A DNA stretch of 64,000 nucleotides from assembly GCA_010909165.1 (NCBI GenBank), contig MU008158.1, forward strand, positions 3,249,478 through 3,313,477. The letters run 5' to 3'. The notes beneath the pieces are model-generated. The model had not been told where the DNA came from. It did no database searches and worked only from the letters and a program-made list of their open reading frames with translations. Shown here piece by piece: positions 1-64,000 of this stretch. A program made the translations under genes and the position numbers. The first letter of the stretch is position 1; each line of letters starts with the position of its first letter. Origin of the DNA: Anthoceros angustus (lineage: Eukaryota; Plantae; Anthocerotophyta).

Positions 1-1
1 A

Positions 2-1081
2 AACATATCAAATCCTGCAAACAAGGAGCAGCTTGAGGCCCGTATGGCACAGGTCAGAGAAGATCCAACTCTCAAGCCCGTGCTTGAGGAGATTGAGACT
101 GGAGGCCCAGCAGCCATGATGAAGTATGTGGCAAAGTCGAATTCGTGGGTTTGTGTGTTTTCTCGTTTCTGTGTTGTCTGTGTCTCCAGGCTCTTCCCGG
201 GTGGTTTCTTGATTGAAACCTTTCTTGTCGACATCTTGTAGGTACTGGAATGATCCTGTGGTGCTCAGCAAGCTAGGGCGAGCTATGGGTGTTGGTGCTC
301 CTGGTGCTGAAGGCATGCCGTTTGCTTTGCCCACGGATGGTGCTCTGGACGAAGTTGATGATGCTGGAGAAGAGGAAGAAGATGAGCTCACTGTCCATCT
401 TACAGCTAGCACCGGAGATGTTGAGGTATTCCTTCTCATCTCTGTAAGAACGGTTCTAACAATTCTCTGCCCTGCTTTCTGGTTTGCAGACCCATGTTTC
501 TTCTGAAAATGGGGTCTGTCATGTTTGGTGAACAGGCCTTGAAGACCCTTCTTGCTGGCGGTGCCAATAAGGATGAGAAAGACTCTGAAGGCAGGACAGC
601 TCTGCATTTCGCCTGTGGTTATGGTGAAGTAAGTTTTGCACTTCCCCTTGTTATTCCGGTGCTGGTGAGGTAGCAGATCCGTTGTTCCTATTTGCCATCT
701 TTGCCTCTGACATGGTAGTTGGATTGCTGTGTTCGGCTCACAGCTTCAGTGCGCTGAAGTTCTACTGGAGGCTGGAGCAGCTGTGGATGCCCTTGACAAG
801 AACAGCAACACTGCTTTGCACTACGCAGCTGGTTATGGGCGCAAGGAATGTGTTGAGCTGCTGCTCAAGAACGGGGCTGCGGTGTAAGTGAAACCTGTAG
901 TGAAACACAGGTTTCATGAGTGTCCTTCATTGCATGTGAGTTTTTACTTAGTGCCTGAGACTCCGTATTTTCTGAATGCAGAACCTTGAGGAACTTGGAC
1001 AACAAGACTGCTATTGATGTTGCTAAGCTCAACAACCAAAAGGATGTCTTGAAGCTGCTAGAGAAAGACGCCTTTTTGTGA
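2..1081 (+). CDS. AKR2: Ankyrin repeat domain-containing protein 2 (AKR2/TIP-type), 3' part; 5' end lies upstream of the window
   Basis: GT-AG exons 2-123, 242-425, 536-628, 744-883, 982-1081 translate to ...[26 protein letters not shown]...[14 protein letters not shown]...[20 protein letters not shown]...KLLEKDAFL*, the typical AKR2 ankyrin repeats and C-terminus. Confidence 0.92.
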
Positions 1082-1622
1082 GAAGTGTAGCTATCACGGT
1101 CACGGAGATTCCCGGTGAAGGGCGTTACGTAGGTAGCTGTATTGGTTGACATAAAAACGCACATGGGTGTCCAATTTCTGAAAAACAGTACATTACTCAT
1201 TCACTCAACTTCTGTCTGGACAGAGTCCGGTTTGGCTGCCGATTCTACTTGAACTTCGTGTGCCGACCAAGCGTCGGTCGCATGTCACTCCATCGATGGC
1301 ACTTCAGAAGTAGCGAAACATGGGATACATCTAAATGCTGGGGACACGGAAAACGTAGACCATTGCCGGTCTTAGCTGCCAGCAGCCCTGATTTGGATTG
1401 TTGAATTATTTATCATGTGTGCTTAATACCCACACAGAGCCCTAATTCGCATATGTTATCACTTTTTGAGGAAAAGTGTGAACTTCGCTGGCTCTGAAGT
1501 GCTGTCTTGCTCCGCTGGACATCGTCTTCAACTTGACCTTTGGTCAGCCAAGTTATTCGGTCGTGGGATCACCCTATAAATTCGCGGTGTTCCCTCAGTT
1601 CATCCACCCGGGAAGCAACGGA

Positions 1623-2135
1623 ATGGGGGCTTTGTGCTCTTGCTTCCGGGGGGACCAGGACGCCGATCGGGAGGCAGAGCAGGCAAGCATTGCTGATGCT
1701 AGAGCCAAAGCAGCAGAAGCAGCACAGAAACGGTGTGGGCTGCTTGTCTCTTAGTCAAGTGTGTTAAGTTGAATTCTGGATTGAGTCAGGAGCAATCTGG
1801 CACTTGCACTAGGCAGGTTAAGGTTATCAAGGTGCGATGACGACAAATGCGTGAGTATTCTGTAGACTGAATGTGGGTTTACTGATTGACAGGCTTGATG
1901 CTTTCGACAAATCTCCTGGAGGGAAAGCTGCTCGAAAGGCTATCGAAGCTGCATCAAAACCTGCTCCTCCTCCGAATCGAGGCGAGCCCGCTCTCCGGGT
2001 AGGTTTGCACCCTCAGGAGGTCTTTGACATAAGCAATATGTGCGCAGCCTCTCAGGTACTCGTGAATTTGTTTTCGGTAACTTAAGACATTCCCTAAGTT
2101 GTTGCGCTTTTCCTTGGCAGTGGCAAGTTGGATGA
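1623..2135 (+). CDS. SVIP: Small VCP/p97-interacting protein (SVIP)-like microprotein, 76 aa, predicted N-myristoylated/S-acylated
   Basis: Exons 1623-1732, 1893-1998, 2121-2135 (GT-AG, 231 nt): MGALCSCFRGDQDADREAEQASIADARAKAAEAAQKRLDAFDKSPGGKAARKAIEAASKPAPPPNRGEPALRWQVG*. MG+CxC N-terminus, RAKAAEAAQKR helix and LRWQV end match my recollection of plant SVIP-family proteins. Confidence 0.7.
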
Positions 2136-3240
2136 TCATGAAAGTTTTTGTGTGCACGACGTTTCTTCACACCCTCAACAAAAATGTCAGTTTTCTGCTT
2201 TCGCGACGTGATAAAAGTCATTCTGATTTAGTTCCTCGGATCTACATGACGGATACATGGCTTTTTGTGGGAGTGATGTCCCAGAAGACCAACAAGCACA
2301 ACATTGTTGTGCAGTCCTTCTCACAATGCTTGACAGACTCTCAGCGAAGGATGACAGGGAGATAAAAGTTGAGGATTGTTGTTCTGGATTTGAGTTGTCC
2401 CAAATTTTTGTTACTCCTTATGGTGACTTGTGCTGGGAACTGGTCACAGTGCATGTATTTTGCTTTAAAACGGAGCTGGCTTCCAAATACACATATCAAA
2501 ACGTAGCTGGCTACCAAAAACCCACATCAAACGCACAGCAGGAAGCAACTCTGCATGATGGTAATTGTGGGAGTGAAAACAGGATTACCCGATTTTTCTG
2601 TATTTATATGTGCAGCCCCGTCCTTTAGGGGTTAACAAGGGAATGGAACGCCAAACGCCAACCTCAAACCCTCCGTGGGGCTTCCTGTCAACAACAGGAC
2701 CCCACACTATGTTCCTTCACGAATTTGGATAGCCCCGCACAACTTCGAACAACTAGAGCCTTACATCCCGGTGCAATAGAAACCCCAATAATATATTTTT
2801 GCCTGTGCACTTGTTGCCAAGGACTCATTAGAAGTTGCCCATGATTTCGACACCGAAAGAAAGATATTGCAGACTTCCTACATCTTGATATTCACAGGCA
2901 GGAGTCCGTCCCCGCGGACCCGATACGGGGAGTGGGGGTGCGGGGAGTGCAGGGGTGCAGGGGTGCGGGGAGGAGTATGTGCTGTTCGAGTTGGGGGTTT
3001 AGCTAAGTTTTTATTTTTATTAATGTGATTATGAATTCTTCGAGGAATGCTGTTCTTTATGGTGTGGTTATGGCGGTTGTGGGATGTACTTAAGACGTAC
3101 TTGAGCTTTTGGATCAATTGGATGTGAAATATTTTCAACCATCTATCATTATGCAATCATCATTGTGTCATGAAGATTCTTCTTTAGATGATGCCATGGA
3201 TGATGTCTTATCATCGTACTTAGACATACAAGCTTTCCTC

Positions 3241-3610
3241 TCAAATTTTCAGCTGTTGCGTAACTAGCTAGTGTGATTTGATGTTAGAGAAGGCGATAGT
3301 AGCATAGCGGGGTGTCTCGTGTACATGTACAACTGCAAGTAGTTGCAAGGTCAGGCCAAGACCCATTCCATGCTGTTATTTCCTATCTGGAATTTTCAGC
3401 TGATGTGTAACCAGACTATGATGTGAAATTAGGGAAGGCGATGGAAGAATGACGGGGTCTCATTTACATATACAATTGCAAGGTAAGGCCAAGACCCATT
3501 CCATGTTGTGATTTCCTATCTCAAAATTTTATTTGATGCGTAACTAGACTGTGATGTATAACGAGACTGTGATGTGACATTAGAGAAGGCGATGCTAGTA
3601 GGACAGGGTC
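3241..3610. repeat. Imperfect tandem repeat, ~133-150 bp unit, ~2.5 copies
   Basis: Recurring blocks: aattttcagctg (3243, 3391), ggccaagacccattccatg (3354, 3487), tag(a/g)gaaggcgat (3285, 3430, 3581). Confidence 0.75.
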
Positions 3611-4399
3611 TTGGGTGAATAGGGAGTGACAAGGCCGGTGCACGGTAGGAGAGACGTGTTTGGAGGGCTAGATCCGGGTGCCGTAGCACAGAGAAGGGCG
3701 AGTGTACTGTCACCAGCAAGTAACAAACATGTGTTGAGTGTGGACAGTGAAAACAACGCAAGGGAGTGGAAGAGGCAGGTGGCAGAGGGAGGACAAGAAT
3801 GGAGCAGCGAACAGAAGCCATGGTTGAGGTAGGGGCAAAAAGGAGCGTAACGGACATGAGGCATTTGTCTGGGGGGAGAGAGAAGGAGGGAGGACTACAA
3901 GGGGAACATTCAGGTGCGTTAAAAAAGAGCCAGAGGAAGTCGACAATTCGTGGTCGTGGGAGGCACACATAATGGCGGTGACGTAGAGGAGAACATGGAG
4001 GCAGAAGAGGAGGCAGTCGATGAAATTCAAGACGTGCCTTTTTAGGAGGCACTGGATAGAGAAAAATAGGCTGTTGTGCTAGAAATTTGGGGCATAAAGA
4101 TACGTCGAGATTTGCACAAATGGTAAATACAAAGTACCATATAATGAACATGTATTGACTAGCATATGTACGTAACTCGTATGACATACATATTTATTAC
4201 ATACAAAATATAATATGAACATATATCATTGAAAATACAATACCGTATATGTCACCGTAAATGATACACGTATAGTACGAAGAACATGTTGATACGGGCA
4301 TTTATGTGTGGTGGTATTGATGGGTGTATTAGTAGTAACGACTATATGTAAAACTTGGTATTCCATAGGGCAAAAGTAAAAAGAGAATGGCAGAGGGTG

Positions 4400-4663
4400 A
4401 GGAGGACTTTTTTGGTAACACTTTATATGTTGCAATCTTGTTGCAATCTTGAGAGAGGACAAAAGCGCCTCTCACTTCATCTCAACATAATTGCAACACC
4501 CTTGCAACATGATTGCAACAAAAGCATTGGTATGGTTTCCAAGCCAAAGTGTAAAAAGGGGCCCAAAAAGTGTTACATAGCCCCAAAATTGCAACATGAG
4601 CGTTACATCCAGGGGTCCAAATCTTAACATAAAGTGTAACATAAGCAGGCATTTCTAGTAGGG
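4400..4663 (-). mobile_element. Putative terminus of a second CACTA-type element (degenerate TIR plus subterminal repeats)
   Basis: tttctagtagg(g) at ~4652-4663 is one mismatch from the reverse complement of CACTACTAGAAA. It is preceded by many ttgcaac/tgttgcaa and gttac/gtaac subterminal motifs. The partner end was not found. Confidence 0.4.
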
Positions 4664-4878
4664 AGGGGAGATTGCTTCAGCCCCTGGCCTGCGGATTTTG
4701 GGAATCCCCTTTGGTTCCTCGGCTTCGTTGGGAGCTTCCTTGACTAGGCTCTCGTGGAAGACCTGTCCCACATCTAGGACCTTCCTTTGCTGAAGGATGC
4801 ACATGTGGCCTTCGGTATACTTTCCTCAAGTTTTGCCAGGCGCCCTGGTTATCTCATCCGCACGTTGCAATCTCCTGT
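4664..4878 (+). mobile_element. CRE-like (RLE-type) non-LTR retrotransposon, 5'-truncated fragment (end of RT domain)
   Basis: Translates (with stops and a frameshift) GLRILGIPFGS...ALVEDL...LPLLKDAHVAFGILSSSFARRPGYLIRTLQSP, and continues in frame at 10385 once the CACTA insertion is removed. Confidence 0.75.
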
Positions 4879-4898
4879 ACAGGAGATTGCAACGTGCG
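4859..4898. repeat. Perfect 40-bp palindrome (20-nt inverted duplication of the flank) at the LINE/CACTA junction
   Basis: cgcacgttgcaatctcctgt|acaggagattgcaacgtgcg; centre between 4878 and 4879, immediately after the TGT target-site duplication. Confidence 0.95.
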
Positions 4899-6950
4899 AT
4901 CTCAGTTTGGCCTGTGCTTTTGGTCATACACAACCTCCCTCCTTGGCTGTCTCACAAGAAAAATAGCATCCTTATGCCCCTGCTAATCCAGCCCGCACTG
5001 CACGAACATGGATATCTACCTTGCACCTTTGCTTTCTGAATTAGCAATTTTGTTCCAGGGCATCCCGGCTACTGACAGCTCCAAGCCGATAGGGCATCCT
5101 CAAAGACAATTCTACCTCCGTGCAGCACTCCTCACGGCCACTTGCGACTACCCAGGCCTCGGTCACTTCTTTGGTTTACAGGTCCGTGGCTATATGGCTT
5201 GCACGGATTGCGAGTCCCTCCGGCCCGATGGTCCTCCGCTCGAACAAATTGATCGTCGAGGTCACCGTGGCGGTGCCCCATAGGCGACCGAGGAGGCATG
5301 AAAAGCGGATTTCTTCAACAACCTCCGGGCGCAGACTCCAGCCCGTTTACAATCGATGGCGATATGGTGGACGAGATGGCGCGATGGATGTGCCGATCTT
5401 TGCACTGGCGCACAAGAACCCGTAGTCGATTCGCCGCGATGCATTGTTCGTGGCCCTTCCATACTGCGGGTAAGACAAGCTTTATCCCGAGTTGATGCAT
5501 TGGCGTATAGGGCCACACAAGAGTGTTTCTCACGGGTTATCATTGCATTGTAGGGAATTGAAAAGCGTAGACGAAGGGCGTCATGCGTCGAGGCAAACAA
5601 TTGCCAGGCCATTTGGCATGTCCTATCTGGCCAGTGGGACACTCTTAATGCTCGCATCGACATGGAAGAAAATGATTCAAAGCCCTGGTTGTGGCCCATA
5701 CATGAGGATGGAGTAGCTCATATGCCAGATGCATCTTATGTTTTGGGTAGGGGCCATCTGGAGGCTGTGAAACGCGAAATAGCGGACATCAGGCCTCCGA
5801 CGGATTCGGCTAATCTCCGTGCATTCAGGAGAGAAAGTAGCGAGGATGAAGAGCCATGGCGGCATTGCCCTCTAGTACTTACCCATTGCGCTAAGAGGAC
5901 GATTGGATGGGCACAGTATAGCATTACAAAGCGGCGCCCTATACCGGTGGATATGTCAAAGGACATCAGTTTGGTGACTTGCCAACTATGAAAGCACATG
6001 CTATTGATGTCGCCATTGCCACGGAAAGTGTTATGCCCTCTACTTTTTGGAACATCATGGAACATCTAATTATACATTTGGTCGAGGAGGTGGAGACCCA
6101 TGGCATCCCGCCGTTGGATGTACCCATTCGAAGGTACATGCTCGTCTGAAGAACCATGTCCAGCACGACACGAAGGAGCATGGCCACCGTTATATGGCCA
6201 TGGAAGCAATGCATTACGCGGCGAATACTTATCCATAGCGCATCGACGAGCCATTTGTTTGGCGTCGGACTCTCTGGAAAGGCGATGAGAGGCCAATCGG
6301 GAAGGGCGTGAAAACCAGGCGGCGCAGACGGCGAGGACTTCATTGGTACCTTGTCCTACACTCAAGCACTATGGAGCCATGTAGGCGGATGTACAACGCG
6401 AGAATCCCAAGGCATGGACTTCATCACATGGCTTAAACAGAACCGCATGCGGGTGCCTTTGATGACATGGACAACAAAGCGGACATCACGGCCTTGGCTT
6501 GGGGCCACGCTCACGGAACAATGACATATCGAGGACTCGAGTCACATGGATATCATTTTAGACCAAAGCTGCGGACGAGAATCGGCAAGCCACTTGAGAA
6601 CGATTGGGTCCATGGCGATTCGAGATGGAAGGACATGATGCTCCACCGGACTTTTCGGCAGTTAACGGATTACGAGGTGGCTTGTGAAGAGGGGACCTAA
6701 GCTTCATGGTTTTCGAGGTGGATTGGTTCGAGTGCGATGGCAACCGGTCCATGGTCCGCGATTTCTCGCTTCTTTAATGTTGACACTCGCGGACCTTATC
6801 GATACCACCGCGACCACCAGGGGGGCCTTTCACGTTCCCGCCCATGTGAGGCAAGTATTGGCACCACGAGATGTTATGCCGGGGCGCGGGTGGATGATTT
6901 GCACACTGCACTGCGAAGTTCGAGTCGGAATGTGGGATGATTAACAAGTG
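4899..6950 (+). pseudogene. CACTA TnpD-type transposase remnant (Transposase_21, DUF4218 and DUF4216-like segments)
   Basis: ISVWPVLLVIHNLPPWLSHKK; MDIYLAPLLSEL...FYLRAALLTATCDYPG...GYMACTDC; FWNIMEHLIIHLVEE...RWMYPFE..M..LKNHV; TYRGLESHGYHFR. Multiple frameshifts and stops; starts mid-domain. Confidence 0.85.
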
Positions 6951-9900
6951 GCTTACAAATACAAGACATGCATGGGATGATACAATTACAAGACATGTTC
7001 TTTGGGGCACGACCTCATGGACACACTCACTCGGCTTTCCACGCAGCCCGCTCGTGCCTCGGGCACAAGGTAATGTCTGAAGGCCGAAATGGCATTGAAC
7101 ATATGACGCAGTCCATGCAGGAGTTGAGACGCCGAATGACTTCTGCGCAGCTGTAGAACCCATCGTCCGGGCTTTCGGCCTCATCATCGGCGATCCCCCG
7201 GTCTGGGGAGGCATCAGGCCACGGTAATTGCAGCATTGCTAGCTGCGTATCTGTTGTCACAAGCTCAGTGGTGGCAGGAGACTCTTGGCACAAGCTCAGT
7301 ATTGTCGTCGGAGAAGAGGGGAGCATCTTCATCTTGAAGGGGCATCGACTCTTGATATCGTGGGTCCTCCATGGCACTCGTCGAGTGTGTTGGTGGTGGC
7401 GGGTTTAAAAGAGTGGGTCAGTCAAAGCACCCAAATCGTGGTCAAGCTGCAGGGTGTGTGTGGTCTTATTCCAGCACTCGGCTGTCACAATTTTTTGCAC
7501 GACGAGTCACGGATTTACTGCAGCCACTCTGCGTCTTGCGTCAGTTCGCCGAACTGCCGCGACCAATCAAGCCGGTGTAGTGATGTGGATGCACTTTATT
7601 CACCTAGCGACGCATGGTGCCAGGGGCGTATGCTGACAAGGCTGAATGGGACTAGGGCCGTATGCTAGAGATTCCATATGCTGCACCGTCAGAGGTCACG
7701 GGAAAAGACTCAGGCCACTTGATTGAGTTTGGAGGGCCTTGACTCCTTCCATTTTATCTGTCCACACCACAGGCCTTCATGGAAGCCGACATGGATCCGG
7801 AGGTTAGCGAGGATGTGCGAGGTGCCGCCGATATGGATGTGTTGGAGATGGAGATGGCAAGCACGGTGGTCGAGAAGAGCTTTGTGTCATTACAAGCACG
7901 CAAGAAGCCGAAATCAAAGGAGCTTCCGGTCATGACCAGTCGCTCTTACAGCTGCTTTTGCGGTTTTGCGCCCATGTTCCCTTACGTCACGGTCAAGGCT
8001 GAGGTGAAGTGGGCGCCGGCTCATGCCATCGGCGTGAGCCAAGCCACACCACACAGTCGCCATGTCGGGGAGATGGCGTCATCCAAAGTGTGCCAGACTT
8101 TCCTGATCGTGAGACCGCTGGCCAATGCAAGGATAGGGCTGTTGGGTTTGAACTTCCCGAGCAAACGCTGCAATGGGTAGGGTCTTCATGTCCGCGTTTT
8201 GGCCATGTGCATAGTTCAATGGTATGTTCCCTGCAAGTCTAGCGCTCTCTTTCCCTTTCGCTTCCTCGTTGTTACGCTAATCCCGATTGTGTGTCTCACA
8301 CGGTTATTGAGGTCACGGTGAAAGATGCCTTCTTGGGTAGGCGTGGGGCCTCATGTGAGGGGACATCGGGCGATGATGGGGAGGAGAGCATGGGTGGTGG
8401 GCGGGGAGGAGCTAGAAGGTGGCGAGGTGAGGGCTCGAGCCGGAGGAATTACAATGTGGACGGGCACCTTTCATGCGCAATGGAATAAAAGCTTCATCGA
8501 TGTTGGTGGAGATCCGAGCACGATGGTGGGGGCGTGGATAGCGATCGGTGGCGAGCTTCACCGGTGCCATTAGGACCGGCTTTGAAGGCGCTTGCTCACA
8601 TTCACGGCCACGGATGGTGCAAGCAACATCAAGACGGTCGTTGAACAAGAAGTAGGGCTGTTTGGGCGGGGAGGGACATGGACGAGTGCCTTCATGGCCC
8701 GGGTGCACGAGTTGGTGGTTACCAGGCAGATTTTGACTTGCTAGTCGCAAGGACAAGTCCTCACTCGTCTGCTGGACTTGGTTGCGAGAATTTCCAAAGG
8801 TCTGAATCGGGATTACATCAAGCAGTTCGACAATTGTCTTGGGCTCGCAATTATTTTGTCCGAACCAGGTCCGAGAGGCGGAATTAAGGAGGAATCGGGC
8901 GTGGTGACCATCTTCGCCGAGCAATGTGGGCTTGGCCGCTGGGCCGAAGGTGGGCGGAGTGTGCGGTGGCAGCAAACCACGGCGTGTGGCACATGCCACA
9001 CAGCGGCGGTGGGCGCGTATCGCAAAGCATGGCAAGGCGGGACAAATCCATACGGAAAGGTGGATTGGTGGATTCGAGGCGACAATCCGTGGTCCCGGAG
9101 AAGGTTGCATCTCGTGGAGATGGGCCAATGGAGTCGGCGCATCCCTTCTCCCGCACTTGCAGTGGTGAGCCTAGAGTTTTCTTATAACGACTTCTTTGGG
9201 TTTGTATTGAACATGTCGTGTTAGGATCAGGTGTTGAGCCGGGAATGATGTTGTTCTCTGTGCAGGCAATATGGAAGCGCCTAAAGCTTCGCATGGCGGG
9301 GACAAGTCGGTGGACGGAGACGCGTCTGGAACTTCAGCAGCATGCGTGGCTGCCATTGACATTGTGCTTTCATCTCAAGTGTCACCGGGAGCGCACCATC
9401 GGGAAGAGCAACGCGGAGCAGAGCGAGCGTCGGTAAGCAGCCCATGTCCATTGTGGATACTTCTTGCAGCTATGCGCATGGATTGTGTCTCAGTCCCATG
9501 GGATCGATGTCCGGTGGGGAGTGCGAAGGAGGAGCGGCGAGGGGAATCCATCGCAAAACACAAGCCCACACCGATTCGGACGGATTGGGAATGCGGGAAA
9601 GCGAGCCGTCATGGTGGTGCATCGCAGCATAAACGCCGCTAAACCGGATGGGCCCCCACTTTACCTGCGCATCGCTATCTTTAGGGGCATGGGCAATTCT
9701 TGCTTGCGTTTTTTGTAGACTCCATGACTAAGCACCAAATGCACACCGTGGGTGTTTGATTACGAGCTCCCGAACGTGCTTTCGCTAATGTAAATGGGCA
9801 TCCTTATCGAATCACTTTGAGCAGGCATCACCCTTTTTGTGGAACCCAGCACCGGGCGGATGTTCTGCGATCGTGAAAATCAAGCGTAGCCGATTGTTGA

Positions 9901-10381
9901 TGCGGTGTGGCACTGTTGGCGTGCTGCGGACGTGAAAGTCTGGATTGACTGTTAAGTCTAATAGCGCGAACACCACCCGGGAGGGCCGAAACTATGTTTG
10001 GAATTCAAAGCAGAACCGTACTAGCGACGGTATGCGCTGACGTCGGCGGACATTGTGTGCGGACGTCGTACACACCGGTGGAGAACGGGACGGCGGACAT
10101 GCTTACTGCCGGTCCGCTCAGCGGCCGAGGTGCTTGAGGTGGGCGGTCCGGTTCTCCTCTTCCGTCCGTTCATGGAGACGGATAGCCACGGATTTCCCAC
10201 GGCGTGCGGGTTAACCAAGGGAGGAGGCCTGGGGTTCCCGTGTCATTAGCCCGCTGTCTGACGTTCTCGTTATGACAATGTAAAGACGGAATGCATCCTG
10301 GGCAGCCGCGTCATTAGAGGGAGGATTTCGTCTCCATTTTGTCTTTATTTTTGTCTTAATATCATCTACATTGTTGTAGTG
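4899..10381 (+). mobile_element. CACTA (En/Spm) DNA transposon, left end deleted, degenerate
   Basis: Right TIR ttgttgtagtg (reverse complement CACTACAACAA) ends at 10381. TGT TSD at 4876-4878 and 10382-10384. Internal transposase remnants; subterminal tgtctt/cgtct motifs at 10250-10370. Confidence 0.85.
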
Positions 10382-10384
10382 TGT

Positions 10385-11770
10385 CCTTCTGTCTCGGCTG
10401 CAGGGGTTTGACAGGAATATCATGGACACTCTTGGTGACATCATGGGCCCTGGGGCTTTCGAATGCCCTATAGGCGATCCTGCTCGTTGGCAAGCATCTT
10501 TGCCAGTGCAACTTGGAGGAACAGATCTGCTGTCGCAGGAGGTATCTTCTCTGCTAGCGTTCTTGGGCAGCACAGCCCTCTCTGCCCCTGCTTTGGCCTC
10601 TCGCTTCATCCTCCAGGACAAGCCCTTTCTAGAGGATTTTGTATCAGGAGTGGGGGAGAGAACTTTCCCTTCCCAAGTATCCTTCAGGTAGGCTAGGGAT
10701 ATGTTATCGGCTGATAACATGTCCCTAGGCCGACTTCCCTCCCTTCACGACATTCATCATCGATGGCTTCAGGGGGTTGCAAGCATCCTTGCTTGAGAAA
10801 CAGCTTGGTCAGGCCTTCCAGTCCGTCCTCATGGACCCCTCCATCCCTAGGTTCACAAGAGCTCGGCTTCGCTCTTGCTTTGGGAAAGGTGTAGGTGTCT
10901 GGATACTGACTCGTCCATGTATACGGGGCTTTCACATCACTCCAACCACCTTCTCTACTGCGATGCGCTTCCGTTTTGGCTCACTCCAGCCTGTGGCTTC
11001 CTCTCTCCTTACTTGCATGTGCGGCTCTGCCCTTGATGACTTGGGATGTACCTTGCTCATTGCCCCCATGGGAGTCATCGCATTTCCACCCATGCATGAT
11101 GCCATCCGCGATGTCATGGTTGCCATTGCTCATAAAAGTGGCTACATGGCCTGAAGGGAGCGGGGTATACTCTTTGCTCTGGTCGGTCAATCAGGGCTGA
11201 CTTGTACCTCGTTCGTGGCGACCTAGTCTCAGTGGCGGACGTGGTGGTAACTGACCATGCATGCAACTCCATCTTTGCACATGTTATCATTAACTGTCTA
11301 GGTTGGGCTGCTGTCGGAGCGGCGACTATCAAAGTTAGGAAATATAGCAGGATTCAAGCGGGCCACCAATTCATTCTGCTCGCCCTTGAAATACATGGGG
11401 CGTTAGCTAAGGACTTAGATACTTTTCTCAAGTCATGCGCTAAGGCTTATCATGCCCGCAGGCATGGAGCGGGGCTGTCCCTCTACTTTTTTATGGCATT
11501 CTTCAGACACTGAGTGTCAATTACTCTTCAACAGGCCCTCTACAGCGATCATCCACAAAGTAGCGACAGCAGGTGACCCATCCTGCTCTACCTCCGTAGT
11601 TTGTAGGCCATTTTCTCTTGCCGCGCATGACATCAAAGGTGCAGTCGATAACTTTCGCTAGAGAGCTTTGTTGCTCCTTTTCACCTCGATCCTCAGTTTC
11701 CCCCTTGGTTGTCCTCTGCTAGATGGGCTTCTCCCATCAATTTTTTTCCCTCAATAAACTTTTAATTTAT
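10385..11770 (+). mobile_element. CRE-like non-LTR retrotransposon, 3' part: post-RT region, Zn-knuckle, restriction-like endonuclease, 3' UTR
   Basis: FDRNIMDTL...WQASLPVQLGG; ARLRSCFGKGVGVWI; MRFRFG; CMCG...HDAIRD; ADLYLVRG...ADVVVTD (PD-(D/E)xK-type); KVRKY; LALEIHG; VSITLQ. Ends aataaacttttaatttattttt. Contains stops (e.g. 11152) and frameshifts. Confidence 0.8.
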
Positions 11771-12532
11771 TTTTAAGCTCTAAAACAACGAAGAGGACGA
11801 ATGTGCAGGCCACCACACTTCGTGATTCTGCCCTTTATGAAGGGAAGAATCACGAAAGCTCACGATCTCCAGATGACTACTGCAGCAAAGGTTCATGCAC
11901 ATGAACTTATAAATTGGTGTATTATTGATTACATTACAGCTGAAGTTAATTGACATACGATTGTTATGCGAAAACGAAAACAGTTCTGCATCGTGTGGTG
12001 TTAACAATAGGACAAAATAACGCTACGAAAAGTTGTGGCTCATATAGAGAAACATGTCTCGTTAATAGATGTTCCCAAGCGCAAATACTTATGGGTCAAG
12101 AAATTGTGTCATGCTAACACGTTCCCAAGCAACGTTTCACTGAAGCTGAATGCAGAGTAGGGGTATGAGTTGCAGGTCCTCTAAATCACCAACGAGGAGA
12201 AGGATGTAGACCACTACACCACATACTTGGTGAAGCCACATCCCCTGGGAGCCACATACCTTGGAAGCCACATACCTGGTACGTACCATGGTATTTGTCA
12301 CATGTACAAGGCCAGAATCAGGAAGCTCATGATATCGCAAATGTCTGGTGGAGCAATGCTTCCAACCTTTTGCATTATTGCGTTACACATGAAGTTATTT
12401 GACATATGACTAACATGCGGAAACGTCAACAGTTCTAGTTCTAGATCATGCGAGTTACAAGATAATATTTGTGGCTCACGAAAATATTTCCTCAGCCATG
12501 CCTGTGCCTACTTCGCGATATAGCAACTTAAT

Positions 12533-14161
12533 CTAGCCTGCAACTTCATAGTTATCAGTGAATGCTTCGTTCTCTACATCTGCACTCACGAACTCGCTGA
12601 TAAGAGAAAAATGAACAGCTTCTTCTTCGTCTTCGAGATAGGAATCATCATCTTCTTCTTCATTGGGTTGATCTTCTTCCTCATTGGGTTGATCTTCTTC
12701 TTCATTGGGCTCTTCGTCTTCGGCATTGGGTTGATCTTCTTCTTCATTGGGTTGATCTTCTGTTTCATTGGGTTGATCTTCTTCATTGGGTTGATCTTCT
12801 CCCTTATTGGGTTTATCTTCCTCATTGGGTTGATCTTCTTCTTCATTGGGTTGATCTTCTTCTTCATTGGGTTGATCTTCTTCATTGGGTTCCTCTTCTT
12901 CTTTAGGTTGTTGATCTTCTTCTTCGTTAGGTTCCTCTTCTTCTTCATTGGGTTCCTCTTCTTCTTCATTGGGTTCCTCTTCTGCTTCATTGGGTTGATC
13001 TTCTACTTCATTGGGTTCTTCTTCTGCTTCATTGGGTTCTTCTTCGGCTTCGTTGTGTTCTTCTTCTGCTTCACTGGGTTCTTCTTCTGCTTCATTGGGT
13101 TCTTCTTCTGCTTCATTGGGTTCTTCTTCTGCTTCATTGGGTTGATCTTCTGCTTCATTGGGTTGATCTTCTGCTGCTTCATCGGGTTGATCTTCTGCTG
13201 CTTCATCGGGTTGATCTTCTGCTGCTTCATCGGGTTGATCTTCTGCTGCTTCATCGGGTTGATCTTCTGCTGCATCGGGTTGATCTTCTGCTGCATTCGG
13301 TTGATCTTCTGCTTCATGAGCTATCGATTCCAATGGTGTAAGATCAACCATGTCAAGCCTAGGATCCCTAGGCAACCGCCTCTTGAAACACCCTGGCGGG
13401 CAGACGCAACGGAAAATAGTTTTGGCGAGATGAGCTGGCACTGCCTCGCAAATATGGTTGCAGCTCCAAATCCTGGGATCAACCACTGGAAGTTCGCAGG
13501 TTATCGGTCCCACTGGTGGAAGATCAACCACGTCAGCTGGAATAGGCAACGGCGAGTTGGCATATCTTGGACCCGGTGCAGACGCTATGGAAGAGACTGG
13601 CGGTACCGGTGGCGATGGCGACGGAGACTGTGAAAGGACCTCAGGTGATTGTGATGGCGGATGGACCGCAGTCGCTGGCGCTGGCCGTGGAGACTCTTTC
13701 GTGGGAATCTCCAATGCCGGATCTTGGTCAACTTTAAGCATCCGTGTCCCTAGCGCATGATGAAGCTTCAAACAAACCCCGATCAACACCGATTGCACGT
13801 CACCAGACTGCTGAGAACTCTGCCACTCCGAAGTGGGTGCAGCAATCGATGTAGTCAAGTTCCTCTCCTTCACGTTGTCCAGATCCACGTCCATGGAATC
13901 CGTTGCATGGAATCGACCATTCGAAATAACACGGCTGCTGCCGCTGCTGGTGCTCGTTGCTTGACTGATCTCTTGGTGTGCAGACCCCCTGGCTTCCGCA
14001 GTGCTTGGAGCAGGAAAATGTGCGTTACCTCCGAACCGCATCTTGACACTCACGGACCGGCGGCAATCTCCTGCGCAAGCCGCCATTCCTGCACACAAGA
14101 GGAGACTTCTCGAGCACCATAGCAGCGTCAGGAAGACGCAAAGAAAGCGTACGCGCAGCAT
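12533..14161 (-). CDS. Predicted secreted Ser/Pro-rich protein with Cys-rich segment and long acidic (E/D-Q-P-N) repeat tail; paralog of 29583-30380
   Basis: Uninterrupted ORF. ATG 14161 gives MLRVRFLCVFLTLLWCSRSLLLCAG (signal-peptide-like), an SP/PP-rich middle, CNHIC..CVCPPGC, then ~220 aa of EEDQPNE-type repeats. Single-exon model; expression unverified. Confidence 0.55.
   Translation of the reverse strand: MLRVRFLCVFLTLLWCSRSLLLCAGMAACAGDCRRSVSVKMRFGGNAHFPAPSTAEARGSAHQEISQATSTSSGSSRVISNGRFHATDSMDVDLDNVKERNLTTSIAAPTSEWQSSQQSGDVQSVLIGVCLKLHHALGTRMLKVDQDPALEIPTKESPRPAPATAVHPPSQSPEVLSQSPSPSPPVPPVSSIASAPGPRYANSPLPIPADVVDLPPVGPITCELPVVDPRIWSCNHICEAVPAHLAKTIFRCVCPPGCFKRRLPRDPRLDMVDLTPLESIAHEAEDQPNAAEDQPDAAEDQPDEAAEDQPDEAAEDQPDEAAEDQPDEAAEDQPNEAEDQPNEAEEEPNEAEEEPNEAEEEPSEAEEEHNEAEEEPNEAEEEPNEVEDQPNEAEEEPNEEEEEPNEEEEEPNEEEDQQPKEEEEPNEEDQPNEEEDQPNEEEDQPNEEDKPNKGEDQPNEEDQPNETEDQPNEEEDQPNAEDEEPNEEEDQPNEEEDQPNEEEDDDSYLEDEEEAVHFSLISEFVSADVENEAFTDNYEVAG
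12650..13320 (-). repeat. Coding minisatellite, 18/21/24-bp units (consensus gaagaagatcaacccaatgaa on minus strand), ~30 copies
   Basis: Plus strand shows repeated cattgggttgatcttcttctt, cattgggttcttcttctgctt and catcgggttgatcttctgctgctt; unit lengths are multiples of 3 and the frame stays open. Confidence 0.95.
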
Positions 14162-14611
14162 CTCTGCTCCCAATTCTCTCGGCTGATAGGACCACATGGG
14201 CAGAAGACGCTGAAACTCTCGCGGAGTCGGAGGAGGCAAGATGAGCGTGCCCCGCGGCGTGCAGTGACAAATGAGCATGGCGACGCCATACAACGACACA
14301 TGATTTCAAGCAAGACGTTCGGATCCATCGTTTCGCCGAGCAGGGCCGTTGAGGCACAGTCGTCTCGCCGAACGCGAGAGTTCTGGAGTGTTCTTTTTTC
14401 TGGTAGTGTCGCACGTTTTCAATGCGTCTCACAGTTTGAACTTGCTTGACAAGGAAATGTCCTTACTGGTAAGCAAAAACGAACTTCAAAATTTTGGATG
14501 ACATTCGTATGCCGTGATAAAACAAATTGTAATAAGCAGAGGGTGTAATGTACAACACAGACCCAAAGCTGCCGCGCGAGCTTTGGGAAGACTCCCGAGA
14601 AATACACCGAC

Positions 14612-15791
14612 TCAATCCACTTGTTGGGCAGCCACTGCCGCGCCCACCGGGCGCCATGCAGCCGAGGGCCTTCCAACCACGATTTCTTCCTCAGGGAATA
14701 GGGCCTTCATAATTCCGGGAGTCCTCACGATTCTGCGCCCAGTCATCAGGGGGTACACAACCTCCAGAAAGTAATATGTGTGTCCAGCAACCATGCCCTG
14801 CAAAATCCCCTTACGAAACTGCTTTTAGTGGTGAGACCGAAGAGGTGCAAGTTTGCATGCCACCTCGTAGAGAAAGAAGAAACACTGGCTCACCAGGAGA
14901 TCAACCCATGGTTTGCTGCCAACCATGATCGAGAAGCCCAAGAGAACCTCACAATGAGTCACGACAATGAGGCTGCAGCCAACACTGGGCTCATTGAACA
15001 TAGAATGCTGCTGATAGACTTAAGTCCTGACGGAACAGCATTGTGAAAGAAGGCACACTAACCCATGGAAGGTAAGGTGCTGTGAAACTGAAGAGACCAA
15101 GGAAACTCATTTGCACATGAGGATTGCACTTGTTCCATACGTACACCTGTCGAAGAAGGAACCAAAGCTTCAGACTCACTCGCATTTTCAGCAAGTATAC
15201 TGTAAACAAGCCAGGACCAAGACCTCAACTGCTGAAGAGCGACCACGTACCATCATAAATGTGAGGGAGTTGCTCGAGGACATAATTCTGGCAAAATGAG
15301 AAAACCATGGAAGTGCACATCCCCCGACCACCATGAAAGTCAACAAGGTGGCTCCGAAAAGAAGCATGAAGAAAAAGTCTGCTGTTCGCCCTCAAAAAGA
15401 GGTTTCCTCAAGAAGCTTGCAATATCGTGCAAGGAAGATCATGGGAAAAAGGTAGATCTGTTGCACAAGCGGACTACAATGAGGAGCTATGGGGAGAACA
15501 GCACAGCATCAGGTGACCTACTCCAGAAGTCTGGATCTCTGAGCAAACCACTTGGTATACAGGTCTATGCGAAAGAAAAACTAGGTGTAGAGGAGACAAA
15601 CAGACCAACGAACGTGACTGGTTACTTGAGATTCTGACAAGACTGCAATGCCCCAGGCCTTCCAAAATAGCGTGTCACACCAATACTTACCAAGCCCTCC
15701 AAAGTAGAAAACGTTTGTCACAAGTCTCCAAACTTCATATTGCTGCACAACAAGCGAGGGATTCAAGTATCATTGAAGAAAGGATATGACC
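14612..15791 (-). pseudogene. Derlin-2 pseudogene copy 1 (exons 2-6, no exon 1)
   Basis: Homologous to 30851-32051. In-frame TGA at 15770-15772, deletion at the start of exon 3 (~15445-15458), fused to WD40 sequence at 15788-15791. Confidence 0.88.
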
Positions 15792-17426
15792 CATGATCTG
15801 CCAACATGCATTCAAAAATCATAAAGCTGAAAATGGCGACTGATGTGATGCCATGGTACCCAACATCCATAGTGGTTGTTTTCATGATGAACAAATGCTT
15901 ACCTTATACTTCAAGCAGTTTGTCCACTGCGCTGATGCACTCCACCTACCATTTAGTGCTAGAAGGTTAGCCAACAGCTTCCTGGGGTTTCCAGCCTACA
16001 ACATATGGCACGTGGGGTTGCTTTAAAGGACACAAACCATGACCATCCGCACCTTTGGGATCAATCACTGCTGCAGTGCGACATGCACCTCCAGCAGCCA
16101 ACAGTCCATTGCAGGAGCTACTGAGAGCATAGAGGGGGTGACCACTGTAAGCACCAAAAACGGTTTGCACCAATCCTGCCCGTTCACTTACTCTTAAATC
16201 CCAAACAGTCAACTGCAAAAGTGAAAGGAAGAACGAAGGATATCGAACGACGTCAACAACTATGGAAGCACCAGCATTAATGTTGCAATGTGCATTCCAC
16301 TTTGGTGGCGGACAAACAAAGAAAACAAGATTCATGCGTACTGTATATACGACAGTGACGATCGCACCTGAGGACCCTCTGCCACACCCAACGTGGAGGA
16401 AAAGCCCGAGCCTAAAAGGCCACCCCGAAGAAACGTGAGTGCTGCTGGTTGCTGGAGGCTGATAACCAACAAGCAGATAGAAACTGATATCAGTTTGGAG
16501 GGCAAATGCAGAAGTAGCAAACTCGTACATTTTAACACCAGAAGCAGTAAGGTCACAGCTTACCAACTTATGTGCGCAGAGGGTGAACATGGATATCCTT
16601 GCCATAAACATCGATAGTCTTGTAGAAGCCCGTGCAGCAACAGCCTGAATTGAGGGCACAAAGTCAGCGCATAAAGCCTAATGCCTCAGAAACAAGAAGT
16701 GCACATGTGGACAAAGGCCTTACCAGCGTGGATTGGCCCTCAGCAAAGGCTAGGCCAGCCCAGCTGCCTTCTCCCACTCCAGCATCCTAAGGTACGACAG
16801 TGTAACCTGGAGCAAATGGAATTCGCAAATATCTGTTTGAGAAGGTGCAAAAGCTAGAAAACAAAAAGAACTTGTCCACCAGCAGAAGCAACCTTGAGTA
16901 GGGACATCGAGATGATAAACCATGAGGCACCCATAAGAGTCCACAGAGCCGAGCATAAGCCCTCCATCATCTGTGTCAGGACAAACAGTGAACATGGCGA
17001 TTAAAATCTTTGCAGGCAGGGCAGACCCAAGGGAACACAGCAAAAGAAGCAAAGCTTACAGGAACATCCCGTGAGTGCCACACTCTGTATTTCAGCACGG
17101 TGAGAATACTGATCAAGAGCCCACGCCTCCAGATTCTGTGACCAACATCAATTGGAACACATTAACCCAAACAAGAAAACCAACCGGGAAAGAGCATCCA
17201 TATATAGACTCTTTCGTGTCACACAGACGAGCACGCGCATAGCATACAAGAATCAGACATTTGAGGGACCAAGGAAACCTGTCACTGCAGCTGCCAGCAA
17301 GTCCTCCTTCCCTTCTGAACAGCAGCACTGGATAGAGGTGCCTGCAAAACTGGAAGTGTCCTGTCAGCAGTCCCATCAACTGCCCTGTAGAGAAGAGAAG
17401 GGAGAAGAGTCCTACCTTGAAGCCAT
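15788..17426 (-). pseudogene. Conserved plant WD40-like protein pseudogene fragment W1 (internal exons)
   Basis: Exons encode GGLMLGSVDSYGCLMVYHLD, YTVVP*DAGVGEGSWAGL, QLTVWDLR, GGACRTAAVIDP. Premature TAG at 16787-16789 and a 1-nt deletion in the GKEDLL exon (~17303-17313). Confidence 0.8.
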
Positions 17427-17904
17427 GAGCATCGACGGAGAGGAGGATGGGCAACAACGTTCACACCTTCGGTACCCGCCATGGCGCTGACGGCGGCTGC
17501 ACGCTTGCAAGATGGAGACCAGCTACTCGTAGCGCGATCCTCAGCACTGCGTTGCGGTGCCACCGCTTGAAAGCCTCGTCTGACCTGGGACTCTCAGGGT
17601 TCGTATCGGCTTTTAGGAAGGAAAGAGTTGCAGATTAGACGGCGTCTGATTTTGATTGCCCGGAGAGGAATGGGGATTGGACATGAGCTCTCGGCAGCTG
17701 CCACGTCTGATATAGGCATTATCATCTTCACCATTTGGGGACATAAATTCGGAAAAGGCTTGCAAAGACCTAGTGGAACCGTGAGACGGACAGTGTCAGA
17801 TTTTCCGGCTGCCACACGGAAAGAAATATCAAATGCCGCCACAGCGACAGCTGTACACGTGAGTGTGTTTTATATGCTCGTGAGGTGAGGAGCCAATTGG
17901 TGCT

Positions 17905-19014
17905 CTAGGAAGCATATCCTTGGCATCCTCCGGCAGGATGCTGAACACTTTCACCCACGAAGACGCTTCCAGACTCGCACCACCTGACAAGGACGTCCGA
18001 TTTTGCGTTCTGCCAACGGACAATGGAAGGAAGGCGTCAGGCATGAGCCATAAGCCATGCCAGTGTTTCAATCTCACCATGCCACCTTGAATCCTGGGTT
18101 CAGGAAGCTTACAGCGCAAGTTGTCGTCTCCAAGCTGAGCCACCGTGAGTCACCCGAAAACCAAACAACTGGCCCATTTTGCCTCCTACTGGATTCCATC
18201 GCCCACAAACCGTCTGCAAGTAAGTCACCGGGGCATCAGTGCATCTGATCTCTTCTGTCGGCTGACATGCAGAAAATTGAGGCTGAGGATCAATTACCTC
18301 GTAGTCAAGACCGTGAACATAGAGATAATTAGGATCAACTCCTGAGAACGAAAGACCCATAATCTGCCAACACGCATTCAACAATCATCGAGCTGAAAAT
18401 GGCGACTGATGTGATGCCATGGTACCAACATCCATAGTGGTTGTTTTCATCATGAACACAAGGTTACCTCATACTTCAAGCAGTTTGTCCACCGCGCTGA
18501 TGCACTCCACCTACCATATAGTGCTAGAAGGTTAGCCACCAGCTTCGTGGGGTTTCCAGCCAACAACGTATGGCACGTGGGGTTTGCTGTAAAGGACACA
18601 AACCATGACCATCCGCACCTTCGGGGATCAATCACTGCTGCAGTGCGACATGCACCTCCAGCAGCCAACAGTCCATTGCAGGAGCTACTGAGGGCATAGA
18701 GGGGTGTCCACTGTAAGCACCGACAACGGTTTGCACTAATCCTCCCTTTCCCTTGCTCTTAAGTCCCAAACAGTCAACTGCACAAGTGAAAGGAAGAACG
18801 AAGGATATCGAACGACGTCAACAACTATGGATGCACCAGCATTAATGTTGCAATGTGCATTCCACTTTGGTGGCGGACAAACAAAAGAACACAAGATTTA
18901 TGCATGCTGTATCTACGACAGTGATGATCGCACCTGAGGACCCTCTGCAACAGCCAATGTGGAAGAAAAGCCCGAGCCTAAAAGGCCACCCGAAGAAACG
19001 TGAGCGCTGCTGGT
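17905..19014 (-). pseudogene. WD40-like paralog W2, 3' exons only (about 90% identical to W1/W3)
   Basis: QLTVWDL, GGACRTAAVIDPRRWSASARWTNCLKYEVT, IMGLSFSGVDPNYLYVHGLDYE, QLFGFR(G)DSRWLSL (1-nt frameshift), NAKSDVLVRWCESGSVFVG...AS* with stop at 17905-17907. Broken at 19005-19014. Confidence 0.8.
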
Positions 19015-19680
19015 GCTCGTTGCTTGACAAGGAAATGTCCTTACTGGTAAGCAAAAACGAACTTCAAAATTTTGGATGACATTCGTATGCCGTGATAAAA
19101 CAAATTGTAATAAGCAGAGGGTGTAATGTACAACACAGACCCAAAGCTGCCGCGCGAGCTTTGGGAAGACTCCAGAAGTCTGGATCTCTGAGCAAACCAC
19201 TTGGTATACAGGTCTGTGAAAGAAGGCACACTAACCCATGGAAGTGCATCCCCGACCACCATGAAAGTCAACAAGGTGGCTCCGAAAAGAAGCATGAAGA
19301 AAAAGTCTGCTGTTAAGCCCTCAAAAGAGGTTTCCTCAAGAAGTGCACATGTGGACAAAGGCCTTACCAGCGTGGGGTTGGCCGTCAGCAAAGGCTAGGC
19401 CAGCCCAGCTGCCTTCTCCCACTCCAGCATCCTGGGGTTACGACAGTGTAACCTGGAGCAAATGGAATTCACAAATATCTGTTTGAGAAGGTGCGAAAGC
19501 TAGAAAACAAAAGGAACTTGTCCACCAGCAGAAGCAACCTTGAGTAGGGACATCGAGATGATTAACCATGAGGCACCCATAAGAGTCCACAGAGCCGAGC
19601 ATAAGCCCTCCATCATCTGTACCAGGACAAACAGTGAACATGGCGATTAAAATCTTTGCAGGCAGGGCAGACCCAAAGCT
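19005..19680 (-). other. Micro-mosaic of short segments copied from the secreted-protein gene, the Derlin pseudogene and a WD40 paralog
   Basis: Segments match 13943-13965, 14442-~14596, 15520-~15575, 15042-15071, 15305-15415, 16693-17030 and then 14558 onward, each joined through a 7-10 nt shared word. Confidence 0.9.
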
Positions 19681-19717
19681 GCCGCGCGAGCTTTGGGAAG
19701 ACTCCAGAAATACCGAC

Positions 19718-20883
19718 TCAATCCACTTGTTGGGCAGCCACTGCCGCGCCCACCGGGCGCCATGCAGCCGAGGGCCTTCCAACCACGATTTCTTCCTCAG
19801 GGAATAGGGCCTTCATAATTCCGGGAGTCCTCACGATTCTGCGCCCAGTCATCAGGGGTACACAACCTCCAGAAAGTAATATGTGTCCAGCAACCATGCC
19901 TGCAAAATCCCTTACGAAACTGCTTTTAGTGGTGAGACCGAAGAGGTGCAAGTTTGCATGCCACCTCGTAGAGAAAGAAGAAACACTGGCTCACCAGGAG
20001 ATCAACCCATGGTTTGCTGCCAACCATGATCGAGAAGCCCAAGAGAACCTCACAATGAGTCACGACAATGAGGCTGCAGCCAACACTGGCTCATTGAACA
20101 TAGAATGCTGCTGATAGACTTAAGTCCTGACGGAACAGCATTGTGAAAGAAGGCACACTAACCCATGGAAGGTAAGGTGCTGTGAAACTGAAGAGACCAA
20201 GGAAACTCATTTGCACATGAGGATTGCACTTGTTCCATACGTACACCTGTCGAAGAAGGAACCAAAGCTTCAGACTCACTCGCATTTTCAGCAAGTATAC
20301 TGTAAACAAGCCAGGACCAAGACCTCAACTGCTGAAGAGCGACCACGTACCATCATAAATGTGAGGGAGTTGCTCGAGGACATAATTCTGGCAAAATGAG
20401 AAAACCATGGAAGTGCATCCCCGACCACCATGAAAGTCAACAAGGTGGCTCCGAAAAGAAGCATGAAGAAAAAGTCTGCTGTTAAGCCCTCAAAAGAGGT
20501 TTCCTCAAGAAGCTTGCAATATCGTGCAAGGAAGATCATGGGAAAAGGTAGATCTGTTGCACAAGCGGACTACAATGAGGAGCTATGGGGAGAACAGCAC
20601 AGCATCAGGTGACCTACTCCAGAAGTCTGGATCTCTGAGCAAACCACTTGGTATACAGGTCTGTGAAAGAAAACTAGGTGTAGAGGAGACAAACAGACCA
20701 ACGAACGTGACTGGTTACTTGAGATTCTGACAAGACTGCAATGCCCCAGGCCTTCCAAAATAGCGTGTCACACCAATACTTACCAAGCCCTCCAAAGTAG
20801 AAAACGTTTGTCACAAGTCTCCAAACTTCATATTGCTGCACAACAAGCGAGGATTCAAGTATCATTGAAGAAAGGATATGACC
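19718..20883 (-). pseudogene. Derlin-2 pseudogene copy 2
   Basis: Near-identical to 14612-15791, with the same exon-3 deletion and the same WD40 fusion junction (gacc 20880-20883); differs mainly by 1-2 nt indels. Confidence 0.88.
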
Positions 20884-21115
20884 CATGATCTGCCAACATG
20901 CATTCAAAAATCATAAAGCTGAAAATGGCGACTGATGTGATGCCATGGTACCCAACATCCATAGTGGTTGTTTTCATGATGAACAAATGCTTACCTTATA
21001 CTTCAAGCAGTTTGTCCACCGCGCTGATGCACTCCACCTACCATTTAGTGCTAGAAGGTTAGCCAACAGCTTCCTGGGGTTTCCAGCCTACAACATATGG
21101 CACGTGGGGTTTTGC
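20880..21115 (-). pseudogene. Short WD40 W1-type fragment
   Basis: Matches 15788-~16020, then jumps to Derlin 14910 at ggtttgct (~21108-21115). Confidence 0.8.
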
Positions 21116-21975
21116 TGCCAACCATGATCGAGAAGCCCAAGAGAACCTCACAATGAGTCACGACAATGAGGCTGCAGCCAACACTGGGCTCATTGAACAT
21201 AGAATGCTGCTGATAGACTTAAGTCCTGACGGAACAGCATTGTGAAAGAAGGCACACTAACCCATGGAAGGTAAGGTGCTGTGAAACTGAAGAGACCAAG
21301 GAAACTCATTTGCACATGAGGATTGCACTTGTTCCATACGTACACCTGTCGAAGAAGGAACCAAAGCTTCAGACTCACTCGCATTTTCAGCAAGTATACT
21401 GTAAACAAGCCAGGACCAAGACCTCAACTGCTGAAGAGCGACCACGTACCATCATAAATGTGAGGAGTTGCTCGAGGACATAATTCTGGCAAAATGAGAA
21501 AACCATGGAAGTGCATCCCCGACCACCATGAAAGTCAACAAGGTGGCTCCGAAAAGAAGCATGAAGAAAAAGTCTGCTGTTCGCCTCAAAAGAGGTTTCC
21601 TCAAGAAGCTTGCAATATCGTGCAAGGAAGATCATGGGAAAAGGTAGATCTGTTGCACAAGCGGACTACAATGAGGAGCTATGGGGAGAACAGCACAGCA
21701 TCAGGTGACCTACTCCAGAAGTCTGGATCTCTGAGCAAACCACTTGGTATACAGGTCTGTCGAAAGAAAACTAGGTGTAGAGGAGACAAACAGACCAACG
21801 AACGTGACTGGTTACTTGAGATTCTGACAAGACTGCAATGCCCCAGGCCTTCCAAAATAGCGTGTCACACCAATACTTACCAAGCCCTCCAAAGTAGAAA
21901 ACGTTTGTCACAAGTCTCCAAACTTGCTGCACAACAAGCGAGGGATTCAAGTATCATTGAAGAAAGGATATGACC
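21110..21975 (-). pseudogene. Derlin-2 pseudogene copy 3 (exons 2-5)
   Basis: Near-identical to 14910-15791; same fusion junction gacc at 21972-21975. Confidence 0.88.
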
Positions 21976-23855
21976 CATGATCTGCCAACATGCATTCAAA
22001 AATCATAAAGCTGAAAATGGCGACTGATGTGATGCCATGGTACCCAACATCCATAGTGGTTGTTTTCATGATGAACAAATGCTTACCTTATACTTCAAGC
22101 AGTTTGTCCACCGCGCTGATGCACTCCACCTACCATTTAGTGCTAGAAGGTTAGCCAACAGCTTCCTGGGGTTTCCAGCCTACAACATATGGCACGTGGG
22201 GTTGCTTTAAAGGACACAAACCATGACCATCCGCACCTTTGGGATCAATCACTGCTGCAGTGCGACATGCACCTCCAGCAGCCAACAGTCCATTGCAGGA
22301 GCTACTGAGAGCATAGAGGGGTGACCACTGTAAGCACCAAAACGGTTTGCACCAATCCTGCCCGTTCACTTACTCTTAAATCCCAAACAGTCAACTGCAA
22401 AGTGAAAGGAAGAACGAAGGATATCGAACGACGTCAACAACTATGGAAGCACCAGCATTAATGTTGCAATGTGCATTCCACTTTGGTGGCGGACAAACAA
22501 AGAAAACAAGATTCATGCGTACTGTATATACGACAGTGACGATCGCACCTGAGGACCCTCTGCCACACCCAACGTGGAGGAAAAGCCCGAGCCTAAAAGG
22601 CCACCCCGAAGAAACGTGAGTGCTGCTGGTTGCTGGAGGCTGATAACCAACAAGCAGATAGAAACTGATATCAGTTTGGAGGGCAAATGCAGAAGTAGCA
22701 AACTCGTACATTTTAACACCAGAAGCAGTAAGGTCACAGCTTACCAACTTATGTGCGCAGAGGGTGAACATGGATATCCTTGCCATAAACATCGATAGTC
22801 TTCGCAAAGCCCCGTGCAGCAACAGCCTGAATTGAGGGCACAAAGTCAGCGCATAAAGCCTAATGCCTCAGAAACAAGAAGTGCACATGTGGACAAAGGC
22901 CTTACCAGCGTGGGGTTGGCCGTCAGCAAAGGCTAGGCCAGCCCAGCTGCCTTCTCCCACTCCAGCATCCTAAGGTACGACAGTGTAACCTGGAGCAAAT
23001 GGAATTCGCAAATATCTGTTTGAGAAGGTGCAAAAGCTAGAAAACAAAAAGAACTTGTCCACCAGCAGAAGCAACCTTGAGTAGGGACATCGAGATGATA
23101 AACCATGAGGCACCCATAAGAGTCCACAGAGCCGAGCATAAGCCCTCCATCATCTGTGTCAGGACAAACAGTGAACATGGCGATTAAAATCTTTGCAGGC
23201 AGGGCAGACCCAAGGGAACACAGCAAAAGAAGCAAAGCTTACAGGAACATCCGTGAGTGCCACACTCTGTATTTCAGCACGGTGAGAATACTGATCAAGA
23301 GCCCACGCCTCCAGATTCTGTGACCAACATCAATTGGAACACATTAACCCAAACAAGAAAACCAACCGGGAAGAGCATCCATATAGACTCTTTCGTGTCA
23401 CACAGACGAGCACGCGCATAGCATACAAGAATCAGACATTTGAGGGACCAAGGAAACCTGTCACTGCAGCTGCCAGCAAGTCCTCCTTCCCTTCTGAACA
23501 GCAGCACTGGATAGAGGTGCCTGCAAAACTGGAAGTGTCCTGTCAGCAGTCCCATCAACTGCCCTGTAGAGAAGAGAAGGGAGAAGAGTCCTACCTTGAA
23601 GCCATAAAGATGGATTTCGGAAGCGAAGTAAGCAGTGCACAAGCTGCCTTCCCTGTTAACCTGTGGACCACATGAATGTGAGCTGGCTACCCCGCCCACC
23701 TAAGTACCACCAAGTTGTAAAACGCAAGCCGCGAGGGGTAAGAAGAGGCTTACATGCACTGCCAGGCGACGCGAATAAGGGTATGCAGGGGAAGGATAAT
23801 CGAGGAGATGTGAAGGCAGCGTGGCCCGCTGCTGCGAACGCATGCGCAACGCCAT
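21972..23855 (-). pseudogene. WD40-like pseudogene W3: 5' exons with start codon, 3' exons replaced by Derlin
   Basis: ATG at 23855: MALRMRSQQRATLPSHLLDYPSPAYPYSRRLAVH|VNREGSLCTAYFASEIHLYGFK|... Carries the same TAG (22970-22972) and GKEDLL frameshift as W1. Confidence 0.8.
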
Positions 23856-24194
23856 TCCCGCCAACGCGGCCTCTCGATCTGGCGTCACTCGTAGCGTCGT
23901 CTCCGACAACCCATAGAAAAGCCAGGGGTTAAGTTGTAACGGCAGTCGGAGCACGTTTGAAGGTGGAGGGAAAGGCCGGCACGCTGCTGGGATTCTTGTG
24001 GTGCATCGTCCTTGGCACAGGAGTGAGGACTAGACTGGACCTAGCTGAGACCTTGCAGCTGCGGCTGTGGCGTGGGGTTGTTGCGCAGCTGCCATCGGCA
24101 CGCTTTGTGCCGCGAGTCATGGTGCACAGGGAGCAGCTGGTGGCGCAAGGCAGGTCTTGAGGTTTGGACGGTGGCAGGAGGCGGGCCGCTGTGC

Positions 24195-25123
24195 ATGCTT
24201 TTTGCATCAGACATGGGAATGTTGGAAAGGGCATGGATCCTCGTGCTTGTGCTGGCGGTAGCTGCGGTCGGGGCTCCCATGGTCCACGCCGGAAACCAGA
24301 ACGATGTGTACAGCCCTTGCAATGATACCAAAGTGCAGAAAAACGATGGCTTCACCTTTGGTCTCGCCTTCGGAAGCAACGGGAGTTTCTACGACAATGA
24401 TACTCGAGTCTCCCCTTGCGACTCCAGATTTCAGGAGTTGTCTGCCGGAGCTGTTATTGCTGTGTTTCGTCCCAAGGTGGACGAGATCACCTTGCTCACC
24501 ATAAACTACACCGATCTCACGCCGGTCTGTGCGGTTGTTGCTGTTTTCGAGGATGTGACCAGCTGCAACATACTGTCTTGTTCTGAGCCTTTTTGTTGTT
24601 CTTTGTTTGCAGGAAAACGGAAATGGATATGTTGTGGCCTTCTCAGGTGTAGAATACGCAGCTGCATCGTTTGTTAAGTTTGTGGCCAACAATTCTTACA
24701 TCGTCACCAGTCTGACGCTGGTAAGTAGCTTGTGGGGTTCCTTCCTGGACTGGACGGATGGAGTAGGCTTGCCTGCAATTCCGGTGGAGTCTCACAGCTT
24801 TCTTCATCCAGGTGTTGGACTTCAACAAGGGACGACTGGCAAACTACCTTTGGAAGGATGATAAGTGCGCCTCATGTCAATCAAACACTTCCTTCGTCTG
24901 CGTTAACGGGGAAGACTGTGCCATACCAACCGAAAGATGCATCGCTCGTGGTGGCAGTGTGGACTGCAGTGTGAGTATACAGGTGACGTTCTCTGGTGTT
25001 GATAAGCGGGATGCGGTGCTCAACTCCTGGTACCAGGTCAAGAATCTTCGTCAGTATTCCCTTTATTCCCTGTACGATAACCTGAAGAACTCCCTGACAA
25101 GCGATTTCAACCCATTTGGGTAG
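24195..25123 (+). CDS. Conserved plant secreted protein (Expp1-like)
   Basis: Exons 24195 (or 24213)-24524, 24613-24720, 24812-25123: signal peptide, NDVYSPCNDTKVQKNDGFTFGLAF, LSPCD-like motif, AVFRPKVDEITLLTIN, VLDFNKGRLANYLWK, FSGVDKRDAVLNSWYQVKNLRQYSLYSLY. Confidence 0.82.
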
Positions 25124-25504
25124 CGTAGCTGGCTCTGATTTGTGAGCCGATTTTTTGTGTTCCAACACTTGAGGGAGGCACTGTGGCCCCCAAAGTTGAT
25201 AAAGATTTCTGTTTGGATCGATCTGTGGATCGATCAAACCGTGGGACCAAGAGGGCACAGCATGCGCGAAGCCACGGACGGCAGCTCGTAGGAGCTTGCA
25301 GTCAGCTGGGATGCGTACTTATGTACATCGAGTATACATATACTTTCCCGCGTCTACAACGCTATGAACTGCCCAGAGAAGAAATAGAAAACCTAACGGA
25401 TATACTCGATTGGCGGGCTTTTTGCGTTTCTGGTTGAGGACTTGTCATCGCCCGCCCTTCTGCAGCTGAAATTGACGAGGGTCGTGACAAACCAGTCGGC
25501 AGGC

Positions 25505-28395
25505 ATGGGTATCAAGGTGCGGTCCGTGAAATTCCGAGTCGGAGAACTTACTTCAATTGCTTGCAAGTTTCTCACCCTGGGTGACTCATCCCCTCAGAGG
25601 TTGTTATCATCTTATGCTGCAGGGTCTTACGAAGCTGCTGGCAGATAATGCTCCCAGCGCTGTCAAAGAGGAAAAGATTGAGGCCTACTTTGGACGTAAA
25701 GTCGCCATAGATGCTAGCATGAGCATTTACCAGTTTCTGGTTTGTCTCTTGTCGCGGTATTCAAAGGAGTTGTTGGTTGTGGGTGCTCAGCTTCATTTCT
25801 CACACGCGCGCCTGGTTTCTTCTTTTCGCAGATCGTGGTGGGACGTACGGGGACTGAAATGCTCACCAATGAGGCTGGTGAAGTTACCAGGTATATTGAA
25901 ATTTCTCGCCGCTCCTGTGCAGCTGTCAGGAATTAGCTCCCATCATGCTTCCCCCTGTGCTACTCACAAGCTGCGTTTTCGTTGTCGATGTCAGTGTGTT
26001 TGATCCTCTAACCACTGTTTTCCGCAGCCATTTACAAGGCATGTTTAACAGGACTATCCGACTGCTGGAATCTGGGATGAAGCCGGTGTGAGTGCCAACC
26101 TGCGCTTACCTTCCATGTTCTCTGCCTAAATTTGGCTGTTTCCACTCACTTCATGGTTGCATGCAGTTATGTTTTTGATGGGAAACCACCAGACTTGAAG
26201 AAACAGGAGCTCAGCAAAAGGTGAAAAATGGATCTAGCCTATGCCCGGATGGTTCACATGTTTCATGATTGCATCGAAGTACGAATTTTTCTTACCTACT
26301 GTTTGTTCCCCTATGCAGATACGCCAGAAGAGAGGACGCAACCGACAATCTTGAACAAGCCCAGGAGGTAAACATGCTATCATATGGTCGTGCTGTCCCC
26401 TAATTGCCTTTTTCAGAGCCGCCTTTCCAGCTTCTATCGTGCAATATGTCGACAGGCTGGAGAGAAAGCTGACATTGAGAAATACAGCAAACGCACTGTG
26501 AAGGTAGAAACAGTCTCTTCAAACCTTGTTCAGCTCCTTTAACCGAGTTTGAGCAACGATTCGCTCTTTTTGTATTCTTCGGCCAAGCATAGGTCTCACT
26601 TGACAACTTGTCCCAAAGGTTACAAAACAACATAATGAAGACTGTCGCAAGCTTTTGCAGCTGATGGGGGTTCCTGTCATTGAGGTCTGTGCAGCTGTTG
26701 TGAGCTTGTGATCTGTGGCTGTGGCATTACTATGTCTACCGCATGGAGGTTTGGTGTGGGGGATGGTGATTGTGTGTTTTTATGCAGGCTCCTTCTGAGG
26801 CGGAGGCAGAATGTGCAGCACTTTGCAAGGCTGATAAGGTCAGTGTGATGTGTGTGCCTCCCTGAACGTCATAGTATTCTATCATTTTGGCAATTACACT
26901 CTTATCTTTGCGGAAGCTGGTTGCATGTCTGAGAAGATCTTGATGTTTTCAATTATTTCATTAGGTCCATGCAGTGGCTTCTGAAGACATGGACTCCTTG
27001 ACCTTTGGAGCACCAAAGTTTCTCAGACATCTCATGGAGCCAGCTTCAAGGAAGATTCCTGTCATGGAGTTTGAGATTTCCAAGGTAGTTTCAGCCAATG
27101 GAGGATGCCACTGTGGTGCCTGCCTCAGTCAGAGAACGTATACATGCGATCCATCCATGCTCTAATGTTGGTGGTTCCTCTCTCTCAAAGTGCAGGTCTT
27201 GTCAGGGTTGGAACTTACAATGGATCAATTTATTGACATGTGCATTTTATGTGGGTGTGATTATTGTGACACTATTCGAGGTACAGTCTGATTGACAGTA
27301 TCTTCTTTGTAATCCGGCTCTATGGTATCCCTCTTGAGTAACCTGATTGCTACATTCCTTGTATACTTCCACATTCAGGTATTGGCGCACAGACAGCACT
27401 GAAGCTGATCCGCCAGCACGGCTCACTTGAAGGAGTTTTGGAGAACCTCAACAGGAGTCGGTATTGCAGCCCTCTTCCTTCAGCGCGTACCATCAAGCTG
27501 TTGTCCATTTTACCAGTTCTGTTGTGAGCTTTTTGCTGACTAGATAAGACAGTTGTTGCCAGCTACCAAATCCCGGAGCCTTGGCCATATGAGGAGGCAC
27601 GCCGGCTTTTTAAGGAACCGCTAGTTACTCCTGCAGATGAGTTTCCAGAGCTGAAGTGGGTTTCTCCTGATGAAGAGGTTTATCCTCAGCTTCTCTGAGT
27701 GCATGTGATGGTCTACTGTATACCACTTTGTCATCTGAGAGCTTAACGGTTGTCCAATTACAGGGACTGAAGAAGTTTCTTGTTGAGGACAACGGTTTCA
27801 ACAATGACAGGGTTACGAAGGTGTTAGCTGGTGTCTTGTTTCTATGTGCTTCTTGTACCTATTTGACCTTGATAACTTATGCTATCTGTGTTGGATAATG
27901 AAGCAGGTGTTTCTCTCTGTGCCATCCTGAGATGTTTGCTGCTGAACTGTGTAGGCAATTGAAAAAATCAAGGCTGCGAAGAATAAGTCGTCACAGGGCC
28001 GGTGAGTTACTGCTTGTTCCACTGCTTTCGGTGGATATGAAGCTGTATCCAGCGTTTACCCCTGAGGTTTCAGTCGTTAATGTTGCATGTCACAGGCTGG
28101 AGTCGTTCTTCAAACCATCCGGGACTGTGTCTTCCACACTTAAAAGAAAAGTAAGTAGCCTCATCTTGAGGGCAGATTTTCACTTGTACCATCCAGTAAT
28201 TACCTGCTTGGGATTGTGATTGGATCAAAGAACTGCTGAATTAGAGTTCGCTCATTGAGTTGCTGTGATTTAGCTTGGTGCTTGACTTGTTTCTCTGATG
28301 AGAGTTGTCGTCTACAGGATGCCCCCAACCCAAAACCTACAGCCCTGCCGAAAAAAGGAAAGGGTGCTGGCAGGGGTGCAAAGGCCAAGAAGTAG
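25505..28395 (+). CDS. FEN1: Flap endonuclease 1 (multi-exon)
   Basis: MGIK|[11 protein letters not shown]...[81 protein letters not shown] (PIP box), basic tail; stop at 28393-28395. Confidence 0.97.
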
Positions 28396-29582
28396 AGTTG
28401 TTTCGTTACCACCCCTTCCGAGTTTTGGCCATGCGATCACTGGGGGGTTAGCTGTCGCTATGTTCTAGCGTGGTTCACAGATGCGGATGGATCCATTTGT
28501 TGGGGATGCAGATCTTTCCATGGACGCCAGTCGCCGTCCACGGCTACTGCACTGCCAACTTTGCACAAATGCGAGATCTGCTCAAGAACTAGTGCTTGGT
28601 TAGAGGTGGAAATCGCGGTATGCACGTCAACTTCCAAGCTCTTGTATCATTATGTACATACAGTAGGAGGCCTTCACATAACGACAGTCGTGACCAGTTA
28701 CAGATGGTGTGGAATGATAGTGAGATACCTGTCTCACCAAACTGTCCCGCTAACGGCGTTTCATGTGCCTACTGTGTTACATAGCAGCTCAATCTAGCCT
28801 GCAGTTTGCTAGTTCCTTCTAAGCTCTAAAACACCGGAGAGGACGAATATGCAGGCCACCACACCACATGCTGCTGCCCTTTGTGAAGAGCAGATTCACG
28901 AAAGCTCACGATCTCCAAATGACTGCCGCAGCAAAGGTTCATGCACGTCAATTTCCAAACTGCTGTGTTATTACATTGCAGCTGAAGTCTGGTGTTAACA
29001 ATAAGACAAAATATCACTACACGACACGAAAACTTGTGGCTCATGAAAACATGTCCCGCTAACAGACGTTCCCAAGCACAAATACTCTTGGCTCACCAAA
29101 ACGTGTCCCGCTAACAGACGTTCCCAAGCAACGTTTCACTGAAGCCGAATGCAGAGCAGGGGTATGAGTTGCAGGTCCTCTAAATCACCGATGAGGACAG
29201 GTATCCAGTCCACCACGCCACAAATACCATGGCATTTGTCACATTTGAAGGGCCAGAATCTTGAAGCTCATGATCTCGCAAATGTCTGGTGGAGCAATGC
29301 TTTCAAACTCTTGTATTATTACGTTACACCTGAAGTTATTTGACATACGACTGTCATGAGGAACGTCAACAATTCTAGATCGCGTGGAGTTAGAAGATAA
29401 CATGTGTGGCTTACGAAAACATGTCCCGCTATCAGCCATGCCTGTGCCAACCTTCGCAACATAGCAGTTCCATCTAGCTTGCAACTTCATAGTTATCACA
29501 AAATCGCATCGTTCTCTGCGCTGAACAACTACCTAATAAGAGAAAAGAGAAGAGACTCTCCAAGCCAGACCGCATGCTTTCT

Positions 29583-30380
29583 TCACAAGTGAAGGACCAG
29601 AAGCAGGAAGCTCGCGATCGCGAAAATGGCGTTCCCACGCAACATGTCACTGAAGCCGAATTCGGAGCAGAGATATGAGTTGCAGGTCCCAAAGCTTCCG
29701 ATGCCCTCGTTGGACACTGGAGGGTTATAGGTTATCGGTCCCAATGGCGGAAGATCAACCACGTCAGGAATAGGCAACGGCGAGTTGGCATATCCTGGGC
29801 CCGGTGCAGACGCAATGGAAGGGCCTGGCGGTACCCCTGGCGATAGCGACGAAGACGGTGAGACGACCTCAGGTGCTTGTGATGGTGGATGGACCGCAGT
29901 CCTTCGCGCTTGCTGTGGAGACTCTTGCCTGGGAATCTCCAATCCCGCCGGATCTTGGTCGACTTCCAGCATCCGTGTCCCTGGCGCATGATGAAGCCTG
30001 ATCAATACAGATTGCACGTCACCAGACTGCTGAGAACTCTGCCACTCCGAAGTAGTTGCAGCAATCGATGTAGTAAAACTCCTCTCCTTCACGTTGTCCA
30101 GATCCATGTCCATGGAATCCTTTGCATGGAATCGACCATTCGAAATAACACGGCTGCTGCCGCTGCTGGTGCTTGTTGCTTGACTGATCTCTTGGTGTGC
30201 AGACCCCCTGGCTTCCGCAGTGCTTGCAGCAGAAAAATGTGCGTTACCTCCGAACCGCATCTTGGCACTCACGGATCCGCGACAATCTCCTGCGCAAGCC
30301 GCCATTCCTGCACACAAGAGGAGACTTCTCGAGCACCATAGCAGCGTCAGGAAGACGCAAAGAAATCGTACGCGCGGCAT
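29583..30380 (-). CDS. Predicted GPI-anchored Ser/Thr/Pro-rich (AGP-like) cell-surface protein, 265 aa
   Basis: ATG 30380 MPRVRFLCVFLTLLWCSRSLLLCAG (signal-like); SPSSSLSPGVPPGPSIASAPGPG; C-terminus ...SEFGFSDMLRGNAIFAIASFLLLVLHL* (hydrophobic tail with no cytosolic residues). No family recognised. Confidence 0.6.
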   Translation of the reverse strand: MPRVRFLCVFLTLLWCSRSLLLCAGMAACAGDCRGSVSAKMRFGGNAHFSAASTAEARGSAHQEISQATSTSSGSSRVISNGRFHAKDSMDMDLDNVKERSFTTSIAATTSEWQSSQQSGDVQSVLIRLHHAPGTRMLEVDQDPAGLEIPRQESPQQARRTAVHPPSQAPEVVSPSSSLSPGVPPGPSIASAPGPGYANSPLPIPDVVDLPPLGPITYNPPVSNEGIGSFGTCNSYLCSEFGFSDMLRGNAIFAIASFLLLVLHL

Positions 30381-30850
30381 CTCTGCTCCCAATTCTCTCG
30401 GCTTATAGGACCACATCAGCAGAAGATGCTGAAACTCTCGCGGAGTCGAAGGAGGCAAGATGAGCGTGCCCCGCGGCGTGCAGTGACTAATGAGCATGGC
30501 GACGCCATGCAACGATACATGATTTTAAGCAAAACGTGCTACTTCACGATCCATCGTTTCGCCGACTAGGGCAATTAAGCCACAGTCGTTTAGCCGCACG
30601 CGAATCGAGAGTCTTCTTCTATTTTTTTTTCACACAGTATGAAATTACAAGCCATTGCATCCCACAGTTTGAACTTGCTTGACAAGGAAATGTCCTTGCA
30701 GCTAAGCAAAAACAACGGCTCAACTTCGAAGTTTTAGGTGACATTCGCATGCCGTGTTTAATGAGCAGATGATGTAATGTACAACACAGACCCAAAGCTG
30801 CCGCGCGAGCTTCGACAGGACTCCGAACTTGGCCGGAGAAATACTCCGAC

Positions 30851-33140
30851 TCAATCCACTTGTTGGGCAGCCACTGCCGCGCCTACCGGGCGCCACGCAG
30901 CCGAGGGCCTTGCAACCACGATTTCTTCCTCAGGGAACAGGGCCTTGATAATTCCGGGAGTCCTCAAAATTCTCCGTCCAGTCATCAGGGGGTACACGTC
31001 CTCCAGAAAGTAATATGCGTGTCCAGCAACCATGCCCTGCAAAATCCCCTTACGAAACTGCATTTAGTGGTGAGACCGGAGAGAGGTGCAAGTTTGCATG
31101 CCACTTCGTAGAGAAAGAAGAAACACTGGCTCACCAGGAGATCAACCCATGGTTTGCTGCCAACCATGATCGAGAAGCCCAAGAGAACCTGCACGAAGCC
31201 CACACAATGAGTCACGACAATGAGGATTCAGCCAACACTGAGCTAATTGAACATGGAATGCTGCTGATAGACTTAAGTCCTGACGGCACAGCATTGTGAG
31301 AGAAGGCACACTAACCCATGGAAGGTAAGGTGCTGTGAAACTGAAGAGACCAAGGAAACTCATCTGGACATGAGGATTGCGCTTGCTCCATACGTACACC
31401 TGTCGAAGAAGCAACCAAAGCTTCAGACTCACTCACTCGCATTTTCGCAAGTATACTGTAAACAAGCCAGGACCAAGACCTCAACTGCTGAAGAGCAACC
31501 ACGTACCATCATAAATGTGAGGGAGTTGCTCAAGAACACAATTCTGGCAAAATGAGAAAACCATGGAAGTGCACATCCCCCAACCACCATGAAAGTCAAC
31601 AAGGTGGCTCCGAAGAGAAGCATGAAGAAGAAGTCTGCTGTTCGCCCTCGAAAAGAGGTTTCCTCAAGAAGCTTGCAATATCGTGCAAGGAAGAACATGT
31701 GAAAGAGGAAATCCAGGTCTGTAGCACAAGCGGATTACGATGAGGCGCTACGGGGAGAACAGCACAGCATCAGGGTACCTACTCCAGAGGTCTGGATCTC
31801 TGAGCAAACCACTCGGTATGCGGGTATATGCCAAAGAAAAACTAGGTATAGAGGAGACAAACAGACCAACGAACGTGACTGGTTACCAGAGATTCTGACA
31901 AGACTGCAATGCCCCAGGCCTTCCAAAATAGCGTGTCACACCGATACTTACCAAGCCCTCCAAAGTAGAAAAAGTTTGTCACAAGTCTCCAAACTTCATA
32001 TTGCTTCACAACAAGCGTGGGATTCAAGTATAATTGAAGAAAGGAAATGACCTGCAACACGCTGCAGATTAGTAAACAATTAAGCAGAAGGGAGGCCATG
32101 CAGCATATTTCAACATCCATCTTAGGTATGAACTGAAGTAGAGTGAGGAAAACCACCACACACGGAACAAAACTAGAAACCCATGCTGTCTGAGGGGGAA
32201 TCTGTCAAGAGGCATCTGCTGCAATTCAGCGCAGTTATGAGCGAGCTGCGAGCCACTAGCCATGAGGTTCCTGGTGGCCACCGTGTTGCTAAGCTTACGT
32301 CCATCCTACGCTCAGTTTGTGCTTTCTGTTGTTCACTTAGAGAGAGTGACTATGAATTCTTTGAGAGAGAAGTTGCTCATAGAGGAGATAAGCATGCAGC
32401 AAACTTCCGCTAAGGAAGGAGGTTTACACGCTCGGACCTACAAAGCTCAGAAAAAAGGGTCTAAGCCTACTGATGGTAGTGCCGCTCGTGATGCAGCTCT
32501 CACACCCTGCGCAGAAGACTGCGACGGGCAAACAATGTGACGCGACAGCAGCCATTAGATACTTTTTGGCAGTGGGCACCTGAAAATTGATGCCCACTCT
32601 GGCTTTGCCTAGATGGCAACACTAGCAGTGGAGGTCCACTGGTCCCATCTACCAGCGGAGCTCCTTTGATTCTAGCCCGAGCCACCAGCTTGCACCACAA
32701 GGGAAAAAATAATCGAAGACCTCATCAGCTAGAGAAAAAAAAACATTTGGCAACGCTGGCGCAACAATAGGCTAACAATTGGGAGAAGTTTCTAGCGCCC
32801 CAGCCCGACTCCGAACCGACACATGCAATACAGAAACATCAGAACCAGACAGTCCTCAGCAACTCCCCACCTATGATGCCAAAGCCAAATCCATCCAAGC
32901 AAGGGAGCCGAAACCAGTGTCACTATCAACAAACGAGGAGACCTGCAAAGCAGAACCGCCGCGTTGCTCTGTTCTACTCCACGATCGCACAGCCCGTGAA
33001 TTGATGCAAACACACGTGTCTGAAGGGCAAGGGGAACCTACCTCAAGAGCACATCCTGCCGATGTTAGCACAGACAACGTCAAGTAGGAGCGAGTGATGA
33101 TGGGCATCTGCTTGTACCAATCCTCCACCATCTGCGCCAT
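30851..33140 (-). CDS. DER2: Derlin-2 (ERAD rhomboid-like pseudoprotease), intact, 244 aa
   Basis: Exons 33140-33042, 32051-31952, 31718-31507, 31399-31316, 31188-31135, 31036-30851, all GT-AG and in frame: [19 protein letters not shown]...[10 protein letters not shown]...[12 protein letters not shown]...VYVWSKRNP...[11 protein letters not shown]. Confidence 0.96.
32183..32420 (+). mobile_element. Ty1/copia gag (UBN2-like) fragment inside Derlin-2 intron 1
   Basis: [24 protein letters not shown], then after a frameshift [19 protein letters not shown]...[14 protein letters not shown], matching the copia gag UBN2 pattern; no LTRs seen. Confidence 0.6.
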
Positions 33141-33892
33141 AGCGTAGCACGCCTCAGCCCTGCTTCAGAATGCTCTTCAACAGAGGCCAGGAATTGCGTC
33201 ACAGTCCCTCGGCTGCACCCAGTGTGCTTCCCTCCGCAAATACTAAATCAGCCTCGCTGCACCAGCTGAAGCTCTTTCCACCACGGGAGCGGGAGTCAAG
33301 CCTATTCTGCTTGACCCACCGCCAACAGTGCCACCGATCGGGCGCAGAGAAGCTACTGCGATTCAGCTGCCAATTTCCTGCACACGGCAACACATTCAAG
33401 ACGCATGACAGCGTCCAGGAGCAGCCAGCTACCTATCTGATATAGGGCAGGTGGGACTCGGATCGTGGAGGTGGCCGCTCTTCATGCAATAACTAACCAG
33501 CCCCAGCTAATTTTTTGTCCCAATCATGAATACATACATCATATGTATGTAGTTAGAATGTAGAATCCGATCCTCCATGCTTGGTTGTTTTATGACTTTG
33601 TTTCGATCTTCTTATTTTCTATGTCCATACTTGTATAGGTAAAAATATCTGATAATAATGATATTTACTAGGGATACGGAATGGTAAGCACACAGTCCGT
33701 CACTAGTTTCTTGGTCATTATCTATATATTTTAATTATAATCTAAAGTATTTGATACCAAAAAACAATTGTGGATATGGGATTGATAGATAGTGCTTTAG
33801 ATGAATTAGAGTTGAATGTAGAAATAGGTATGAGAAGCTTACAACTTCTCTTTCCGTATCTTTAAGGTCCCACCTAAACACGACTAAGTAGA

Positions 33893-34111
33893 AGACGAAG
33901 AAGAAGAATTTTATTTAAGTCCACTAAAGATGGATTTCCGTCATGGGACTTGGTACTTAACAACTTGTACCATGGTGTGCCTAAGCTACTTGCACTAAGG
34001 CCATCCACTCCCTTTAGGCACCCCATCTAAGTACCGATCTAAGCTCATGATGCTTAATCACGACGTTCTTATAAATGTGTGTCCATTTGGCCTAAGCCAT
34101 TTGGACACACA
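33893..34111 (-). repeat. Dispersed ~210-bp repeat, copy 1 (possible SINE/LINE 3' end with (TTC)n tail)
   Basis: Similar to 34668-34945; minus strand ends aaataaaattcttcttcttc; other end carries an atgtgtgtcc...ggacacacat hairpin. Confidence 0.55.
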
Positions 34112-34667
34112 TTCCAAATGAGTAGGTTTCAACAGGCCCACGAAGTTCCGCTGCTCGTTGTGCTCGTCGACCTCAAAGATAGAAATTGGCTGTGGCTTGT
34201 AGTCACTCAGCTCTGCATGGTTATCAACCAACTGAACAATCTCAAGCCGACTTCAGGTATCACCCATGTAAAGAAAAGAAAAGATTTAAATAGAACAATT
34301 TATGCCTGAGGGTGGTGGCAAGAAAGTAGACTAAAACCATATCCATTTTTGGTGTAGGATGGCAGCTTTGTTTTAGGTGTTAGGTACAAAAAAATACGTT
34401 AAAATTTACTTGACCTTGATATCTACTATACTATCAAATATGAATAAAATTATACCCAAACATATGATGAGAAGCAAAGAAAAAATCAAAACTGTTAGGT
34501 GTTAGGTGTTGTGCATGATAGATGTGCACCCCATAGAAAAACAAAAATTATTTTGCTCACTCCACGATGGGGGTGTGTGTGTGTGTGTGGGGCATAATAT
34601 TTACTTATGCAAGCTTTGATAAACTTGTGAAAATCCTTTTGCGTGATACGAGCTAGAGAGCCATGAA

Positions 34668-34945
34668 GAAGAAGAAGAATTTTATTTAAGTCCACTAAGG
34701 ACGGATTTCCGTCATGGGACTTGGTACTTAACAACTTGTACCATGGTTGCCTAAGCTACTTGCACCAAGGGCATCCATTCCCTTTAGGCACCCTATCTAA
34801 GTACCGATCCATGGTTGCCTAAGCTACTTGCACCAAGGGCATCCATTCCCTTTAGGCACCCTATCTAAGTACCCATCCAAGCTCAGGATGCTTAATCACG
34901 GCGTTCTTATAAATGTGTGTCCATTTGGCCTAGGCCGTTTGGCCA
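34668..34945 (-). repeat. Dispersed repeat copy 2 with internal ~69-bp tandem duplication
   Basis: Same sequence as 33893-34100; catggttgcctaagctacttgcaccaagggcatccattccctttaggcaccctatctaagtacc is present twice (34742, 34810). Confidence 0.65.
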
Positions 34946-35250
34946 TGGGTGTAGGTCTACAGAAGCAACTAGAGACACACCTTGGCGTTTTTGGGTAACA
35001 GTGGGTAAGAAGGGGTCTGGTGAAGTAGGACTGCACACTGCACGTAATCTGAGGATCTGAAGGGTGCCCCCACTTTGTGCGTAATGTGAGCCAATGGGAG
35101 TGCACGGAGGCGAGATCCGGGTGCAGCGGGCAGCGTTATCGGCATCTGACGGCTCAGGCTCCACGGTGTGGGACGCTGTGATGAGAGTGTCAGGGAGACC
35201 TGCTGCCTTGCTCGCCCGCGTCTCGTCTCGTCAGGCGCTGTTCGGCTGAG

Positions 35251-36965
<1,715 letters not shown>

Positions 36966-37584
36966 ATCCGTCCCCCCTCCCACTGTCCCTCTCAGTTCAC
37001 AGCCGGCCAGGGCAAGGCAAAGCAGCCTCTCAGCTTCCTCTACCTCTACTACTAGCCATCCAGTTTTGTGTCAGCGAGTAGAGGCTGATGTGTTTGCCCT
37101 TTTCCTGAGTCACCTGATGATAACCATACTAGGTAGTATACATCCCACCAGGCAATAGTGTAGATCTAAATGCTCTGTGAGACCATCGTCGGTGTGAATC
37201 AGGAAGGGAGAGGGCACCACCTACATGTATTTGCAGCCTCTCACAATTTCACTAATACAAAAGCCTACATACCTGATCGCGATTCCTCTTTCCTTTTGAA
37301 CCTCTCCTGTTATCCAACCTTGTGCACGTCGACTGTTCCAAGTCCACTTGTCCATCCCTAGTGCAGCGCCAGATACGGGTTTCGCCCGCATGGCCGAAAG
37401 GTGTGCGCCGCTCTGCACGCTGGAAGTTGGGAGTTCCGCCAGCGGCGGAACTCTGGTTGGTCTCAGTTCTCCCGTGGCCTTGGCGTGGGCGTTTCCAGAT
37501 GTGCGGCTGGGCGAATCGAGGAGCTTTCAGCTTCCTTCCAGCCGAAGCAATAGCAGTGGCAGCAGCAGCAACAGCAGCAGCAAG

Positions 37585-40500
37585 ATGGGAATCCGGGACT
37601 CCGTCCGAGAGCGAGTTGACAAGCTTGCATCCTCTCTGCTCAGCGGCTGGGTTGCGGGCAATGTGGAGACTGCGTGCGATTTGAATCTGAGGGGGGCGGG
37701 CCTGGAGCTCCAGCATCTGGTGTTCGACGTTGGGAAAATCAATTCTGCTGCCATGGGAACCAGTACCCTGCTTCTGCTGAACGCCACAGTGGACAGCTTG
37801 CAGCTGCAATTCAGTCCTTGGCACGCGCCTGTTGCGACTCTGGTGGTGCGGGGCTTGCATCTCGTGCTGCGGCCCAGGTAATAGGGATATGTACCGTCAT
37901 TTTGACATGCGCAGCTTGGGAAGGAAGAAGGTTGTAGAGTGATTGTGTGTTCGGAAATGTAGACCGGCGGACGATGCGTGGTGGCAAGCAAGACCTCGCT
38001 TGTCAGAGCAGCAGGAACGTGATGCAGCCTTGGCTGCACTTGACCCTCAGGTCAGCAAAATTTCAGTGGCAGTGTTGTTTGCGTGTACACTGGAGACTAT
38101 GTTTCTAAAACTTTTGGTTATCGACCTGAGCTGGCAGGGGGCTGGCGCACACGCTGCAGCTCAAAAGCTTGCTGTGCCCGACCACGCCACCACATTTCTT
38201 TCCTCGTTCCTGGCAAGTTTTGCTCTCTCTTCCCTCAGAATTGAGTTCCAACACTGTTCCCTTGACTTGGTCACTCATCCTCGCGATGGATTCCTTCATT
38301 GTGGCTCCATCTCACTGCAAAGCCTGGTGCTGGAAGAGGGCTTTACTAACAGGGTGGGAGGAGCAGGGGGTCTAATTGGAGCAGCTGCCGCAGCGCTGTT
38401 TGGCTTGTGGAGTGATTCCAGAAAGAAATGTTGCAAAGTTAAAGGGCTGGGCCTTCGTGTCAGGAACGTGAAGTCAGAGAATGCTCACCCTCCAGCGGGT
38501 GGCAGCTCTGTACTGGCTCACAACTCTGATCAAGATGCACCATCAGACGCAGGGGCAATGCACCAGGATAGTGATGCACTAAGTGGTGATAGCCCTTGTA
38601 TGCTGCAGTTTCAACTCATTTTGATCATCCTGGAGTTTGATAGGGTGCAGCTGAAATGTGTGGAGTTTGATGCTCCCTCTGCTTCCCTGGGTATGGATAC
38701 CAGAGATCTAGTGGCAGTGACGGCCCTTGTTTCACAACTGCAGGGCCCTGATGAAAGTGAGTCGTCTGGGTTAGGCTCTTCACACATCAAGCAGGTTGCA
38801 ATTCCGCTGCAGTCAAGGACTTCTTCAGAGCTGTGGCGACTTGGGTTTGAACGGGCCTTGGCAAAGTCATCCAGAAGAAGGCAGCTTGCGCAAACAATAG
38901 TAGGTGGTATGCGCAGGCGTCGATATTCTTCCCTGTACAGGACATGGCTCATGGAGATCGGGTGGGGCCAGAGAAAGGGCATATCTAACACTACAACTAT
39001 GAAAGCAAGAAGCAAGCAGGAGGTGCAAAACCTCAATAAGTTGCAAAGCCAACTTGAAGAGATGGAAAGAGACCTCCCAATCGAAGCTGTTGCTTTGGCA
39101 AGACGAGCAGCCCGATGTAGTGCAGCTGCAGCTCAACTGGACAGGGAAATCCATGCTGCAGAGAAGGAATTAGGAGATGCAAGGGGAGCTGTCTGGTCAG
39201 TTGTTAGGGAGGGCGTTTCTTATGTCAAGCAGGCGGTGATTCATTTCATTCATGTTGTTCTAGCAGCTGTGCTTCATGTTAAGCTGCCCCCATTTGTCTG
39301 GCAGAGGCTGCAAGGCATGCTAGAACGAGTATGTGTCCCATCTAGAGCCAGTGATATCAGTGAGCAGGGTGTAAGCCCATCCTCATCTTTAGAGGTGGAA
39401 AACCCTCTGGAGAGCACCTCTCCTATGCATAGTCAACTTGCTGATGAGGATGCGCAAGGGGTTTTTGTGAGGAGTTGGCAGGTTGCTTACAAAGCACACA
39501 TTGGAAGCAGCTGTTTTACGCTTGCATCTGCTGCAAGTGACAGATTGTTTGAGGCAGGGGGCCTCCTCAACGAGTCTGGAGACAAAATAATGCCCACAGA
39601 AACGATGATGCCTGCAGTTAGGGTTGTATTCCAGCAATTTTCCTTTGCCTATGGTTCTGATTTGCATGCGAAGGGGGCAAGCATTGCTTGTGGTAGTTTG
39701 CAAGGTGAGATTCTGTCTGTTATACCAGGGCAAGTACCTGACGTGCATTACCAGGATTGGCAAGCTCTGGAGGGCCATGAAGACATTGCATACGGTGGGA
39801 AACACTCGGCCAAAATAGCTGACAGTATCACCATTCTATCTTCAACTCAAGCTGAGAGTACCCAACGTGAATTTGAGGGAGATAGTCGATTCAATGAAAT
39901 GCTTCTCGGGTCCATGCGAAGCAAGCATAAGTTGTGGGTGGATCATGAGGTGGCAATGTGGATCAGTAGGGATTGGAGTAGTCTAAATATAGAGCAAGCT
40001 CGATCGTCTGGCTGTGAACAAGTAATGACCAGCAAGTCCTCTTTTCCTGATGTACAGAGACCGTTTCTCATTGCAGAGTTTGAGACTTGTCAACCGGGAA
40101 AATGTCCTGGAGAGACACCCAACGGTGTGATCTGCTGTATGGTGGATATGGGTAGGCTAGAATGCTCTCTAAAATCTTCTTATTTCACCCGGCTGAACCC
40201 TCTAGTGGTTCAGTTTGCCCAGGCTGTTAGTCTGTCAAGGTCTGATTGTGTCAGTGAAGCAGGAGAAGTACAGGACCAAGCAAGGGACTCTACTGTCACT
40301 CTGACATTCCATGAAGCGTGGGATCACTACAGCGCCATGTGTCTGAGCATATCTAGATATTATTCATTGAATTACGTCCCTGCAACCAACTTTTTGTGCT
40401 CCATGGTAATTCAATGTCCACAACTTAAGTTGTCAGCCTCAGCTTTTGATGTGAATAGCGATTTCTCTTCTGAAGGTGATTATGGGAATGTTAGTATGTC

Positions 40501-43500
40501 TGGCAGTAGGAGGGAGGTGTCTCTGGTGCTGGATCTAGGACACCTGGATGTTCTTACTACTCCAGCCCATATGACAGAAGACTTGCAAGAGATGCAACAG
40601 CTGCAAGGACCGGGGAGCTCAGGTAGCCCTTTGGCTCAGGCTGTGAGGAATAAGGAGTGGCTTACAGTGCCTCCTGTACCATCTCTGGCACATGAAACAG
40701 TGGAGGCATCTCCTGAGAAGGAAACGATGGGGAACAATGTGTTGGTGCGAATCCGGCATATTCTGCTAATGATTGACACTGAAGAGCCAGGTCAAGCTGG
40801 ATTCCCTGTTCTTGGTCCAGTTTCGTTAGTGCTCACCTCATCTTTATGCAGGTAGCTGTCACCTGCATTAATCCTGCAAGGCTGTTTGTTATGATAAGCC
40901 TCATTTGTTTAAGAAGTAAGGCGCCCGTTGCTCTTGTGTGCAGGAACGAACTCAGTTCACTTTTTAGCAAAACAACGGTTGCTTCTGCTGGCTTTTGCGG
41001 GGAGGTCTCAGAACTTACTGTCCATGCATATGTTTCCGAAATGCTAGCCATCTCGCAGGTAAGTGGTGGTGTCCCAAAGTTTTCATTCTACACAACAAAA
41101 ACTGCATTGGTGGTACCGTTTGTCAACTTTCAGCTGTGATGCCAGCAGCCTTCATTCTTTCTGCAGGTACTTACTTCGTTTCGCGAGGCGCTCAGGCCAT
41201 TTTCAAGGGCTGAACGTGCAGGGGATTCTGCTGAAGTCTTACCTGCGGAACTAGCATCTTTTCTGGAAGAGCTTGAAGGGCCGGACATCACCCAGTCACA
41301 AGAGGGGAGGAAATCAAGGCAAAATGCACAGTTGATGCAGGGCCCAGCTATACCAGAGGCATCAGCATTTGCGCTCTCCCTTGACTTGCACCTGTCAACT
41401 GTTCAAATTCTCTCAGGTGTGGAACGATGGGCGGCAAACCAGAACCAAAGTAAAAAGAAGAAGGATCGCCGTAGATCAGGAGGAGGGGATCAGAATGCAG
41501 AGGAGTTGGAGGGTGTATTAAGTGCATGGCTTCGTGCAGCAGAGATAGCTAGGATAGGAAACCTTGGTCACGTTTGTTTGCAGAATCTACAAACCTCTCT
41601 TCTCTTGGGAGATGGTTGCCAAGCATCTGTCCGTGCTAGTTGGGATCTTTTGCAATTCGTTACCATTGATCTGACGGAAGCCAAAGAGGAGCCCCATGCG
41701 CAAACAGAGCACAGAGTTTTTCATCCTGTTGTAGCAAGGCTTCAATCGGAGCTGGGGACCTCTGGTCTTGTGGTTGGTGACTTGGAGCTTGGTAGTTGTG
41801 ATTTATCTTTCACTGGTCCAGCCGCCCAAAGAGTCGATTCCATGAGTGGGGCTGGTGAGACAGTCACCGTTGATGGACTGTCTCCCCCACCTGATGATAA
41901 CAGTGACATTGTCATACATTTTGAGATTGGACGAACTTGTCTTACGAATGGATCTTCAAGGCCAATGACTGATAAAGCGGGTCAAGCAGCATCAGGACCG
42001 GATATTTTGTCTGTTCATGCAGTCCTGAGAAAGGATTTGAGAAGCATCGACACTGAGATAAAGGCAAGGAAGCTTACTCTGCTGCTTGAGATTCTCACAT
42101 TGAGGAACTTATAATGCTCTCATTTCTTTTCAATGCGGCTTGTCACCTGCTATCTGATAGGACACAACAATTTGTGCTGAACAGGGTGGCCTGATCCTTC
42201 TGGATACAGCAACACTAGTCTCTTTACTGGATTATACAACTAGTTACTGGGAGCTTATGAAGCAGACTTTAATGCAGCCCCTCCCCTCCAATGAAACTCC
42301 ATATATAAATGCAAGCGCAAATATACTCAGGAAGCATGAGCGGACAGCTGCAAGGACTCTAAGGTCAGCTTCTCTGTCATCAATGCGCTCACAGAAGTGG
42401 TCAGAACCAAGACCAAGACGTGTGTCTTCAGCTCCACCTATGTCCCACATACCAGTTGGGACTGAGAGTACGTGGAAGTGGGAAGGAATGGTCTGTTGCA
42501 ACATTGAGGAATTTTCTTTCATCCTTGCAAGAAGCGATACTACAGGTTGGCTTTTTGGACCACCTCTTGACACCTGAACTTGTCATGAGACTACCTCCTA
42601 CTAGATCACTCTAACATGCATGTTTTCTGTATGGCCAGGGTCTTTTGAAGGTTTGCTGTTCGAGCTGGATATGAGATCAAATGTCCAATCTAGTCTGCAG
42701 ATGAAGAACATTGTTGCTGATCTCAATCGGTTGATGATATGTGGCCTGCAAGCTTCACGGGCAGGATATTTGAATGGCGATAGCAAGATTGCCCGGACAC
42801 CGCAATTTGAATCTGGGCACAAAAGTTTGGAGTCCAGTCAAAGTTTTGGGTCCAGCTACAGTTTTGGGTCAATGAGCACTGGTGAGAGCTCATCTGGCGA
42901 CTTCCAAGTTGCAGCTTTACACTCTGACCAGAACAATCCAGCTCAAAGTACGGTAGAAGGAGCTGTCCCAGCTGCCAGCACCATTCTGGAACAGCTCAAA
43001 GTATCTTGTGTGCTTCAGAGTACCATTGTTGATGATGTCATGGAAGAAGAGAAATGGGGCTCTGCTTGGACAGGCACAACCTCCATTAGTGGCTTCGATA
43101 TAGCCATTACCACATCAGAAATTCAGGTGAGCTCTGTTTGATCTTATGAGAAATGTCATCTCACAAGCATGTGGATCATGTGCTGTGCAGTTCATTTACA
43201 GTCTTATGATGTTTAAGATGTTGTATCTGAACCTCAGCTATTGCGGTCGCTTCTGTCTCCCTCCTCCAACTTTCAAAGTGCTTCAAAGGAGTATGAGGCT
43301 GACTTGTCATTGGCCGCCCTGGTGGAGAGATCTGAGTCTACACTGAACCAGCATGACGTACCAGACGGTGAGAAAATGCTACCTGTTATTTTGGAAACTG
43401 AATCTGGCAACCACTGAACCACGGTCTTGTTCTCTGTTCCATTTTCCATGGATGTTAACTGATGGTTGCTGGCTGGGCGGTCTCCTCTCTCAGGAGCCAT

Positions 43501-46500
43501 AGTAGTAATCAAAGATGACGAGGAACATCTGTATCTCGCTGTGGAGGAAATTCCTACAAAAGAGGGGAACTACCATCTTATCTCAGTTATGCATTACTCC
43601 TTGGCTGGAGATAAAGCGCTATTCAAGGTGAGTACAGGACTGCAACTTATTCGGCTCTGAAAGGCTAGACATATTCTGTCACAAACGTGAACAGGATGAA
43701 TGGTGATGATTGTGGATTGCCTTTAGGCACGTAGCCTTTGGATCAGCCTGTCACGTTGAATTTGAAAGCTTTCTGGTATTACATTTCTCAAATCTTGTTT
43801 TTAACTTCTGATTGTCAGGTTAATTATCAAAACACGACCAAAGGACAGGATTGGTTCACCCTGTCCTCTCTGCATGCAAGATCGCCAGACGGTGAGCCTT
43901 TCAGGGTACACTGTCGTTCTGATTCCGGGTTGGCTGAAATCTCATCAACACATGAAGGCTCCTGGGAGCTTTGGCAGTTCGTTCCACACAAAAGTGGAAA
44001 AAATGAAGAAAGTGATACTTTTGATCGCTATAATTACATCACTAGGGATGTGGTGCACCTTGTGAATCAGAAAAGTAAAAGTGGGCTGGCCATAGTGGAT
44101 GGCATGCCAATGATTGTTACTAAGCCTGGGAATCCCTTCAAGATAAAGATAATTTCTCTTCTGAACGAGACTGGTCATGCAGAAACTAGCTCTGACAGGG
44201 ACATAGGAGTGTTACAGGAGAAAAGGCGAGAAGAGGCAGCCACTGGTGTTGTTGCTATTCCACAAGTCACTCTAGAATTTGAAAATATCAATATCACATT
44301 ACTGCATGAAGCAGGTGGTGGGATGCATCTTCTGCCTTTGGTCCGTGTGCGGTTGGAAAACATTCATGCACTAGCACAGGTGGGATCAAAGAAGACCAGA
44401 TTCATTAGCTGGTGCAACTTTCTTTTTGATTACTTCGAAGCCCAGAGCAGCCAGTGGTAAATTAAACCTTGTACTTACTATCTTTTGCTAGATTTTGATT
44501 TTGAGTGTGTCAGGCCTGTAGCTTGTTACTTGTTTCTTGTTCTTAGCCCTTTGTTTCACATGATTATGACATCATCAACCAAGATATCTTTTCCTGTATA
44601 ATGTTTTCTCTGCATGCATTGGCAGGGTCAGCATAACAAACCCAGTGGTTATTAGCTTCTTTTATCGGAAACGGGTAGGTCGAGATGGCTTGGCCGTGAC
44701 GGGATTCCAGAAGATACCAGTGTCTGTCTTCTGCTGTTTGAAAAAGGCACTTCCACTCTCCTCAGAATTCTGTAGTTCTGGAACCTTTTTCCAAAAATTG
44801 TGTTTTAAATGGACATCTTTGGCTGTGACTGCAGGTGGATATCACTGTCAGTGAGCAGGCACTGGATGCTTGCTTGTTTTTGATAGGAGTCCTTGACCTC
44901 GCTGGACCTTTTACAATACACCATTCGCCACTGTCTGCAAACCAGTGCAAGGTGCCTGTTGAAGATCGGCTGCTTAAAAACTCTTTTAACAGCAACTCTT
45001 GCTTGAATGGCTGAGTGCCCAACTAACAGAATGTTATTTTCAGGTTGCCAACCAACTAGGTGTAGACGTGCTCTGTAGGTTTGAGCAGTCAAAGGCAAGA
45101 ATCAGAGCTTGGGACAGTGGCAACTTCTTTATAAGGTCAGAAATCCTTTATCAATACAGCTGCTGAAGAAGTAGGCATTGAACTATAAAGTGCTTTTGGA
45201 CTCCTGAACAGGCACACATTGTCCCGGCGGGACCTAAGCTCAGCTACAACCACCTCTATGATTGACTTGTACCTTGAAAAATTAGGCGCAGCGGTATCTA
45301 CTCCTATACGGGTACCTCTAGAAAGGCCTGGAGTCATGGCACTGAGGACCCGTCTAAAAGTAGGAGACGGTAATGTCTTACGTATTTTTCCACTGTGTTG
45401 CTACTAAGGCTTTCAAGGTTGTTCTCATCAGAAGTTTGCTTGTTTACCAGAACAGATGTCGAGGCCCTCTTTGCTGATCATCTGTCTCTGTGGTTATTGG
45501 CATTTTTGTTGAGAACTCATACCCAACTCTGGCTCTCTCAGTAGTGAGTGTCCCTCATTTCATTTCCTGTTGGCAGGTAGAAAAGCACCAGGGCCAATCA
45601 TCGTGGTGGATGTAACTAGACAGAGCGAGGTGAGTCAATACTGAGTTTGAGGGGCACATGATACTCCAATTTTGAACAGATCCCTCAACTGTTATGTCTG
45701 GTTTCGTTTTGCAGGAAGGTGTTGTTTTGACCATATCATCCATGATCCGGATACGAAATGCAAGTGGTTGTTCATTGGAACTGCGATGTAGAAGACCAAA
45801 TCAAGGGGAGGGAGGTGCAGTGGTCACACTCGAAGACGGTGATGTTATAGATGACGCCACAGGGTCTTTTGATGCTCTAACAATGCAAGGAGAATATCGG
45901 AAAGCGTTGTCTTCATTTACTGTGGGTAAGTCTTTGCACCATCTTTCAACTCGAGTGTAAGTTGCCATCTTTGAGGGAAACTTTTACATATATTTTCCTT
46001 GAATACACAGGAAACTTTGTACTTTCTATTCGACCAGCATCTGTCCATTTTGCCCCGTCCGAGGACACCAGTTCCACAGGACACAGGTCTTCGTATGATT
46101 GGTCAGATGATGTAAAGGGTGCCAAGGCTGAACGGGTGTCAGGGTTGTTTGAAAAGCTGCATTACAACTTGAAGAAGTCGATGAAGGGGCTGAACTTTGA
46201 ATCCTCTTTTCAGTCCTCTTTTGCTACAGTAATCTGTCCAAGTACGGCGAGTGCAGCAGGATCTGACCACTTGAACAGGGATCTAGATTTACATTTCCTG
46301 GTTCGCAGGACTCTGAGGCAAATACCACTCGCTCTGTCAGACGTGGCCAAAACACAGCAGCAAAAGAAAGCTGTTTGGCATGAACAGCAGGAGCTGGTTC
46401 TGCTGCCAACAATTAGGCTACATAATTATCTTACAAATGATATAAGGGTTACATTGTTTGCGTCCCCAGCAGGTACCATGAAACACTTTATTTGTGTGTG

Positions 46501-49500
46501 TTTCTGTCTGTTCACTGCTCTTCTTTTTGTTCAAAATAGTTCTGATAGTAAGAGGCAGCAGGAAAGGGGAAAACAGACAGCAGTGGCTCAGCAATGGAGC
46601 GGTCTGTTGTGAGCGGAGAATCAGTATGTATGTATGCAGCTCTCAAAAACCTTGTCCTCATTGTCCAACAAATTGATCTGGGGATATCAAGCAAGCCAGT
46701 GTCTGTGAATCTGGAAAGCAGTGGTTCTAAGGAACTATTTAGAAACAGCAGTGCAGGTGACATAAGGGAATTAGAGATGGAGGTAGATTTTGCAGATGGC
46801 TTGCATGTTGCAAACCTGAAGATTCTTCGAGGAAGTGATGGTGTAATAGAGGTATGGTTCTTTTAAGAACTCGTTTATAGCAAGTGCGCCACTGTGTACA
46901 ATCACTTACTTCTCAGAGTCTTTCATATGTTTCTCTCTGCCACATGTTAGGTTTTTGTCCTTACAAGATATGCTCTTCAAAATCAAAGTGAAGTGTCGCT
47001 TTGCTATAGTGCTCCCACGAAGAAGTCATCACAGTGGTATGTCAGTTGAAATTACCTTGGTTTTTTTTGCAGCATTTTATCGTGGATGAGATTGATTGTG
47101 TTATGCACCGTGTTGAATTTTGATTGAAGGGGATTGCGCAAGTTGAAGGACCAGAGCATGGAGTGGCCTTCAGACAGTGAGATCTTACATTTGGCGCCTC
47201 GAACCCGAGTATCTTGGCTCAACAGGTATGAATACACTGTTTTTGCAAGAATCTGAAGAGTGGCGCTCTGACATGGTGGAGGAGGTTGAAGAACTTGATC
47301 AATAATGTGATATCAGGTTCATAACCTTGGTACTGCTACTAAACTGAAGCCTGTTTGGATGTTCATCTGGGATCCAGATCAAACAGAGTGCTCATCAGGA
47401 GGCAAGAACCAAATGCCGACACAGCAGTCCTTGATTTGGAATCTCTATCTGGTGCAATGGAAATTAGCCTGGGTGTTCAGAAGTCCGACACCTCTGAAGA
47501 GCTTGTCCAGCTCGGTGTCAAGCTGCAGTTGCCATCAGCAGCTGCTGTCGATCCTACTAACGTAATACAGTTTGTGCCAAGATATGTGATTGTTAATGAG
47601 TCTGCGAAGGAAATATGTGTTTGCCAAGATGGCTTTCAGGTGAGAAAACTTGAACTTATGAGCATTTTGATGGCCTGTTTGAAGTCCAAATGATCAGAGC
47701 TCTGATTCAGGGATGTCAATTGATTGTTCAAGTGTGATATCCATGAGTAATGGTGTGCAGGATGAAAGTTCTGCCATCCTGGTCCTGGATCCGGGAGAAC
47801 GGACAGCTTTGCATGCACAAGTTTTACCAAATGACAGAGGAAGGTCCCATACAAAGGAAGGGAAAGACTGTGGAAATGACTTGCTTTTGTCTGTACGATT
47901 CCGGCCAAGGGAAAGTTGTTGGGATTGGTCTGGGCCCGTTTGCTCTGCATCACTGGGAACTTTCTGGCTGAAGATCAGAAGTCGAAGTGAGGAGTTGCGT
48001 AGCACTGAAAATGGGTCGTCTGTTAGGCAAAAGAAAGAGACAGGATTCTGGTTTGCTGTAGCGGACTGTCAGGAAGAGTCAGCCTCGTTGGTGATGCGGT
48101 TCCGTGCGCAATCTGCAGCTGCTGCACCGTATCGAGTTGAGAATGCACTGCACTCAGATTCCATTTCGTACCAGCAAAAGGTTTGTGAAAGGAATCGCAA
48201 GCCTTTTCGAGTTTCCCGTGAGAACTGTAGGACAGGGCCATGTATTTTGCGCAGTAGTGTTAAGACTCTTCAGTTTTCCCTCTCAAATAGTCACGCTTAT
48301 TTCAGGATTGGGTGGCAATGCAGGGCCTGAATGCCTCAGACACACTCAGACCAGGGGCATCAGCCCCATATGCGTGGGATGATCTAAGCCTACCACGGAA
48401 ACTCGTGGTTACTGTTACAGGTGAACTTGAGTACTGTTTCAAGTCACGAACTGATGGGTTGGGTAGAGCTTCGAGCATTGATAAGTCTCAACTTTCACAC
48501 GGGGCGGCTGACTTTTGTCTGTTGGGGTTCCTTCAGGTACACAACTTTCCCACGAAATCAACCTGGACAAAGTGAGACCTTGGAAGCTCTTCCGGGCTTC
48601 AAGGCAAAAGAGGCAGTTCACCCTGCAGCTTCCATTTCAACAACAACTACAAAGTATCCTGGATGATGATGATGATGATGATTATGATAACTCCAGCGTA
48701 TCGGGGGCATTTGATGTGGGCTATGAAGTCTATGCAGAGGGCACTACTCGTGTTCTTCGGATCAGCGAGCAAGTTGATACGTCTGAGTCTCAATGGGATT
48801 TGAAAAAGTCCATTCCTCAGACAGAATTGCAGCTCAAAGTACCCTTACTTGCATTGATTTTGGTCGAGCCTGAAAAACAGGTCCGGATTGTATTTGAAGC
48901 TGAGAACGTTTGGGGAATTTCTGGAGGTTCTTTATGTCCTACTTCAGTGGATTGGTTTGCTTTCGTATACTGTACTTTCTTCTGCATCAGTGCTTAATGT
49001 TTTCTTCTATCACTTGTTGTATCCAGCTGCCAAATGAGGTTGAGAAAGGTGTCATGCAGTCACCCATAATATCCCCCCGGATGACTGGTGTAGTTCTCCA
49101 AGTGGGTGTCACTTCTCACAGCACAGTCTGCCAGCTTAAGGCTCAGGTGAGCTGTTATGTTTGCTTAAAATGTGATCCGTAACAGTGCAGGCTTTGCCTC
49201 CACATTCACGTATGTTGATCCAGAATTAGCTCACTAGGTTTTAACGTCAGGAGATGGCTGATTTGAGATTTGAACTTGCTGCAGCGATTAGATGTGGACG
49301 TGAAATGGCAAGGAGCCCCTTTTGCGGCAATGTTACGGGTCCATGGTCAAGACCGCTTCACCAAGGACTGTGTGTTTCATTTTGCAGCAGTTGTGTCCAA
49401 CAAAGTATACCGTCCAATGCATGTCAGATACGCATCTCTTCTGCTCCAGGTGCGTTTGTGGGATTACTCATCGTTTTGCAAAAGCAATGTTTTAGTTTGC

Positions 49501-51887
49501 CAGCCTTGTGTCAGTGCCTGATGTACTCGTAGGTTTCATAATACTGTATTCTGTGCAGGCAATGGACTTAAATCTGGATGAAGAAACATTGATGAAGCTG
49601 GCACCCTTTTATAGAAGCTCACTTGCTGACTCAAGTGCCCCCAGTCGTCAATTCTATTTTGATCGACTGGAGATACATCCAATTAAGGTTGTGAGATAGC
49701 TGTCATGACTTCGATACGGGCTTTCCTGTGAGACGTGGCTCTAAAATTTCTGGATCTACAGATTGTTGGAAGCTTCATTCCTGGCAACCCACAGGCTGAC
49801 TACACATCAGCACAAGAAACTCTTCGAGCACTCTTGCACTCCGTGATCAAGGTAAGGGAATGCATTCATCTTCAACTAAATGGATTGGGGACATGAGGAG
49901 GGTTTTGATCCATGCTTGCTTGACTTGCAGATACCATCAGTCCGAGGGAGGACTGTGGAATTAAATGGTGTCCTTCTGTCACACGCTCTGCTTACTTACA
50001 AACAGCTGGCTCTGAAGTGTGCGCAGCACTACTCCTGGTATGACTGAATGCTAAGTAAACTGATTTGCAACTTTTTGGTTATTCAATACTGGAGAAACTT
50101 AAGGGCATCTTATCACTGTATTGTCCCTTTTGCAGGTATGCCATGAGAGGAATATACATGGCCCGGGGAAGTGAGCTCTTACCACCAGCGTTTGCATCTC
50201 TGTTCGACGACACAGCTGCAGCATCTCTTGATGTGTTCTTCGACCCATCAAGCGGTTCTATTGACTTTCAAGGCCTGACTTTAGGTGTAGAGCTTACTCC
50301 TCGAGTTCTTTCTTTTGTTGATGTTTTGGGATGAGTTCACCATCTTGGCATTCATGAGGAACGCCATGGGATATGTCGCAAGGAGCTGACTGCGTTCCTG
50401 CTGGTGGGTAAATGTAGGCATGTTCAGCCTGCTCAGTAAAGGTATGTTACGGCAGGGGCAAGGAGGAACTCGACGGTACCTGGGTGATCTTGAGAAGACG
50501 GTGAGGATCTAATGCCGTCATCTTGAATTAAGGCTATCTTCCTTTTCACCCACTAAAGAGCTTTCAGAAGTTAAGTTGCTCGCGGAGCTTATCTGTTGGA
50601 ATGCATTGGTTGCAGATGAAGTCGGCCGGTTCCAATCTTCTATTTGCTGTGGTTACTGAGGTTTCAGATAATGTTTTGAAAGGTGCGGAGGCCAATGGTT
50701 TGGATGGCATGGTAAGACCCCCAGACGTCGCAAGTAGTTTTTTGTAGAATGCTGTACTAAGTATTTCGCCCCCTGCTCTGGATCAAGGAGTCGCAGTGTC
50801 TTTTATTATCTCTTGATACAGTTTGAGGAACATGTGTGTAGCAAGAAGTCTGAAGTGTGGTATCAATTGATCAGGTGACTGGTTTCCGGAGGGGAATTCT
50901 GAACGTTGCCATGGAGCCATCCCTTCTACGTAGTGCAGTTGTGAAAGGTGGCTCGACCAGGCAGATCAAACTGGACCGCAGTGTTGGGATGGATGAGGTA
51001 CTAAAATCATGCCAGCTTTCCTACTCAAGAGGACCGTTTTCCTTGTTTGTGTTTTGCTGTTTCATGGATTGGTGGACATGTGGTTGCAGGTTTATGTCGA
51101 AGGATACCTTCAGGGAATGCTTGATGTCAGATTCAAACAAGACTACTTAAGGGTGAAAGTCGTTGATGATCAGGTAACATCATGTTGTCCAGGGAGCCGG
51201 GATTGTGTGCCATGTGCGCAGTTCTTTTGCAAATGATCCAGTGGGAATCGCCATTCGTTTAGGTGACCTTGAAGAATCTTCCCCCCAATAGCTCTCTGAT
51301 AGAGGAGGTCATGGAGACTGTGAAAAGCTTTCTCATTGGAGAAGGTCTTCTCTCTGAGGGGTCGCACGTGGCCGGCTTTCGGTCGATGAGGCGCTTACAA
51401 GGAGGAAATGTGATGTCCTTTTCCAGCTTTGTGAATGCTGTTGCTGTGCAATACCAAATTGGCCCACGAGCTTTGCTTTTTCTCACAGAACATCGGAATG
51501 CAGGAGAGGCGGCTTGGTCCAGCAGTGTTTGCTCTTACAGAGCAACTTCTTGTCATTATAGCAGTCCGCATGCTGAGAAATCAGGCGAAAAAAGCAATCC
51601 ACAAGCTTGCAGGGGAGCCGAGAAACGATTCTAGTGAGGAAGGGGGTTCAACATCGGGTGTGCCCAAACGTCAGGAGGCTCGTGAAGCTTCTTCGTCGGA
51701 ATCTCCACATCAGGAGGATACTGACGATTCGATACAAGGGCAGGTTGGACGCAACATTCCAAAGGCCATGTCCAAGTTTGTGCTGTCGAGTGCTGTAGCA
51801 TACGTAGATGGTAGGGTGTGCAGGCACATCCCCAATGCTTTCCTTCGGAGAATTGTCAGCGGTTTTCTGCTTAGTTTCATTGAGTAG
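37585..51887 (+). CDS. VPS13X: VPS13-family bridge-like lipid transfer protein, plant VPS13X type (At3g50380-like), many exons
   Basis: N-terminus MGIRDSVRERVDKLASSLL...LQLQFSPWHAP..VRGLHLVLRPR; VPRYVIVNES and WDWSGPV..ASLGTF.LK (VAB repeats); PYRVEN; YEVYAEGTTRVLRIS; C-terminus RHIPNAFLRRIVSGFLLSFIE*. Internal exon boundaries not all resolved. Confidence 0.85.
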
Positions 51888-51961
51888 ATATTGTGTATTT
51901 TTCAACTTTTCAAATAAAGGCTGGTGAACGAGGGACTGTTTCGATGAGGCTACCGTGAGCC

Positions 51962-52706
51962 ATGGCCTCCACAGCGTGGCAGCTTCCGAGATCAAATGTG
52001 TGGTCGAACCAGCCATTGCGCTTATCCAAGCTGCATGCCTCGCCTCCCCTGCAGCTGCGGTGGAAGTCGCTGGCTCGGGGTTTGATCATAATGGCAGCGC
52101 AGAATGTGGAGAAGGAGCAAGCGGAACGGGCCACTGGAGTTCTCTTCGTATGCCTTGGAAATATCTGCCGAAGTCCTGCTGCCGAAGCCATCTTCCGACG
52201 GTGTGTGGAGAAGAGAGGCCTGGAATCCAGCTTCGCCATTGATTCTGCGGGAACGATAGGCTATCACGAGGGCAATCCGGCAGATTCCAGGATGAGGGAG
52301 GCTGCCAGGAGGCGAGCAGTGAACATCACGTCCATCTCCAGGCGCATTCGCCCAAGCGACTTCGAGCAGTTTGATCACATACTGGCCATGGACAAGAGCA
52401 ACAGAGCCGACATCCTTAAGGCGTATCAGGCCTGGAATAAGCAGGGAGCATTGCCACCCATATCCGATGACAAGGTCAGGCTTATGTGTGACTACTGTAA
52501 CAAGCACACGCTAGACGAAGTTCCAGATCCCTATTATGGCGGCCCTGCAGGGTTCGAGAAGGTGAGCAACTGCAGCTGCAGCATAAGTTGTATTTGTCAT
52601 GGTCGCCGACTTTCTGACCTTCCAACTGCCACTGGTACTGTGTCAGGTATTAGACTTGCTTGAGGATGCTTGCGAAGGCTTCCTGGACTCCGTGGTGGGG
52701 CATTGA
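51962..52706 (+). CDS. Low molecular weight protein-tyrosine phosphatase, predicted plastid-targeted
   Basis: Exons 51962-52561 and 52647-52706; catalytic VLFVCLGNICRS (CX5R), IDSAGT, VPDPYYGG, VLDLLEDAC; transit-peptide-like N-terminus. Confidence 0.93.
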
Positions 52707-53019
52707 GAGAATTGTTAGTTATTCTTGTCTAAAACGTTGCAAGCGAGCTAAACATTTTAGACATTTTCGTTCATGTCTTAATTGCCAACCATTCACGAGG
52801 AGCATAATGCCTTCACAAGTTTTTCAAGTTTTAATAGGTAGAGTACTCTTGAATCGCCATGGTGCACCACCGGGTGTGCACGCTACTGAGTTCGGCAATG
52901 TGGGATGATCTGCCATATCAAGTGCGGAAAGGCATATTGTACACCAGACACTGCCCGTAGCCGTAGCCGATACCGGTGACGCCTGGCTACCTATATATGT
53001 ATTCGCAGTGAGAGAGAGA

Positions 53020-53174
53020 GACGATATGGATTATGGCATGGATATGAGATTGGGCGAGGTGGGGCTCTCCCGACGATATGGATTATGGCATGGATATGAG
53101 TTTGGTCGAGGTGGGGCTCTCCCGACGATATGGATTATGGCAAGGATATGAGATTGGGCGAGGTGGGGCTCTCC
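53020..53174. repeat. 52-bp minisatellite, 3 copies
   Basis: gacgatatggattatggcatggatatgagattgggcgaggtggggctctccc at 53020, 53072 and 53124, with few mismatches. Confidence 0.95.
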
Positions 53175-54160
53175 AGCCTCGCCTTCTGAGCGACTTATTT
53201 GAGCTCAAACGATGGACGACATATTATTGTGTGAGAAATCGACTTATCTGAGTCTTTCACCCGAAAAAAATTGAGTGACAGACGAGCGGTGGATGCTTGA
53301 ACTGAAGAACAGACCCAGGACGTGGTCAAAGTAGCACACTTTTATTACCCAGTGCTAAAGCCCCCAGCTTGGCTTGGGGTTTTGGCTTGTGTGTATGTAA
53401 AGAATTTCTCATGTCTTAATTAGATTAACTGTCAAGCAACTTTTTCATTTGAGGGAACAAGCTTTCACCTTACAATTGGTAGTCTAGGTCTGTCGGCCAT
53501 TTTTTTTGTCCATCCACATCGGCTGTATGCTGAGTTTGGCAATGTGGGACCCGAATAATTTGTCATATCAAGTGTGGAAAGGCTTCAATCACTATATACT
53601 TCCATCTTGGCCACCATGCAGTACCACATATGAAACAAAGATATCACATGCACATGAACACTGCCTCGCAACCTCAGCCTCCGTGAGGCCACTACGTTCC
53701 CTCAATTTCTTTTTGTAGCGAATTGGGAATGGGCAAGCGTTCGTGTTCATGGACTCTATTTGTGGTGGATCAGGAATGACAAACCATCCATCGATTCGCA
53801 CTCAATACTAGCATCTACATAATATGTGTATCACACTCTTAAGACATCCAACTACCTATATACAAATAGGACGCATTTTTCTTGATATTAATGCCCAAAA
53901 GCTACTCATACTAGGATTATCATTTTTTATAGTTATTTTTAAATATGAGCACATATTTCTGTATATTTTTGGAATGAGTCACTATCCTTTTAGTCCCTTG
54001 TTTAATACAAGTTTGCGAGATTGCTACTCGGTGCAATAGTAACAACAATTTTATTTATGTATACTAGAATGAAAGAAAACCACAATAGGATTGAAATTGT
54101 ACAAGCCTAAAGCGGTAGACACACTCAACATTCATCTAGCTTTGATTTCTCCTTTATGGT

Positions 54161-54292
54161 TGGCTTTATGAGTTTGGTGACTATTTATATTTATCCTCGT
54201 GGAAAGGCTGAGAGCTCAAGTTGAGATGGCTCTATGAGTTTGGTGACTATTTACATTTATCCTCGTGAAAAGGGTGAGAGCTCAAATTGAGA
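54161..54292. repeat. 66-bp tandem duplication
   Basis: tggct(t/c)tatgagtttggtgactattta(t/c)atttatcctcgtg...gagagctcaa(g/a)ttgaga at 54161 and 54227. Confidence 0.9.
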
Positions 54293-55737
54293 CTTTGTGG
54301 ATACTTTTCCCAAGTTTACACAACATGGCTCATTGAAAAAATTTGAATAAACTCAATATCTCAATAAACTCTACATGCTCGTATTTTTATGTATCCAAGA
54401 TCAAGATGCAAGGTGGTAAAAAACTCATTCGAATGAATTCTACATGCCGATATTTTTATATATCCAAGATCATGGTGCAATGTGGTAAGAAACAACTCCA
54501 AGTTCTTAAAAATCTTTTACACTTTTCATAAAAGAGGTCACTTGCTTGTAGCACATTTGTGCGACGAGAGAAAAACGAAGTTCAACAGAGAACATTGCTT
54601 AGAGCACATTTGTCCAATGGTGTCATAGGAAAGACTTTGCAAAAAGCCCTTGCAAAAAAGACCACACAACTACTTTTTGGGAGCTTGATCATTGAAAAAC
54701 AAGTACAAATGTATTCATAGAGAAATAGGGTGATCATTTTGGGCTTCATTTTGAACAACTAACAACACACCTTGTGCCATGGTTTCTTAAGAAACTTGTC
54801 CCAATAAGTTGTCTTAAGAAGGAATGAACTCGAGAGGGCTTGAGCTCATCGTCATTAAAACGTTTAAAATGTTTAAAACATTCGAAATGTGGATGTTGCT
54901 CGATAATTTTTAAGATAACATATTTCTTTAGGGTTTCTCTCATCATATAATCAATGATCTATTTATACGGATTTGCACTTGGCAATAACTCAGGCTAAGG
55001 GGATATTAACCTTGAAACTAAAAAAGTACTCAAATAAAGTATTTGAGAGGCGACTTACTCCATATTTTGGTATAAGACCAAATCTAGTGAAGGGTGAAGT
55101 TGGCTTCATAGTGTTCATAGTACATTTGTATTTTTATTTTTTTCAATAAAAAATTATATCTATTTAAAATGTGCAAGAAAATTTCAAGAATCTTAGAAAC
55201 TTATATTAAGCTTCTACATATTTGTTCACAAATGTTTGATCGCAACAGGTCAACTTTAAACAAGAACTCAAGCTAAGTTGAAGATGTAGCCTCTTAGTCC
55301 TCGTGGTTGCTATGTCTTCTTCTAGCATATGTAATTGGTTCACGTGGCTTATCTTCTTTATCTAGCTTGACTACATGCTGGTCGGTTACTTATTAAAGCA
55401 TGAAGATTTGTATACGATTGCAACGTGTTTGTAGTTGGCTAATCTTCTTACCGTGTTGCTGTATGATCTTGATGTGAGTGCCCTTTCGATCCCATTGTGC
55501 ACTTGATAAGCATGTGCACCACAAAAAGGTGCACATTTACAACCTAAAAGCTTAATTTTAAAAGAGAATAATAAGCAAAGAGACTAAAGTGTGCTAAGTT
55601 TTCATGCCAATAGCACACACGCGTAAAAATCGTCTTAGGGCTTAAGGAAGAAAGTCTGCTTTAAGCAGTTACTTTGGAAATGTTGTAAGCCTCCATATAA
55701 AAGGAGATGAGGCTAGCCCTGGAGAAGCATCTTGTAA

Positions 55738-55913
55738 TCCTAGCATGGGGAGCTACACTCTCAAGGATAGGACTGTGGTGCCTAGAGGCCTTGGGAGCCT
55801 AGAGTGTGAGCATGTCTAGAAGGATCCTAGCACTCGGGAGCTACACTCTTGTGAGGATAGAACTGTGGTGCCTAGAGGCCTTGGGAGCCTAGAGTGTGAG
55901 CGTGTGCTAGAGG
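55738..55913. repeat. ~87-bp tandem duplication within an LTR-like or TE-derived tract
   Basis: tcctagca..ggagctacactct..ggatag.actgtggtgcctagaggccttgggagcctagagtgtgagc at 55738 and 55825; TATA-like ccatataaaag at ~55693. Confidence 0.85.
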
Positions 55914-56037
55914 AGAGCTGTTGAGGACGAGATCGAGGGGAGAGAGGTAAGCTCCTAGCTTAGGTAAAGATGGGGAGCTCTCTCTGATCTCTCATGTATT
56001 CTTGTTGACTCTTGCTGGAATAAATAGCAGCGGCAGA

Positions 56038-56093
56038 CCGTCCCGTGGAAGCACGGGGGGCTACTTGGAGGCTTCCACGGGACGGAGGCCTAG
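56038..56093 (+). mobile_element. GC-rich hairpin followed by CTAG|T: candidate Helitron 3' terminus
   Basis: Perfect 15-bp arms ccgtcccgtggaagc (56038-56052) and gcttccacgggacgg (56070-56084), then aggcCTAG-T. An inner hairpin cccgtg-gaag-cacggg is also present. The 5' TC end was not identified. Confidence 0.4.
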
Positions 56094-57210
56094 TGCTGGT
56101 GTTTGGTGATGTTTTTGTGCTAACTGCGTGACTGCCCCACCTCCCTGAAAAGAGGGTGTTACTAAAACAGTCTTTATCGATAAAAAACAAATTAGTTAAT
56201 AAAAATCCGTTAAAAAAATCTACATATAGTCTCCCTCCGTTGCCCATAAAAATACGGAATCTTTGTAAGTATGCTAACAACTTGTTACTGTGAAAAGACG
56301 GTCTTGTGAAAAGACGGTCTTGAGATACTGGCCTGACGCACTTCCTACAGGCCTCTAACAGATAAAAGGGACAAGACTCCCCTCCTGTTAATGCCGAGGG
56401 TTCAGATCTTTCAAGCAATGACTCACGACATTGATACAACTCGGCAACTGACTGGATAAAACGACAGACCGCTGATGGTGCGCTTATCCTTGATGCAGGA
56501 CGAGGAAAAATGGGGATCCCCCATATGCTCGGCCTGTAGACACATACCTTGATCACGGTCAGCACAATTTTTCAGCATAAACACACACTAGACATCACGG
56601 ATGATGGCATCTCTCATTCACACATATCGATACGACACAGGAGTCTACCCTCTTGGCCGTCACCCAGGCTGGCGAAGGCATACCTCCGCCACACAGTTGC
56701 TCGTGTTGATAAGTTTCCCCGCTTACCACGCTCTCTTGCCTAAGTTTCCGTTGCTGATTACAGACCTCTTCCCTTCTTCACATTACCATCTGAGGTAAAG
56801 TAGACCGGACTTAACAGCATCCATCAGTTAAACTACCTACCCTTTTCCGCAAAATTGCAAAGTCTAATGAGCTCATGGAAACTTACGTGACCGGAGCCAA
56901 CCTTTTGACTGGAAAAGGTCTGCCTTTCACACCCGGGTCGATGTTGATTCAAAACTACGAGGATGATACACCTACTATATCAGATTTAATTTAACTAGGG
57001 AGAAAAGTATGTCGAGAGCAGAGCAAATCTGAACTCTTGAGCCCCTCAGGCAATGGAATATTCAGTAGGAGGGCAGTGCACGACCAGGACAGCCAGTTAC
57101 CGTCCGTAATTGACTCCAGCTCCGGCCAGCAAGTGGCCGCCTACAAGCAGCCCTCCCCTTTGAATGGATGAATAGAAAAATAAGGGCCAGTAAGATACCC
57201 CTACCCTACG

Positions 57211-58380
57211 TCATGTGGAGGCCGGTGTGACTGCTTTGGCCTTGGACTGCTGTTGGAGAAGGGAGTTGAAAATGGCGAATGACACCCAAGCATCCATGCA
57301 CGCATATCGCAACTGGGCTGGGTCCAGCACTCGCTTCGCCCAGTTACTCATCGTCACCTTCTTCGGTTTGGCCATGTCAAAATTGATCACCCTTCTGGCC
57401 AGCTTCTTCAGGCCGATGTTTTTCACGGCCGCCAGGCTTGTCAGCTCCACCTCGCCCTGGCACCGCAATCCGTAGTCTCGCAGCAGCTTCGATGTGTCTC
57501 CGGTGATGCCCACCCCGCCCAGTTTCTTCTCCGGATCCTCCAAAAACGCCACCAGCGCTTGGGGCATGGAGTCCAGGAACAACATCTGCACTATCAAGCA
57601 CTCGCCTGCCGCCGATATCTGCAGCACCGCCAGCTTGTTGTCGGGCGCACCTTTCTGGTAATTAGGCTTCCACTCTGCGTCCAGCCCGAAATGGCTTCCG
57701 CTCTGCTTCCGCACCCACTCATCCACCACGGCTGCCTCCCTTGTCAGAGTCACCGCCACGTTGTTCTTGTACACCCGAACGTGCGTCTGGACCGTGCTAC
57801 AACCAGGCGCCGGCCAGTACATGGCATTCCTGAATGTCCTCGGGTCTGCCTTGGTCCGGCTGGGCCACGCCCCGCTATCTGACCACCCCTGCCCAGGTTG
57901 CAGGGCTCCTCCGCCCTCGATGGCCTCCTCCACCACCTCATCACCGTCCGAATCCGAATCCGAGGACCCATCGGCCGCCGCCGGATGCTGCGACACCAGC
58001 TCTCGCTGCACGTACCGCAACACCCTCTCCCTCACAGCCTCCGCTTCCGCCCATTCCTCCTCCTCCGCGGGGTCCTGCGCCTCCCCATTCGCGTGCCGCA
58101 TACTATCGGGCTCTGCCTGCTCAACCGCCTGCGACACCCCACCATCGGCGGCCCTCAACCTCTTGCGGCAACCGCTGCCCTCCAGCTCCGGCTTCCCTTT
58201 CGCCAGCCCTACTCCAGCCCGTGCGTCTCTGGACGCCTTCCCCCTTCGCCTCTTCTTGCCACAACGATCTTCCGTCGGCAGAGCAGCCCTGACAAAGCCG
58301 CTGCCTTGTCTGAGGCAACTTGGAGCTGCATCACTGCTGCCCCTCCACTCCCCAGCCATGCTGTACTCACGACCGGGCAT
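57211..58380 (-). CDS. DEDDy 3'-5' exonuclease (WRN-exo / WEX-like), intronless, with low-complexity N-terminal extension
   Basis: FGLDAEWKP (ExoI), LAVLQIS, FLEDP...GVGITGDTSKL (ExoII), VTMSNWAKRVL..AQLRYACMDAWVS (ExoIII); first ATG at 58380. Confidence 0.9.
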   Translation of the reverse strand: MPGREYSMAGEWRGSSDAAPSCLRQGSGFVRAALPTEDRCGKKRRRGKASRDARAGVGLAKGKPELEGSGCRKRLRAADGGVSQAVEQAEPDSMRHANGEAQDPAEEEEWAEAEAVRERVLRYVQRELVSQHPAAADGSSDSDSDGDEVVEEAIEGGGALQPGQGWSDSGAWPSRTKADPRTFRNAMYWPAPGCSTVQTHVRVYKNNVAVTLTREAAVVDEWVRKQSGSHFGLDAEWKPNYQKGAPDNKLAVLQISAAGECLIVQMLFLDSMPQALVAFLEDPEKKLGGVGITGDTSKLLRDYGLRCQGEVELTSLAAVKNIGLKKLARRVINFDMAKPKKVTMSNWAKRVLDPAQLRYACMDAWVSFAIFNSLLQQQSKAKAVTPAST

Positions 58381-58650
58381 GCTCCTCCAACCTCCAAACC
58401 CTCCACGATCCCTTACACTGTATAAGACCAATCATACAAAAGAAAGAAGCATCCGAGGTCCAGGGACCAAATTGCCTGCCTCACGCTCTGCACGTAGACT
58501 TGCGTCCCCGCAAATCGAAATGCCAAAGATTGAAGGATGAATCCCTAACTAAGCAAACATCGAACCCGTCTTGAATGCAACTGTCTGGCAGCAACCTTTG
58601 GCCCGCCCCCGACGCCCGCAGCTGCCCCCTCATCTCGCTCACAAACGCTC

Positions 58651-58658
58651 TAGGGTTT
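58651..58658. promoter_or_regulatory. Telo-box (TAGGGTTT) in the divergent exonuclease/TAM41 intergenic region
   Basis: Exact tagggttt between two head-to-head genes; short motif, could be chance. Confidence 0.3.
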
Positions 58659-58967
58659 GCGACCTTGGAGAGGAGCCTGCGGGCTTGGAGGCGCTGGGCG
58701 CTGCCGACACAAGTTGTCACGACGTGAAGACTTGCCAGCATATATAGACCAGGTACGTGATAATCGAGGCGTGGACATCATCTGTAACTCGGTATCATTC
58801 CTGCTAAATACATATGTACTAATTAGGGCATTTTCCCGCCACCGTGGCCCTCGCTACTACAGGCCGCTGCGGCTGCCAACTGTTCAACCAGGCCGTGTGC
58901 AAAACGTCCGGGCCTGTGAGCTGACGGCTGATGAGAAAGGGGTTCCAATTTGGAGGAGCTTCAAGCC

Positions 58968-60948
58968 ATGGCGATGCAGGCCCGGGACATGGATCTTCAG
59001 CATGACCTGCCCGCGCCACCACGCAAGCCACAGCTCCCGAGCCTGGCGTATCTGGCGGAGCCTTTGGAATGTCTTCCTCCCGTGGATTTTGCGTGCGCCT
59101 ACGGGTCGGGTGTCTTCGCGCAGCAGGGCAAGGCCTCCACGGATGTCAGTCACAACTTTCTTTCGGCCTTGCGTCGCCCTTGTGTAGAAGTAGGCGACCG
59201 CGTTTTCATGAAATTGGAGCTCTGTGCAACTTGCAGGTGCCCATGGTTGACTACATCCTAGCAGTGTCGTCTCCAATGGACTGGCATTTCCAGGTAGAAA
59301 ATATGCTGGACAATGGTTCTGGCTCAACTCTTGTGCTGGAGTGGTGCTGACGGGATTTCGGCTTGCCTGCTTCTTAGAATTTGGAGCACAATCCAAATCA
59401 CTATTCCTCGATTATACGACGAGGAGGAGCGAAATGGGTCCGTATTTTCTACTCTCACGCGAGTGCCGTCATACAGGCAACGTGATTTCGGACTATGGTG
59501 CGTTGGCATGAATTTCTCCTTTGCAGGTCTGCTGGGTTGCAGATAATGTTGGCGTAGGGGTTCACTTCAACCCTTACGTGCCATGGAGGAACAAGGTATG
59601 TGTTACTGTTTCATAGGGGTGCGGTGTCGTTTGCTGATTACGTTAGGTTGGTCGTTGAACCTGGCGTTTCTACCTCGCAGATGATCAAGTATGGTGTGAT
59701 CAGCACAGAGAATCTTGTGAGGGATATTCTGACCTGGGAGAAGCTCTATATCAGTGGACGCCTTCACAAGCCTGTCGGTTGCACTCTGGTCTCAACATCT
59801 TTTTATTCGACTTGAATTGTCAGGAGTCTAACGCACTAAGGCAGCACATTGGCGTCTTTCAGGTCTCTATCATTGTCGATAATCTTGAGTTGGGAGGCGT
59901 GAACAAAGTGAATCTGCAAGCCGCTTTGTCTGCTGCTCTTTTGTTACTTCCATCAGAGTTCTCAGAGGTCAGATGTGCACCTAACATTGCTATTCACATT
60001 GCCTTGTCCTTGAACCTCTGTTCACGTTGTTTGTGATTGTACCTGTCCCTTTAATTCACGTACCTCACTTACGAATGGAACTTGTGTTTTTTAGTTTGTG
60101 CTATGTGAGGTATTTTGCAGGAAGATTTGTTGACTACAATCTGTAGCATCTCGTACATGGGTGACATACGTATGTTTTTTGCTGAAGATAAGCACAAGGT
60201 AATTCACAGCTCTACTGCAAATCCATACAGAGTGTCTGCTGTTAAGTGACAGGTCCGCCATAACTTGTGCCATGACCCCTGTGTTGTATTGTGAAGGTGC
60301 GGAACATTGTGAGAGGCAGTGCTAAACAGTTGCATGATCTTTACAAGAAATCGATGTACAACTCTTCTGCAGCTGGGCTCTTGTCACTACCCCCGACCTT
60401 CAGGACAGACCTGCAGTCCAAGTTGCTTCAGGTTGGCAAGGTTTTTTCTTTCTGGTCTCACTGCGGGCGCTGCGCTTGAGGACTACGATCTGATTCAGGC
60501 ACACGATGCAGGATGGTGGCAGAGATTCGAGGTGCTCCTTAATAAGTGCTCTGCCCTCCTCTGTGTTGGACAAACTGGCCCTCGCAGTTGGATTGACAAA
60601 TGCAGACACGGAACCTGGTGATTTCTCAATCCTCGTTCGTTGCCAACTCGAAACATGGAGGATAGAGGCACCGTGTTTGACTGGAATTCTGAGGCACCTG
60701 TTTACGGTACAGCTCTCTGTTGTGTGTTTATTAGTCACTGATGAAGCACCCCTTTGACAGGTTTAAAGAGAGCGGAAGCCGTGCTGCAACAGGGAGGTTA
60801 TGAACAGTTGTTAAAGCGAGCTCTGCGGAAGACAGTGCGAGCTTCTAGTTTTAGACAGATGGTGTCAGGTTTTTTTGCTGCTGGCGGTTCAAATGCTCTG
60901 AAATATGTGGCCAGAAAAGCATCCAAGGCTTGGCTGTCAAGGAGTTGA
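58968..60948 (+). CDS. TAM41: Mitochondrial phosphatidate cytidylyltransferase TAM41
   Basis: LPPVDFACAYGSG, MVDYILAV, VGVGVHFNPYV, IKYGVIS, YISGRLHKPV, ALSAALLLLPSEFSE, ICSISYMGDIRMFFAEDKHKV; stop at 60946-60948. The exact start is uncertain. Confidence 0.93.
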
Positions 60949-61060
60949 CATCCTTCGATGGAAAGAGTTAATATACACGGTACACTATCTTGTTCCAACT
61001 TACTGAGCATGGGAGGGTAGCAAATCAGAAGGTCCAACCAGGATCTTCGTTGCCCGCATA

Positions 61061-64000
61061 CTACAAATTTTGGCGAAGCTTGACCTGCTTGAACTCCCGC
61101 ATGGTACTGATTATGGCCGTTTCTACTGGCAATCGCTCCATGCTTGATGCACCATAGAATCCATGCACCCCACTCTTTTGTATGACGAATGCTGCTTCCT
61201 CAGGTCCTGATATGGGGCCTGCGAGACAAGGCCAATGGTGGAGCGTCAGAAGGTACATCGCCGTCTTTGTCGGCATTTTCATAACTCCGTTCACACATGT
61301 ACCTCCATGACACAGAACGAGGATGTCTGGTTTGATCTCCTGGGCAGCTACAGCTATGGCCTTAACTCGTCGTGCGCTTTCTTCCAGAGATAAGGCAGTT
61401 TTTGCCCCTATCGACCCAGCTGTTGTCAAGCCCATGTGAGCTACGATGATGTCTGCCCCTGCGCTGGCCATTTGGCGAGATTCTGTCTCGTTGAAGGCAT
61501 AGGGTGTAGTTAGCAAACCCAGGTCATGAGCTTGCCGTATCATATCCACTTCAAGCCTGCCACCATCTGCCAACGTTAGCTGGATGCCCAGGAATTCAAG
61601 GCCCAATACAAGACATTTTCAAGAACGTACCCGAAACCCATTCCAGTCTCCTCCAGATTCTGACGAAAGTTGCCGTCAATCAGGCCAACGGTAGGGAAGT
61701 TCTGGACGCCTGCAAATCCCATGTCCGCAAGTTGCCGAAGGAAGCTTCTGATTTGACGAAAGGGATCAGAAGCACACACTCCGGCAAGGACAGGCACCTT
61801 CTTCACAACCTGCAATTTCAGCAAACAGCAGCTGGTATTCATTGTTGAAGAAGATGCAAATGGTTGGGCAAACGCAGAGACATCGGGGGTACAAGAGTCA
61901 TACTGGTAGAACTTCACTCGCCATGTCCACAAGCACAGCGTTTGCATCCTTGTAGGGCATCAGACCAGCCAGGGAACCTCGGCCAGCCATCCTGAATCGA
62001 CCTGAGTTGTACAGAATGATCAAGTCAGCTCCACCTTCCTCTTCAAACTTTGCAGAAATCCCTGTCCCTGCTCCTGCACCAATGATGGGAATGCCACGAG
62101 AGATCTGTCCCCTCAACCTCTGCAGCACCAAGGACCTTGGCAAACTTGTGTCTCCACGCATGACATCCCGGGACGAGTCTTCAGCCTTGGTTACGACAAA
62201 GGAAAGGGAGTGTATCTGCACTGCACATTCATCTGTGGTGGCACCTTGGTCTGGAAGCTTGTGCACTGTCTGTGCTGCATCTATCCCTGAGGACATGGAG
62301 GCAGTTTCTTGCTCGTTTTGAACATTTAACGGCTCCTCACTTGATGGCACCTTTATGACTGATGACTCCGAGGCAATAGCCAGGAACTCCTGCACGAGAG
62401 CTTCAGCAAAATCCTGGTCGTTGATGTGGAGCGGTTTGCGCTGAATCTGCAGTAGTATCACCCGAATGAGGACTTAGTCCATAATCTAGTTCCCACATGG
62501 GAACGGAATGCAGTACTGGTTGCTCACTTGACGGTCTGCTGTTTGATGGACTGCTTGCTGTAGTTGGTTGTACAGGGCCTCTCTTGCTTCAGGATTGTAG
62601 AAGGGCATACCCGAGGCATCAAGTGCAGAGACGCCATGGTCAGGAAGCAGCAGTCTCACGGGGCCACTTGATTTATTAAGAGCATCTGCAATGAAGTTCG
62701 CAAACTTCTTGTTCTCTTCCACAGTTGTTCGCATAAGAGTCACCTGTATGATGATCACCCCACACCAGCGAATATGAGACAGTCAGTTGGAAACGTTGCA
62801 GATGTGAAGCCCATCGGCCACGAGCATTGCACCTTTTCATTGTGAGCGTGCAACTGTCTTGTGCTGAACTCAGCTGGTATACTGTTGCGCTCCCAAAAGT
62901 TCACCATGTCCAATGCTCCAACACTGACAACCAGAGGCACACCCATTTGGATCATGGCTTCAAACCGGTTGCTCTTACAGGGCATCACTCCCCCCACGAC
63001 ATAGTCGGCTACCTCCGTGGTGGTGATGTCTATGACGCCCTGCAAGCCAAGGCAGCATAGAATCTCCTTGTAGTAAAGCTGACAATCCCCATAAATGTAA
63101 AACGGGCAACACAAGCATCCAGCTGCCAGCGCAAGACCTGAAGAAGACCTTGAGTCACCATGTTTTCCATCGCTTGGCCGCCAGTACCAGTAGCATGAAA
63201 CACCAGTGACTCAAACCCAGCCTCCCTCAGCTTCGTCTGCACGGCTTTCACACAGGGAGTTGTGACACCGAACATTGTCAAGCCCACCGTGGGCCTTTCT
63301 GCCCCACAGCCAGACTCAGACTGGTTTCCGTCCAACTTGTTACTGATAACGCCAGCCACCATACCCGCCAAAGCAGAAGCAGCATTGTTTAGGATACGCG
63401 AGCTGAAGCTGTTCAGGCCACTTAAGTCCACCACAGATGGCCACAGAACAAGGTCCGAAGCCTGTACGAAGGTTTCCGCATTCCCGCTGGCTACGGTGGA
63501 TACCAGAATCTTTGGCACCCCAATTGGAAGTTCCCGGAGAGCTGGTGCTATGAGAGCTGTCCCGCCAGACCCACCAATTCCTATAGCTCCAGCCACCCCG
63601 CCCTCGGTGCGGAGGAATTCCCGGAGAGCCGCACTCAGCACAGACACCGCAGCGCCTCTGTCACTCGGGAGACTTGTGGATGATCTCAAGGATGCATCTG
63701 GGTGGCAGGACAGAACATGCTGTCGGCTGACATGCGAGTGTCCACTTTCAGGTTCCACCACAGCAGCTTGGGATGAAGACACGTCGACGGTGACAACTTC
63801 CACCTGCAGAAAAGCAAAATGTGTGACTGGATCATGACAAGAGGGGCGGCATTCCGCTGCCCCGCAGTTTGGCCAAAAGCTTGGGTGAGTGGCCACCTAC
63901 CTGTCCTCGGGCTGCAGGGCAGAAGAGAGTCAGATTGGAGGAGACCTGCTGAGCAACATAGAGAAGCTCCTGGCCCTTGGTATCCAGGGTCCCTATGCAG
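61061..64000 (-). CDS. Tm-1-like protein (UPF0261 domain + TIM-barrel PEP-hydrolase-like domain); start lies just beyond the window
   Basis: [11 protein letters not shown] at the window edge; [115 protein letters not shown]. Confidence 0.93.

Follow-up and report, generated by a model that had tools for sequence, protein, structure and literature searches.

Clustered breakpoints, inserts templated from nearby sequence, and microhomology at the joins are the accepted signature of MMBIR/FoSTeS (chromoanasynthesis) and of the pathways that generate filler DNA. In MMBIR/FoSTeS, the microhomology is typically short and variable in length and inverted segments are common, whereas the inserts produced by plant filler DNA synthesis and by Pol theta-mediated joining are usually quite short, are drawn from the immediate flanks, and often occur in both orientations. 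A third process with comparable products is the assembly of noisy long reads (in particular, by early wtdbg-type assemblers from Nanopore R9-era data polished with Pilon), which leaves indel-only, deletion-biased differences in homopolymer and CpG contexts, extra copies that adjoin the true locus, jumps that are local and confined to one strand, head-to-tail duplicates of about one graph vertex, and assemblies that exceed the k-mer estimate of genome size.

The locus considered here lies in a window of 64,000 nt (the whole stretch of DNA analyzed; contig MU008158.1, positions 3,249,478 to 3,313,477, of Anthoceros angustus assembly GCA_010909165.1) and resembles each of these systems in part. 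As in MMBIR/FoSTeS, there are several clustered breakpoints, short inserts templated nearby, and microhomology at each join, but the shared words are longer and less variable, and the mosaic is known from an assembled sequence with error signatures around it. As in plant filler DNA and Pol theta-mediated joining, a patchwork insert (319 nt) takes the place of a missing stretch (239 nt) and has nearby templates and homology at its joins, but it comprises five consecutive pieces of 24 to 158 nt, drawn from up to 5 kb away and all on one strand. The likeness to long-read assembly errors extends to all of the features listed above; the differences are that shared words of 9 to 10 nt match none of the documented assembly parameters considered and that the block, beyond any rereading of its neighbor, includes DNA that has genuinely diverged. 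On balance, we consider that the mosaic and the extra "copies" that accompany it are probably products of noisy long-read assembly or consensus calling and not chromosome structure (rough probability, 0.7).

The donor of all pieces is a clean reference unit, copy 1 (13498 to 17426, strand -), recognized by self-BLAST of the window and by Pfam DER1 matches. It contains the 3' portion of a secreted-protein gene that is lineage specific (open reading frame [ORF] at 12533 to 14299), a DER1/Derlin gene (exon ORFs at about 14615 to 15766), and a gene at about 15967 to 17426 that the sequence-only reading had labeled WD40. The Derlin label is borne out by Pfam DER1 matches on three exon ORFs, but neither Pfam nor a PDB sequence search of the ORF pieces bears out the WD40 label; in these searches, exon ORFs were queried one by one and not as a joined-exon protein. 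A spacer of 927 nt with no assigned strand (17427 to 18353), which has no match elsewhere in the window by sensitive BLAST and no Pfam domain, separates copy 1 from the mosaic. Farther along, paralog block B (28817 to 32052, strand -) carries the secreted-protein gene and Derlin at 82 to 90% identity to 11771 to 15791; as an older, true paralog, it served both as an outgroup and as a benchmark of real divergence. Copy 1 and block B are both clean, with only 2 gaps of at most 2 nt between them across 2,268 nt.

Word searches with the 230-residue "WD40" ORF and with a junction-spanning ORF gave no match, and a large HMMER search with the secreted protein returned no relatives; a word search with a neighboring Expp1-like gene returned only distant kin (at most 63% identity), and the searches with these last two genes recovered no close kin in protein sets derived from metagenome contigs. 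Exact look-ups of 20 ORFs from the window, 7 of which span junctions, also gave no match and are uninformative on read support: in the first set, two long control ORFs lacked an ATG start and were poor controls, and a set restricted to ATG starts was equally blank.

Self-BLAST of the window resolves the block from 18354 to 23605 into a same-strand patchwork of pieces from copy 1, every one of which was recovered (all on strand +), and thereby confirms the chain of uninverted pieces described in the sequence-only reading. The block opens with a diverged piece (18354 to 19017) that matches 15788 to 16453 at 92.8%, and a second diverged piece (19337 to 19676) matches 22875 to 23213 at 97.4% and 16693 to 17030 at 96.5%. 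These two pieces are colinear parts of one genuinely diverged paralog fragment, so that the core of the mosaic reduces to a filler of 319 nt (19018 to 19336) in place of the equivalent of 16454 to 16692 (239 nt). Within and around this filler lie a 24-nt piece (19005 to 19028) identical to 13942 to 13965 in the secreted-protein gene; a piece at 19020 to 19177, of which 19020 to 19173 is identical to 14442 to 14595 and the end follows the noisy state of 19668 to 19709; a 56-nt piece (19169 to 19224) identical to the noisy copy at 20616 to 20671 and 94.8% identical to 15520 to 15577; a 30-nt piece (19215 to 19244) identical to 15042 to 15071; and a 108-nt piece (19236 to 19343) identical to the noisy copy at 20405 to 20512 (equivalent to 15305 to 15415) and lying inside a DER1 exon. 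When extended, the last of these matches (19233 to 19343 with 20402 to 20512) has 99.1% identity, its single mismatch falling in the overlap. The 30-nt piece straddles the border of a Derlin exon and an intron, with 21 nt in the intron, and thus was not derived from cDNA.

Downstream of the second diverged piece are two longer stretches, noisy copy 2 (19668 to 21111, matching 14558 to 16019 at 98.4%) and noisy copy 3 (21111 to 23605, matching 14912 to 17426 at 98.8%). The first 1.09 kb of copy 3 repeats 20013 to 21111 head to tail without a single substitution, and the two copies together are best described as one second copy of 14558 to 17426 with an internal head-to-tail duplicate of 1.1 kb. 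The local tandem array proposed from the initial inspection of the sequence is only partly right as a description, since the extra copies are noisy renderings of a single unit rather than array members that have diverged.

The differences between these copies have the spectrum of sequencing error. Copy 2 departs from copy 1 by 15 gap events (14 small deletions and 1 insertion over 1.46 kb) and 3 substitutions, at most 1 of which is clean; copy 3 departs from copy 1 by 19 gap events (16 small deletions and 3 insertions) and 5 substitutions; and copies 2 and 3 differ from one another by 7 gap events and no substitutions. Bases are missing from the extra copies in 30 of the 34 gaps relative to copy 1, mostly as deletions of 1 to 2 nt in homopolymer and CpG contexts, such that the block as a whole differs from the adjacent unit by about 1% small, deletion-biased indels and almost no substitutions. 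True divergence, as measured between A and B, has a different spectrum, with 0.07 to 0.11 indels per substitution and a transition/transversion ratio of 1.3; of its 13 gaps, only 2 are 2 nt or shorter. At all 10 informative indels, outgroup B agrees with copy 1 and at none with copy 2, and a Derlin exon peptide that copy 1 and B have in common is altered or frameshifted in the noisy copies (VVGGCALPW versus VVGDALPW). The diverged pieces combine both kinds of change: 18354 to 19017 contains 6.2% substitutions, with transitions and transversions about equally frequent, and is as distant from A as is B, yet it retains eight 1-nt indels of the homopolymer type, and 19337 to 19676 contains 8 to 10 substitutions (2.9%) and 1 or 2 indels. 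Sequence that short reads should place uniquely thus remained unpolished.

The seven junctions at shared words noted in the sequence-only reading were all found, along with one loose join, but two of the words attain their full length only against the noisy copy. Exact shared words at J1 to J7 measure 9, 9, 9, 10, 9, 7, and 9 nt. Those at J1 (GCTGCTGGT, 9 to 10 nt against the clean copy), J2 (TTGCTTGAC, 9 nt), J5 (CCATGGAAG, 9 nt), and J7 (CAGACCCAA, 9 nt) are present in the clean unit, and J6 (CAAGAAG, 7 nt) falls in the middle of a DER1 exon. The 9-nt word at J3 (ACTCCAGAA) is absent from copy 1, which reads ACTCCCGAGAA, and the 10-nt word at J4 (TGTGAAAGAA) occurs only in the noisy state, copy 1 and B reading TATGCGAAAGAA and TATGCCAAAGAA. 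Against clean copy 1, the J3 word shrinks to 5 nt and the J4 word to no more than 7 nt, giving clean-state lengths for J1 to J7 of 9 to 10, 9, 5, 1 to 7, 9, 7, and 9 nt; the uniform length therefore appears only in "read space." J8, at 21111, is a loose join at GGTT(T)GCT across a difference in the length of a T run. Based on 2 million random donor pairs drawn from the unit at 13498 to 17426, the probability that a random join has a shared word of at least 7 nt is 6e-4, and that of at least 9 nt is about 5e-5, per junction. The seven joins lie within about 670 nt and have donors within 5 kb, and all eight jumps are on the same strand, whereas shared 9-mers inside the donor unit are inverted in 38 cases and direct in 32. 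Many other shared words of 9 to 12 nt along the path of the mosaic were passed without a jump, indicating a local cluster of jumps and not a free walk.

The position of the mosaic within a 5-kb block bearing uncorrected long-read errors makes an artefact its most likely origin, and this reading is favored by the deletion-biased noise, the support of the outgroup, the two junction words confined to the noisy state, and the local, same-strand donors. In the account that we propose, reads from one real locus and from a diverged paralog fragment would have been laid out more than once, and the consensus path would have hopped across the read pile over about 670 nt at shared words of about 9 to 10 nt. 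Hopping of this kind would confine the jumps to one strand and the donors to a few kilobases, and it would leave a near-constant minimal overlap and pieces bearing the errors of the reads. Short-read polishing would then have mended the true locus alone, where short reads align best. A second source locus would still be needed, given the real-looking substitutions of the diverged pieces (6.2% and 2.9%), so that some genuine paralogous DNA does exist, at this locus or another.

Published accounts of the assembly fit this scheme in several respects. The A. angustus genome was assembled from corrected Nanopore reads with wtdbg-1.2.8 and polished by Pilon with Illumina reads that had been prefiltered to a k-mer depth of 60 to 165, yielding 119 Mb compared to a k-mer estimate of 106.8 Mb. 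The graphs built by wtdbg ignore base sequence and merge similar bins of 256 bp, with four bins to a vertex, and the tandem duplicate of about 1.1 kb is close in size to one vertex (4 × 256 bp), as might be left by an unmerged vertex of about 1 kb between successive consensus units. Should the artefact be borne out, chimeric genes, mosaics of the template-switch kind, and tandem "duplicates" anywhere in this assembly are not to be taken as biology until supported by reads, and gene-family expansions and gene counts derived from the A. angustus assembly may be inflated. The features used here (the indel-to-substitution spectrum, an older paralog as outgroup, and junction words confined to the error state) also offer a triage that requires no reads.

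Of the two options raised in the sequence-only reading, the artefact is thus the better supported, and a dense, recent rearrangement retains a lower probability, as judged from the assembled sequence and not from reads. Such a rearrangement, to which we assign a distinctly minor share, would be a very recent episode of MMBIR/FoSTeS-type serial template switching, or of the synthesis of plant filler DNA during repair of a double-strand break. A polymerase, primed again and again at short homologies no more than about 5 kb apart, would have used the 319-nt patchwork to close a break in the paralog fragment. A later step would have recopied 2.9 kb of the neighboring unit, with the noise arising because repeats are hard to polish; context-driven, systematic basecalling errors could also give a real mosaic the error states of copy 2. 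The mosaic does display clustered breakpoints, short inserts templated nearby, and microhomology at each junction, and its clean-state word lengths look more biological than do the uniform ones. In addition, the interruption of an otherwise colinear paralog by the filler resembles what filler DNA leaves where a break has been mended, and the jumps are bunched although many other shared words were on offer. Were there truly two or three units, however, one would expect copy 1 to be polished no better than the rest, whereas it is clean; polishing should also have reached the unique diverged piece but did not; no jump is inverted despite equal opportunity; and the words, at 9 to 10 nt, are long and uniform for such pathways. 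Were the event real, it would provide a clean natural case of multistep template switching in a bryophyte. That the mosaic is physical and records a recent burst of same-strand switching at homologies of about 9 nt, in a hornwort lineage where microhomology-primed copying is unusually active and shapes gene clusters, strikes us as improbable.

Far less probable is that a real tandem array of at least 5 units once stood here and was trimmed to what is left by seven independent microhomology-mediated deletions. The order of the pieces is always forward modulo the 3.9-kb unit, such that each jump can be read as a forward deletion, and all joins are same-strand, but seven independent deletions at words of 7 to 10 nt would have to be crowded into 670 nt. 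Moreover, pieces that are 100% identical to extant copies, including their indel states, leave too little time for seven deletions, and the differences between copies are of the error type and not those of divergence. Least credible is a processed (spliced) retrocopy or a bundle of fragments captured by a Pack-MULE-, Helitron-, or CACTA-type transposon, an origin suggested by fragments from three genes but contradicted by donors that lie right beside the block and match it at about 100% identity, by piece ends that lie off the splice sites (J6 falls within an exon, and the 30-nt piece crosses an exon-intron border), and by the lack of terminal inverted repeats around the block (inverted repeats within 17000 to 24200 do not exceed 16 nt) and of a transposase domain in the spacer.

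Returning to the artefact and to the word length at its joins, the genome paper and its supplements do not give program settings, and the parameters considered do not account for words of 9 to 10 nt. The published wtdbg-cns command has a k of 15, which would require words of at least 14 nt and not 9, and NextDenovo employs 3-mers and 8-mers for scoring only; neither matches the words observed. Homopolymer-compressed k-mers were set aside, as the compressed word lengths are nonuniform (6 to 9, by hand count). The word at J6, at only 7 nt, is a point against the artefact, as are the many other shared words of 9 to 12 nt that the path passes without a jump. The near-constant overlap of 9 nt had itself been called suspicious in the sequence-only reading.

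Window self-BLAST resolves the block at 18354-23605 entirely, and on the same strand, into pieces of the adjacent unit 13498-17426 (minus strand; hereafter copy 1), which carries the 3' part of a secreted-protein gene, a DER1/Derlin gene (minus strand, with Pfam DER1 matches on three exon ORFs) and the gene at ~15967-17426 labelled "WD40." In unit coordinates, the pieces follow one another as 15788-16453, 13942-13965, 14442-14595, 15520-15577, 15042-15071, 15305-15415, 16693-17030, 14558-16019, and 14912-17426. Together with exact extension of each donor, this confirms the mosaic of same-strand microhomology joins described in the sequence-only reading; the joins of its chain through three genes likewise stand, but the anatomy is simpler, comprising a diverged paralog, a filler, and a further copy. 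A single diverged paralog of the "WD40" region accounts for two colinear stretches, 18354-19017 with 6.2% substitutions relative to the unit (transitions roughly equaling transversions) and 19337-19676 with 2.9% (transitions in the majority). Where the equivalent of 16454-16692 would lie between them, there is instead a filler of 319 nt composed of four short pieces from the secreted-protein gene and Derlin. Beyond 19676 lies one further copy of 14558-17426, within which 20013-21111 is duplicated head to tail as 21111-22203 (1,099 and 1,093 nt), giving two extra copies at 19668-21111 and 21111-23605. A 927-nt spacer (17427-18353) separates the clean unit from the mosaic; it has no match elsewhere in the window and no domain, and may be part of the diverged paralog's true locus.

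As judged from the sequence, the kind of difference between copies is the decisive internal result. Copy 1 differs from 19668-21111 by 15 gap events and 3 substitutions and from 21111-23605 by 19 and 5, and the two extra copies differ from each other by 7 gap events and no substitutions. Nearly all gaps span 1-2 nt, fall at homopolymers or CpG-containing words, and reflect bases absent from the extra copies; the "substitutions" mostly adjoin gaps. As a benchmark for real divergence, the older paralog at 28817-32052 (block B, minus strand) shows 7.9-14.9% substitutions against the unit, with 0.07-0.11 indel events per substitution and a transition/transversion ratio of 1.3; of 13 gaps in a 2.3-kb comparison, only 2 are ≤2 nt. 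With B as an outgroup, all 10 informative indels favour copy 1, and the DER1-exon motif VVGGCALPW common to copy 1 and B reads VVGDALPW or is frameshifted in the extra copies. These error-type differences and the outgroup identify the extra copies as renderings of copy 1's own sequence, full of errors and biased toward deletions in the way typical of Nanopore consensus left uncorrected. Such noise also affects the diverged piece at 18354-19017, whose 664 nt hold eight 1-nt indels of homopolymer type; this piece lies as far from the unit as B does, and B is clean. Short-read polishing therefore missed the whole of 18354-23605 but not its neighbours.

The best explanation, to which we assign a probability of roughly 0.7, is an assembly or consensus artefact over one real unit and a real diverged fragment. 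The sequence-only reading had left a replication-based rearrangement and a long-read artefact side by side; the error-type differences, B, and the noise-dependent joins J3 and J4 favour the latter. Further pointers to an artefact are that none of the eight jumps is inverted, even though shared 9-mers within the unit number 38 inverted and 32 direct, and that every donor lies within ~5 kb. The genome was assembled with wtdbg-1.2.8 from corrected PromethION reads and polished by Pilon with Illumina reads prefiltered to a k-mer depth of 60-165, reaching a final size of 119 Mb against a k-mer estimate of 106.8 Mb (A. angustus genome paper). wtdbg builds its graph without regard to base sequence, merging similar bins, and the 1.1-kb head-to-tail duplicate is close in size to one vertex of that graph (4 x 256 bp). 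If the present sequence went through this depth filter, true triplication would have cost the unit all of its short reads, and copy 1 could not then be clean.

Exact extension of each donor across the joins (J1 to J8) gives shared words of 9-10 nt at J1, 9 nt at J2, J3, J5, and J7, 10 nt at J4, and 7 nt at J6; J8 is loose. Among random donor pairs within the unit, a word of at least 9 nt has a probability of 5e-5 per junction, so the words must stem from the process, whatever it was, that created the joins. The clean unit has only 28 maximal same-strand words of ≥9 nt, and those at J1, J2, J5, and J7 belong to this set. At J3, the clean state of the left donor is ACTCCCGAGAA (of the same length in B), and the word ACTCCAGAA exists only in the copy lacking CG; at J4, copy 1 has TATGCGAAAGAA and B TATGCCAAAGAA, and the word TGTGAAAGAA occurs only in 20616-20671 and the mosaic. 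Measured against clean sequence, the J3 word drops to 5 nt and that of J4 to ≤7 nt. The striking uniformity of word length (9, 9, 9, 10, 9) exists only in read space, as a join made in silico predicts. The argument stops short of proof, since basecalling errors driven by context at methylated CpG might arise again in a genuine mosaic, and shorter words could have served a real join.

The main rival, such a real join in the form of a template-switch or filler-DNA event that was merely left unpolished, we consider unlikely overall, although several observations speak against an artefact. The diverged pieces must derive from some real DNA, and the J6 word is only 7 nt long. Neither the one published wtdbg-cns setting found (k = 15) nor the 3-mers and 8-mers of NextDenovo, used for scoring only, explains words of 9-10 nt. 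The path also skips many other shared words, making the jumps a tight local cluster, as from a single repair event. Neither a close relative nor a second copy of the locus emerged from exact look-ups, word searches, or a large profile-free search. Other origins are rejected: a longer array trimmed by serial deletions would require seven of them within 670 nt, in copies that remain identical; splicing or retrocopying does not fit pieces that end in mid-exon or straddle an exon-intron border; and transposon capture fails on the lack of termini and domains.

Separately, the secreted-protein and Derlin pair was duplicated as a segment in an older, genuine event (11771-15791 and 28817-32052; 82-90% identity, substitution dominated). 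The detectable match between these two segments ends at 15791, ~20 nt before the true divergence point; the diverged fragment at 18354 begins at the equivalent of 15788. Clean copy 1 has an in-frame TGA in a DER1 exon (15392-15394, minus strand) where B has CGA, a CpG transition; Derlin-A may be a pseudogene and Derlin-B (~30.8-32.0 kb) intact, or the TGA may be a polishing error. The lineage-specific secreted-protein ORF (12533-14299, minus strand, 588 codons) has no relatives found among 1.84 billion representative proteins. Its C terminus is an acidic heptad repeat (EEEPNEA/EDQPNEE) encoded by a 21-nt tandem array at 12650-13317 (31.7 copies, 86% matches), most of which is missing from the B paralog (29583-30512).

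The window, with a G+C content of ~49% (published value for A. angustus, 49.6% [A. angustus genome paper]), is plant DNA with introns. Protein searches took exons singly, by reference. Directly after the duplicated block comes an Expp1-like plant gene (24072-25123, plus strand; PF28132 kin, its best relatives being angiosperm proteins 52-63% identical), then FEN1 from 25557 (XPG_N domain); the window also holds a 3'-5' exonuclease gene and a UPF0261 gene. Self-BLAST reveals a further small nest of direct repeats at 33894-34942 (146, 135, and 71 nt; 92-99% identical).
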